A DNA stretch of 64,000 nucleotides. It comes from Intoshia linei (Eukaryota; Animalia; Orthonectida). Positions 1 to 64,000 of the stretch are shown here, one piece after another. The notes under the pieces were generated by a model. The model searched no databases and was not told the origin of the DNA. It was given only the letters and a program-made list of their open reading frames with translations. The stretch covers positions 15,069-79,068 of the forward strand of contig LWCA01000023.1 of assembly GCA_001642005.1 (NCBI GenBank). Direction: 5' to 3'. Every line of letters starts with the position of its first letter. Within the stretch, counting starts at the first letter, position 1. A program made the translations under genes and the position numbers.

Positions 1-60
1 AATGTAATAGTGTTGACAGCTGCCAGTGCTTATTCCTTAAATTAAAATTACCGTATTTAG

Positions 61-952
61 GCAACCAATAAAATTATATGGACAATTTTAATAATACTAA
101 TATCAATAATTGCATTTTACTCCAACAACGCTTTATACGAGGAACAATCTTTACAGTTTAAAACGATATACAATGCAATCATGCCATTCGTTTGGTCGTC
201 CAGTGTATCTTGGATAATTTATTCTTGTGCAACAAATAATTGTAGTAATTTTTAAATTTTCGTTTATCTAGCCGGTAGAATTAAAATATTATGATATCAG
301 CATTTTCCATGACAGATGAAAATAACATGATTACAACCCACTTCAGATATCATTGAATTAAATAGTTAATATTACTCGTCTATCGGCATATACATGTATA
401 TTAATGTGTAAATCTAAATCCACGTGATAATATCGATATTTTTATTTTCCCAATGTACCATCCATCAAATTCATTCAATCCGCGTTAAAATTAAAATTAA
501 TAAAACTTACTTATTAACGTATCAAATAATTTGAGCGCCATTTTATGCACAGGTAATATTTCAGATACGAATTGTATGTTTCTTAGGTTTTATCATTATT
601 TTTTAATTTCAATATAGATTGGTTGAATTATTTATTGTCCAATCATTATTTTAAATTACAAAGCAGATTGACTTATGCACTTTATATCACACATCCATTT
701 GTGCAAAGATATTTCTTTTTCAATTTAAGTCAGCCTTTATATTTCCAGCCAGTAGTTCACGTAATATTTTTTTATTAAAAATTACAATACGTTTGATAAA
801 ACATTATTTAGATATTTATCTTCTTTGGATTATGTTTAGTCAACACGTTTGTATCGATAATTGTAACAGTCTTAATTCAATATCCAATCAACAATTTATT
901 CAACATCAAAGTCAATCAAATGAAATTGTCAACTAATAAAAGTAAACAGTAA
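61..952 (+). CDS. 3' exons of an NRF-6/OACYL-like acyltransferase-3 family membrane protein (5' end outside window)
   Basis: Spliced exons 61-244, 618-760, 812-952 read ...YNAIMPFVWSSSVSWIIYSC..NWLNYLLSNHYFKLQSRLTYALYITHPFV...IVTVLIQYPINNL..*, matching the NRF-6 family W..IIFAC / SRLTY..YL.HP motifs; GT-AG introns in phase. Confidence 0.75.
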
Positions 953-1028
953 ATATTCACATTGGAAAATAAGAATTTTGAAATTGAAATTGAAATTGAA
1001 ATAAATTTATAAACGTAACATTTTAATA

Positions 1029-4000
1029 CTAATCATTAATTTCATCCAAATAAAACTTGTACATATCACTGTATCGTTCATATGCAGACTAAATTTATCA
1101 TATTTTAGAAATTGATTAAAATATTAAAAAAATAAGATATACAAAATTTACTATAAGATTTTGTACCATTTTCATATTTGAAATAAAGATTCTTCAGGTA
1201 ATAAATTTAGATCAAGTCCATTATTGATTAAAATCCAATAAAATAGGAAATTCAAAAAGTCAAATGAATCAGATTTTATCATTTAAATTATGATTTATGG
1301 TTACAATAACTTTAATATTAATAATTAATTAAAAACCTTTCGATAAAAGAAATTTTTATCCATATCAAAAGTGATATCCAAAAATTCGATGAGATAATTA
1401 ATTTTAACATTAATTTTTTTAATTAATTTTTGAGTTTCCCTGTCAGCCTGGGCTGCAACAATATTGATTTTACGTTGAGCTAAATATTAAGTAATAAATT
1501 AATTCTTATAAGAATTATGATTGTGTGAATATCGAGTTTTAAAATAACAAGCTGAATTATTCTAAATACAAATTAGTAGTTGTATTGCAATATTTAATTC
1601 GAATCAATTTAATTTTCAAATATTTTTGAAAAGGTAATGGACCAATGGACGACGTTTAAGAGTCTTTTTGTAATGAATGGTTAGTGGACCGTTGGCATAT
1701 CAACGAATCCACGCTACTTTGTTTGAGAAATAGCAATTATAGTTTATGATATTTACCTAGTATTGGACTGGAAGAATTAAATTTCATATTGAATACAGTT
1801 TGAAAGATATTTTCAATGGGCGACATCAAAATATATTTATTCAAGTCTAAATAAAAAAAATGTACACATTAACTGAAAATAACCATCAATAAAATCGTAA
1901 TAGACTTGCAAAATAGTCAAAATTTTTGATATATCTACAGATTTTAATGTAAGAACCTAAACATTAAGGTTTAAATTACTTACAATTTACAGGATGTTAA
2001 TATTAATAGGATGTATAAATTTTACTGTATTTTCAAAGTGTCTACGTTTAAAAATCAATTCTTGTTTGATAATTTTTTTGTCTTTATCCGATAAATGATT
2101 AAATTTATCTGCCCATTTATCTAGATAATAAGTATACAATATCAAAAAATACAGTACATTGTCATTGTACTTAATTTTTATATTTTTTAAATGTATGCTA
2201 CTGTCCGCTCAGAAATTCATAGCAATTATAACATACAATTGAAATTATATTGAAATTTTTTCAATATCATTCCAAAACTGAGATAAAAATTCAACAAGTA
2301 ATCATTATTATATACAACTACAAAATAACCCATGGCTTTAAATATTTTTAGTTATCAAAAAGTGAATAAGTTAGTTCGTTATCTTAAATTGCCTGAAATT
2401 GTAAACGGAAATTATAGCATACATTATAAAAAAATAACCATATTTATTATTTTTGAGATAATGTATAAATTTCATTTTGTTATTGTTAACATGATTTTTA
2501 TAATCTAAATCATTTAATAATGGACGGCAGGATATTTTAACAGACTCTTCATTTATTTCTTCTGCATACAATATATGACTGCAGAGATCTTTCGTTTGTA
2601 AAATTAAAACGTAATTGCAAATATTTTCTTCATATATTGTTATTTTTTCCACACCTCCTTTGCTACACATTATCTACAATTTAATATAATAATAAAAGCA
2701 ATACCATTCTCCAATACCAATATCGACAATGGACAAATTTTAAAATTTCTTGTTAATTAAATTAAAAAATGTTATTTTTACCATAACAGGAAATTTTTTA
2801 ATATTTTCTAGTCTCAATTTTCCAAATTATAATTTAATTTTAAAAAATTCAGTTCTTTTATTTTTATTGTACTATTCATTTATAAATTTGCAATTTGCAA
2901 TTTGCAAATAATACTTTTCTAGTAGTTAAAGCAGTTTGACCTTATCATTTAACTATATAAAGAACATGTAAATAAATGATCCTTACCTTCACAACAGTTG
3001 AACGAAATGCGTCAATTTCTTTGCAGTATTTTCCAATTATATACTTTTGTTCAATATACCCATCCTATTAAATTAAGAATTGTAAAAAACAAAATAATAA
3101 CAGTAGACAATAAAAGACAAAATACGTACTTTAAGTGTAAAAGAATCTTCCTCGTATGACCCAAGAGACGTTTCTCTAATTTCTTCATCCTTTATACCTA
3201 CATTATGATGACATAATTATAAATAATATAAAATTTGTTATAATAAATATTATGTCAATAATGTATAATTATTTAATATTAATCTTTTTTGAATACACGT
3301 GAGAAATAATCATCAAGAAATAAATTATATGAATCGATACATAATGGTATTTACTTCTAATGAACATACAATATTACGTATGCGTTCATAGATTGATTCA
3401 CGCTATTGTAGTGATAGCTACTATGCTACTATGTAGAATATAGTAGCAATAAAAAAAATAAAGGAACTCTGATGAATATTAACCATAAACCAGATACCAT
3501 AATAATTATAAAAAATTGCGATTTCTTTAGATTTAGATCTAATGCTAACAATTTATCGCAATATTTTTATCAATAAAAAATTTAAAAATCTAAATTAACA
3601 CTAATGTAAATAATACAATATTAATATGTAATTAATGTGTCATTGAACACAAATACATTAATAATGCGTTAATCAATGTATTTTTTATCAATTATCATTA
3701 TTTTACTGTATATCTGCCTAATCATCGTAGTAACCGTATCCATGATTTCATCGCTATAACGTTATACTCTCAATACAGCCATAAATATTTAATTAAAAAA
3801 ATGGCGGTATTGATATCCTGATTGTATTTTGTTTTTTCATCCTTTCTAATCAATATGTAAATACAAGAGTTAACAACCAGTGTGCGCTAAAACAGTTCCC
3901 TATAAATTAATCATGCAAAACAAATAAATGCATTGTCACTAAAATTTAATCTGCTTAAAGTGGTGACATATGTAATACAAATGTTAATTTGTAGCTATTT

Positions 4001-7000
4001 TAACGTGGAAAATAATAATAATTTATCCTTAGTTTTTTAAATATGACATTTGAACAACATTAAAATTTGAATAAAAACAAAATGCAAAATAATATTAAAA
4101 ATACAATGGAAAACGCTACTGAGGAATATGATGGGTACCTTTTTTCAACCGATTCGGTAATTGAAATATCTGCACCGAAAACCCGAAGATCTGGCATTCA
4201 TTCGTTAACGTGTACAGAAATCAACATAAAGCGTACAACTATAAGTTTAGCCAACAAATTATGTTCAATCAATAGGATAGATACTATGAATAAATTCAGA
4301 AAAGTTTATAATGACAGATTGGCTTAATTTTACACGTCATAAAATGTCTAAAACAAATGCCAGCCTATAAAAGAATCGAACACTGTGAGATACGGTTTTG
4401 TGATAATATGAAAGACGTCATTATGCACATACAAGATTGCAAGGACCGCAAAAAATGTAAAATACCTCATTGCTTTTCAACCAGATTGATACTCTCACAT
4501 GTCACAGATTGTGCAATTCCATCTTGTTTACGTTGTGAACCTCTGGTAATTCCGTGTGAATGTAAACACTCCTAAACGTGGCCAAAATTTCCACAAAAAA
4601 AAAAACAATTTTTACATTGTTAATAAATTTTTAATTTTAAACTATGAATTATGTATGTAGTCTTCGTCATGAAAATTTAATGCATCTTATAGTGTAATAA
4701 TCGTTGTTTTTCATCAACCAAATCTGAAAGATTATCGAATTTATGGTATATACTAGAATTCTGCATCGGATAATAATATGTTGAGGTAATATGTACGAAC
4801 GAAACGAAAAACTTTTGTCAGAAACACGAAATACTTCAAGACAATTAAAATTTAATATGAAACAGAAAAATTTTGTAAACTAAATGTTATTAATAATTAA
4901 CAAAATAACAAATTTATAGTCGAATTAAAAAATACCATTTAAAGTCGGTATGCAGTAATTACCCTATGGTTTCTGAAATAGACAATAGGTTATTAGGGAC
5001 AGCTGTTAAAACAGAAATACGGATAGACTTGTTTAACATATTTCCGTGGTACGAAATTGAGAAAAAGTTTCCTCACTCTGCTGTCATATGCAGAGAGACT
5101 AGATAGGTTCTGCCGTCCTTTACACGTGAACAACAAGTCATGATCTCGTCTTACGTAGACATGGTAAGAGAGTACATGATGAAAAGACTCCCGAGTATGT
5201 GGACAACGAACATCTGTCGAGCAACATAGTGACTAAAATACTTAAGAAAGGTTTGAAACAAAAGAAGTTCAGTATAAAGGATATGACTATTATAATTTAA
5301 TTTAATATTCTGGTCGTATATTGAAATCTATACGCGACATAAGGTACGTTAGAGAATACGCTATTATAAATAATATCATAGTTGATACTATAGGTGTCTT
5401 ATCGTTGGATAAATTTCCGAGATATGTAACAAAGTTGTTAAGTAAAGACGATATCAAAAATTTCAACGAGATAGCGTGTCTCCATTTGCATAAATGCAAG
5501 AATTCATTGATAGATGTACTGCAGAATAGAGTTTTAGATTTAAAGAAAACGACCAAAGCATGAAGAAATTGCAATTGTTCAGAAATTACCAAAAGCAGAG
5601 CTCATCTGACAATAGTCTCAACAAGATTTATAAGCGTAAAACCGGAAAATCAGTCGCTAAAAAGATAAAGGCCAAGATTAACAAACGAATATTCATATTC
5701 ATATACTGAATGTTCGGACGGAGTATATCTCGGACTCTTCGAGTTCAGTGATGATGTTAAAAAAAGTGTGTATTATGAAAAGTCTAACAAATAAATACTT
5801 AGTACTTACACTGATATAGAATACAGGTTATCTTATAATAAAACCCGACCAGTATTACTTATTTACCATGAAAAAAAACTGTGATCAGTGATCAGTGATC
5901 AGTGATCAGTACTCGACACGATACATACATTAACGGATTTTACTTATTTCCTTTTTGAGACGTTATCGATAACTGATAAAATTTATTTTTTAAATAAATT
6001 AATAATTTTTTAGAGACTAAAACAAATGTACTGTTTGGCTCAAATTCGTTTAAAAAAAAATGTAATTGAAAAAATGAATGGAAATTTAAAGCAACAGGTA
6101 CAAAATTCAATTGACTCAAGAAATCAAGCCTGCTGACCATTTGAAGCGTCGTACGTCGCAGATTGGGTGCACGAGTAAAAACAAATCGATGATGATTTTT
6201 TACAAAAAATTATCTTTAGTGATAAAGCCCATTTCCATCTAAGTCAGGGACGTCCAACCCGTGTGTCGAAAATTTTCGAAACTCACAATAATACTGGATC
6301 TGGGATAAATTTGCCATAAAAACGCCTTCATAATTTCTAATTAACAATACATGTTTTACTATCAAAATAATGTTGATTGTACTATTTTTATAATGTCAGT
6401 GATGCTGATCTTAATATATCCAAGATAATAACTTCAACATATTTTTGTTTCTGATTCAAAAATATCGTTAAACCAATAAATATTTATGTTGTCACTCAAT
6501 ACTTAATATTTTCACAATCACTTATATTAAGATTTAATCTTGATTATTTTTTTACCACACCACCATTTTATCATGTTATCGATTACTAAGAAGAGAAAAA
6601 TAAAAGATAAAAAAAGAAAATTTAATAGCTTATGGACAGAGAAATACTTTGTAATTCAAGTAGAAAATGAAATAGTCTGCCTCATATGTAATGATAAGAT
6701 GGCCATTTGCAAGGAGTATAATATTAACCGTCACTATTATGCTAAGCACGAGTCACAATATAGTGGATTAAACAAAGAAAAAAGAAAAATTAAAATAGAT
6801 GAGTTAAGGAAAACACTCAGTTCACAACAAAGTATCCTTAAAAAGCATCTTATTAAAAATAGTGCAAGTACATTGGTTAGTTATTTAATAGCTGAAAAAC
6901 TGACTCAGACAGGAAAACCTCTGATAGACGCAAAATTGATAAAAGAATGCATTACAATTGCTTTTAAAGAATACTGTCCAGAGAAAGTAGCCTTATTCAA

Positions 7001-10000
7001 TGAAACGAGTCTGTCACATCAGACAATTGGTAGAAGAATTGATAAATTAGCAGACAGTATTGTGGAAACATTGCAGACTCAATTATCTAAATGTGTTCAC
7101 TACAGCCTAGCATTGGACGAAAGTACAGACCAAAGTGACACCGCGCAATTGGCCATTTTCATAAGATGAATTGATATCAACTTTAACATCATTGAAGAAA
7201 TGCTAGACTTGTGCCATATGAAGGGTACGACAACTGGAAAAGACATAATGGATCATGTTAACGTATCGTTGATAAACATCGAAAAAATAATAATCGATAA
7301 AAATCGAAAGGATCGTCGTTTATAGTCATTGAGTTAATTTTCTCTGAGTTGGAATGAGTTATCCTCGATAAAAAGTCCGCAGATAAATTTTTATCACCTG
7401 ATCGGTATACAGATTTAAAAATAAATTCCTCTAGACACAGCAACCAACGCATCGTCATATTATCCACTTTATTTGAATCACGTATGTTTACAATAGGGTT
7501 ATGGTTTGTAATGTGAGTAAATACTTTCCCCAGTAAGTAGTATTTAAACTTGTGAGCTGCCCAAAAAAGTGCATATAACTCCTTTTTAAATACACTATAT
7601 CTCCGCTGAGAGGGAGTAAATAATTTACTTGCAAAAGAAACAATTTTGCCGTTTGGACTTAATATAGCACCAACTCCATTATTGGAAGCATCCGTTTTCA
7701 ATTGAAATGATGATACAAAATTTGTATGTATGATTAAGGGAGGAGATGACAACATAATCTTTAACTTAACAAACGAAGGATTAGTCATTGCTCCATACAA
7801 ATTTCTTCCTTTTTTTAGTAGTGATCTAATAGGGTATAAAATATCTGAGTAGTTTTTGAGGAAACGGCTGTGGTAGTTACATAATCCTATTAACCTACGT
7901 GCTTCCTGTACATTCTTTGGTTGGTTGAGTTTGAGAATAGCATCGACTTTATCGTTATCCATTCTTACTGTTGATCCATTAATCACTTTTTTTACATAGT
8001 CAGTTTTTATCGTATTTTTTGTATATATTATTTTCGTGATCCATTAAATTAAAAAAATAATATCAAATTTCATTTGCATATTTCTTAAAATATCAAAAAA
8101 ACAATTATTAATTGCTTTTTTTATTGCTTGCTTGCTTATTTAAAATTGCTGCATAACATGCACTGCACATTTGTAAATTTAAAAAATATTGATTGTCTTT
8201 ATCATGTGATAATTTTATTTTTGTGGAAAAATGGGCGATTCTCCAAAAAAGGTTAAGAACCACTAAACTAATGTAAAACATTGGACCGATATATAGTATA
8301 AATGTGAATCATTTGTAAAAACGAAAAAATGTATCCATGCGTATTATGTATTTAAATCAAAAAAATTACTTAAGTTAATTAATCTACCAATAAATGAGCC
8401 CAAAAAAAAAGGAAGACCTAAATTAGAAAAAAATAAAGTAAATTTAATTATAGTATATTCTTACTGTTCATAATTTATTTTAGTATAAAATGAAAAGAAT
8501 ATAACGTTTGTACAAATATATTTGAAATGTGGACTTTATAAAATTCTAAGACGGGTAGTTATTTATATACAGCGTAACAAACAAACAAAAATCGCGTAGC
8601 ATATTATATAAGTTAGGATAACATGTTTAACTTGCAATAAAACATGCCTTAACCGCAGGTATAATTTATTAAGGTACCTAAGGACAATTCTTCACATAAA
8701 CAACGCTGCTAATTTTTCTAATTCTACCAATTTTTTTGACGGTACAAATTTTTCTGATACTTCTTTTTCATCTTTCTCTTCATATAATTCAATTCCAGGA
8801 AACAGTAGACTGGAATTGAAGTTATGCATCTATGCAGACTGTCATACATCAATACGCACGATTGATCGATTGACAGGAACACTTTTCAAGATGCACAGCA
8901 CCCCATTTTCTTTGAAAAACCTTAAATGATTTAAGAAATGAACCGTTTTCTCTAATATTAGACGAGTCAACGGGAATTTCTTGTGATAAACACCTTTGTA
9001 TAATTGTTAGATATTGTTCACATTATTATGATAAACATTTTTTGAAACAGCGAATATTGATATTTCGAAATGTATCGCAATTGGTATTGAACTGCATCAA
9101 CAATTGAACTGCATCGGTGCATCAAACTTAATTTATGGGCATTAAAAATTCACTGGAAAATATAAGGTTTAGATATAATATAAGGAAAATAAAATCACAG
9201 ATTTAGATTAATTTGAAAAATTTATTCAAAGTAAATCTATTTATTTCCCTCTTCTTTACTTTTACAATTTCCCGAGAAATCACTAAAATAAGCCCGTTTT
9301 AGGCACTTTTCGAAATTCAGACTGCTTTGATACAAATGTGACACTCTCTCACAGCCTTGGACCTGTGAGTCACAAGTGCACTAAATTTAACTCGTGGATT
9401 CAAAAAGATTTTTTGTTATAGTGTAATTAAGGTACATCAGTGTACTTGTGATAATTAACATAAATATATAAATAAAACCTTCTTCATGATATTGAACAAT
9501 TTTTTTGTTATAACAAAAATTATATGTCCACCAAGATTCAGTCTATATTGAGATACACTTATATAAAATTTTTTAAGGATTTTCATAGTATCAACGATGT
9601 ATCTGTGTATCAAACACATCATTAATGATATGCTTGACTTGATAAATTGCGATTATGAAAGTAATGATTGTAACTTTAATAAACTTTCAGGTTACCACAA
9701 AGAAAATTTTTAAAAATGTAAAAAAAGCTATATTAACTAGTGCAACCATAAATACCAATACAAATGTAGTACGAATTAAAAACAACACAATTTCGTACTA
9801 ATTAAATCGTCACAAATACCAATAACATTATTCAGTGATATACAGGATTTATTGGAAATTTGTAGACCAGTGGTTCCCAAACTTTTTCCACCATGTACCA
9901 CTTGTTACAAAAAAAAATGCGTGTGGACCACATAATTTTTAAAAAAAATTCCCTTAATCCTGAACACGTCACTAAGATAATATTTTTGATTATATATTCC

Positions 10001-11563
10001 TCTTTAAATCAAAAATTTTACATTAATTTAACAAACTAGCTTCAATGCCGTAATTAAAAAAATTCTTAATTTCAAACATACTTATGGCGAACTACCAGTG
10101 CCGTATGCGAGATCCTTCCACCGAGGGATCTCGACGAAATTTTTTATAAAATGGAGGCTTAAATTGAGCATTAAAAAATTCCTGAATATCAACTAATTTG
10201 CGTGTTAAATTTAAAATATCAACTCAAGAGTCTTAGAAAGGTGGATAAAATTATATGACATTATCATTCGTTTACAAAATTTTTTAATGGGCTATTTTTC
10301 ATTTTTGAAGTGGCGACGGGCTTGCTAGGTTCGATTCCAGAAACTACAATCGAACTAAGTTAAATTGCTACATAGATTAAATTTAACGCATGTGAAAATT
10401 ATTCACGTTATTCAGTAAATTTTCACTTCATTTTGATTAAATGGTGTTTACGTTCACTAATGATAATAATAAATGATCAATACAATTCTAATTTATTATT
10501 ATTATTGTTAAAAAAAGGTTATCTTTATTTTATTTAAATTTTTTTGTGGACCACCTATAGTTTCCTGTGGACCACTTTGGAAACCACTGGTGTAGACGTT
10601 CAATGGACATTTTTTTTGAAATTGTTGGATCAATATTTACATTTTCAATTTTAATATTAATCGAAATATTTAAAAAATAATGAATGAAAATATATTTAAA
10701 ATTATTTTTCACCGGGAATGCATAGATTTCTGGGGTTGAAATTTTGTATTTATATTAACTGAAATAAGCTCTATCAGATTAATCTTTTTTTTTTAATTTT
10801 CAGACTGTTAATTATTTCACATTTTGTTAATAAAATATTTAAGTAATGACCATTAAAAGCAGCTCCAATTAGACAATATAAATTACAATTTTGATGCAAA
10901 ATTCTTCATAATTTTTGAGTAAATCTTTGGCATATGCAGTGTAACGCTGTAATTCTTCAGGAGCCAAATATTCCACACTGGTCACTGAACCACTATCGAT
11001 TCGGTTCTCATCCGATTTAGTGTAATTTATAGCATTATAATCACATTGAAATGTTTGATTATTCAAAGTATACAAAACGACGTCACGGTACTAAAATTAA
11101 ATGACTGATAAACAAGTTGAACAAAAATCGACATCCTCGACATAAGAATTATATTTAGCCTGATTGGCTTAGTTTAAGGCTTAGACTAAGCCTTAACCAA
11201 AAAATTTCATCAAATACAAAAATTCAAGGCTCAACAATCATAGCTTATACAAATTAATTTGTCTACAAAATTAACTATAATTTCAAATTAAATTATCTAC
11301 AAAATTAACTATAATTTAAAAATAAATTTCCTCGTTTTATCACATTAAATAATTACATTGGTAAGTTCTTGTGTCAATTTTTTTCGATAAAATGTAACCG
11401 TCTTGTTAGCAACGACGTAAGGCTCAAAACTCAAGCCATATGAAGGTAAATGTTTTTCAAATAAACTTGCCTTAAATTTATGTACAAATTTGACATTATC
11501 GGTCAGGAATGCTCGGTAATATGTTAAAAAAAATACAATCAACGTATAAGCTAAAATGTTCAT
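1029..11563 (-). CDS. OS9: OS-9 ER lectin (MRH domain), multi-exon, with a ~6.3 kb TE-filled intron (~3198-9478)
   Basis: Signal-peptide exon at 11563; exon ~10885-11090 ends FCIKI; exon ~9479-9542 TESWWTYNFCYNKKIVQYHEE; exons ~3130-3197, ~2987-3064 and ~2440-2673 give ETSLGSY..GKYC..RSTVVKIMC..EENICNYVLILQTKDLCSH..ISCRPLL, colinear with OS-9. 3' exons are less certain. Confidence 0.85.
4082..4575 (+). pseudogene. Stand-alone TAZ1-type zinc finger gene (CBP/p300-like), intronless, split by a 1-nt frameshift near 4325
   Basis: ORF1 ends RKVYNDRLA*; the shifted frame continues LILHVIKC..CEIRFCDNMKDVIMHIQDCKDRKKCKIPHCFSTRLILSHVTDCAIPSCLRCEPL, matching TAZ1 RKLIQQQLVLLLHAHKC..CxLPHCRTMKNVLNHMTHC..CQVAHCASSRQIISHWKNC..CPVCLPL. 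Confidence 0.8.
4966..5800 (+). pseudogene. Degraded intronless coding-like segment of unknown origin
   Basis: Higher GC than flanks; successive open stretches broken by stops and frameshifts (including ORF 5321-5563 and an LRRHGKRVH motif); no family recognised. Confidence 0.3.
5881..5910. repeat. 7-bp tandem repeat (gtgatca) x4
   Basis: gtgatcagtgatcagtgatcagtgatcagt seen directly. Confidence 0.9.
6095..6244 (+). mobile_element. Tc1/mariner-type transposase fragment, truncated where the hAT element begins
   Basis: YKIQLTQEIKPADHLKRR..DDDFLQKIIFSDKAHFHLS with a frameshift and stop; FSDEAHF-like first catalytic Asp motif. Confidence 0.7.
6245..7257 (+). mobile_element. hAT (Charlie/SPIN/GTF2IRD2-like) transposon 5' part with degenerate transposase
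   Basis: CAGGG terminus at 6245; ORF 6540-7169 has a zinc finger (CLIC..RHY..KH) and YSLALDESTDQSDTAQLAIFIR; continues past a stop to MKGTTTGKD. Confidence 0.9.
7258..7986 (-). mobile_element. Ty3/gypsy LTR-retrotransposon pol fragment (RT C-terminus plus RNase H), abutting the hAT transposase
   Basis: RRLIGLCNYHSRF, LKTDASNNGVGAIL, RYSVFKKELYAL, RWLLCLEEF, YRSGDKNLSADFLSR. Confidence 0.92.
8271..8440 (+). mobile_element. Mutator/MULE-like transposase C-terminal remnant (SWIM finger plus AT-hook)
   Basis: YKCESFVKTKKCIHAYYV...EPKKKGRPKL: degenerate CxC..CxH followed by KKGRPK. Confidence 0.55.
8815..9170 (+). mobile_element. Second hAT transposase remnant
   Basis: LRNEPFSLILDESTGISCDKHLCIIVRYC at ~8930-9020. 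Confidence 0.75.
9868..10589. mobile_element. Non-autonomous hAT element
   Basis: TIRs cagtggttcccaaa / tttggaaaccactg; 8-bp TSD ttgtagac / gtgtagac. Confidence 0.85.
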
Positions 11564-11617
11564 TTTATTATAAATTGTAATAAAGTTTTTTTTATTTCAA
11601 AAATTTTTCTTAGGCAC

Positions 11618-14600
11618 ATGGATTTACTCCTCAATTCAAATCAATTTCAATTGATTAATGAAGTTAAACCTAAAAAGATCAAATCTGGTGGATTCCAGAC
11701 TATGGGTAATCGTTTACTATTTATTTTGTTCTCGATAGAGTGTGTCACGGATTTTTGATCATTTTAGAGGCTTTAATCAATTTATATAGTTAATTTTTTT
11801 AATTAATGCCATGTTTATGTTGCTTGCAAATAACTACATTATTCAACCAGAGTAATTTAAACGCATAAAAGTAAATCTGATGAAAGGATTAATATTTAAA
11901 ATTTACGTACTTTATTACATTATTGTATTTTTATTTTAGGTATATCATACAACCTGTTACGTGCTGTTTTAAAAAGAGGATATAAAGTTCCTACTCCAAT
12001 TCAACGAAAGGTATTATTTTCTTCCAGTACCATTTTCATTACATTATATCTAAAATTTTGACAGCTCTAATATGGTACTTTTTGTGTCCGAATTTGTTTT
12101 TTTTATTTAAATGTTCATATACTCTTAGTTTTATTGGTATTTAATAGTTATGGCTGGTATTGAAAATTCTATGCATGTTCTATAATTATATATATTTTAG
12201 ACAATTCCTGTAGTATTGAGTGGGTCTGATGTAGTGGCTATGGCTAGAACAGGTAGTGGCAAGACAGCTGCTTTCTTGATTCCAATATTTGAAAAACTTA
12301 AATGTCACAGACCTCATTTAAGTCCAAGCTGTTTAATTTTGTCGCCTACACGTGAACTTGCAATGCAAACTTTCAAGTTTTCTAAAGAGGTAAATATGGT
12401 TAATTATACTAAGGTTTTCCCTCCAATGTCTCTGATTTTGTACCCTTAACATGTATATATTAGGGTTTTTCTTAATTTAACGATTTCAGTGTCTGTTATG
12501 TACTTTGTACAAACAGTAGTTAGGTCTGCCGAAGGCTTAACTATAATTTTAAAATATATTTTTACAGTATAACTTTCTGAGGTTTTTTTCCATGGTTAAA
12601 TAATGCCCATGTCCGTTACGTCCATATACCAGAAACGTTTTTCGTTAGACAATGTTGTATGCTGCAAATAAAGATTTTTTAAACACAGTCCAAGTAGAGT
12701 ATTCATGACTCATCATTGATTATCACACTAAAAATATGTAGTTTTGACGGCCATATAATTTTCCATAATGATTTATTTTGAATTTAATATTATTAATATT
12801 TAGTTATCAAAATTCAGCGGAATTACTTCTGCTTTGATGGTTGGAGGAGAAGCGTTCATTATTAATTTTTTTCAAATAATTTTTTTTAGATTTGAAGATC
12901 AATTTTCAAAAATTCATTCTAATCCGGACATGTACATTTTATTTATATAAATATTTAAATTAAATTTTTGGATCCTGGAGTGGAGTCCACATGGAGCATG
13001 TTGCAAATGACTGCAGTAAAATATACTTATATTTTCCATAATTTTTTTACCTAATTATTATTATTCGGAGAAACTTGGCCGTAAACCGTCATTTTAGAAA
13101 AACTGTTTAGAATTTAAACATTAGATCAGTGCTTCTCAAACTTTTTTGAGCATTCACCTCCTGTGACACATATTTTTGTTATATTCACATCCAATAAAAC
13201 AATTATTATGACATGTCATAATTGTGTAGAAATACACAATTAGCATTTATAAAATGTACTGAATTTGAGTACACATAACGTGATCACATCATCTTAAATT
13301 TTCATTTTTGGTTTTATGAATCTTAAATAATGCATGGTATTTGAATGTTAATTGAAATATATAACAAAAATATATGTGAAATTTAATCAAATACAAATAT
13401 ATATAAATATTTAATGTGAAGGGTGACATTGGTTTAATTCAGTGATTTTGTGGAAGTTAAAAGATAAGTTAGTAAGCTTTAAACGTAAATCGCCACGTTT
13501 TTCAATATTGAGACATGTTCTATGTTTTCCCAAAAGATAATTGACATGGCTAAATCGTTTTGGAATCAGATAGAGATGTTTCCGATATAAAATTTTAATA
13601 AAATTGGATTTTTCAAAAAAATATTGGTAAAAGGGGATTATTTCATTAATGGTTGGTAAAATTAGGTTTTTTGTTTTGGGATCAGATAGAGAATCTTTTA
13701 TCTAAAAGTTAACTAACATTGGATTTTTCAAAAAAATATTGGTAAAATGGGATTATTTCCTTGAGGGTCTGTAAAATTGGTTTTTTCTTTTGGGATCTGA
13801 TAGAGGGATTTTTTATCTAAAAGTTTGGTAAAATTTGATTTTTAAAAAAAGATATTGGTAAAAAGGGATTTTTACTTTAGGGGTTGTAAAATTTTGTTTT
13901 TTTTACATATTTGACTAAATTGAATAAAATATGTTAAAAATTTATCATTCATTTCCTATTCCCCCCAATCATCTAAAATTTTAGTATTCCCCCCCCCCCC
14001 CCATAAAAATATATACCCCTTGGGGTGACTAGTCACCCCCATGAGAAGCACTGCATTAGATGGATATATTTTTAATTTGTATCGTCTCAACTTTTGCAAA
14101 CCCTAATAATTACACTATAACCATTAGGCCCATAATAATAAATTTTCTGAAATTTGTAAGATGAATATTTTTATTTTATTCGGAATATTTTAAAAATATT
14201 GATTGATAATATATAATACGATTTTGAAATTGAACTTTATCATGATGTTGATGATTTTAAAATTTTCATCAGATGGTGTATTTTATATATTTCTCGGACT
14301 CGTTTGAATTTTAAAAAAATGATAATTGGATTTTGATGTTATTATGAATGTAGTTATTTTAGTTTCATTAGTATTTTAGGGGGATATGTTTGTATCACTA
14401 GGATATTATGTATTGTGACGTTTTAAATGTATACCAAGGCCTAAGGTCGAATATCCACTGTAGCTTATAATTATTTCAAATCTTACACACTACTTTATCA
14501 CCTTTAACTTCATATTTTAACCAAATGATGCATATTAATTATTTTTTAATGTGTTTAATAATTGTTTTAATTTTATTGGGAAATCATAAAATTTCTGAAA

Positions 14601-17600
14601 AGCACAATCGCTACTTTTGACCAGGGATTGGAAATAATTAATTGTTTGCTAAATATTAATTATTTAATTAACTGATTTTTTTGCAATTAATTGAAAAATG
14701 AGAAGATAATTTTCAATTAATTGGTTTTTTATATAACTGAAAAAATTAATTAAATTTTAATATGTAGTTCAAAAATTAAATATAGTCATTATACACTTCA
14801 TAGTCAACACTCGTTGTAGCGTATCACAGTCTTACCATGCTTTATTTATTTCCAAATTCGAAGAAAGAAATATAATAAATAATATGAAAATATTTTCTAA
14901 ATTCTATTTTGCAAATAAGATAGTTGGACACTGTATAATAAAATATTAACAACTTTTCATTATTCTATGCAATTTTAGAACAATAGAACAAACAATTAAT
15001 TGATTATTTTTACCAATTAATTCCAATCCCTGCTTGTGACACTTTAATAACCACATTTTAGCTCTATTTGATTTCTTTTGTGACCACAAACGAATGGTTA
15101 ATTTGATGATTTTCTAATGTTTATTTTATTAGAATTATAGCCACACCTGGTCGATTTTTGCATATTTTAGAAGAAACAAAGTTAAAATTGGATAATTTAT
15201 CAATGATGGTTTTTGACGAAGCGGACAGGTAAATTACCATTTAAAATTTTTGACTGGTTTAATTAACATTTAATTTTATGTAGACTATTTGAAATGGGAT
15301 TTGCAGAACAAATGAACGCAATAATGTCAAAATTGCCTCCAAATAGACAAACAATGTTATTTTCGGCGACTCTACCGAAACAACTAATTGAATTTACTAA
15401 AGCTGGTCTAATGAAACCAGTATTGATTAGATTAGATGTCGATAATAAAATTAGTCCAAATTTAAATGTACACATTATATTTTAACATTTAAACCAGTGG
15501 TAGTCTATCTTTTTTCTGGTTCCCTTAATATTCTCAGAATTTTTGATGTACCCTAAATATACACCATATAACTAAGCATACATTTTATTGAAATTGATTC
15601 TTATGAACCAATTTAAGGACTGATTTAAATTGTTTTGCAATTAATTTATAATCGGATCAATTTTAAGAAATTACGTAAAAAAATGTTAATTTAACAATTT
15701 TTGTACTTGTTTCAGAAATGTTTCTTATTAGTAAACAGATTAAAGTATTTTTAAAACTGAAAAAATTGAGAACTTTTTAGTAATTTATACGTAATATCCG
15801 GTTTTATTTAGATTGCTTTTGTGAGTTTGAGGCAACATGAAAAAATGCCGTTAGTAGTCAAATTTGTCACTGATTATATTAAAGATAATAAACAAACTCT
15901 GGTTTTTGTTCCAACGAAACATCACGTCGATTTATATTATAATGTAAATATATTTTTTTTATATTTTTTTAAAATTTTTATATTTTAGCTCTTAATTTCG
16001 TACAAAATTGATGCAGCCTATTGTTACAGTTCTATGGACTCTGAAGAGAGACAAATTAACGTGTCAAAATTTAGAGATCGAAAAGTTTTGGTGATGGTTG
16101 TTACTGACATTGCTGCCCGTGGGATAGATTTGCCACTTTTGGATAATGTAATTAATGTCAATTTTCCAGCTAAACCAAAACTGTTTGTACATAGAGTTGG
16201 TATGCTTAATTTTATATTTCAGTGAAACTTGTAAAAGAGTTTTTTATTTTTTCATGTTATTGTAATTTTTAGTGCATTTCTGTATTAGTATTTTAGGTCG
16301 TGTAGCTAGGGCAGGAAAGTCTGGTAATGCAATCTCTTTAATTTATAATGAAGAATTGCCATATTTGCTTGATTTGTTGTTATTTTTAAATAAAGAAATT
16401 AAATTTGCTAATAATGATTCAGAATGTCATGAATCTGGTAAATTTTGTATAGTCAAATGTATAAATTGTATTTAGAATTGATTGGTTGTATCAACTCTAC
16501 CAGTATTCAACACTATGGTGGTCGAATCGATCAATTTCTTAATAATGAAACTAATGTAATTTTTTCATCATAAATAATATATTTTTGTAATATTAATTGG
16601 TTGATGTATTTCTGTTGGCAGTGGACCTTATTGTGGTTACGTTGTACGATAAAATTATTTTTATCTCATAATATTTAGAAAGGTATGGTAAAATCTGCTG
16701 AAAATGCGTATGAAAGATATCGAAAAACTAAACCGGGAGCTTCAATTGAATCAATAAGACGTGCAAAAAAATTGTGGAATTGTTGTGAATTTGTTCATCC
16801 TGTTTTCAGTAATATTATTTTTAAATAGACGTTCTTAATGCTGCGCACTTTAAATGTTATCACTTTTTGGGTTTTTTTTTATAAATTTCTCAATTTAATT
16901 TTTGTTTCGAAAGGCTGAACTTTGAACTTTGAACGAGAATGAATTTAACAATGTTTGTAAATACTTTTTCAATTTAGACTCGTCATTAAATGACAAGGAC
17001 CATATTTTGTTTACTCAACGCTTAAAGAATTACAAATCGAAAACGGTATATAAATAGAATCGCTGTAATGACATCAAAGTGAATATGTTCGTAATAATGC
17101 GTTATTATAGTTTTTTTTACAATTTTCTGAGTTTAAAGCGATTCGTTGTATTAGAATTCTGCAACTTTATCCGAATACGCATATTAAAATTTAATTAAAT
17201 GTAACAATTATTGAATAACACATTTAACTAAATTTGATCACATTATCAAGTTCGGAGCTTCGGACCGTGTAGAATTCTAGTACACTCCGTCCAATAATTA
17301 TAACAACACTATCATTTTGTTAATAGAAATTATTTGTAGATTAAAATTTATGAAAATTGGCATGTTGGACATGCACAATGTAAGGTTGTCATATTAAAAA
17401 AAATAATTGAAAAAAAAAACAAAATTAACTAAAGTTTTTTAATAAAAACGTTAAAAGTACAAAAACACGAGTGTCCATAAGTTATAACAACACTTTTTAA
17501 TTGTACTAATTAATAATAATTTTATAACAATTTAATTAGAACATGGGTAGAGGTTGCAAATTAAGTGATGATGAAAAAAATTCATTTTAGGAGCAGCATA

Positions 17601-20095
17601 TGATGACAATAACATCAGGAGATCGTATAAAAATATTGCTGATCGTTTGACTTAGCATTTTACATCAAGAAGATTGTTTGATGTAGTTCGATTATTTTTA
17701 AATGAGCCACAAGGTTATGATGAAGGCAGAAAAAGAGCTGGTGCGAAAACTAAAATGTCAGATAGGACAAAAAGAGTCATTATAAGGAAGGTAAATTCGA
17801 ATCCTAATAAAGGAGTAAGAGGTGTTGCGGCGATTATGTGCTCTAAAGGAATAAATATATTAAAATCTTCCGTTTACAATGTTATAAAGTCAAACCAAAA
17901 TATCATTATTGTTAAAATTAAATCAAAGCCAAAATTACTAGCAAGACACAAGGACTCCAGAGTAAAGTGGGGGGAAAATTATCTGAAGAGTAATATAAAT
18001 TCTAAAAATATTATTTGGACTAATGAAAAAAAGTTAAATCTAGATGGTCCTGATTACTACAATTATTACTGGCATGACTTACTCCATGAATTGCAGTAAA
18101 AGGTCAGTAGAAGATTTGGTGGAGGTGGTGTTATGATATGGAGAGCTTTTTCAAGTGGTGGTATAAAATGTGTTGTCAAAGTAGATGGTAATATAAACTC
18201 TATCAAGTATCAAACAGTTATAGAGCATAATCACATACCTCTCCTTCCTCACAACAAAAATTTAAGAAAAAATTTCATTTATTAACAAGATAATGCGAGT
18301 TTTCACAAATCTAGGTCGAAAAATTATTTTTAAATGATCATTTTTTTAACATTATGGACTGGCTTGCTGTGTCTCCAGATCTCAACTCTATAGAAAATAT
18401 TTGGGGTATAATGGTTCGATGTCTCTATGGTGGAAATAAACAATATAGCAATATTATTAATATAACAAAAGCCGTAATGGATTGATGGGAGAACATTTTG
18501 GATGAAACGTTTTTAAAACTATCAGATTCTGTAAAAAATCGTGCAATCGAAGTATTAAAGGTTGGAGTAAAGTCAATTAATTATTGAAAGAAATATTCAT
18601 GTAGCATATATGGTCATTATCATTAATAAACAGTTGTGTAATAATTTATGGACACTCGTGTTTTAGTATTTTTTAACGTTTTTATTAAAAAACTTTAGTT
18701 AATTTTGTTTTTTCAATTATTTTTTTTAATATGACAACCTTACATTGGCATGTCCAGCATGCCAATTTTTATAAATTTTGATCTACAAATATAATTGTTA
18801 TTAACATTGTTTCATAATAAATGTTTTTTTATTATCCACACTTTAGACAATTTTCGAAATTAACAAACACAGAAAAGATTTAATATCTATTATGAAATCA
18901 AAAAGAGAATTACATGATTCATTGGTTCAAAAAAAGAGATTAAAGCAAGACGACCAAGTTCAATTGAACCAAACATTAACCATTAAAGCCAAAAAACCTC
19001 GCATCGACACAGAAATCACCAAACCTCAAACCGATTTTTTTATTCCATATAGACCAAAAGATTACAATTCTGAAAAGGGGTATATTTTTTTGATTTTTAT
19101 TGTTAAAATTATAAATATAATTAAAAAAATTTAGTTTACAATCAAACAACTTTAATAGACAATTGCATCAAAACACTATTGATTTTATTCATGATAGCAA
19201 TGAAAATACTAATAAAAATAAAAAAATTTGGTTATTTATTCATACATTTATTATTAGTATTATCACCGATGGTACGATTAGCTCTCTAATGGGGTTAGTT
19301 CACACCGATCAGAGGTCTCGTAAGTTAGGTTCTGTACTGAGTTCAGTGTTCCCAAATTTTTTTATAGTGAATCGAAAATTTCACATTAAATTTTTCGTAG
19401 ACTACTTAAAATTAGTGAATATTCATTGTTTAAGAACCCTTTGTGACGGCGGGCGTGTAATTAAGTAACCGTAAATTAATTAATAAAGTTTATACTTAGT
19501 TAATCTATACGATATAAGGCATTATACGAGTCACTGATGCAATTTACCTTGTCATAACCTTTAGATAACGGGTTGTGAGCCGTGAGTTAACCTGACTATA
19601 TTCAATTCTCTGTTTTTTGCAAACCTTACATTTTAATCTTGCGTTTGAATTACTTTACCAGAAATGTTGATTGGTCGCAAATCCTGTACATTATTAAAAT
19701 GGCCCGCGTACTAAAAGGTTAAGAAACATACATAATTATACTTTATTAAATCGTCATCCTTAAAAAAATATTAAATATTTTTCTGTTTACGTAATTTATA
19801 TATTTATATTGAAGGGATCGACGTAAAAAAAAATTTGTGGGTGTAAATTCAAAAAATGATAATGTTTTGAATTCGGAAGGTGTTAAAATCAAAGCAAGTT
19901 TCATGTCAAACCGATACAAATCTTGGCTTAAGCAAAATAAAATGAGTAATTTTTAAAATATTAAATTTACATGAAATTTTAGATAAAAATTCCATCAAAA
20001 GCGAAATTAAAACACCTGAAGCTATTCTTAAAAAAAGAGAAAAGAAACAGAATGTGAAAAAACAACAAAATAAGAAAAGAAAATTAAAAAAATAA
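11618..20095 (+). CDS. DDX54: DEAD-box RNA helicase DDX54/Dbp10
   Basis: [84 protein letters not shown]-terminal [10 protein letters not shown]; many short GT-AG introns. Confidence 0.95.
13127..14053. mobile_element. Non-autonomous hAT element with internal ~120-bp tandem subrepeats
   Basis: TIRs cagtgcttctca / tgagaagcactg; perfect 8-bp TSD cattagat; partial inverted copy at ~22955-23380. Confidence 0.9.
14622..15032. mobile_element. hAT-type MITE
   Basis: TIRs cagggattggaa..taatt / aattaattccaatccctg; TSD cttttgac / cttgtgac; the same end recurs at ~48780-48897. Confidence 0.8.
17283..18806 (+). mobile_element. Tc3-like DD34E transposon with ~200-bp IR-DR terminal inverted repeats; transposase pseudogene ~17543-18587
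   Basis: [53 protein letters not shown]; long inverted repeats ~17283-17495 vs ~18630-18806 with internal direct repeat gtcca(a)taa.ttataacaacact; TA upstream. Confidence 0.9.
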
Positions 20096-20126
20096 CTGTA
20101 TTAATAAATAAACAATTTATATACTT

Positions 20127-22568
20127 TTACTTTGTGTAAATTGGGTCAAACTGATAAACTTCATCATGGTGTAAATATATCAAACTATCTTCATGGTGTC
20201 CAAAAACGTTAAATATGTCTGAGGGGTCTAGATCATCAGATTCTGTCTCTTTTTTACAACAATCTAAAATTAAATATAAATCATGTATATACACTGCTAC
20301 CTGATGTGTTTGATGATTTGTGAGAATTGTGATTTAATGGTGATATTGATTGTAAACTATTTTTTTTATCAATATCTAAATTGTTGAATTTAATTAAGTA
20401 CAGTGCATGTATTTTATAAACCAGTTGCTTAAAGTGTTCACTATAACGGAACCGTGTAAGTGAAACAATAGTTTAGCGGACAGGTAAAGTGTGTCAATGT
20501 GTCAAGGTTCTCAATTTTTAACATTTTGTATTATTTGGGACCCACACTGATCCGCGGATCGGCAGATGAAATGAATTTATTCAATAAACAATTCTCCTAC
20601 ATTCGTTATACTATTGTCTATATTTAAATCTAATTTGAATCGTTTTAATATTATTTACATGTTAATACAATATAATAATTATTACAATAAAATGTAATAT
20701 ACGTTAATTTATGCCATCTCAAATTTAAAAATTAACACATACGGTTATAAAATATTTAATGAATTACCCAAGGGATTATAAGATTTCGTATGTGTAACGG
20801 TATCCATGTCATCAATTTGTAAAAGAATTTGTTCTGACCCTAAATATATAAAATTAAAATTAATTTATCATTCAATACCCCGTGCATCACAAGATCGCTT
20901 CGAATAACTAGCAGGCATATAATTCTGAGCACCATTAGTTATCTAAGTAATATTACAAAACTAAAAATATAATAAATACATCATATTTTTCTCTCAAAGC
21001 GGCAACTTTTTCAAAAGAAACCAATTGTTCCATTTCGAGTATATACTTTCTACGTGTAGTGACTAAATTAGCCAGTGGAATATATTTTTCAAGTTCTAGA
21101 ATATAAACATCCATTACATCATTAACTTTGTTCAATTCAAAATGATTCTAGATTTATACTATAAAAAGTAAATAACAACCTACGGAATGTCTGTCAAAAT
21201 AATCAATAACTTTTAAAGCTTCACAGATTTCGAGGTTTTTTTGTGTTATTTTTGGAGTTTCTATTTTAGTAGGCTCTAAGCATTGTATTTCTTCCTTTAC
21301 ATCTTTTTCACCATCATATTTTAAATTATTAAACACTTGGTCAATTGATTTGGCAATTTTTTTTGTTTGTTTTGTTCGCAAAACAAAACATCTATGTTGG
21401 CCAAATTTATCTGAAGCGATAAATGAAAATATCTTCTTTACTTCCAAATATTGACAGGCAAATGACACATCTTCAATGTCTATCAATTCTTCTATTTTCT
21501 AAATTAATTTAAATTATCAAATCATTAATATAATACACGTTTATTCAACGTATCGTAAATTATATGAATTTTAATTAATATATAAATATAACCAATCGTC
21601 TTAAATTCAAATTAAAGACATCAAATCCTACTCCTATACAGGGGTATATAATGTATATAACCTAATTTTTTTGAAATTGGACGTCATTAAAGAGAAGGCG
21701 TCACTATATAATCTTATTTTTATTTCAGTGTAATCAAATAAAAGATCATTCTAAAAATTAAAAAGTCGGACCTCCACAATTAAAATCTGTTTGTACGAAG
21801 TACGCAACAGCCGAGCCAATATTACAATAATTATTAATTGTTATTGAGAATAACTTAAACCTTTGTTTTATAATCCAATATTTCAATTTTTTTTTCATAA
21901 ATAATCAAATCTTTCTTAGAAGCAGACATGTTTGATGTTTTGTTGATCTCGAAACTGAACTAAATTACAAATAATTATATTTATACATTTTATTTAATTT
22001 TTGGTAAAATTACAATTTGGAATTGTATACACTACAAGTTTTCCCAGAGCGTGTTTTTATCTATTTTTCAGTTTCAGAATTTGAGCCCATTGAAAAACCA
22101 AACTTTCCCTTTTGTATAAAACAAACCAGCCCAACAATTTAATAAAACATACATTCTGGAACGCGTTTTGAAATCATTAACATTGTCGTTAATCTCAGCC
22201 TCAAAAACCCATACCTTCATGGTCAAAACTCTAAATTACCTTTGTTTTAAAAATAAAACTTCCTAAAATTTTATAAAACATACATTCAGGGATAGTTTTT
22301 AAAATCATAAGCATTAACATAAATGGAAACATCAAAAAAGATAATTTTTACTATCAAAACACCCCAGATAAACCTTTTTTTAATGAAAACAACCCTATAA
22401 TTTTTATAAACTATTTAAAAAAATTCAAAACCCCTGCAGGGGGTTTAAATTCTAACTTGTGTCAAAGTTACCATATAATATTAATGTAAACGTACCAATG
22501 CTTTTAGGTATGCATCTTCTATAACTTGTTTGCCCCTATAATCGTCGACATTGACAATTCCAATTAAC
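20127..22568 (-). CDS. PTB/PID-domain adaptor protein (Dab/CED-6-like); 5' end not found
   Basis: LIGIVNVDDYRGKQVIEDAYLKAL / ..IEILDYKTK / IDIEDVSFAC..KIFSFIASDKFGQHRCFVLRTKQTKKIAKSIDQVF; last exon ends YQFDPIYTK*. Confidence 0.7.
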
Positions 22569-22696
22569 TAAATAATTATAATATAAAACTTGTCATAAGT
22601 ATAAATTAAATAACAATTAAAGTAAAAAACCCTTTATAAAATGGTGGAATGGATCAATTTCATGAAATTAAATTTACATGTACATTACATGCATAT

Positions 22697-22860
22697 TAGG
22701 GGTGTAAGTCAAAATTTTATATCAAAAGTACACCCACTCATCTTATGAACAATTTTTGTGTCTTCAATTTGCACCTAATCTTGCTTTACAATTCTTTAAA
22801 AAAACGTTGGGGCTATGCCTTTAAAATTTTGAACATAATATCGTTCATCGTAACTAATAT
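22697..22860 (+). mobile_element. Left end of a TAGGG-terminus DNA transposon (same as 41628), cut at an assembly n
   Basis: Near-identical to 41628-41790 (taggggtgtaagtcaaaatt..caaaagtacacccactcatc). Confidence 0.8.
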
Positions 22861-23881
22861 NTGAATTAAAATTAATCCTTAATTCACTTATATAAATTAA
22901 CACCATATTTGTCATTTATCTGAATCGGAATAAATAGCAATAGTAGGATTAATGCAGTGCTTCTCATGGGGGTGACTGGTCACTCAAAGAGGTGAATACG
23001 AAAATTTAGATGATTGTAGGCGAATCTACAATTTTCAACATATTTCATTAAATCATCCAATTTAATATAATCTTATGAGAAAAAACCAAAATTTTACTAA
23101 CCCTTTAAGGAAGAAATCTCTTTTTACCAATATTTTTTTAAAAATCCATTTTTACCAAAGTTTTAGAATAAAAACTACCCTATATTATTCCAAAATAAAA
23201 AACCAAATTTTACCAACCCTTAAGGAAAAAAATCGCTTTTACCAATATTTTTATAAAAAATCCCATTTTACCAAATTTTTAGATCAATAATTTTTCTGAC
23301 TGGTTCTATAAAAAAAAACCTGATTTTAAAAAAATTTGAAAAATCTCCTTTTACTACTATTTTTTTGAAAAAACATTAATTATTAATTTTTCGGTAAATA
23401 ATTAATAATAATTGGACAACAGAAAAAAGTTTTATTAAAAACCGATTTGTTGATACATTAGAGTGGAAGACACAAAAAAAATATGTAAATATTAATAATG
23501 ACATAAAAAAAGATATCAGTGACTGCCTTGATTTTGTGTGCCCTTCGCTAACATTTGAGAAACTGGGGCAAAGTCAAGAATATAACTTTTTGATTAAAAT
23601 ATTTTAAATAGACCTTGAATAAAATCTCATTTTAATTTTTCAATTTAAAGTAAAATAATATATTAAGTTATGATCAGATGTATTGCCCAGGGCCGCACGT
23701 TGTGCACCCCTACTCTAAGAGGTATCGCTCTAACAATACATATAACAAATGAATGTTTGCCGTTAAATGGAATTTTTTAAAAGATGAGCTAAAAATAAAA
23801 AATTATAACGTTGATCTATTGTTGTATGAATCAGTATTTTATTAATTAAGGATTAATATATTAATTGGTTAACATATTTAG

Positions 23882-25270
23882 GTAAATAACAAAAACATGA
23901 TTAATTCTTATTCTCGGTGTGTTCCAACAAACACATCATTGAATAATTACAATAATTGTAATTCTTGTAATATGAAAACAGAAGAAAAATTGTCACTTAT
24001 ACGAAGTGGATTAAATAATAATTTACAATATCAAAAGTATAATAAGGTAGATTTTGGAACTCAGACGGTAGGTATTATTTATCCATTCAAAAATCCAAAC
24101 CAAAAGGAAAAATCTTGTAATGTTATTAACAATAATTCAGCCTCAAAATCAACTTATACATATTTGAATCAAATTAGCCCTGGTAAAGGTAAATTTATAG
24201 TTTTAAAATTTTGTTAACTAATTCGTAAATTCTTGTTACGGATCGGATGTGACTCTTGGTACAATGTAGACTAACATGATCATATGATCAGATTGAATTT
24301 AAAATAAATGAATTTTTCAACATATTTTTAATTTTTAGGTTATTGGAGAGTTCAACTGGACCACATGTATGCTCACATAAAATCTTACGCAACTAAAAAC
24401 GCAAATTTTCGTGATTTAATTTCTGAAGTGAATTTAGGAAAGGTACACTAAAAATAAAAATATGAATAATATAACATTGAATAAATATTCTAGATTATAT
24501 CTACAACAGTAACAGAAGATTCAACAGAGTTTACAATGTCGGCTACATTCCAATATCACGGAACTACTCTAGTTCGAACCATGAAAAAAGAAAAAGTTCT
24601 TCATAAGTTCAGTAGTAATAAAAGTTTATCTTACATAATTAAAAATGTAAAATAGATCTTCTTCAAGACCGTATGCCTGAGAAAAAGAAATTAAGCATAG
24701 AAGATAAAAAATGTCATTATGAGAAACAATTTCTCAAATCCGTTGGAAATCGTAATTCAAAATTAGATGAAATTCAGTATTTTATAGATAATGTAAGTTT
24801 CTAAAACATTTAGGCATAAAATAATTTGAAAATAGGGTATTAACGTGGATGCAAAAAATAAACACGGTATGAGTGCATTACACATTGCTGTCACAACAAA
24901 TTACCACAAATTAGTTAAATTGTTATTGGAAAACGGAGCAAACATTAATATATTGTCTAAACCGTAAATGTTGAGAAAATTATATAAAAATTATTTTAGT
25001 AAAAATAATACTCCCTTACATGATTCAATTTTGAATGGGAATGACGGTATCAAAATTATTGAAATTTTACTCGGGTAAAAACGATTCTCACAATTTACAT
25101 ATAGACTTAAAATTTTTAGATTCGGTGCTGACGCGAGACGGACAAATAATAAAAAACAAACACCATATGATATAGCAGTTAATCTTGGACTAAAAAAAAT
25201 TGCTAGTTTATTATATAAACATGTCACCAACAAACAAATCGAAAGCTGCATTATTGACAAAAAATTGTGA
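23882..25270 (+). CDS. DZANK1: DZANK1-like protein (C-terminal half plus ankyrin repeats); N-terminal zinc ribbons not seen
   Basis: [56 protein letters not shown] match the DZANK1 conserved block; followed by ANK repeats (GMSALHIAV, NNTPLHDS, QTPYDIA). Confidence 0.8.
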
Positions 25271-25359
25271 AAATAAATTTTATTGTTTTTAGATTTGATT
25301 TATTTTACAATTTCGGGTTATTTAGATTTAACATAAATTAAATTATATGAAGAAAAAAA

Positions 25360-25433
25360 AGACCCTGGAGGGAATCGAACCCCCGATCTCCTGATCCGAA
25401 GTCAGGCGCCTTAATCCGCTAGGCCACAGGGCC
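25360..25433 (-). tRNA. tRNA-Arg(TCG)
   Basis: ggccctgtggcctagcggattaaggcgcctgacTTCGgatcaggagatcgggggttcgattccctccagggtc: cloverleaf, anticodon loop cttcgga, GTTCGA T-loop, followed by a T8 terminator. Confidence 0.95.
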
Positions 25434-25654
25434 ATGTTTTATCTTTATATTCTGAATACTAAACGCAAACTTTATATAATTTCAAAATTATTTCTGTATT
25501 TAAACTGTTAATTATTTGTTGATTAACATTTATATTTTTCAATTTATTCATTTTTTAATGCTTTTTTTCATTAAAGTTTACCTTCAAATTATTTTTATAC
25601 AATACATTTTATTGAAATTGTCAGGGTTGTTAATTTAAAGTGTACGTTATTGAC

Positions 25655-28600
25655 ATGAACCAACTCAGAACGCAGGTTTGATTCATTTCATTTTAATTGG
25701 TATATAAATTAATTTAGCAATGGGCTACATTTACCAGAGTTTGGTATGAATTTGATGCTTATCATCAGTGTCCTTTTTTATCTGCTAAACTCATTACTAA
25801 ATTTTTGGAAGGACGACACAAACCTATTTATCATCGATATGGTTTTCTTTTTGTTTGTTTAAATATCTTGTATTTTAGCTGATGTTGGCGATCATGTTGT
25901 AATTAAAAATAGTAAACATATTTCTATGCGAAGCGAATTATGGAGGGTTTTTAGATATGAACATTTTCCAAGGTAAAATAAGATTTTTTCAAATTATGAC
26001 CCTTGGAGAGGTCACTAAGTGATATACGACATCATATACATGTATTGTCATGAATTTTTTTTTAATGTCTACTGTTCATTTTTGGGTGGTTTCAAGCTGG
26101 TTGGTACGGCTTTGGCTAGATTTATTGAATATTTTTTTAGTTTAATGTTATAATTTGCTAAATGTTGGACCACAAAAATGTTATTTTCGTATTATACTAT
26201 AAAATATAAATTTATGAGATTGCATTCTTGAAAAATTAGTAGAATTTATAAATTTTTTGAGATTTTTAAAATTATCATTTTATAATCAAAATTTTTTTGG
26301 ATAATCGGAAACTGACTCACAAACAAACCACTTATTTTATGAATTTTAATGTTATTTTATTATTAATTATAATTTGGAAAATTATATATCGGAAATTATC
26401 ATTTAGTATAAATAATTTTTTTTTAATTTAAATTTACAATTTTTTAATATTGTTTGGTTTATGGTATTATAAAACTTGCTCTATTTGACAAATAAATGAA
26501 ATTCTATATGATTCCTGACTAATGTAACAATTTAGATATGCTAAACTAAAAAAATTTACGAGAACGGCTTGGGTTACGCATAAACTGGATCCAACTGAGG
26601 TAATATGCAAGTATATATGTCAGGGTGGTCAAACATATGATGAGTGAGGACCAACAAATCAATTTTGCAAATTTCGCGGGACGCAACATTAAAAAATAAA
26701 ATGTAGTCCAAAGGCAAGTGTAAGTCAAAATAGTACAAAAGGTCCAAAAATTAGAATTATTATGGTAAAGTACAAAAGTAAGTAGTTGAGAGTAATTAGT
26801 ACAGAAAGATAAATTTATTTTTCAAAAATTTAAATTAATTCTAGATAGTGTAATTATAATGTTTTTCAAAATATATTACTGAACAATTTCGCGGGCCGCA
26901 CAATTTGATCTGGCGGACTACGCTGTGGACCAGCCTGATATATGTTATACTTTTTTTATTGATGCCTATCCATACTTTTTTTATAAAAAAATCTAAACAA
27001 GTTTAAATCAAAATTCTTTGGGAAGTTATCTTTATTTTGTAAATATTTACGAGTATTTTAGGGTAGGCTCCAGACAAATAAAACAATTTTTAAGGGTTAA
27101 ATAGCGTAAAAAATGTTGAGAATTCCTGTTCTATTCCACTTGACAGAATTATTGAACTAAGAATCATTATTTAGAATCAAAGAAATGAAAAGTTGAATTA
27201 TTATTTACGATAATTTTAATAACATAATAGTAATGCGATCATAGCCGAACCAACTATGTTCGCCCTTAGAAATGATAAATGGGCCCTAACCACTTCTACA
27301 TAGGCTTGGATTTAAATATACAGTCGATTCTGTTCTATATGAACATGAACAGACCAGGATTTGATCTTGTTCATACTATACTGTAATATGAACGTATATG
27401 AATGGCGATAATAATATAATTAAAAGTTTCAAAATATCCAATCAATGTTTTTTCAAACAAAATTATCGTGTTCATATATAACAGAATTGACTGTATTTTA
27501 AGTTTGCATTTGATACAAAAAGTAGTCATGATGTTCAAAAATATAATTTTTTTAATTCTCAATTTGGAAGAATGATATCCTATTTTACAAATATTTCGTA
27601 TATGCCCTAGACGAGGGTTCATATACGTTGGTTTCCGTTTTAAATACGTTGCTGAGGTTAATCTTTCTGTAATTTATAATAATTATTCAAGTTTTCTCAA
27701 TTTACGTGTTATTAAATGATAATTATATGTAAATAACTGAATTCATTAGTAATACGTACAAAATATATGTACTTCAGGAGAATCAAATTATAGTTAGTTA
27801 TTGGAAGAATAATTTTCTACCCCTTCTTCAAAATTGATGATTTATATCAGGCATTCTCAACCCTATTTCGCTGTGGACCCCTAAGATGATATTACAAAAA
27901 ACCTTGGATTCCCAAAAAAATTAATAATAATGACAATTTTTAATGAATCATTACATTTGGGTGAAACGAATGATGGTCAAAAGACATGGAGTACTCTATT
28001 TTTGCGAGGTGATAAACTTGATGAATTATTAATATTAACCTTTAATCCGTCAATGTTCCCAAAATGGAACATGGTATTGTTTACAGTACATTATTAATTG
28101 TTTACTACATATTTTATCAGATCTTTATTAAGTCTGTATTATCTATGTTCCCTGTGAAGAATTAATATTTTATATCCCTTGGTTGATGTTTCATAGAATC
28201 ATGAATATTGACTGATTTTTTGTCCCATTTTCAGTTTGAAATTTAAAGCTTCTTTTATGACTAGAAACTTGGCTCGGTCATAAATTTTAATAAAATAATT
28301 AAATAAAAACGCTGCTCCTAAAATAGAAGAATGGAGGTTTCCCAATAAGTTTTTACACTCGTAAGTAATTTAATTTAATACCAAAGAATTTACTTTTACA
28401 TGATTTTCACGTTTTATATTAGTATTTCTGAGCCTTTATGTTTTAAAAACGACTTTATGTTACTGAAAATGTCTATAATATGTAATAAATGTATATAATT
28501 TTAATGGAGTCCCAAAAAAGTGCTGTGGACCCCAAGGGGTCTACATATACCCCGTTGAGAATGGCTGATTTATATGACTGACTTGATCTTACCTGATCGT

Positions 28601-29087
28601 TGGGTGACATGTATGTCATCGGAAAACCTTGGTATAGAAAACCCAGTCAACTGTTATACTGTTAATGGCATATACATTATTAGATTTTAGGTAATCAGAA
28701 AAGCAATTTATTCGAGAATGTTCAATCACCTTATTAGGAAAACAGATATGGAAAGATTGCACATTTTTCCCGAGGTACATTTTTTGATATAACGTATTGC
28801 ACAATGTACATATTTATTATTGGATGTATTCAACTTAGGCAATACCTGATAATATACAAAAGCGTATAGATTATAAATTACCTAAGGTTATGAATATTGA
28901 AAAAAGTTTGGATCAATATTCGCAAGATGAAATTGACAAATTTCCTCGTTTATTTAAAAGGTACTTACACTACATACACTCTAACCTTTTAAATTTAAAT
29001 TTTAGTCCTAAATATTACGTTATGGACCCAAGTGAACGCTGTGAAGATAATGCCAAAGATGTTAGCTTTGAATTTATAGAAAAGTAG
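25655..29087 (+). CDS. MRPL13: Mitochondrial ribosomal protein uL13m
   Basis: QQWATFTRVWY, LEGRHKPIYH, DVGDHVVI, HKLDPTEVIRKAIY, MERLHIFPE, YSQDEIDKFPRL. Confidence 0.92.
26621..26937. mobile_element. hAT MITE in MRPL13 intron
   Basis: cagggtggtca / ggaccagcctg termini; perfect TSD atatatgt. Confidence 0.85.
27848..28567. mobile_element. hAT MITE in MRPL13 intron
   Basis: caggcattctcaac / gttgagaatggctg termini; perfect TSD atttatat. Confidence 0.88.
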
Positions 29088-29554
29088 ATACATTCGTTTC
29101 CAAATTTAAAATTAATTTATACATTTCCGATCACTGTACAAATACATTAAATACCATTAATCATATTTACTTATAATTTTTTTATTCATGGTTATTAGTA
29201 GGACAATATTGTATTTACGTGTCAAGAACCACTTCAAAATAAAAGTAAACGATAATGATCTAATTTTACCTGAAAATTAGTCTTTTTCTCCATGCGCTAC
29301 CCCAGACTTTTGAAGTATGTCTATGCAATGAATTAATTCAAAGTCATTCATAATTATCAAAACCTTGAAATATTTTGGCCTTCGTTTACTATTTGAACAA
29401 TTTTTATTTTTTAGTGTCCCCTACACCTAAAAAGAGTATACAAATTTCAAAATAATGGAATGGTAAAATTTTAATTTGATACAAATGTACAAATAAATCA
29501 AGGTTTAAAATCAAATGGCCAAGCCGATTGCCTTTCATCGGCTATATTTAATTC

Positions 29555-30361
29555 ATGTGTATAAAAATATAATGAAATTACTATTAAACATTTTTTTCAT
29601 GACGTAGGCATCTTCTCCATCAGCATAATATTTGGGTTCCGTTTTAATTATCCTATATAATTAACAAATTACATAAAGTTTAAGTGTTCCTAACAGTGCA
29701 TATACGGGAACAAATATATATCTTTATAAAACGTCAATATAAATATAGTTAAAATTTCAAAATTTAGTCATTAAAATGTTTGAGGACTCACTCAGTAATC
29801 AAGTTAAAAAAATATAAAATCATTTAATGTAAAATTACTTGAATTTAAAATTATCTTTATACATGTGTAAAGCTGCTCTATTCGAAACTCTAACATGTAA
29901 AGATACTTCTTTTGCGCCGCGAATGTTGGTCATTGTGTTTATAGTCAAGTCCATCAATTTTTTCGCTATACCCATTCTCCTATGAGTCCTTTTGCACGCC
30001 TATAATCAAAATTAACCGAAATAAATGAGAAATTACCACTGAAGTAATATGCCCTGTGGGAGGATCATCTTCCCTAAATAAAACTATTAAACATAATTAT
30101 TGTATTACAATTTAGCCAAAACATATCCTACAATTGACCCATCATCATCTTCAGCCACAAATGTCAACTAAATTTATAAAAAAACTGAAACCGAAAAAAA
30201 TACAGATGGACACATTAAATAATGATAAAAATAGTATCGCAATTGATAATTTTCTGGTAAGCTTTCCAAGTTGCATTCCTGAATCTTAATCAAATCTTGT
30301 GGCTAAATAGTCAATAATTTTCATTTTTTGAAAAAAATACTTTTGCACGTCTGATATTCAT
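29555..30361 (-). CDS. NAA10: N-alpha-acetyltransferase 10 (ARD1); 3' end uncertain
   Basis: MNIRRAK, CNLESLPENYQLRYYFYH, IVGYVLAKL, GHITSVACKRTHRRMGIAKKLM, VSLHVRVSNRAALHMY, EPKLYADGEDAYVMKK. Confidence 0.92.
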
Positions 30362-30397
30362 CAATAAAGTTACTTTTAATTATTTGAAAAAATATAA

Positions 30398-30966
30398 ATG
30401 GATTTTAGTATTATTGTTACGAAAATATTTTCATCTTGGTCAACTTTACAAGTATAAACTAATTTTTTAATTTGGAAATGTTTAATAGTTTCTAAAGAAA
30501 AATAGCGAACATCCACATGTAAACGAAATTTGCGAATGGTTAATTTCTGTCGTTGTGGATTGGTTCAAGATGAATGGTTTCCTATTTTTTTTAATTTACT
30601 ATTTCTATTTAGATGACATACAAAATTATGAATTGTCCAGTTTTATACAAGAAATACTGGATAATGAATTAAATGTTTATATTGATGACGGATCATTAAA
30701 CCTAGTTGTTTTTGATTCTGCATAGTTTAATTTTCGTCTTAGATATCATCTACCTTATGCGAATGTTATAGAAATCTATCAAATCAAAAATTAGAACCCA
30801 TAACCGTTTTATTGGAAAAACTCGATATAACCAAAACTTCATATACCATAACACCTTTCGAGGTTCATTGAATTTAATGTATTTAAATATCTTTTAGACA
30901 ACCAAAATTAACTCTACGAAACCTGAAAAACAAATTGACGAAGACGGATGGATCTTAAATTCATAA
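30398..30966 (+). CDS. TSR2: Pre-rRNA-processing protein TSR2
   Basis: FSSWSTLQ, EWL..VVDWF, ELSSFIQEILDNELNVYIDDGSL, C-terminal IDEDGW. Confidence 0.85.
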
Positions 30967-30984
30967 AATGTATAATTTTTTTAA

Positions 30985-33495
30985 TTAAAAAAAGTCATTT
31001 CTTCGAAATCCTCCATCTGGATCACCGAATGGCCTTCTTAAGGGCATTTCATCGTCTGGATTATCAAATGGATCAAGTGGTCTCCTATTTCTGGGGTAAG
31101 TGTTGTCTTCTGGGTCAAATGGTAAATATGGATCGAAACGAGGCCTTGGGTGTGGTCCCATATGCGATTGATGGTATCCAGCTAAATGAAAATTTATTTA
31201 GAATTTATAAATAAGTGATTTATGAACAAAAAATTACGAAATATAGGCATGTAGTCATAATCACCTCCAACAATACCTGGTGGTCTAATTATGCGTTGGG
31301 GTCCATGGGTATGCCGTTCTCTTTCAACTGGAGCACTAGCAAGATGAAATGGTCGCTCAGTAAACCTTGTACTATTTTCTAAATTTAAAAATCAATAACA
31401 TTTCAAAATTATGCAACTATTCTGTAGATCTTTATAGTGGCATTTTACAGAATTTTCTTTTACCAGTTTTAATAAATGATGAGAAGTCTTAACAAAGTTT
31501 TTTAACAGAATCAAATCCATGTTCAATGCTATTTTAATCTAAAATAAATAATTTATCAATGAGTTTATTAGATTATTCTTTTTTGTTAAATTAATTACAA
31601 ATATATAAAAACAAGTTCACAGTATACTCAGCTTGTCTCGTGTTTGAATTAAACTGCCCCCTCTGAAGCAAAAAAATTTTATAAATAAAGTAGCAAATAT
31701 CGTCACCATTACTTAAAACATAATAAACTATCATTTAGAACAGTGCCCACCAAAGTACGATCCGCAGGCCTAATCCGACCCGCGAATTACAAATCCTTAC
31801 TTATATAATATGCTACGCAATATTTGTTTGTGTGTTCCACTTTATTTCAATAACTACTAGTCTTAGAATTTTATAAAGTCCACATTTCAATTGGAGTTTT
31901 TACCGGGTGATCATAAGATAAATTTCAGCCTCCCAAATTCACATCTTACGGGTCAAAAACCCCAATTGTCCTTTTTTTTGAAAATCAAACGAGTTGGAGA
32001 ATTTAAAAAGATATACGCTGATACGGATTTTAAAATCATAAACATCATCATAAATTTTAAAAAATTATATCTTCAGGGCCAAAACCACAAATTACTCTTT
32101 TTTTATAAAAACAGCCCTACAATTTAAAAAAATTTACAGGTGGTACAGTTGTATCCTGTTAACACACATAAAAAATTATAATCTGAATAAGTACGACTTC
32201 ACGGTCCAAAAAGTATTTTAGTATTCATATTTTATTAAAACAAAAAATGTGAAATAATTAACGGTCCGAAAATTTAAAAAAAAGATTATTTTGATAGAGC
32301 TTATTTCAGTTGATATAAATACAAAATTTTAACTCCATAAATTTTAATTATTTTGATTTTTAAACGTCTTTTAAAATATCAAAAAAACAAAATATAAATA
32401 CATGTGATTAATATTGGTTTTTCCATTTTTAAAAATTAAGTAACTGCAACAGCTTCAGATTACAAATCATAAAGTTTTTGACACGAATACTTAATACCGG
32501 GAAAAAAATAATGTTAACCTTTAATGAAGTGCCGTGGGTATTTTTACCTTATTTATAAATAAATTAAAAACACCCTGCGCAACTTGATTAAAAGAAAAGA
32601 AATAAAGTAGTCAATGAGAAAATTAGTGAATTCGGTATTTATTGGTAATTTTTTTTTAATATTACCAATATAGGCATAGGTAGATCATTTATTGTTATCC
32701 TGTTACAATTTGGTAAATCTAAATTTAAATGTTAAAAAAATAAATTATATAACAATGATTGATGATACCCTTTCCTAATATATCAGTCTTACAACAAAAA
32801 AGGTTTATTTTTTAAGATTTTTCAAAATAAATATGTTTTAAATTGTCCTGCACTAGACGTCTGTTCCCACCTCTTACCTTTAACACTTTAGGGGTTGCAT
32901 TAAATTTTTAAATTTCTCGCGCAGTTTGCCACCCAGTTTGGCCACACTTCACTTTAAGATATACTTAAATAAAGAAAAAGGAAGTTGAGTACATCAATAT
33001 AGAGAAAATGTCTAGTAAATTATAAAATTACTTGTAGAAGACCATTCCATCAAAGGCAGTAAAAAAGAATTATTTAAAAGACTCATCAGTTTAGATTTAT
33101 CTAAAATGTTTAAATCTATTTTACAAATTAGAGAAATACATAGAAAAAATACCTCGAAAATACTCGCGCGCATCGATATGAATACCTACTAAATTATCGT
33201 AACAGGTATTAAGATTTGAGACATCGACAATTAGTGAGTATCTTGATTCGGAAATATTTATCAAAATGAAATTAAATGTTGTATGGGAATAAGTGTTGTG
33301 ATGAAAATTACCACAGATACTTTTTTGGTTTGGTAAATGTAGTTTTAAATTCTTTACATTTGTCATAAATCCATTGTTTTTCAAAAAACAAATTACAATC
33401 GTATACAATAATTCAATTTCATTTATTGGTTTAAGTTCAGAACGTAATTTTTCAAATCCACTGAAATATGTCGATAGCGAACCTTTACTCTCCAT
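30985..33495 (-). CDS. FBXO7: FBXO7/nutcracker-like F-box protein (FP domain, F-box, proline-rich tail)
   Basis: ELLYTIVICFLKNNGF (FP domain); INDLPMPILIKIALNMDLILLKNFVKTS (F-box); RPPGIVGGDYD and PRPRFDP tail motifs. Confidence 0.75.
31794..32345 (+). mobile_element. Helitron-like (Lep1-type) non-autonomous repeat; other copies at ~8525-8619, 10610-10845, 22060-22420, 35815-36500, 44890-45130, 53300-54001, 57690-57950
   Basis: Begins a|TCCTTACTTATATAAT followed by a (tgtt/tg)n tract; shared blocks tagaattttataaagtccacatttc and gcttatttcagttgatataaatacaaaattt; no TIRs. Helitron assignment is inferred. Confidence 0.6.
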
Positions 33496-34048
33496 ATTTC
33501 TTTTCAATTTCCATGTTTTTTGTTGTGATGATAACAATTTTCATTTTAAATTTGAAATAATTTAATTTAATTTTATGCGTTAAAATTTGATGCTGAATTT
33601 AGGACCTAAATTTTAGGCGGATATTAAAATGGAATATTGATATATCTTTATATTAAATCTAAACATTTTTTTAATTGTTCTTGAAAATTGTTACCGCTTT
33701 TATCACACAAGTCACTTATAATGAAAATTAATGTAATATAAACATCGACCATGTTAACAAGTATTATGTTCTAATCGTTAGAATCTAATGGTAGTCATTT
33801 GGTATGTCTAATGAAATTCCTATAGACTCCAGATTCTAGAAAAAATATGTAATTTTTTTTCATTACTCCCATTTAAGAATAAAACTGAATTTAGGCTTTG
33901 AATAGCTAATATTGGACTAACTTATTATTTTCAGTAGGCATGTATTTATTTACATTTCTAAAAATAGTCAAAATTTGAATAAAAATAATAAAATTGTTGG
34001 TAAATTGCTATGCTAATAAAGTTAACATATTCTTCGTGACTGACAACA

Positions 34049-34140
34049 TGACGTGTACACTACTTTATATTTCATTGGCCAAAGCTTGTAGTTAGTCAAA
34101 GAAAAACAAATTCAAAACTCTATAAAATTAAGACACGTGT
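34049..34140 (+). promoter_or_regulatory. Candidate UPR elements upstream of GRP94 (TGACGTG, ATTGG, CACGTG)
   Basis: tgacgtg at 34049, attgg at 34074, gacacgtgt at 34132, all within 140 bp of the HSP90B1 ATG. Confidence 0.35.
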
Positions 34141-34187
34141 ATTTTGAAAAATTGTATACAAAATCACTTCACTACAATTTTTTCGAA

Positions 34188-37100
34188 ATGATTTTCAAAT
34201 TTTTACAGATAATATTTTATCTTTCAGGTACATTTAATATGTGATATTCTTACTATTTTTTATATTTTAGTTGTTTATTGTGAAATTGTGAATGAGAGTC
34301 CAAAACCTGCGTAATCTTAATTTCTATTTATAATTCATTAATCACATTTTACTGTACATTGTCTTAATATTAATATTTTAGAGATCCACAGCAAAAACCC
34401 ATTGATTCTTTAACACAGGATAATTTGAATATAAAGAGAGATGACTCTGAATCAAAAAATTTTCAATCAGATGTAAAGAGAATGATGTAATTTATTTTGA
34501 TTATGGTTGGGAGCGCTTACTGTATATTTCATACAGATGTTTTTTTAAAAGAATAAAGATTTTCTATGATAATTATTGGAGAGTGGATAGCTTTTCATAA
34601 TCACGCCCTATTGAAAATACAATTTTTTGATGAACTTTAAAATTCTTCATTTTTTTGTGCATAGATAATTTTGTTATGATTATGCAAATCTTTAAAATTT
34701 TACAAGTGTAAAATTCTAAATAAAACTATATTATTTTATTAGGAATTTGATAATTCAGTCATTGTATAAAAACAAGGAGGTACATTTTTAAAAAAAAGTG
34801 TACATTTATTTGTAGATTGTAATTCGAGAACTAATTTCAAATGCATCTGATGCACTCGATAAAATTAGATATTTGGCAATTACCGATCCTACTGTAATGG
34901 ATGGGGAAGATAAAATGGAAATCAGAATTCAAGTAATTAAATCAATTACTAAATTAACAATTTGTTAGGTAGATAAATACAACAGAATTTTCCAAATTAC
35001 AGACACTGGAATTGGAATGACAGAGTAATATTTTTGTTTTTTTATTTTATTTACTTTTAGACAAGAACTCAACGACAACCTTGGAACTATTGCAAAATCT
35101 GGAACTACCGATTTTATTGCTGATGCTGAAAAAGCTAAGAGCGATACGGATTTGAATAGTTTAATTGGTCAATTTGGTGTTGGTTTTTACTCGGCATATT
35201 TGGGTATGATTCATTTTAGTTATCATTAGAGTTTGTATAATTCAGCCATTTAAAAACTTTTTTGATTCTATTAAAAATTTCATGGATTTGGATTTATTTG
35301 AACAATTTTTTCAAAACTTGCATAACGATTCAATTTTAGTAAAACTTATAATTTTCCCAGATGATTTGTTGAGAGCTGGCTAAATTCAGGCAGTGATGAG
35401 TACGGTTTTTTATCGGTCGCTTGGATTTTACACCATTCTTTCTCAAAATTTGTGCTAGGCCCCACTTTCACTCTTAAAAAATATCAGGCCCACTTCAAAA
35501 ACATCCTAACGGTTTTTTCGGTTGATATAACAGTTCAATCAAAAAGAATGTTTATTTATTTACAATTGTTAGTACAATTTAATACTAATTAGAAAATTCT
35601 AATAATTTTTTAATAAATTACAAATCTCAAGTTTTTATTTTTGAAAGTCGAGCTAATTATATTATTATATACTAATTATACAGTCAAACCTCTCAATACC
35701 TTAAATTACTTATAAAATATAATATAAATTATAAAATTTAATGTCAGTGTTTGTTAAGGTTTACTAATTACAATTAAGTCCTATAATTAAAAAAAATACC
35801 AATTTCTAATACAGTTTTTTTAAACATTTGAAAAATATTGGTTGATAATATATTAAAAATTATTTTTCACCGGAAATGCGTAGATTTCTCGGGTTGTAAT
35901 TTTGTATTTATATCAACTGAAATAAGCTGTATCAGAAAAATTTTTTTTTTAATTGTACAGCCGTTAATTATTTTAAATTTTTTATTTTTATAAAATAGTT
36001 TTGAATTAAAAAAAATGAATATTATAGTGTTTTTGTCTTTTTGACCATGAAGTTTATCAGATTGAAATTTTATTTTGCGTGTGAACTGGATATAACTGTA
36101 TCATCAGTAATTTTTTAAAATTCTAAGGATGTTTTTATTTAAAAAAAAGGGTAATCTGGGTTTTTGACCGTGAAAATTACCTTTTTTGAGGTTACCATTT
36201 ATGATAATTCTTATGAATTTAAAAACTATCCTAGAATTTATGTTGTATAAAATTCTAGGACTTTCTTAATTTTTACAAAAAAGGGCAATTTGGCGTTTTG
36301 GCCGTGAAGATATAAGATTTTGAAATTTAAAATAATCATAATATTGATGAATTTAAAATTTTTTATTAAAATGCGTATTTTTTATAATTATAGGACTGGT
36401 TAGAATTTAAAAACACAGGACAATATGGGTTTTTAAATATGAAGGACTTAATTTCTGAAATTGAAATTTGCGATAAAACATCATTCTGGTAAAACTGTTA
36501 ATAGTTCATGTAATTAAGGATTTCAAAAAAGTTGATGAAAAGTTAAAAAAATTAAGAGAAACACAAACGTTGACACGGATCATAATGTGACTAATATATA
36601 CAAAATGGTATCTGTCCTCTAGTTAAAATGAAGTGGATCCCCCAAAAAATGTATTGTCGACTCTTCTGGTCATTTAAAAATATTTTCTTATAGGCTCCAT
36701 TATTTTCTTAGAAATAGGAACGGGTAGAAAAAATATAAAAATCCATACATTGTAGGCTGGTTCTAGTGTATGTTACAGTAAATAAATTTACACCTTAAAT
36801 TTACAATTTTATTAAAAATTAGATTAAAAATTTTTCAGAAAGTCTGAAACAAAAAAGATGAGATATGACTGAATTAGACGACGAGACTACCATTTTTATT
36901 TTTCATATAGACTATTTTTACTTTAAATGAATTGACTCTTACTTTCATTTTATTTGGTAAAAGTTTTAGAGGACACTATCGTAAGTCTCCGTAGATGTTA
37001 AAGGCTGCACTGTAAAATTTTCATAAATAATGGGACGTTAAAAAGGTGGTGTCTTGATTAATGTTGATATTTTAATTAATTTTAATAATTAGTGGCCGAT

Positions 37101-38891
37101 CGAGTTGTTGTTGCTTCCAAGAGTCCAAAATCTGAAGACCAATATATATGGGAATCTGATTCTTCGACGTATGTTACATATAAGGACCCTAGAGGAAATA
37201 CATTGACAAGAGGAACACAAATAACCCTATACATGAAGGAAGACACAAAAGACTTTATGGAACTGCCAAAAATAACTGAATTGGTAAAACGATACAGTCA
37301 GTTTATTCAATTTGATATTTTGTTGTATGACACAGAAACTGTAAATGAAGAAGTTGAAGACACTGAAGCCAACAAGGAAGAAGAAAAAGACAAAAAGGAT
37401 GACAATTTAATAGACGATGAAGAACAAGAAGGAAAAGTAGAAGATGAAACTGAAAAGCCAAAAGAAAAAAAAACAAAAACTGTCTCTAAAATTGTGTACA
37501 ATTGGAAAGTCGTCAACGATAACAAACCAATTTGGATTCGAAAAAAAGGTGACATTACAGATGAAGAATACAACAACTTTTACAAGAGTTTCTCTAAAAA
37601 CGACGATGGTCCACTTTGTAAAATTCATTTTTCTGCTGAAGGAGAAATTAGCTTTAAATCAATTTTATACATTCCAAAAAAGGCACCTGCAAATCTTTAC
37701 ACTGGTTATGGAGACGCTAAAGAACATATTAAAATGTACATTCGTCGTGTATTTATTACTTCAAATGCTGAACAAATGTTTCCAAACTATTTGAGGTTTG
37801 TAACCGGCGTTGTCGATTCAGACGATTTACCCTTGAATGTATCTCGAGAAGATTTACAACACAGCGAACTATTGAGTGTCATTAAAAAAAAATTAGTCCG
37901 TAAAACTCTTGAAATGATTAAAAAATTGAGCTCTGAAGATTTTGAAATTTTCTGGAAAGAATATAGTACAAGTGTTAAGATGGGCGTTATTGAAGATGAA
38001 GCCAATAGAATCAGAATCTCTAAATTATTGAAATTCCACTCTTCATATGAAGCAATAAATACAACCAGTTTGGCTGACTATGTGAGTAGAATGCCGGCAA
38101 ACCAAGAAGAAATTTATTACATTGCGGGAGCATCAAAACGTGAAGTAGAACATTCTCCATTGGTGGAAGGATTAATAAAACATGGTTACGAAGTATTGTA
38201 CCTAGTTGAACCAGTTGACGAATTCTGCATTCAGTCTTTACCCGATTTTGACGGAAAGAAATTTTCAAATGTAGCCAAAGAGGGAGTCAGCATTTCAGAA
38301 ACAGATAATGACAAAATTGAAGCAATTTCTAAAAATTATGAAGCCCTTTTCAAGCATATTTCAGATGACATCCTTTCTGACTCAGTATCTAAAGTTGAAC
38401 TTTCAAAAACACTAGTATCTTCACCTGCCGCTCTTATTGCTTCCAAACACGGGTGGTCTGGAAACATGGACAGAATCCAACGATCCCAAGCTCATCAAAA
38501 GAAAGAAGATGAAACCAAAAATTATTATTTATCTCAAAAAAAGATTTTACAATTGAATGCTGGACATCCCGTTATTAGGAAAATGCTGGCAATTTACAAT
38601 GAAGATGGATCAGAGTCCACAGAACTCAAAGCTATTGTCAATACTTTATATGATACTGCTGCTCTCAGATCTGGGTTTATGATACCAGATTCTGTCGAAT
38701 TCTCAAAACGTGTCGATACCCTTCTTTCTTACAAATTAAACGTTGAAGGTCAGAAAATATCAGACATTTACTCAACTGAAGATGACGAAGAAGACAAAGG
38801 CGAAGACGTAATATATTTAATCAATAATATTTAATAATTATCAAAAATTTAGATAAAGGAAGATTTCGACGAAGCACACGAAGAATTATAA
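34188..38891 (+). CDS. HSP90B1: Endoplasmin / GRP94 (ER Hsp90)
   Basis: Signal peptide; [59 protein letters not shown]; last exon ends HEEL* (ER retention). Confidence 0.97.
34495..34624 (+). ncRNA. Candidate intronic H/ACA snoRNA in HSP90B1 intron
   Basis: Two hairpins (ctgtat..atacag; attattggagagt..gcttttcataat), AGAATA H box at 34550, ACA at 34619; ~130 nt; no target identified. Confidence 0.35.
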
Positions 38892-38959
38892 AATGCATTA
38901 ATTTTATTACAATAAAAATTTAAAATATGGAATGATTTACTTTACAAAAATTGAGTCTT

Positions 38960-40464
38960 CTAGGTCACTTGTGTAGGATTTTCAGTTTTTTTAGCGTGAA
39001 AAAATATACAGTCAGTTCCCTTGTTGCACATTGTTCCGTAACGACATACCTAATAATTATTAATTTCAATATAACACTAAAATTACAGGTTTGTGATAAA
39101 ATTGACAATTATTATTATTGCAATACGGATGATATTTACATTCTGTGGCATTATTTATGTTAGTAAACAAACTGTGTTGATAACCGCAACTTGGGTTTGC
39201 ACATGCAACGCCGAATTTGCAGTTTGGATGAATATATACACATTTTTGTCCATATGAACAGTCTGGAAACTTTCTACAAAATTAATTTATTTCAAGCAAT
39301 AGCTAAATAGTCACGTGCACTGTTGAGTAGGATGAATGTATACGCATTCATATTTAGCTCTACAATCTGGCCAATATTGACATTTTCGAATAATTTCTAA
39401 AAAAATAAAAGATTTACTCCAATTTTACCAATTTTTTTTTCCTTGAGAATAGAAATACTTGTATCGTCCCCCTCGACAGGTGTTTGTCCCAATCTAGCAT
39501 GAACATCCAATTTTTTATTCTGAATGTTTTTCCTTTTTTTATTAGTCAAGAGTCCGTACGTTTCAACAAATTGCGTTTTTTCCGGAGTTGAAATATTTAA
39601 TGTATCTTGGTCAATGTTATCAGCACCATTGAGGGTAATTAAGAATTTAGTATCAGGTTTGTTGGTATAAATATTGTTATTACTTTGAAGTTCGACTGGA
39701 CCCTTATTGACCAATTCATCAATTTCTTCTTTATTTTTTTCAACATAACCTGGTAGTGTATCTAACAAAATTAAAATAGAATAAAATAAACATACAAATG
39801 TCAACTCCCTTTTGTGGATCTAGACTAAAACTTTTAAAACTACGAATAAAAATGGTACCTTAATTCGTGAGATTTTGATTTTTCCTAGTGTAAGTTAATT
39901 TTAAAAATATTTTATAAAACATTTTCAGTTTCTAAAACCTCCTTTTCTTTTGATTTGAATTTTTTCTCCTTTTTCGGTTCAATGTCCACTTTAACACGTT
40001 TTTTTTCTTTAGGTTTTATTACTTTTGATCTTTTCAGTGATTTTGATGATAGTGCAGTCTTTTTCCTCTCTAATTTAGGTTAATCAATCCTCAAATTAAA
40101 AACAAACCTCGGTTTTCAGCAAGATCTGCCATTTTTTCCAACAAATTGAATATCCTACATAGAAATGTGACAATTTTCTGCAAAGTCTACCAGTCAGTAA
40201 AAATTTGAGACTTTTCGGATAAAAATAATTCCAGTTCATTATGCATTTCTTGTCTTGGCTTTTTATTGTTGACCATGGCTATAATGTAGTCTGGAAGTTC
40301 TTTGTCTACATTGAAAAATTTTATAAATATCATTTATTTATCATTTACCAATATAGCAGTCTAATTCAACCAATTTATCTCGTATTGCATCCTAAATCAT
40401 AAATAAATTGTTATTCTAGATGCGGGAAATTTACTTTCAAGCGGTTTGACGTAGAGTGGGACAT
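38960..40464 (-). CDS. ZC3H14: Polyadenosine RNA-binding CCCH protein ZC3H14/Nab2
   Basis: N-terminal DAIRDKLVELDCYIDKELPDYIIAMVNNKK..ELELFL..FTDW; C-terminal tandem CCCH fingers (FPDCSYGQKCVYIHPNCKFG..). Confidence 0.9.
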
Positions 40465-41104
40465 TTTTAATCGAAATTGTATCAAACTGAAAAAAAATTT
40501 ATTATGTAATTATTTCGATAGCAATGCAATGAATGAAACCTATAGTTAAGTTAATTTCTATTTTAATTTAAAAAATTATATGCACTTTATTGTGCAATAA
40601 ATCAAGTTACACTAGGACTTGTCCTTGTGTCATCCGATCATATATTTTTTTAAATTTGTTTGATTGGAAATCAATACTTTCTATTGGATTTATAGTCAAT
40701 TTTAATTGTCATTATTATTTCTATTGAAGTAAACAAAAATACTACTGTACGAGACTTTATTTGACAAGTCCTGAATTAGGACTCGTGATTAATTGTGAAT
40801 GCTTCAAAAATAATTTCAAATGTGGATAAACTTTTGACAAAATTATCATTTTAATTAATTTTTATGGACTTTTTATTAACGATGTCATAAATATTAAATA
40901 AATTATAGCATACTTTTTTATATTAAAAAGTGTTAAGACTTATTCTACAAAAGAGATAGTGGTTTAGATAAATTTTAATTTTCAATAAATACAAAAATTG
41001 TAAATTGTATCACAAAGAAGTCAAGTAAACTTTGATTATTAACTAGTAAATTTTCTAAATTTATATATATCCATGTTTACATTATTTGATCAAATACAAA
41101 ATAA

Positions 41105-41357
41105 ATGAACCAACTTGAAGAACTTCGCAAAAATACTCAAATTGTTGCCGATTCTGGTGATTATAATGGTACTTTTATGGAAAATTCAATAATATATAAA
41201 AATTAAAGTTTTTATCTTAAATTGTAATTATAGCTTTCATAAAGTTTAATCCACAAGATGCTACGACTAATCCGTCATTGATATTGAAAGCTATTCAAAC
41301 GCCAGAATACAAACATTTTTTTGACAAAGCTGTTGATTACGCAAAAAAGAAATCAAA
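41105..41357 (+). CDS. TALDO1: Transaldolase, first two exons only
   Basis: [35 protein letters not shown]; remainder not found in the window. Confidence 0.9.
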
Positions 41358-41627
41358 GTAAAATTTTTTGCTTACTTATATAATATGCTACATTAAGTTA
41401 TTCTTAATTTGGCTGAAGCGCAGCGAAGCGTGTTATTTTTTTTGTTTTTTAAAAAATTTTTTGGGCCCTTATTTACTTTGGGGTCTCTTTTTCAAAATAA
41501 AAAATAATAACAATTTACACACAATTGTTATTGCAAATTTCAAAATGAATTCTGACACGGTATTTATAATTTTATGACATGTCATATTGAATTTTGTGTG
41601 TAATTCGCTTATTCATCTCATATATAT

Positions 41628-43170
41628 TAGGGGTGTAAGTCAAAATTTGATATCAAAAGTACACCCACTCATCTTATGAGCAATTTTTGTGTCTTTAATT
41701 TGTACCTAATCTTGCTTTACAATTCTTTAAAAAAAAGTTGGGGCTATGCCCTTAAAGTTTTGAACATATTATCGTTCATTGTAACTATTATTTATTAATT
41801 TTTTTAAAATTTTATTGATTTAACCATTTTTTTTAAATTTATTTTAATATTACAAAATTTTTTGTAAATTTTAAAATTGTTATTTTAATAAAATATAAAT
41901 TTATATAAATATTAAAATTCATAAGACACATTTTTTCGATTTTGATAAACCAAAATTTAAGTTGAAGTTTAAAAAGTTTATGGAGCATACAAAAATAATT
42001 TATTTTTAATTGAATTGAATATCGTTATAATGTCAAAAATCCGTGCATATGNAAAATATAAATTTATATAAATATTAAAATTCATAATACACATTTTTTC
42101 GATTTTGATAAACCAAACTTTTAGTTGAAGTTTAAAAAGTTTATTGAACATACAAAAATAATTTATTTTTAATTGAATTGAATATCGTTATGTCAAAAAT
42201 CCGTGCATATGGAAATTTTATAGACAACCTCTCTGTTTGAAAAGCAGTCTTGCTACAAATGCTGATATTTTAGAACGCTATTACTATTTATTGAAATATC
42301 AAAAGGCTGTATCAACAGTTAAAATAATTGCTACTGAATTAATAAATTTGTGGAAAAAATGTAGTATTCCTCATCAAGATATAAGACAGGTTATAAGAAA
42401 AATCAATACCTGCATTAAAATGTATAAATATTACAATACAACAAAAGGAGGAAAACAGAAAAAATTCAATATTAAAAGTTCATGGACAAAATTATTCGAC
42501 ATTAAAACCAATGTATTTATTTGGAAGATGAAAAGTTTTTTCAATTACAAAGTGATACAGATTGCAATGTTGGTAGAGTATCAAATATAGTTGAAATGAT
42601 TAATATTTATTCATCCAAAATAAAAAGAACAGAAAAACGGGAATGCAAATGCGAATCAATTATAAATTTTACATCCCATCTGTTCCCAAAAAAACTAATA
42701 TATCAAATGGAAAAGAATTGGCCAGCATTTCAGAAAATACTGGAATTTTAATGAAATCAACAATCACTGTAGCAAATGCAATATTTCATAAATTACAATT
42801 GAAATCAATTTCACGGATAGCTGCACAAATAAAATCCTCTTCAATTGAAACAATCAACTTACAACTTATTGATGCAATTAAACAGATAGTACAGGATATT
42901 TATTATCTTTTGACGGAAAAACTTATAAAAATATACATTACTTGGTAATTGCTGTAAAAGGGGAATTAGTTAGTANATAAATTTATATAAATATTAAAAT
43001 TGATAATACACATTTTTTCGATTTTGATAAACCAAAATTTAAGTTGAAGTTTAAAAAGTTTATTGAGCATACAAAAATAATTTATTTTTAATGGAATTGA
43101 ATATCGTTATAAAGTCAAGAATCCGTGCATATACAAATTTTTTTATTAACCTCTCTGTTTGAAAAGAATG
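41628..43170 (+). mobile_element. TAGGG-terminus DNA transposon (probably hATm-like): 5' part and repeated subterminal blocks broken by n gaps
   Basis: Frameshifted ORFs 42237-42948 (IATELINLWKKCSIP); ~140-bp block repeated at ~41885, 42053, 42977, 47454. Confidence 0.65.
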
Positions 43171-45275
43171 GGTTTTTAATTGATTCCCTTTTTATAATAG
43201 CCTCTTACCTAGTAAAGTAAAGTAAACAAAAGTGAGTGACAGTAACTTTGTATAACTAGTTTATGAAATCAGTATGGTTATATGTTTGTGAGATCATGAT
43301 TTAATTTTTTGATGTTTAATTTCAAGTTAAATCTAAGAATTATTAACTTTATAAAGATTTGGATCAGGATGTGTAGGGTGCCTAAGACTTATGTCACGCA
43401 CCGTATGAAACTAAAATATAATCATGACTAAAATCATATGGAAAGTATACTGCTTTAAATAGTATCACTAGCTTGACTGTTATGTACTTTGTACAAACAG
43501 CATCTAGCTCTGCCGATGTCGTAATTTTTTAATTATACCAAAAAGATAAAATCTTGCATATAAATGCTACTATTCACTGTTACCAATCATTTAAAGGAGT
43601 TGTTCCTAAACGTGGTAACACATTATTTACATTTTTATTTTTAAATTCTAGAATCTCGATCCATTCTTAACAATATATGTTAAAATATATACATTAGGGT
43701 GTAAAATGTTTTTTAAATTTTTAGAATTAAATGGGAGATTAGTAATAATTGTGTGTATTTTTAAAATAGAAGCACTATGTTGCAATTAAAAATATCTAAT
43801 GATACTTATCCGAGTTGGGTTCATTATTTTAAATATCCTTTGAAAATCGTATAGAAAAATTTAAATTTATTTTTTTTTATATTTTTTGCAAAAACAACAT
43901 TTTGGTAAGTTGTCATGGTTTATATTTTATGGTTTCAACATCCACGCTTAACTATACATTTCAATTTTTAAAATTTGATTCTAGCTCGATTTTTGTGGTT
44001 TTTATCGACGTTCAAATTTCGGTTATTTATGCAATAATGTTTAGACGTTTTTAAAATACTATTTCACTGTTGTTCACTTAACACACACCAAAAATTTAAA
44101 TCTGACAAAGTAACGCCTTCACGATTAAACAAGCACTTTAGTATTTATTTTTTTATTTGGAAACTATAATTAAACAAATAGTAAAAAAAATTAAAATAAT
44201 TAACGGTTCTACAATTAAAAAAAGAAAGTTTATATTTATACAGCTTATTCCAGTTGTTATAATACAACATTTCGATCCCATAAATCTCCGAAAGTACAAA
44301 TTACAGCTTGGTCATTATCATTTTTATATTTATTACAATGTTGGTAAAATTCACCCGAAATACTTTTTTAAACTACTGATTTCATTAATTATTGATGCAA
44401 AATTGATATTTTTTACTCATACTGAAAGCAGATACTGAATCATATTAATCATATTCCAAAAATAATTACCGATATTTACAATTTTATTTAAGCTATTTAT
44501 GATAATTTTTATGATTCTACTATTTAGACTTTATTTTTAAGACTATACAGTGTATAGTATACACTGATTTTATTTAACGAATTAAAAAAATCAGATCTCA
44601 AAATTATTTTTAAAATTCTTTACACAAATGTGAACAAAATAAAATCAAGTGGGAATAATTCACTTTAAAATATAAGATAATGTGAAAATGAGGGGTACAT
44701 GGTGAAACAAGTTTAGGAAACACTCATTTAAATAATTGATAATAGTGAATGTAACATTTTTAACTAAACTTATATTATTGCATTTATTTTTTGGTAAAAT
44801 GAAAAAAGTCCCCCTTGGCAGAGCTATGATGCTTTTTGTAGGAAGTACATAAAATCAAGCTATTTAATTATATAAAATTTATTGAAAGTGTTAGTTTTTG
44901 AAGATAATTGTGTAAACTGTAAATTTTTTTAAAGTTCTAGGACTATTTTAATTTTTTAAATAAAGTATAATTTGGCTTGTGACGCTGAATATTGAAATTT
45001 AAATGTATCATAATGTTTATTAGTTTGATATGTTGATATATGGATAATTGAAATTTTCGACCTGAAAGATGTAGGATTCTGAGATTAAAAGTTATGTTAC
45101 TTTCTCCACGGAAAGATGTAACTTGGAATTTGTGTTTGTTAACATTGTATAACTCTTATGTATGTTTTCTAGTTAAGCTGTGTTAAAATATGTTTTCGAG
45201 GGGTTTTCAATTTCCTGATTCAACCTGTTGGTATAATGATTCGGCGAATTTCATATTTATAATAATATATTTTAG

Positions 45276-47252
45276 AACGCACGTGCATTTTGCCAGTTTT
45301 AACAGAAAATGATGACGATCCATATGCTATATTTTGGCCTTATAAACCTAGAACATTTATAAATATAGGAGAAACCATATTCTATAAATGTAAAATTGGT
45401 TACACTATAAGTGAAACAATATTCTATACTTGCGCAGTAGGCGTCACAATTGTTGCTCCTACATGTTCAAGTAATTTTATTTTGTATTTTAAATTTTAAT
45501 ACGTATTTTAATACTAGGGTGATTCACTATATCATTAAATATAAATTATTTTTGTATCTATAGTCTATAATTTAAATCAGGCATTTAAACCTGGGAGATT
45601 GCGCCTTTTTGCCTCAATTTTGTTAATATTGGGATTTGGTTTCAGAATAAAGTTATTTTATAATTGATATTAATATTTTCTTATATATTGCATGCGGATA
45701 CATTCATAAAATGGAACTTAATTTTCTATTTAATTATTTAATTTATGCGATTAAAAAATGTATTTTAAGAAAAAAATAAATGAAAAAAATGTTTTTTTTG
45801 TAAAGCTGATTGTGCATTGCCCATGTTATTTCTCTAAAGTCAAATAAAAATAGTATTATTAGAAAAATTATAAGTCAATCGTAGAAATAAAAAAATTTGA
45901 TAAATTCCAAAAATTCTGGAAAATAGGACCTTGACTATATCATAAATTATTATGATGCCCAAAATTAGATTCAAATTTTTTTGATTATTATTAATCATAG
46001 TTAATAGAGTTGTAATAAATATTTTTAAGAGAGATAATTTTGTAAAAATTATAGTTTTCGATGAGATGAATTCATTCCAAATGAAATAATAAATAAATAA
46101 TAATAAATATTTTGTAATAAACTAAAAATTTGGAAATAATTGAAAAATTTCAGAAATAGATAGTTTTCAAGTATACTGATAAATATATTAGATATACACA
46201 TTTAACGTGCAGTTGGAATACTTTATATTTTTTTATTAGTTGCTCAATGTACAATACCAGCTACAAATGGTGATAATAAATCTCCAACTTACTCCCCAAC
46301 TTCTGGCACTATGGTAAATTATATGGATTCTATAACGAAAGACTGTACCGGTGTTTCGACTGGCAAGACAATTACACTATATTGTGTCTATTTGGCGACA
46401 AGTGGAATATATGGCTTTAATGACGGAGGAAAAACTGAATGTCCAGGTTGAATGAATTTTATTTTATATTTTTTACACATTTAGTTCAAGATTGTGGCCC
46501 ATTAGGTTCAACAAATGGATTCATTTTTCTAACTACAATTACGAACACATTTGCCGGAGCATCTTATGAGGCCACATGTGCTAGTGCAGAGGAAACATTT
46601 GTGGATGGAACATTAAGTAAATTAATAATTTGTCTGCGTGAAGATGAAAATTCGTACGCATATTGGAACTTGAACAACTATCAGTGCATTAGTAAGTGTT
46701 ATCATAATATGTGAGAAAAGAGTGAAAATGGGATGATAGGTTTGTATAATGTATAAAATGACCAATATTTAGAAAAATCCTGTTCTAATCCCAACATTGG
46801 ACCACGCGTCATAATAGTCACTAATCCAATACGTTTCATGGTTGAAGATACGGTCACTTTTCATTGTAACTTAGGATATGATTTGAATATCCAATCAATT
46901 ACATGCATGCTAACTAATAATAATGCTGTATGGAGTAACACTGAGCAAATAACTTGTATAGGTATGGTTATAGTTTTCATTTATTTTTAATTTACATAGA
47001 TTCTAAAAACCCAATTATCCCAGTATGCACGTCTACAATACTAATGGAAAGATATACAGTCCCCAGTAGTTTAACGGATTTTACATTACAATACAGCGAT
47101 AATTCAAATACATATATTCTAGAATATAGTGATCAAACTTATAGCGTGGCTAAAGCTGAAGACTATACTTTAACATACACAGTGAGTGATTTAAGTGTGC
47201 AACCCAACACAGCAGAATGTACCGTGACATTTGCTATAATAGGTACTTTTCA
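45276..47252 (+). CDS. Internal exons of an extracellular protein with sushi/CCP repeats followed by an HYR-like domain
   Basis: Domain-sized phase-1 exons with C..GETIFYKCKIGY..C, SCSNP..VTFHCNLGYDL..ITC..W..TCI, and DSKNPII..YTLTYTVSD..NTAECTVTF. Confidence 0.75.
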
Positions 47253-47453
47253 TATAAATTTTATGTGTTTATCCTTACATGTATGTAATATATTATAATT
47301 ATAATATATGTAGAAATAATATTATAATCCTTATATAAGTATTAAGAAATATAGCTAAAAATTTATATATGTATATTATGGATACATGTATATTAGAATG
47401 TCCCAATTTAACATTTTTGTTTGAAATTCAAAAAGTATTTTTGACTGTATGTN

Positions 47454-48722
47454 ATTTTAATAAAATATAAATTTATATAAATATTAAAATTCATAAGACA
47501 CATTTTTTCGATTTTGATAAACCAAAATTTAAGTTGAAGTTTAAAAAGTTTATGGAGCATACAAAAATAATTTATTTTTAATTGAATTGAATATCGTTAT
47601 AATGTCAAAAATCTCCAGTATATACTCCAGAATCTCAGCCTCAAAAGAAAATTATTAATAAAGAAATAGCTTCAGCCTTGGACAGATCATTCACAACTGA
47701 TAGATCTGCAATGCATACAATTGCATCTACCTCTATGTGTTTGGGATACAATTAAACTGATGTTTCACTTTCAGTCAGTACTATACGAAGAGAACGACTG
47801 AAATTTCGTGAGCTTATTGCTGACGATATCAAGCAAAGTTTTAAAACAGATAGAATGTTCGTAGTTCATTGGGACGGTAAATTGATTAAAGATTTGTATA
47901 ATCCAACAGAAAAAATTGAAAGGCTAGCAATTTTAATATCCGGTTTCAATGTAGATAAGATCTTAGCCATACCTAAACTTACCAGAGGTACGGGTGACAT
48001 CATTTCAACTAGCGTTGTTAAACAATTGAAATCTTGGGACGTCTATAAGAACATAATAGCAATGGGTTTCGACACTACAAGTTGTAATACAAGCAAATAT
48101 AGTGCTTGTAGTCTAATAGAGAATAAATTAAATAGACGCCTATGATACCACATAATAGAAATTATGGTAGATTATGTGGTAAAAATTTGTTTTTCACCAA
48201 CCGTATGTCCGAATAATTATTTATTTAAACGTTTTCAGTCTTCCTGGCCGTTTATAGACCAATCTGACTTTGATATATGTCTCGAATGTTAAATACAATG
48301 AATGAAACTATTTTGAAGGAAAGCTCAGTTATTTATTTGCAGTCTATTTCACATAATGTGGATATTCGTGATGATTACAGGGAATTATTAGAGCTATCTT
48401 TAATGTTTCATGGAGTTATAAAGAAACAATTCAAACGTCCAGGTGGTTTTCACCACGCGAGATGGATGAATAAAGCCATATATTGCATTAAAATAAGATG
48501 TTTAGAAAAAAATTTCATATGGATAACGAAATTTTAACAGGAATTAGAGAACTGTGTATATTTTTTTCTACAATTTATGTTATACAATGGTTCAATTGCA
48601 TATACGCAGCTGAAGCTGCATTAAGTGATTTGCAGCTATATAAGAATTTACAATTGTTTCAAGGTATTTATAATGGTATGGCGTTTCAGGCAGAAAAAGC
48701 ATTAAGGAGACATTTATCATAG
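47454..48722 (+). mobile_element. Degenerate DDE transposase (hATm-like family)
   Basis: VVHWDGKL, ERLAILISG, IPKL..GTG, AMGFDTTSCNT, DDYRELLEL, PGGFHHARWMNKAIY; stops and frameshifts. Superfamily name is from recall. Confidence 0.8.
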
Positions 48723-50511
48723 CATCCTAGTATATCATTATAACCACATGACAGTTTTTTAAATATGATTATGATATTATCAATCTTCAATTAATTGAAA
48801 AATAATTTTTGAACAAACAATTAATAGATTATTTTTCAATAATTTTTACCAATTAATTGCAATTAAATTGGTTGCAATCAATTAATTCCAATCCCTGGTC
48901 ATAAGTATGCGTATTATTTCAATATTCTTTAAATTGTAAATTTTTAATTATATTTTGATGGTTTTAAAGTAAAAATTGTAGAAAGAAGTAGTAATTACTA
49001 AAAACAAGTAAAAATTACTATAAAAAATACATTTTCTGTGAATAAATTGTTAGTACGTTTTTAGGTGTTGCAAAAAAACGTACTTAAACCTTTGAGGAAT
49101 AATCGTTATTTTAAAATTCTAGATTTTTAGCCTGTTGGTCTGTTCATTGAAGACCGTATATAAATGTATAGTATACAGTGTAAAAATACACCCTGTACAA
49201 ACATTATTCATAAAATAAATGGTCTATAATTAAAAAGGGTGGCTTGTGCAGTATTAAAATTGCGAGTTACGTTCAATTAACGTTTTGCATCCATTGCAAA
49301 AATTTTAGTCGTTTTGGGTGAACCGTTAATATTAAGATAATCTTAAATTTAGTGTAACCAGAGTTGTAACTTGCATGAGAATTGCTTAAAAAATAAAAAA
49401 ACCTTACACAAATTTTATATCGAATTCCTTTTGTCAATTTTTTTGATGAGTGAACATGTTTATCTAAAAGTAAAAATTATTAAAATAAAAATTTTCGCAC
49501 ATCATGTTTTTATCTGTTTCATTTTTCGTAAATTAGTCTTTCAAGGTCAACATTTCCCGATTTCACTTTTTTTAAAAATAAAATCTATATTTCCATCAAA
49601 ACAAAATTACAAAATTTGCCCAAAAAAACTGATAAAAATTTAATTTTCTGTGGAAATTTTTTTCAAAACTCCGTGGAAGGAAGTCTCCAAAATGTTAGCT
49701 CAGTGGTTCTCATCCCTTTATACCTCTCGACCCCTTTTGAACAACAAAAATTTTACATAATTTTCAATTTTTATTTAATATTTAATAATTTCTACTCACT
49801 GATAAATGTTTGAAAAGTGCGAAAAAATCACAAAGTACATGTATTATATTGACCATTTGATTTAGTTAAATTTAATTAACCTTTAATGATAAAATAAGCA
49901 AACCTTTTTTATTTTCTTTATGTGTATGCATAATTAATAATTAAATTAAAATGATATATTAAAATCTAGTGAAACTGATGGTTATAATTGTTAATCATAT
50001 CTCTAGCAACCGATCCTGGCGCCTAAATATTGGATCAAAAGTCACCAAGTTTATAAAATCACAATTCTTGTAAGTATTGTAACAATTTGTGATTAATTCG
50101 ATATCGCATACATCCAATTCAACATTACAACTTTCAGTTTACCGCCTGTACAGATATATTGTATTTGTTGAATTAAAATGAATTCATTTAAATTTCAGAC
50201 AATGGCAATGTTCACATTGTGAATATTATGTACAATGTATTTTACACCATAATATTTAAAAGTTTTACTTTACGTAATACAGAGTATTGTACTAAATATT
50301 AGAAATATATTTACAATATAAGAATTAAGCCTTAATTAAGGACAAATGCAGAATATTATCGTACAATATTAGTTCATTGCATTGGTGTCGCTGGTGACAT
50401 GACATTGATCATTAAAGTTATGTTTGGAATTGGAAATGTTACAATTTATAATGTAAATTTATCTTGTTCAATGTACATGTATTTATAGTTTGTATATTTA
50501 AATATAGCAAA

Positions 50512-53500
50512 ATGACGAATTCAGCAGAATTCGATCCAAATATAAAGGTATATTTTTGTCCGATTAGATATTTAAAAATCGGTATAATAATAATGCGTTT
50601 ATATTATTATTGCATCATTATAGTATGATATTAACGTATCAAATGTGTGCCATACTTTATTAGTCAAATTTTAATAATTATTGAGATAAGATTAAAACCT
50701 AGATTTTTGAATTATTAGTAAAAAAAATACGTAAATATTCCTTTTATAGTTACTATATTTATAAAATTGTGATACAGTTTGTATATTTAGTTTTAAAATT
50801 TTCAAAATATAAGTGATATAATGGTAATAACATGTATGCGGTTTCGACCGTCACGGTGGATTCTCCAATCTTGAAAATGTACAATGTTTATAATTTTTGT
50901 TTCTAAAAATTCAATGTCTTCATTTTTTATTTATAAAACAATTTATTTATTTTATAATTTTTTTATTGCTGAGTATTTTTTCGCACTATTACCATAAATA
51001 AATATTAAAGTTCTTTTTCTCGCCTATATGAACTTACTAATGTAATGTATGATACAGGAATATGCTAGATCAAATATTGAAATTTATATTAATTAAAATC
51101 CTCGACGATCCAGTATCATGATTAATAAAAATAACAAGCATACATAAAATATCAAATTTATATTATTTTGTCAATACTTTTAAAAAATGGTCATTTTTTA
51201 TAATAATTATATATCCTCCCATGGTCGTGTCATTAAAATAAGAGTACAATTTACATGTTTGTATTTTAAATAATTGATTCAATTTCCACTAACCTCTAAA
51301 ATCGTCCATTTATGGGTGATGTTATCATTTGAATACTATTGATATGTTTAGTTTTTGATGGATAAAATGAATACATCTACCGAAGAAATTAATGACTTTG
51401 AAAACAAAATTTTGGTATTATAAATGGTATGTATATTTTTGATACAATAGGTTTTACAAACAGATCATGACAGAATATTACGAGATACTAATGTACAGTT
51501 GAAATCTCTTTACAATTCTCAAAAAACATCAATCAAAATGACTGAAACCTATTATGAATTATTATCAGCGTCCAAGGAGGTAATATTGAAATTTTGGGTT
51601 TTGAAATGTATATGTGGGACGAATTGATTTCCCAGTTATATTTTTGAATGTATTACACCATCATGATTCATGGTAGTCCCTAATATTACTATTTAGATAC
51701 GCCTCGAAACCACTAAAGCTGCTTCAGATTTTCATAATGCTATACATACTGTAAAAATTTCTCAACACAATGTTCGTCAAGCAGAATTACGATTCAAAGC
51801 CAATAAATCAAATATTACTGCTCAACATGATATAAATATTGCCAATTCTACAGTTTTGTTTATTTTTTTTGTATACAAATAATTTAGTTGGATAATGTCA
51901 TTAAAAAGAAGAGAGAATGTGAAATGATTCATTTAGCAATTTCTAGGCGTTATTCAATTGTTGAAAATCAAATTAAAAAAGAATATACTCAAAATAAACG
52001 TAGGGTCGAAAAAGCTCGGTTTTTTATTTTTTAATTAATCTTCATGGTTTTTAGGAGTTATTATAATATCAAATCCATTACTCATGATATTTTAAAGGTA
52101 TAGTGTTTAATTTAATATATATAAAATACGTACAACTCAGTGATTCTTAACCCGTGTGCGCGACGCGCTAGATAAAGATATTTTAGTTTATTTTATATAA
52201 AATTTTATAAATTAGTTTCAAAATTTTATTTAAACATTGACAATTCTCTCAAGATCATTTTTAATGTGGGTGTTTATGGTGTGTTATGGAGTTATTTGAC
52301 ATTCCATATGTTCACAATGGGAGAATAAGGCAAATAAAAACGTGTATATATAAAACCGCATCGTCAATATACTAATTATTTCATCAAATTGTAGCCAATA
52401 CATGAATTCATCATATGGTGTTCATTAAATTCGGTTATAACAACTTTAACAAAAAAATATAAAAAAATTTTCAGTTAATTTTAATTTGATTTGAAAAATC
52501 ATTTTGGCCCACTGTCAGTGACACAGGAGGCTAATCGGTGAAAACTCATAACTAATATACTCGAATGTTATATAATATACTAATTAATTTAATTTTTCAT
52601 ATTTAATTAACTTTGTTTCAATTTGATACGTGTTTTTATAATTGTAATGTTGTGTGACCATATAATCACACTGGGAGTATTAGGGTTAACCAAATAAAAG
52701 TATTTTTTTATTATTACGGTTTTATATTTTAATCTTTGCATATTTTCGAATATCGATGTGCTTTTTTTATCAAAATTTAAGGTGCACCCCAAATTTTTAT
52801 GTATTTCTCAAGTGGGACATGAAGTAAAAGAGGTTAAGGACCACTGATTCAACTGAATGACTAACTAATGCATTTAGAATAAGCGGATCGAAATTAATCA
52901 ACTCAAAAATAAGCATGGACGAGCAATAAACAATTATAACATTGCTCTTCGTGAGCTAGAAAAAATAAGTGACAGAATTCACGCTTTTCGAGGTCAAAAT
53001 AATGAAAATTCAACTGTATCTAATGTAACTAATTATTTTATGGAAGATGAAGCAATATCAATGACATGGAATCACGAAAATGAAAAAGGTAGTTTTTAGT
53101 TATTTTTAATTTTATTTGGGTTTTCAATATTTATCCGTGTATTTGCAATGTCACTGCTCAGGGCTATATAACAGTTCTAATTATTACTGGTTTATTTTTT
53201 CAAGTTAATACGTGGTGGTAGAAAAAATTTTCTTATGGTGTAGTGAAAATTTTAAGGAACGAAAAAAATCCGAAGGAATGAATTATATAGATTTTCACCA
53301 ATATTTTTTTATTGGAAATGTAGGATCAATATTTACATTTTCAATTTTTATTTTAATCGAAATATTTGAAAAATATTGGTTGAATAATTAAAAATTATTT
53401 TTCATCTGGAAAGCGTTGATTTCTGGGGTTGAAATTTTGTATTTATATTAACTGGAATAAGCTATATCAGAATAATCTTTCTTTTTAATTTTCGGACGTT

Positions 53501-54840
53501 TATTATCTCATATTTTTTGTTTTAATAAAATATTTTTGAAAAAAATATATGAATACTAAAATGCTTTTTTGACTGTGAAGTCGTCACTTATTCGGATTGA
53601 AATTTTTTATGTGTGTTAACAAGATACAACTGTACCACCTGTAATTTTTTTAAATTCTAGGGCTGTTTTCATTAAAAAACAAAAGGGTAATTTGTGGTTT
53701 TGGTTCTGAAGATATATTTTTTTAAATTTAAATTTATGACAATGTTTATGATTTTAAAATATGTATCAAAGACTATATTTTTTTTAATTCTCGAACTTGT
53801 TAGATTTTCCAAAAAAAGGAAAATTGGGGTTTTTGACCCGTAAGATGTGAGTTTCGGAGGTTGAAATTTATCTTACTTTCACCCCCGGAAAAAACTCTAA
53901 TAGAAATGTGGACTTTATAAAATTCTATGACTGGTAGTTATTGAAATAAACGATAACACACACAGACAAACAAAGCATTTTAAGTAACATATAAGTAAGG
54001 ATTTGGAAAATCAACAACGTCATTGGAAAAAGTTAGCAAATGCTGTTTGGAAGTGTACTTTTTAAAATTGAACCCAGACATCAAGCTCAAGGGTCTCATT
54101 TGAATTTAATATTTTCATTTATCCGATATTCATTATGAGGGCCATACAAAATCATTTTACGGCTAAGGGCCATGGAGAGAAAAGGTTGGTAACTTTTGAT
54201 TGGAAGATAAATTTTGAGTTAATTTTTCCACGCGTCAGAAGTTCTGACTCAGAACACACTCGTCAATCCAATTAATTAATATTATAATGTATTCATTAAA
54301 AGTTGACTAGTTAACTAAATGAGTTTATTGAATTGAAAAATTCCGTTATCAATTTTTGTTTAATTATGCATTGTTTAGTAATTTAATTATGAGAATTTTG
54401 TTTGCTAATTTAAAATAAAATTGTAGACATTTTATGTTTCAGTTTTCAATTAAAGTACTAAAACAATATACAACAATGTTTGAATATTAATGAAATCAAT
54501 CCAGTGTGGATTCCACACAATATGCATGCATCATTAATTTTTCAAAATGCACATTCAATTATTTGTGTACTGACTGAGAAATAAAATTTAATGTTCCAAT
54601 ATTGATTAACTATAAATTTTAGAAATAAAATCTGAGGATGTACTTGTAAATGCACCAAAAATTGATAAATTAATGCAATTGGAAACAAATCGAAATAGTA
54701 CTTTAAGCACCTCTACAAACACTTTGAGCGGTATTGAATCTGGAGTAATTCTGAATATAAACAGAACCTGTGAAAAACTGTATCCCCTACCAAAACATTT
54801 AAAATACCTAAAACCATATATTAACGGAAATTTTAAATAA
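50512..54840 (+). CDS. SH3BP5: SH3 domain-binding protein 5-like (Sab/Parcas, Rab11 GEF family)
   Basis: FDPNIK..MNTSTEEINDFE..YYE..ETTKAA..VEKARSYY..YNIALRELEKISDRIHAFR. Confidence 0.85.
52138..52846. mobile_element. hAT MITE in SH3BP5 intron
   Basis: cagtgattcttaacc / ggttaaggaccactg; imperfect TSD gtacaact / attcaact. Confidence 0.75.
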
Positions 54841-55132
54841 ATTGTTAATAAATAAATCGACCTGTACGTATAAGTAGTTACATTAAATAGGCTACATTTG
54901 CTTGGTAATAGGTGATAGGATTTTCCGATTCGCTAGTTTTAATTGTCAAGCCTATTATTGTGCTCATTAGTTTACTTGGCGCATTTTAAGTCATATTAAA
55001 TTTAGGCATCATGTTAACATTTGGCAACAATGCTCCTTATATATCGATTGCTATCGTCACGTTTGGTTTATCTCATTGTAATGTAGAACATTTTAATAAC
55101 TACAAATTTCTCAAACAATAACTACAAAAACA

Positions 55133-57548
55133 ATGAAAAACGATGTAAGTGACGAGTATGTGATAAAACCTGAACACTACCACGAAAACGGTATTACCTG
55201 AAAGAATAAAGTAAATTTAAATCTAGGTAAAAGCATTTTAACAATACGCAGATGCAGTGATTTGATAAATTATTCAGAATTAAAAGACAAAATTGTTTAT
55301 TTTGAATCTGAATCGAATATTAGACCGTGGTCCATGTTGAATTTAGCCTTTCCAGTAATTTTCATTTTTTTGTTGAATATTTAATTTTCAAAGTTTTGAG
55401 CATATTGGATTTTTAATTTTGTCAATTATAAATTTGCATATTAGATGTAGATTTTGTTGTTGAGTAACGATGTGTTTTTTAAATTCCGATATGCATTGCT
55501 GGTTCAGTTTTATTTAAATGCTCAAAGTGTGTAAGCAAAGTATAGATTTGGTAATATATAAATTTGAAATTGAGTAAATTTATGTTTCAAATTATTTTTA
55601 GGAAAACACAATCAAAAACATTGTCAATGAAGAAGACGGACCATCGGATATGTCAAAGCAATCGAGTATTCAATCTTCCAAGATTCCAAAAAGTATTGAA
55701 AAAAATTCTAGTTGTGATTCCTTGAGCACTCAAAACAGTCGACATGTTTTCGACCCAAAAGAATCAGTTTTTAACAGGTTTTCTTCAATCAGAAAATCAA
55801 AATCTCATATTTCTAGAACCCGAGAAAGAGCTGAATCCGCCGAATCAAAATCTAATTTTTATTATGAAAAGTTGTTTAATGTTGAAAACGATTTACAAGC
55901 AATGCAAATTGAAGAATATGTGGATTGTGATTATTTCGGAATTTGTTTTATTGTAATTTTTGGTCAACATACTCAATTGGTCGTTCATAAAATTAAACCC
56001 AATTCTCTCGCTTCGCGGAACAATAAAATTGAAATTGGAACAAAAATTTTCAAAATTAATGGCATTTCCATATCTGATTTAGATTTGATGGAAATTAAAC
56101 ACCTTTTGAAAAATTTGGACATAAAAACTGCTCAGCTCGGTATCGACGATAAAGATTGTCAGAATGCTCATTTTCCGGGGTTTCCATCAGTTTCTTCTAC
56201 TTACACGTCCCATTCCACCGACTCGAGGTTTGAACCAAAAAAAGAGTCCAATAGACTGGTGGTTTCAGTCAATGTTATTTTACGAAAGCAACAGAACGGG
56301 TTTGGGTTTACATTGGCTAGCCAAGATAATCTGTCTAATGACAAATGCGAATTTTTTGTCAAACACATTTATCCAGATAGTTCCGCGTCTCAAGTTGACA
56401 TGAAAGTTGGAGATCAAATCCAATCTATTGACGGCCACCAACTTGAAAATATGAATCAAATTTCTACTGTAAATGTTTTGAGAAGTGTACAAATTGGAGA
56501 TAAAACTAAACTGTTGCTTTACCGATCCATTGATACCGAAATTGTTTCCATTTCTCTTGCTGGCGCTTCTTTGGGAATTGATATTTGTTTTAACGAAGCT
56601 ACGTCCAGAGTTTTTATCAAGGGTATTCAACCTGGTAGTCCCGCTAGTATTTCTTCTTTACAAGTAAACGACCAAATTATCAAAGTTAATTCCAAGAGTT
56701 TGAGCATGTCAAACAAGAATGCTTTGAAATGTATACATAGGGCTTTAATTCACGCTAGAAAATCTCAAATAATTCAATTTGAGGTTGCTCGTCAACCTGC
56801 CTTAAAATCGAATCTTAATCTTAGTCCAAAAAAAATAATTTTAGAAAATACTCAAAGTTCTATATCTGATGATTTGCCACCTTTTGATTTTACGCTTCCC
56901 AGGAACTCTAGAATTTATACCAATTCTGGGATTTCCCGTGATTCTCAAAATTCTTTTATTCGAAATTCAGCTCTACGGCAAAGTATGTCCCATAACGAAA
57001 CCAAATGCAAATCTGTTATGACCAAAACTACCACGATGCCACGTGATAAACAAAATTTTCATTCCAATAGTTTCAGAAATGCTATCAAGTACGAACCTAA
57101 TAGTAATGAACCATATTACCGTATGGGTCACGTTTCACCTTTACCCAAGAAGAAACGAATCAAACATGATATTTTACAAAAAATGAAAAAAATTTTCACA
57201 AAATCCAAAAAAAATTGCTCACCCGTCATTTGTACAGATTATTCTTCTTTAACTAATCAAAATGATAAGAACATTAGCTATTTTATTAAAACAGAAACCA
57301 GTTATAATCAGCCGTCCTTTAATTCGCTTAAATCTCCTAAATTGACCAATTCTCAATCTTATTCTCATAAATATATTAATCAAATTAATTTTAATAAGCG
57401 ACTTCCTACTTATCAAGATCATTGTGATCGGAACAATTTTAATCAAAAAGTTAAATTTTCTCCAGATGAACCTGAACAGTATTTTAATAAATCTAACCAA
57501 AGAAAAAAAGACACTAATAAATTTTACAACAAACTTAATTATTTATGA
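55133..57548 (+). CDS. PARD3: Partitioning-defective 3 (Par-3/Bazooka) homolog with three PDZ domains
   Basis: Three PDZ domains (PDZ2 ILRKQQNGFGFTLASQD..FFVKHI..GDQI..NQISTVNVLRS), aPKC site FIRNSALRQSMS, NSFRNAI, and IRRCSDL (cf. VRRSSDP) in an upstream exon. Confidence 0.85.
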
Positions 57549-58812
57549 ATTTGTTGTTTATACTCATTGCATTTTATTTTATTAATACATTTTTAACATT
57601 CCATTTTTATTTGAGAATTTTATTTCAACCATGTCACTCTTTTTAAATTTACATGTCTTTAATACTGTGTTTTATCGCAGGCAATGACAGTAGACATTAA
57701 AAAAAATTTCAACCCACAGTTTTATAATTGTATACAACATAAATTCTGGTATAGTTTTTAAATTCACAATCATCATAAATAATAACCTCAAAACTGGTAA
57801 TTTTCACGTTAAAAACCCAGAATACCCTTTTTTTAATGAAAAAATTTAAATACAAATTTCGAAACTATTTTATTTAAAAAAAATATTAATCTGATACATC
57901 TTATTCCAGTTGATATAAATACAAAATTTAGACCGCAGAAATCTACGCATTCACTCGTATAACGTTTATGGAAATATAAACTATTTGAAATGGAATGTAC
58001 ATCAGGTGAATAACTTTACGGTCCATGACGTAAAGATCAAAAAACAGATCATGTATAACTGATTTTTTTATTTATAATCATTAAACCACAAAACGATTAA
58101 AATTACATGTAGATGGAAAAAATAAAAGAAATTTGAAAATAACGTAAATATACTCTCTCGCAGCATGATATGTTTTTAAATTTTTTATTTTGTAAACGAT
58201 TTGGCAAGATCTTTTATTGGTAAAAAAGTCGTAGAAATTAAAGTCTTTAATTATTTTGATACTTTAAACGTCTCACCAATTTTGCAATATCATCGAAAAC
58301 ATAATAAACTTGGATTTCCTGACAAATAATATTACAAAGTTAATAAAAAAAAATTTGAAAGATGGTATCTAAAAGGTAAATATCGAAAAAACCACCAATG
58401 TTTCCCTTAGAACAATTTATAACATTTCAAATGAATAAAGATCAATCAAATCGAAGCAAATTACAACTTTAAAAAACAAAAGAGTTCAAAAACCAATTAA
58501 AAAGTCTGCTGATGGGTGCAAAAATCTGAAAAGGTTGTCACATCCACATCCGTTGATTATTGCAAAATTGTTGAGACTTTTAAATCTACATATAAATTTC
58601 TAAAAGGTAAATTTCTACGAATTAATTCGTCCTGTTTTTTTATTTTTTTTAGCCTACGATAGATCTTGTTTCATGATTAATACATAAAAAATTCAGACAC
58701 TTAAAGTATCACTGAGACTAGTTTCTAATAATTGCAAAATTGCTGCAAGGGAGTATATGTGAATAATAATTCATTTGTTGAAATGAAAAAATGTAATACT
58801 AATTTAAATTAT

Positions 58813-59204
58813 TTAATTGTCTTTAACATTTTCCATGAAACTTGCTAAATCAAAATCTTTATCAGTTAATCCTTTAGTGGAGTGAGTCCACAATGTCACA
58901 TTTACCTGCATTTCAAAGTAAAATTAGATATTTCGAATCAAACTATAAATGTATAATGAGTTTACCTTATTATACACATTGAACCATTCAGGGTGATGAT
59001 TCATTTTTTCAGCTTTCAAAGCTACCTTTGTCATAAAACCGAACGCCTAAAAATCGATAAAAAACGGAATATTTAAAAAACATGAATAAAATCTCTAAAT
59101 TCAAATTCCTTGTAAATTGCCTCTTTAGTAGAGCATTTCGTCCAACCTGAAGACAATAATTCAGTTAATCCCATTTTAATAAATTTTATGCGAACACTCG
59201 ACAT
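58813..59204 (-). CDS. PCBD1: Pterin-4-alpha-carbinolamine dehydratase (PCBD/DCoH)
   Basis: [52 protein letters not shown]. Confidence 0.95.
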
Positions 59205-59535
59205 TTAATTTGCATCAAGTATATTTTTTGTAAATAAATAATGTTAATTTGAATTGTTTAAAATGATGCAACATATATGGACTATATTGCTAAATATTGT
59301 AGGTAAATGTATTTAAATGTAATGTAAATTTCTCACAGCAATGCATTGCAATTTTAATGTACATTTTAATTTACTATATATTAATTGTGTTATGAGAATG
59401 AATAATTGAATTGTTAATGAGAATAAATTAAATTTTCATGTTTGAAATTGTAAATTAAATTAAAGTTTATTATAAAATAAAACTTTATTGAATAACCACG
59501 AAAATCCTTATTTAAATAAATTATCGTCTACTAAC

Positions 59536-60831
59536 ATGGTAAAAATTTTGTTTTAAAAATATAATTTGATTAAATAGGGTATTGATGTATCTCATAGAAA
59601 TAAACGGAAAGTACGCCGAACACATCCGGCTAGTGAAGATATTTACCTTGGATTGCTTGTCAAAGTGTACAGATTCTTGGCAAGAAGAACTGACAAAAAA
59701 TTTAACAAAATTATTCTGAAACGTTTGTGTATGAGCCGAAATAATAGACCTCCGGTTTCAATTAAAAAATTGGTAATTTTTGTCACAAAATTAACATTTT
59801 AATAAACACGTTTAACTTAAAGATAATCAGAAAAATACGTACAGTCACTTTTAGTTTATTTGGTATAAATTTTTATTCGTCATCATAGATAATTATTTTT
59901 GGCTTTACATTTAACACCAAATAAACTAAAATTAATAGTACGTATTTTTTATGGCCACTTTAATTTAAAGTTTTGAAAATAATTATTTTCACATCTTTAT
60001 AATGTATGGGAACATTTACGCTGCCTTTCATGTTTGGTTAAATTTTAGGTCAGATTTGAAATTTCTTTCAAAATTTTTGCCTTTTCTGTGTCCCGTATTT
60101 ATAAACCATTGGTTTATCTCAATTATAGTTTTTACGGTGATTCAAAACCGTTCCAGATTATGCAAATTTTTTAAAATTACAAAAGTGAGTTATGATTAAT
60201 ACGATACCCCTAATTATGAGAAAATTTAGTTTGTAGTTATAGTTTCTGGGTAACATACCAATAATTAAATTATAAATTCCTTCATAAATATTTGAGTTGA
60301 TAATTTTTTCCCAAATACTCCTTACTCGTCATCTAAATAAGTGGATGCATCTGAACTAAGAACCTTTAAGATTCCAAGATTCGTGTACACTATAACAGCT
60401 CATAATTTAATTTAGGTTAAAAATATGAAAACTGACGATAACAAGGAAAAAATAGCTGTAGTTGTTGGTACTGTAACTGACGATTCGCGAATTTTCCAAG
60501 TTCCAAAGATAAGAGTAATTTACTTTTTTCTTTTATATTATTTTACTTTTAGATTTGTGCAATAAAATTTACTGACAACGCTCAAAAACGAATTTTGGCT
60601 GCTGGAGGAGAAATTTTGACATTTGATCAATTGGCAAAAATTAGCCCTCTCGGTACAAACACTGTGTTAATGAGAGGTTCTCTTAAAGCCCGAACATCTT
60701 ATCGATACTTTGGTCGTGGTGCAGGATTACCGCAAAGTCATACAAGGTAATATTATTTAGTTTGATTTATATTAATTTTTTTTATTTTTAGACCCCGTGT
60801 AAGATCAAAGAAGAAGCGTAAAATTAATTAA
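59536..60831 (+). CDS. RPL18: 60S ribosomal protein eL18
   Basis: ATG-only first exon; [57 protein letters not shown]. Confidence 0.97.
59821..59959. mobile_element. Palindromic MITE with TTAA flanks (Kolobok-like) in RPL18 intron
   Basis: aaaaatacgtac..ttttagtttatttggt / accaaataaactaaaa..gtacgtattttt inverted arms; TTAA on both sides. Confidence 0.6.
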
Positions 60832-60850
60832 TAAATCCTTAATGTAAAAT

Positions 60851-63026
60851 TTATTTCATCATGTCAAAGTTTGCATTACGTTTTGATATGTTATGGTCAA
60901 ATGGTATTGGATCAAATTCAAATGTTAAAGGATGCTCTCGCTTCATTCCGGTTCCGATTTTGCCGTGTCGACGCTCCCAGGCTATTCTATGTTTTTGTTT
61001 CATTAAAACTTCTCTTGGTTCCATGTCGGCTTCCAAATCGCCGTCTAAAAAATATTATTTTAACAAGTCTTGTATCATGTTTTCGTGTTGACCCATTTAT
61101 ATCGGTGGATGAATTGCTAGTACCTTTGGCTGTCTAAAACTCATGCTTCTCATCAATGGTTAATTTAATCATTTTTTATTACATGTATAAAGTCAATGGG
61201 CTAAGTAACCCAATAAGGTTTTTGGTCCAACTAATCTGATATTGAATTGACGACATACCTTAAATCAGTGGCCCACAGAATATTTTTCGTGGCTTTTGAG
61301 TAAATATGTAAATTAATTTACTTAAACACCGTTTTAAAAATTTTCTACTATAACACGGTGCGCATTCTAAAAAATACCTAAACTTGTGTTAGATCACTAA
61401 ATCGATAATTTCATGTTGATTTAAATGTATAAATATTATGGTGTGACGAGGTCATAATTATTTGCAATTATAGTTTTAAATTAATATTATTTTAAAACCG
61501 TCGTATAAGTAACTCGTTATTTTTCCATACAATAATATCAATTAGTTTATTGTATAAAGTTCAATTATATTTTTATTTTACACATAATATTGACATAAAT
61601 TAACATGTATTGTGATTGCAAATATCGTCATTATTTGAAAGCAGATACAAAAAAAAACATGATATAAGTATGATATGTGATTATTTATGGACTGTAAAAT
61701 CATTATATCATAAATAAATATTTAATTGTTGTTTATTATATTTTTTTAATTCATTAAATTACTCGTAATTATTTAATACGACCAGAATTTTATAAGCAGA
61801 ACATGGACTAATGACCATGCATATGTTGAGTATGTGTATCATACGTCACGTGTTAAGTGTTCTTCTTTGTCTAAAAGCGGTGGTTTTACCTACATAGACG
61901 GAAAAAAAATGTATATATTAAAAAAATATTTTTTCACTTTAATTCAATATGGATAAATACACAATTTAATATAATATTAAAATATATAAATCATGTGAAC
62001 GTTAACGTCATAAATCACAAATAAGTAATAATGTTCAAGCCTCGTTTTTATTATTTTAGCGACCAGAACCGACGGTTATATATGGCTATTTTTAATCGTG
62101 AAGTTGAATTTTATTTGATGTGATATACCAATTTTAGGTGTTTTTCAAAATGCGCACCGTGTAATTGGCTCATTTTAATACTAAATTTTCAAATTGTTCC
62201 GGATTTAAAATTAGTTAAATATATTAGAACCGTTTCTCTTTAGTAACAATTAAAATGTATCATGTATATTTTAAAAAAACGGCCGTAGAATTTTTTGATA
62301 TATAAAAGTAACCGTCGAGATGCAATAGATTGCCTACCCCTGCCTTAAAGTTAAAATAAACTATCATCAAAACGAAATTTAAAGTAAAAAAATAACTCAA
62401 AAGTTACATTTGATTAAAAAGTTGGTTGCCGCTTCGTCAATCATTTCAGTAATATAATGACACTTTTTTTCACCGCCGTAATATAGATTGCATGCGTCTT
62501 TTTTTCCTTGCAAAAGGGTTTGAATTCTCATATCAACCTTCCTGAATAAATTAATATTTAAAATATAAAAAATACATGTCTCGATGTAATTGTTCTTTAG
62601 CTTCATATCTGCAGACCATGTCATTATCATAACATTCATCTATAGTTGGGACTCGATTATAACGTCTGTGATAAAATTTTTTTTGATTTCGTAATTGAAT
62701 GGGACGGATAATGTCTATTTATCAAAAAATATATTTGCATAAAATTAATAATCAGCAATAAAACAAAATTTTAAAGATGAAATATAATACTATCCACCAT
62801 ATAGGTATTTGGGTAGTATAGTTTCGGACCTGATAATTATTATAATCAAAATGCAATGAACAAAATCACTACATTAATTTACTTTTAAAAAACTACCTCT
62901 AAACAATTTGACTGGAGAGTGAATAGTTTTAAACATTAAAGCTATAGCACGACCAATTAACCCTTGAGGGTTCTCGACAGGCTCTAAAACATCTGAATTG
63001 TTATCAGTAAAATTTTCTATTGGCAT
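60851..63026 (-). CDS. NDUFB10: NADH dehydrogenase 1 beta subcomplex subunit 10
   Basis: KFYHRRYNRVPTIDECYDNDMVCRYEA..RD.KVD..KDAC..KYGDL..VLMKQKHRIAWERRHG. Confidence 0.92.
61354..62161. mobile_element. Non-autonomous CAC-terminus DNA transposon with 3-bp TAA TSD (Chapaev3/CMC-like)
   Basis: ~29-bp TIRs cacggtgcgcattctaaaaaatacctaaa / tttaggtgttttttcaaaatgcgcaccgtg; taa on both sides. Confidence 0.75.
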
Positions 63027-63129
63027 CTAATTTACAAATATAAAATTAATTATATCAACTTTATTTAATTTGTGTCTTTTTTAAATATATTAACTTTATT
63101 TTGTAAATTTATATTATCGATCGCTAAAC

Positions 63130-63397
63130 ATGGTATGATTTTTAAATATTTTCTTATTTCTAATTTATTTTATAGTAATTATAACATTTATTTGTGCAAT
63201 TTAGTCTCACCGAAAGTTTTCTAAACCGCGACACGGATCCCTAGCCTTTTTACCTAGAAAGAGAACGAAACGACATCAAGGAAAAATTAGATCTTTTCCC
63301 AAAGATGATCGAAAAAAACCTGTACATTTAACTGCCTTTTTCGGATACAAGGCCGGAATGACTCACATTGTTCGTGATGTCAATAGATTAAAGTCAA
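63130..63397 (+). CDS. RPL3: 60S ribosomal protein uL3, first two exons (continues beyond window)
   Basis: ATG-only exon, then [43 protein letters not shown]. Confidence 0.97.
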
Positions 63398-63554
63398 GTA
63401 ATTTCTTTCTTTATATTTCATATTTTCCATAAAGAAGCTGATATTTCAGATTATAAGGCTCGTCTTTGAGTGTAATCAAATTTTATTAATTTATATTTGT
63501 GTGTTAATTTCAGATTTTACTGTGTCTAAATTTTTAGCTTTTTAATCGTTTTAA

Positions 63555-64000
63555 TCCCATGACATCAAAGGTCCGTGTTTCTAAAAATGATGAACTTTTT
63601 GTCTGATTGTAAGGAAATTTAGTTTTCAATATTAAGTTCTTAGTTATGATAATATTTAAGGTCCGTGTTTCGTTTGATTGTAAGGAAATTTAGTTTTCGA
63701 TATTAATTTTTTAGATATGATATTTAAAATTTGTGTTTCGTTAAAAAATGGATTTTTTTAATCTGAATGTTTTCTTTTACATTTCTGTGTAATTTTAATA
63801 CCTATTTGCATCTGATGACACCAAAGGTCCGTGTTTCTGAAAATGATGAACCTTTCGTCTGATTGTAAGGAAATTTAGTTTTCAATATTAAGTTCTTAGT
63901 TATGATAATATTTAAGGTCCGTGTTTCTGAAAATGATGCACCTTTCGTCTGATTGTAAGGAAATTTAGTTTTCGATATTAATTTCTTAGATATGATATTT
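63555..64000 (+). ncRNA. SNORD18: Tandem array of U18/SNORD18-like C/D-box snoRNA copies (at least 5-6 units, ~90-bp period) in RPL3 intron 2
   Basis: Best copy 63813-63862: C TGATGA, guide GGTCCGTGTTT, D' CTGA, C' ATGATGA, D CTGA; the guide is complementary to conserved LSU rRNA AAACACGGACC. Confidence 0.85.

Follow-up and report, generated by a model that had tools for sequence, protein, structure and literature searches.

A Probable U18-Type Box C/D snoRNA Locus, Tandemly Duplicated and Largely Decayed, in an RPL3 Intron of Intoshia linei

The end of the window, meaning the whole 64,000-nt stretch of Intoshia linei DNA analyzed here, carries a tandem array of U18-like units that is probably the only U18 (SNORD18/snR18-type) box C/D snoRNA locus of this animal. 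It lies in sense orientation within intron 2 of the single-copy RPL3 gene. Judged from its sequence, the array reads as a genuine, fairly ordinary example of how snoRNA genes duplicate and decay, set in a tiny, AT-rich animal genome: among the copies in the window, A2 appears intact and B2 weakened, and A1, B1, and C1 appear dead. An earlier sequence-only reading described an amplified array of U18-like genes. Tandem U18-like units in one intron are indeed present, but "array of genes" overstates the case because only A2 is fully canonical in the window.

Host Gene

RPL3 exons were each matched individually to Pfam. Exons 2 and 3 match Ribosomal_L3 in consecutive profile ranges, which bears out the earlier placement of the array in an RPL3 intron, and all copies lie on the RPL3 strand. 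The window ends with contig C2396, and intron 2 continues on the reverse strand of contig C1546, where it resumes with 419 nt left to exon 3. The assembly contains one copy of RPL3, with its profile divided between C2396 (positions 2-66) and C1546 (positions 67-369), and the two contigs are therefore joined through intron 2. As assembled, this intron measures at least 1,022 nt, and the remaining RPL3 introns seen are tens of nucleotides long; the median intron of I. linei is 57 bp (PMC6543705). The array accounts both for an intron of more than 1 kb beside such short neighbors and for the breaking of RPL3 over two contigs.

The 3′ part of intron 2 also contains, at L005:7600-7680 (−), the stretch UCUAcgGUGAGUCgcacauggaacgauaauaaaaccaauCUGAuuaaUAGA with CUGA and a 4-bp UCUA/UAGA closing stem. 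Its C-box-like GUGAGUC is poor and it has no Rfam match, and it is probably nothing. Elsewhere in the window, a tRNA-Arg(UCG) gene occupies positions 25360-25433 (−), with an Rfam tRNA score of 65.6 bits and agreement from ARAGORN.

Repeat Structure of the Array

The exact 12-mer GGTCCGTGTTTC occurs at 63570, 63660, 63826, and 63916, with a degenerate GTGTTTC at 63733 and a fresh unit (TGATAT) at 63990-63993, shortly before the contig ends at 64000. These are the four positions, the degenerate copy near 63730, and the unit start near 63992 that the sequence-only reading had listed, and each was found in the sequence. Its 90-bp spacing is matched by Tandem Repeats Finder (TRF), which reports a 90-bp period with 95% match over 63824-63997. 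The same reading took a 256-bp offset as the sign of a duplicated three-unit block. Global alignment of 63551-63806 with 63807-64000 agrees, as does a repeat search that returned four 93-nt copies and a 123-nt pair 256 bp apart with 93% identity. The units come as three types in the order A-B-C, with copy-specific 5′ parts in the A-type (CACCAAAGG) and B-type (AUAUUUAAGG) units. Coordinates are collected in Table 1.

Table 1. RPL3 host gene features and U18-like units of the array. Positions refer to the window unless a contig is named; box sequences are given with their positions.
Feature	Position	Strand	Boxes and motifs	Evidence
RPL3 start codon, exon 1 end	63130-63132	+	ATG, then GTATGA	Frame continues into exon 2 as M/SHRKF
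RPL3 intron 1	63133-63204	+	72 nt, follows ATG	
RPL3 exon 2	63205-63397	+		Pfam PF00297 (Ribosomal_L3), E 2.4e-27, profile positions 2-65
RPL3 intron 2, 5′ part	63398-64000	+	603 nt; GTAATT donor at 63398	
A1, decayed U18 copy	63551-63612	+	C CCCATGA 63556-63562; guide 63570-63580; D′ CTAA 63581-63584; C′ TGATGA 63588-63593; D CTGA 63603-63606	SNORD18 21.7 bits; alignment to A2
B1, decayed	63641-63692	+	C TGATAA 63647-63652; guide 63660-63671; D-like TTGA 63674-63677	SNORD18 18.4 bits; block alignment
C1, strongly decayed unit	63715-63806	+	TGATAT (63718) replaces C box; guide reduced to AAAATTTGTGTTTCG; D′-like TTAA; CTGA 63763	Unit alignment
A2, sole fully canonical U18-like copy in window	63807-63867	+	C CTGATGA 63812-63818; guide GGTCCGTGTTT 63826-63836; D′ CTGA 63837-63840; C′ ATGATGA 63843-63849; D CTGA 63859-63862	SNORD18 28.1 bits, full-length 1-71
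B2, near-intact	63894-63956	+	C TGATAA 63903-63908 (G6 to A); guide 63916-63926; D′ CTGA 63927-63930; C′ TGATGC 63934-63939; D CTGA 63949-63952	SNORD18 28.9 bits; motif positions
C2, first 11 nt of third-type unit	63990-64000	+	ATATGATATTT, the start of C1 and C3	Contig end cuts unit off
B3	L005:7930-7994 (C1546)	−	C, D′, C′, D canonical; GGUCCGUGUUUCGU-CUGA, 3 extra bases (CGU) before D′	
C3	on C1546		Resembles C1	
A4	on C1546		D box lost (UUUA); C′ AUCAUGA	
RPL3 exon 3	starts L005 7581 (C1546)	−		Pfam Ribosomal_L3, E 7e-39

Across the 41.6-Mb assembly, GGTCCGTGTTTC is found eight times, against once for a reversed-pattern control. Half of these sites are in the window, two are at the C1546 end, one is the LSU rRNA target itself on rDNA contig C1, and one is on C430. 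The C430 site has no snoRNA boxes nearby and was rejected as a chance site. A possible additional decayed unit upstream, at 63430-63550, was likewise rejected: its score of 43 to a C-type unit was reached by 28 of 500 shuffles, and a native control piece scored up to 47.

State of the Individual Copies

A2 combines a canonical box C, a canonical box D, and a terminal stem. The stem has 4 bp (TGCA 63807-63810 with TGTA 63864-63867), the ends are paired in the predicted fold, and 9 nt separate C′ from D. This combination is absent from A1, B1, and C1 and is present in part in B2 (UGAUAA). In A1, C′ and D are intact and the C box is destroyed (CCCAUGA vs. CUGAUGA in A2). B1 is without D′ and C′, which a deletion of 19 nt has removed. 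The deletion lies exactly between a pair of TTTC direct repeats, GTG[TTTC...CACC]TTTCGT (63673-63677 vs. 63927-63949), and has the form of a textbook slippage or microhomology event that would have fused the guide to the D-box region. Copy C1 has lost its guide (AAAAUUUGUGUUUCG), and its C, D′, and C′ boxes are degenerate. The G-to-A change seen in the B2 C box breaks the G-C pair of kink-turn stem II, a stem needed for snoRNP assembly, so B2 is probably impaired.

Three lesions named in the sequence-only reading hold, namely D′ CTAA in its copy 1 (A1), the internal deletion in its copy 2 (B1), and the TGATAA C box in its copy 5 (B2). The list was incomplete: it omitted the lost C box of A1, the TTGA D box and TGATAA C box of B1, and the lack of a guide in the third unit of each block.

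Beyond the window, A4 is the copy nearest the 3′ splice site, about 160 nt upstream of it, and the box-intact copies lie far from that site. By sequence, the one intron holds two box-intact copies (A2 and B3) and one weakened copy (B2), although B2 and B3 may be two allelic versions of a single unit.

Comparison among the paralogues gives no selection signal. Conservation is no lower in the spacers than in the snoRNA bodies, and the guide persists in dead copies; what makes the copies alike is therefore recent duplication or gene conversion. The usual route to snoRNA paralogues is local tandem (cis) duplication, with decay afterwards (PMC2653536).

Assignment to the U18 Family

The Rfam SNORD18 covariance model, named in advance as a check on this locus, gives a divided answer. 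By rank it favors the assignment: at E-value thresholds, each guide-bearing copy has SNORD18 (RF00093) as its top Rfam family, with no SNORD18 match at the guideless copy C1, and a whole-genome RF00093 search over 41.6 Mb places the best four matches, with E-values of 0.03-0.07, all in RPL3 intron 2. By score it does not, as the window copies reach 28.9, 28.1, 21.7, and 18.4 bits and the C1546 copies 29.4 and 25.7 bits, and none attains the SNORD18 gathering score of 41 bits, which is the formal Rfam criterion for membership. An Rfam run over the whole window at gathering thresholds returns nothing but one tRNA, so the SNORD18 matches count as sub-threshold support only.

The guide and D′ box of A2 and B2 (GGTCCGTGTTT-CTGA) reproduce the SNORD18 consensus UGGUCCGUGUUUCUGA letter for letter, in keeping with the earlier identification of a U18 antisense element joined to a D′ box. 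Elsewhere in the assembly, there is no GGTCCGTGTTTCTGA (guide plus D′) site with 0 or 1 mismatch. In the predicted fold, an internal AAAGGU/ACCUUU helix brackets the D′-C′ segment, much like the UCCAC/GUGGA complementarity of the SNORD18 consensus. Minimum-free-energy folding of A1, A2, B2, and B3 is no better than that of shuffled sequences, with z values between −1.25 and +0.44, a result that is usual for C/D snoRNAs and lends the assignment no weight. The locus is filed here as the putative U18-type guide of I. linei by predicted function and layout, and its missing Rfam membership is attributed to a shorter, divergent 3′ half.

Several other candidates were set aside. SNORD43 resides in vertebrate RPL3 introns, and its model scores 21.4 bits at 63582-63646, but this match runs from a C′ box in one unit into the C box of its neighbor and does not contain the GACGGGCGG guide. 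As possible U18 loci, C3345 has a weak covariance-model match without a C box, C970 has an exact match to the SNORD126-type extension but no boxes, and the guide sites with two mismatches look like chance or an unrelated repeat. The 15-mer GGTCAGTGTTTCTCA occurs on many contigs at about 9 sites (e.g., C1376:25004, C2123:437, and C2132:336) and GGTTCGTGTTTCAGA on about 5 contigs; both are probably parts of dispersed repeat families unrelated to U18.

Predicted rRNA Target

The guide has a perfect partner in the organism's own rRNA. I. linei LSU rRNA contains CCCGUCUUGAAACACGGACCAAGG, and C1:1809-1834 of the rDNA contig reads CCCGUCUUGAAACACGGACCAAGGAG. Against C1:1822-1833, the guide forms 11 Watson-Crick pairs together with the C of D′. 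Counting five bases upstream from D′ leads to a U, whose rRNA partner is the A of AAAC-A-CGG (C1:1827), the U18 site. Both the rRNA complement and the application of the D′+5 rule to the U18 adenosine, as put forward in the sequence-only reading, are thus borne out. Human 28S Am1326 is guided by SNORD18 (PMC11550049, Table 1), and because guide and ruler are identical to those of SNORD18, the A at C1:1827 corresponds to human 28S Am1326 and to the yeast snR18 site.

Upstream of box D, the copies carry a short element of 9 nt (ACCUUUCGU and variants) that could serve as a second guide. It has no convincing complement in the assembled SSU, 5.8S, and LSU parts, in which the LSU 3′ third is missing; lacking an rRNA match, this element leaves a U18-like, single-guide snoRNA. 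A fibrillarin gene is present in the assembly.

A partial, divergent LSU-rRNA-like segment also occurs off the rDNA contig, at C368:17002-18013 (within L026, C368:15502-19513), with 545 bits and model positions 665-1888 covered in about 1 kb. The adjoining version of the U18 target, AAACACGGACA, contains one mismatch. An rDNA pseudogene is one possible source of this segment; DNA of foreign origin, from a host or a contaminant, is another.

B3 may have a different target. Under the D′+5 rule, its predicted target shifts 3 nt in the 5′ direction from the U18 site, to the A at C1:1824, which is the position of human Am1323. In human 28S rRNA, this site is guided by a separate snoRNA, SNORD126 (PMC11550049). 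SNORD126 (RF01168) has the same antisense core GUCCGUGUUUC with its ruler shifted by 3 nt, and the 3 extra bases of B3 would give the same shift; the B3 CGU pairs with the rRNA in part, as C:G and G·U followed by a U-U mismatch. The score against the SNORD126 covariance model is weak at 19.8 vs. 55 bits, and a separate SNORD126-like gene was not found in the assembly. It is conceivable, if doubtful, that the array represents live guide neofunctionalization with polycistronic intronic processing, in which A2 would act at the U18 site, B3 would act at the SNORD126 site, and an endonuclease would release both from one RPL3 intron. If true, two guides for neighboring sites can arise from one gene through a small indel.

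Proposed Origin and Mode of Action

The proposed history begins with an ancestral unit of about 90 bp, comprising a snoRNA of about 61 nt and a spacer of about 30 nt. Duplication of this unit would have produced the three diverging types A, B, and C, and the 256-bp A-B-C block would then have been duplicated afresh and recently, with most copies now decaying.

In the proposed mode of action, the RPL3 pre-mRNA would be transcribed and intron 2 spliced out. Snu13, Nop56, Nop58, and fibrillarin would assemble only on copies with a C/D kink-turn, which in the window are A2 and, perhaps weakly, B2, and exonucleases would clear the rest of the intron, dead copies included. The mature RNA of about 61 nt would pair through GGUCCGUGUUU(C) with the LSU rRNA sequence GAAACACGGACC, and the A facing the base five positions upstream of D′ (C1:1827) would be methylated by fibrillarin. 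If this single intron holds two or more assembly-competent copies (A2 together with B3), they would have to be separated by an endonuclease, or a snoRNA-capped longer RNA would result. The sequence-only reading had proposed endonucleolytic processing or a single functional copy; products of the sno-lncRNA type would be a third option.

Alternative Explanations

The number of units depends on what the contig ends represent. C2396 and C1546 both terminate within the array, and no further contig in the assembly was found to carry array units. Aligned with the beginning of C1546 in reverse complement, the last 110 nt of the window show 96% identity, differing by 4 substitutions and one 3-nt indel; exact terminal overlap between the two contigs was rejected, with none exceeding 10 nt. 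Were the ends successive paralogous blocks, at least 165 nt and one A unit would be missing and the array would comprise 10 units or more; a total of about 7 would follow if the ends represented two haplotypes of the same unit. The estimate therefore runs from 7 to at least 10 units. The terminations within the array, the near-identity of the ends, and the absence of units from all further contigs are what would be expected if copy number and block structure were partly an assembly artefact, either because the contig ends are haplotypes of a single run of about 7 units (A1 B1 C1 A2 B2/B3 C A4) or because a much longer array has been collapsed. However, the two blocks within the window diverge from each other to just this degree, and successive paralogous blocks fit equally well. 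Moreover, five and a fraction units, both 256-bp blocks included, sit on one contig, so the tandem repetition itself is not an artefact. A partly artefactual copy number is plausible on these data, though on balance it is not the expected outcome.

The state of the copies raises the possibility that the whole array is a dead snoRNA-derived minisatellite, in which U18 function was lost in a reduced parasite genome and neutral relics were amplified by unequal crossing-over in an unusually long intron. Disabling lesions in most units, the missing between-copy selection signal, and covariance-model scores that all fall under the gathering score would agree with such a loss. Nevertheless, A2 and B3 retain all four boxes and the terminal stem, and both match perfectly, over 12 nt, a site methylated in organisms ranging from yeast to human; the locus is the only U18-like one in the genome; fibrillarin is retained; and an intron of more than 1 kb amid introns of tens of nucleotides suggests that the insert is tolerated for a reason. 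Wholesale death of the array is improbable in light of these features, and a live but decaying U18 locus is preferred. For such a live locus, the main product might be a snoRNA-capped longer RNA of the sno-lncRNA type instead of free U18 alone, bounded by the first and last competent copies, with exonucleases stopping at the snoRNP caps. The presence of at least two box-intact copies in one intron is compatible with this, and exactly such an outcome is described for two snoRNAs per intron in mammals (PMC11028025), but it is considered unlikely to be the principal product here.

Comparison with Known Systems

The I. linei locus shares with U18/SNORD18 (RF00093; yeast snR18; human SNORD18A-C) the C-guide-D′-C′-D layout, the antisense element and D′ box GGUCCGUGUUUCUGA, the predicted LSU target A (human Am1326), a single guide, and residence in an intron of a translation-machinery gene. 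It differs in its length, about 61 nt against a 71-position model, in its 3′ half, in its sub-gathering score, and in its host, RPL3, where vertebrates use RPL4 and yeast EFB1. In chicken and human, U18 sits within RPL4 introns, one copy in each (PMC2653536), which backs the earlier statement that vertebrate U18 lies in RPL4 introns, and yeast U18 is intronic in EFB1 (PMC9351541). Since the host already differs between yeast and vertebrates, RPL3 as yet another host is unsurprising. Chicken U18 copies occupy RPL4 introns 2, 5, and 6 (PMC2653536), one in each, whereas the I. linei copies are tandem within one intron.

The general pattern of one C/D snoRNA per intron in animals, also invoked in the sequence-only reading, is supported by PMC11028025 as a tendency and not a law. 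Intronic snoRNA clusters are a recognized category across eukaryotic model organisms (PMC11028025), and work by Huang et al. (2004/2005), as cited in PMC2246290 and PMC5932544, describes them in Drosophila. Such clusters resemble the I. linei array in carrying head-to-tail snoRNA genes within one intron of a protein-coding host and in the origin of paralogues by cis duplication. In I. linei, by contrast, all units derive from one snoRNA, most are decayed, and the other introns of the host are tens of nucleotides long.

Mammalian SNORD115/116 and SNORD113/114 are likewise built by amplifying a single C/D snoRNA in tandem, and their copies are gained, lost, and homogenized. These families repeat whole intron-exon units with one snoRNA per intron, have orphan guides and imprinted lncRNA hosts, and reach tens to hundreds of copies, whereas the I. 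linei array consists of a canonical rRNA guide in fewer than about a dozen units within a single ribosomal protein gene intron.

Significance

The putative locus places a highly conserved rRNA methylation guide in I. linei, where it would have survived in a drastically reduced animal genome, and RPL3 joins RPL4 and EFB1 as a U18 host. The array provides a compact record of snoRNA birth and death, with one copy intact, one weakened, and others killed by box mutation, a TTTC slippage deletion, or guide loss. If several copies are expressed, it would offer a tractable case for the release of clustered intronic snoRNAs in animals.
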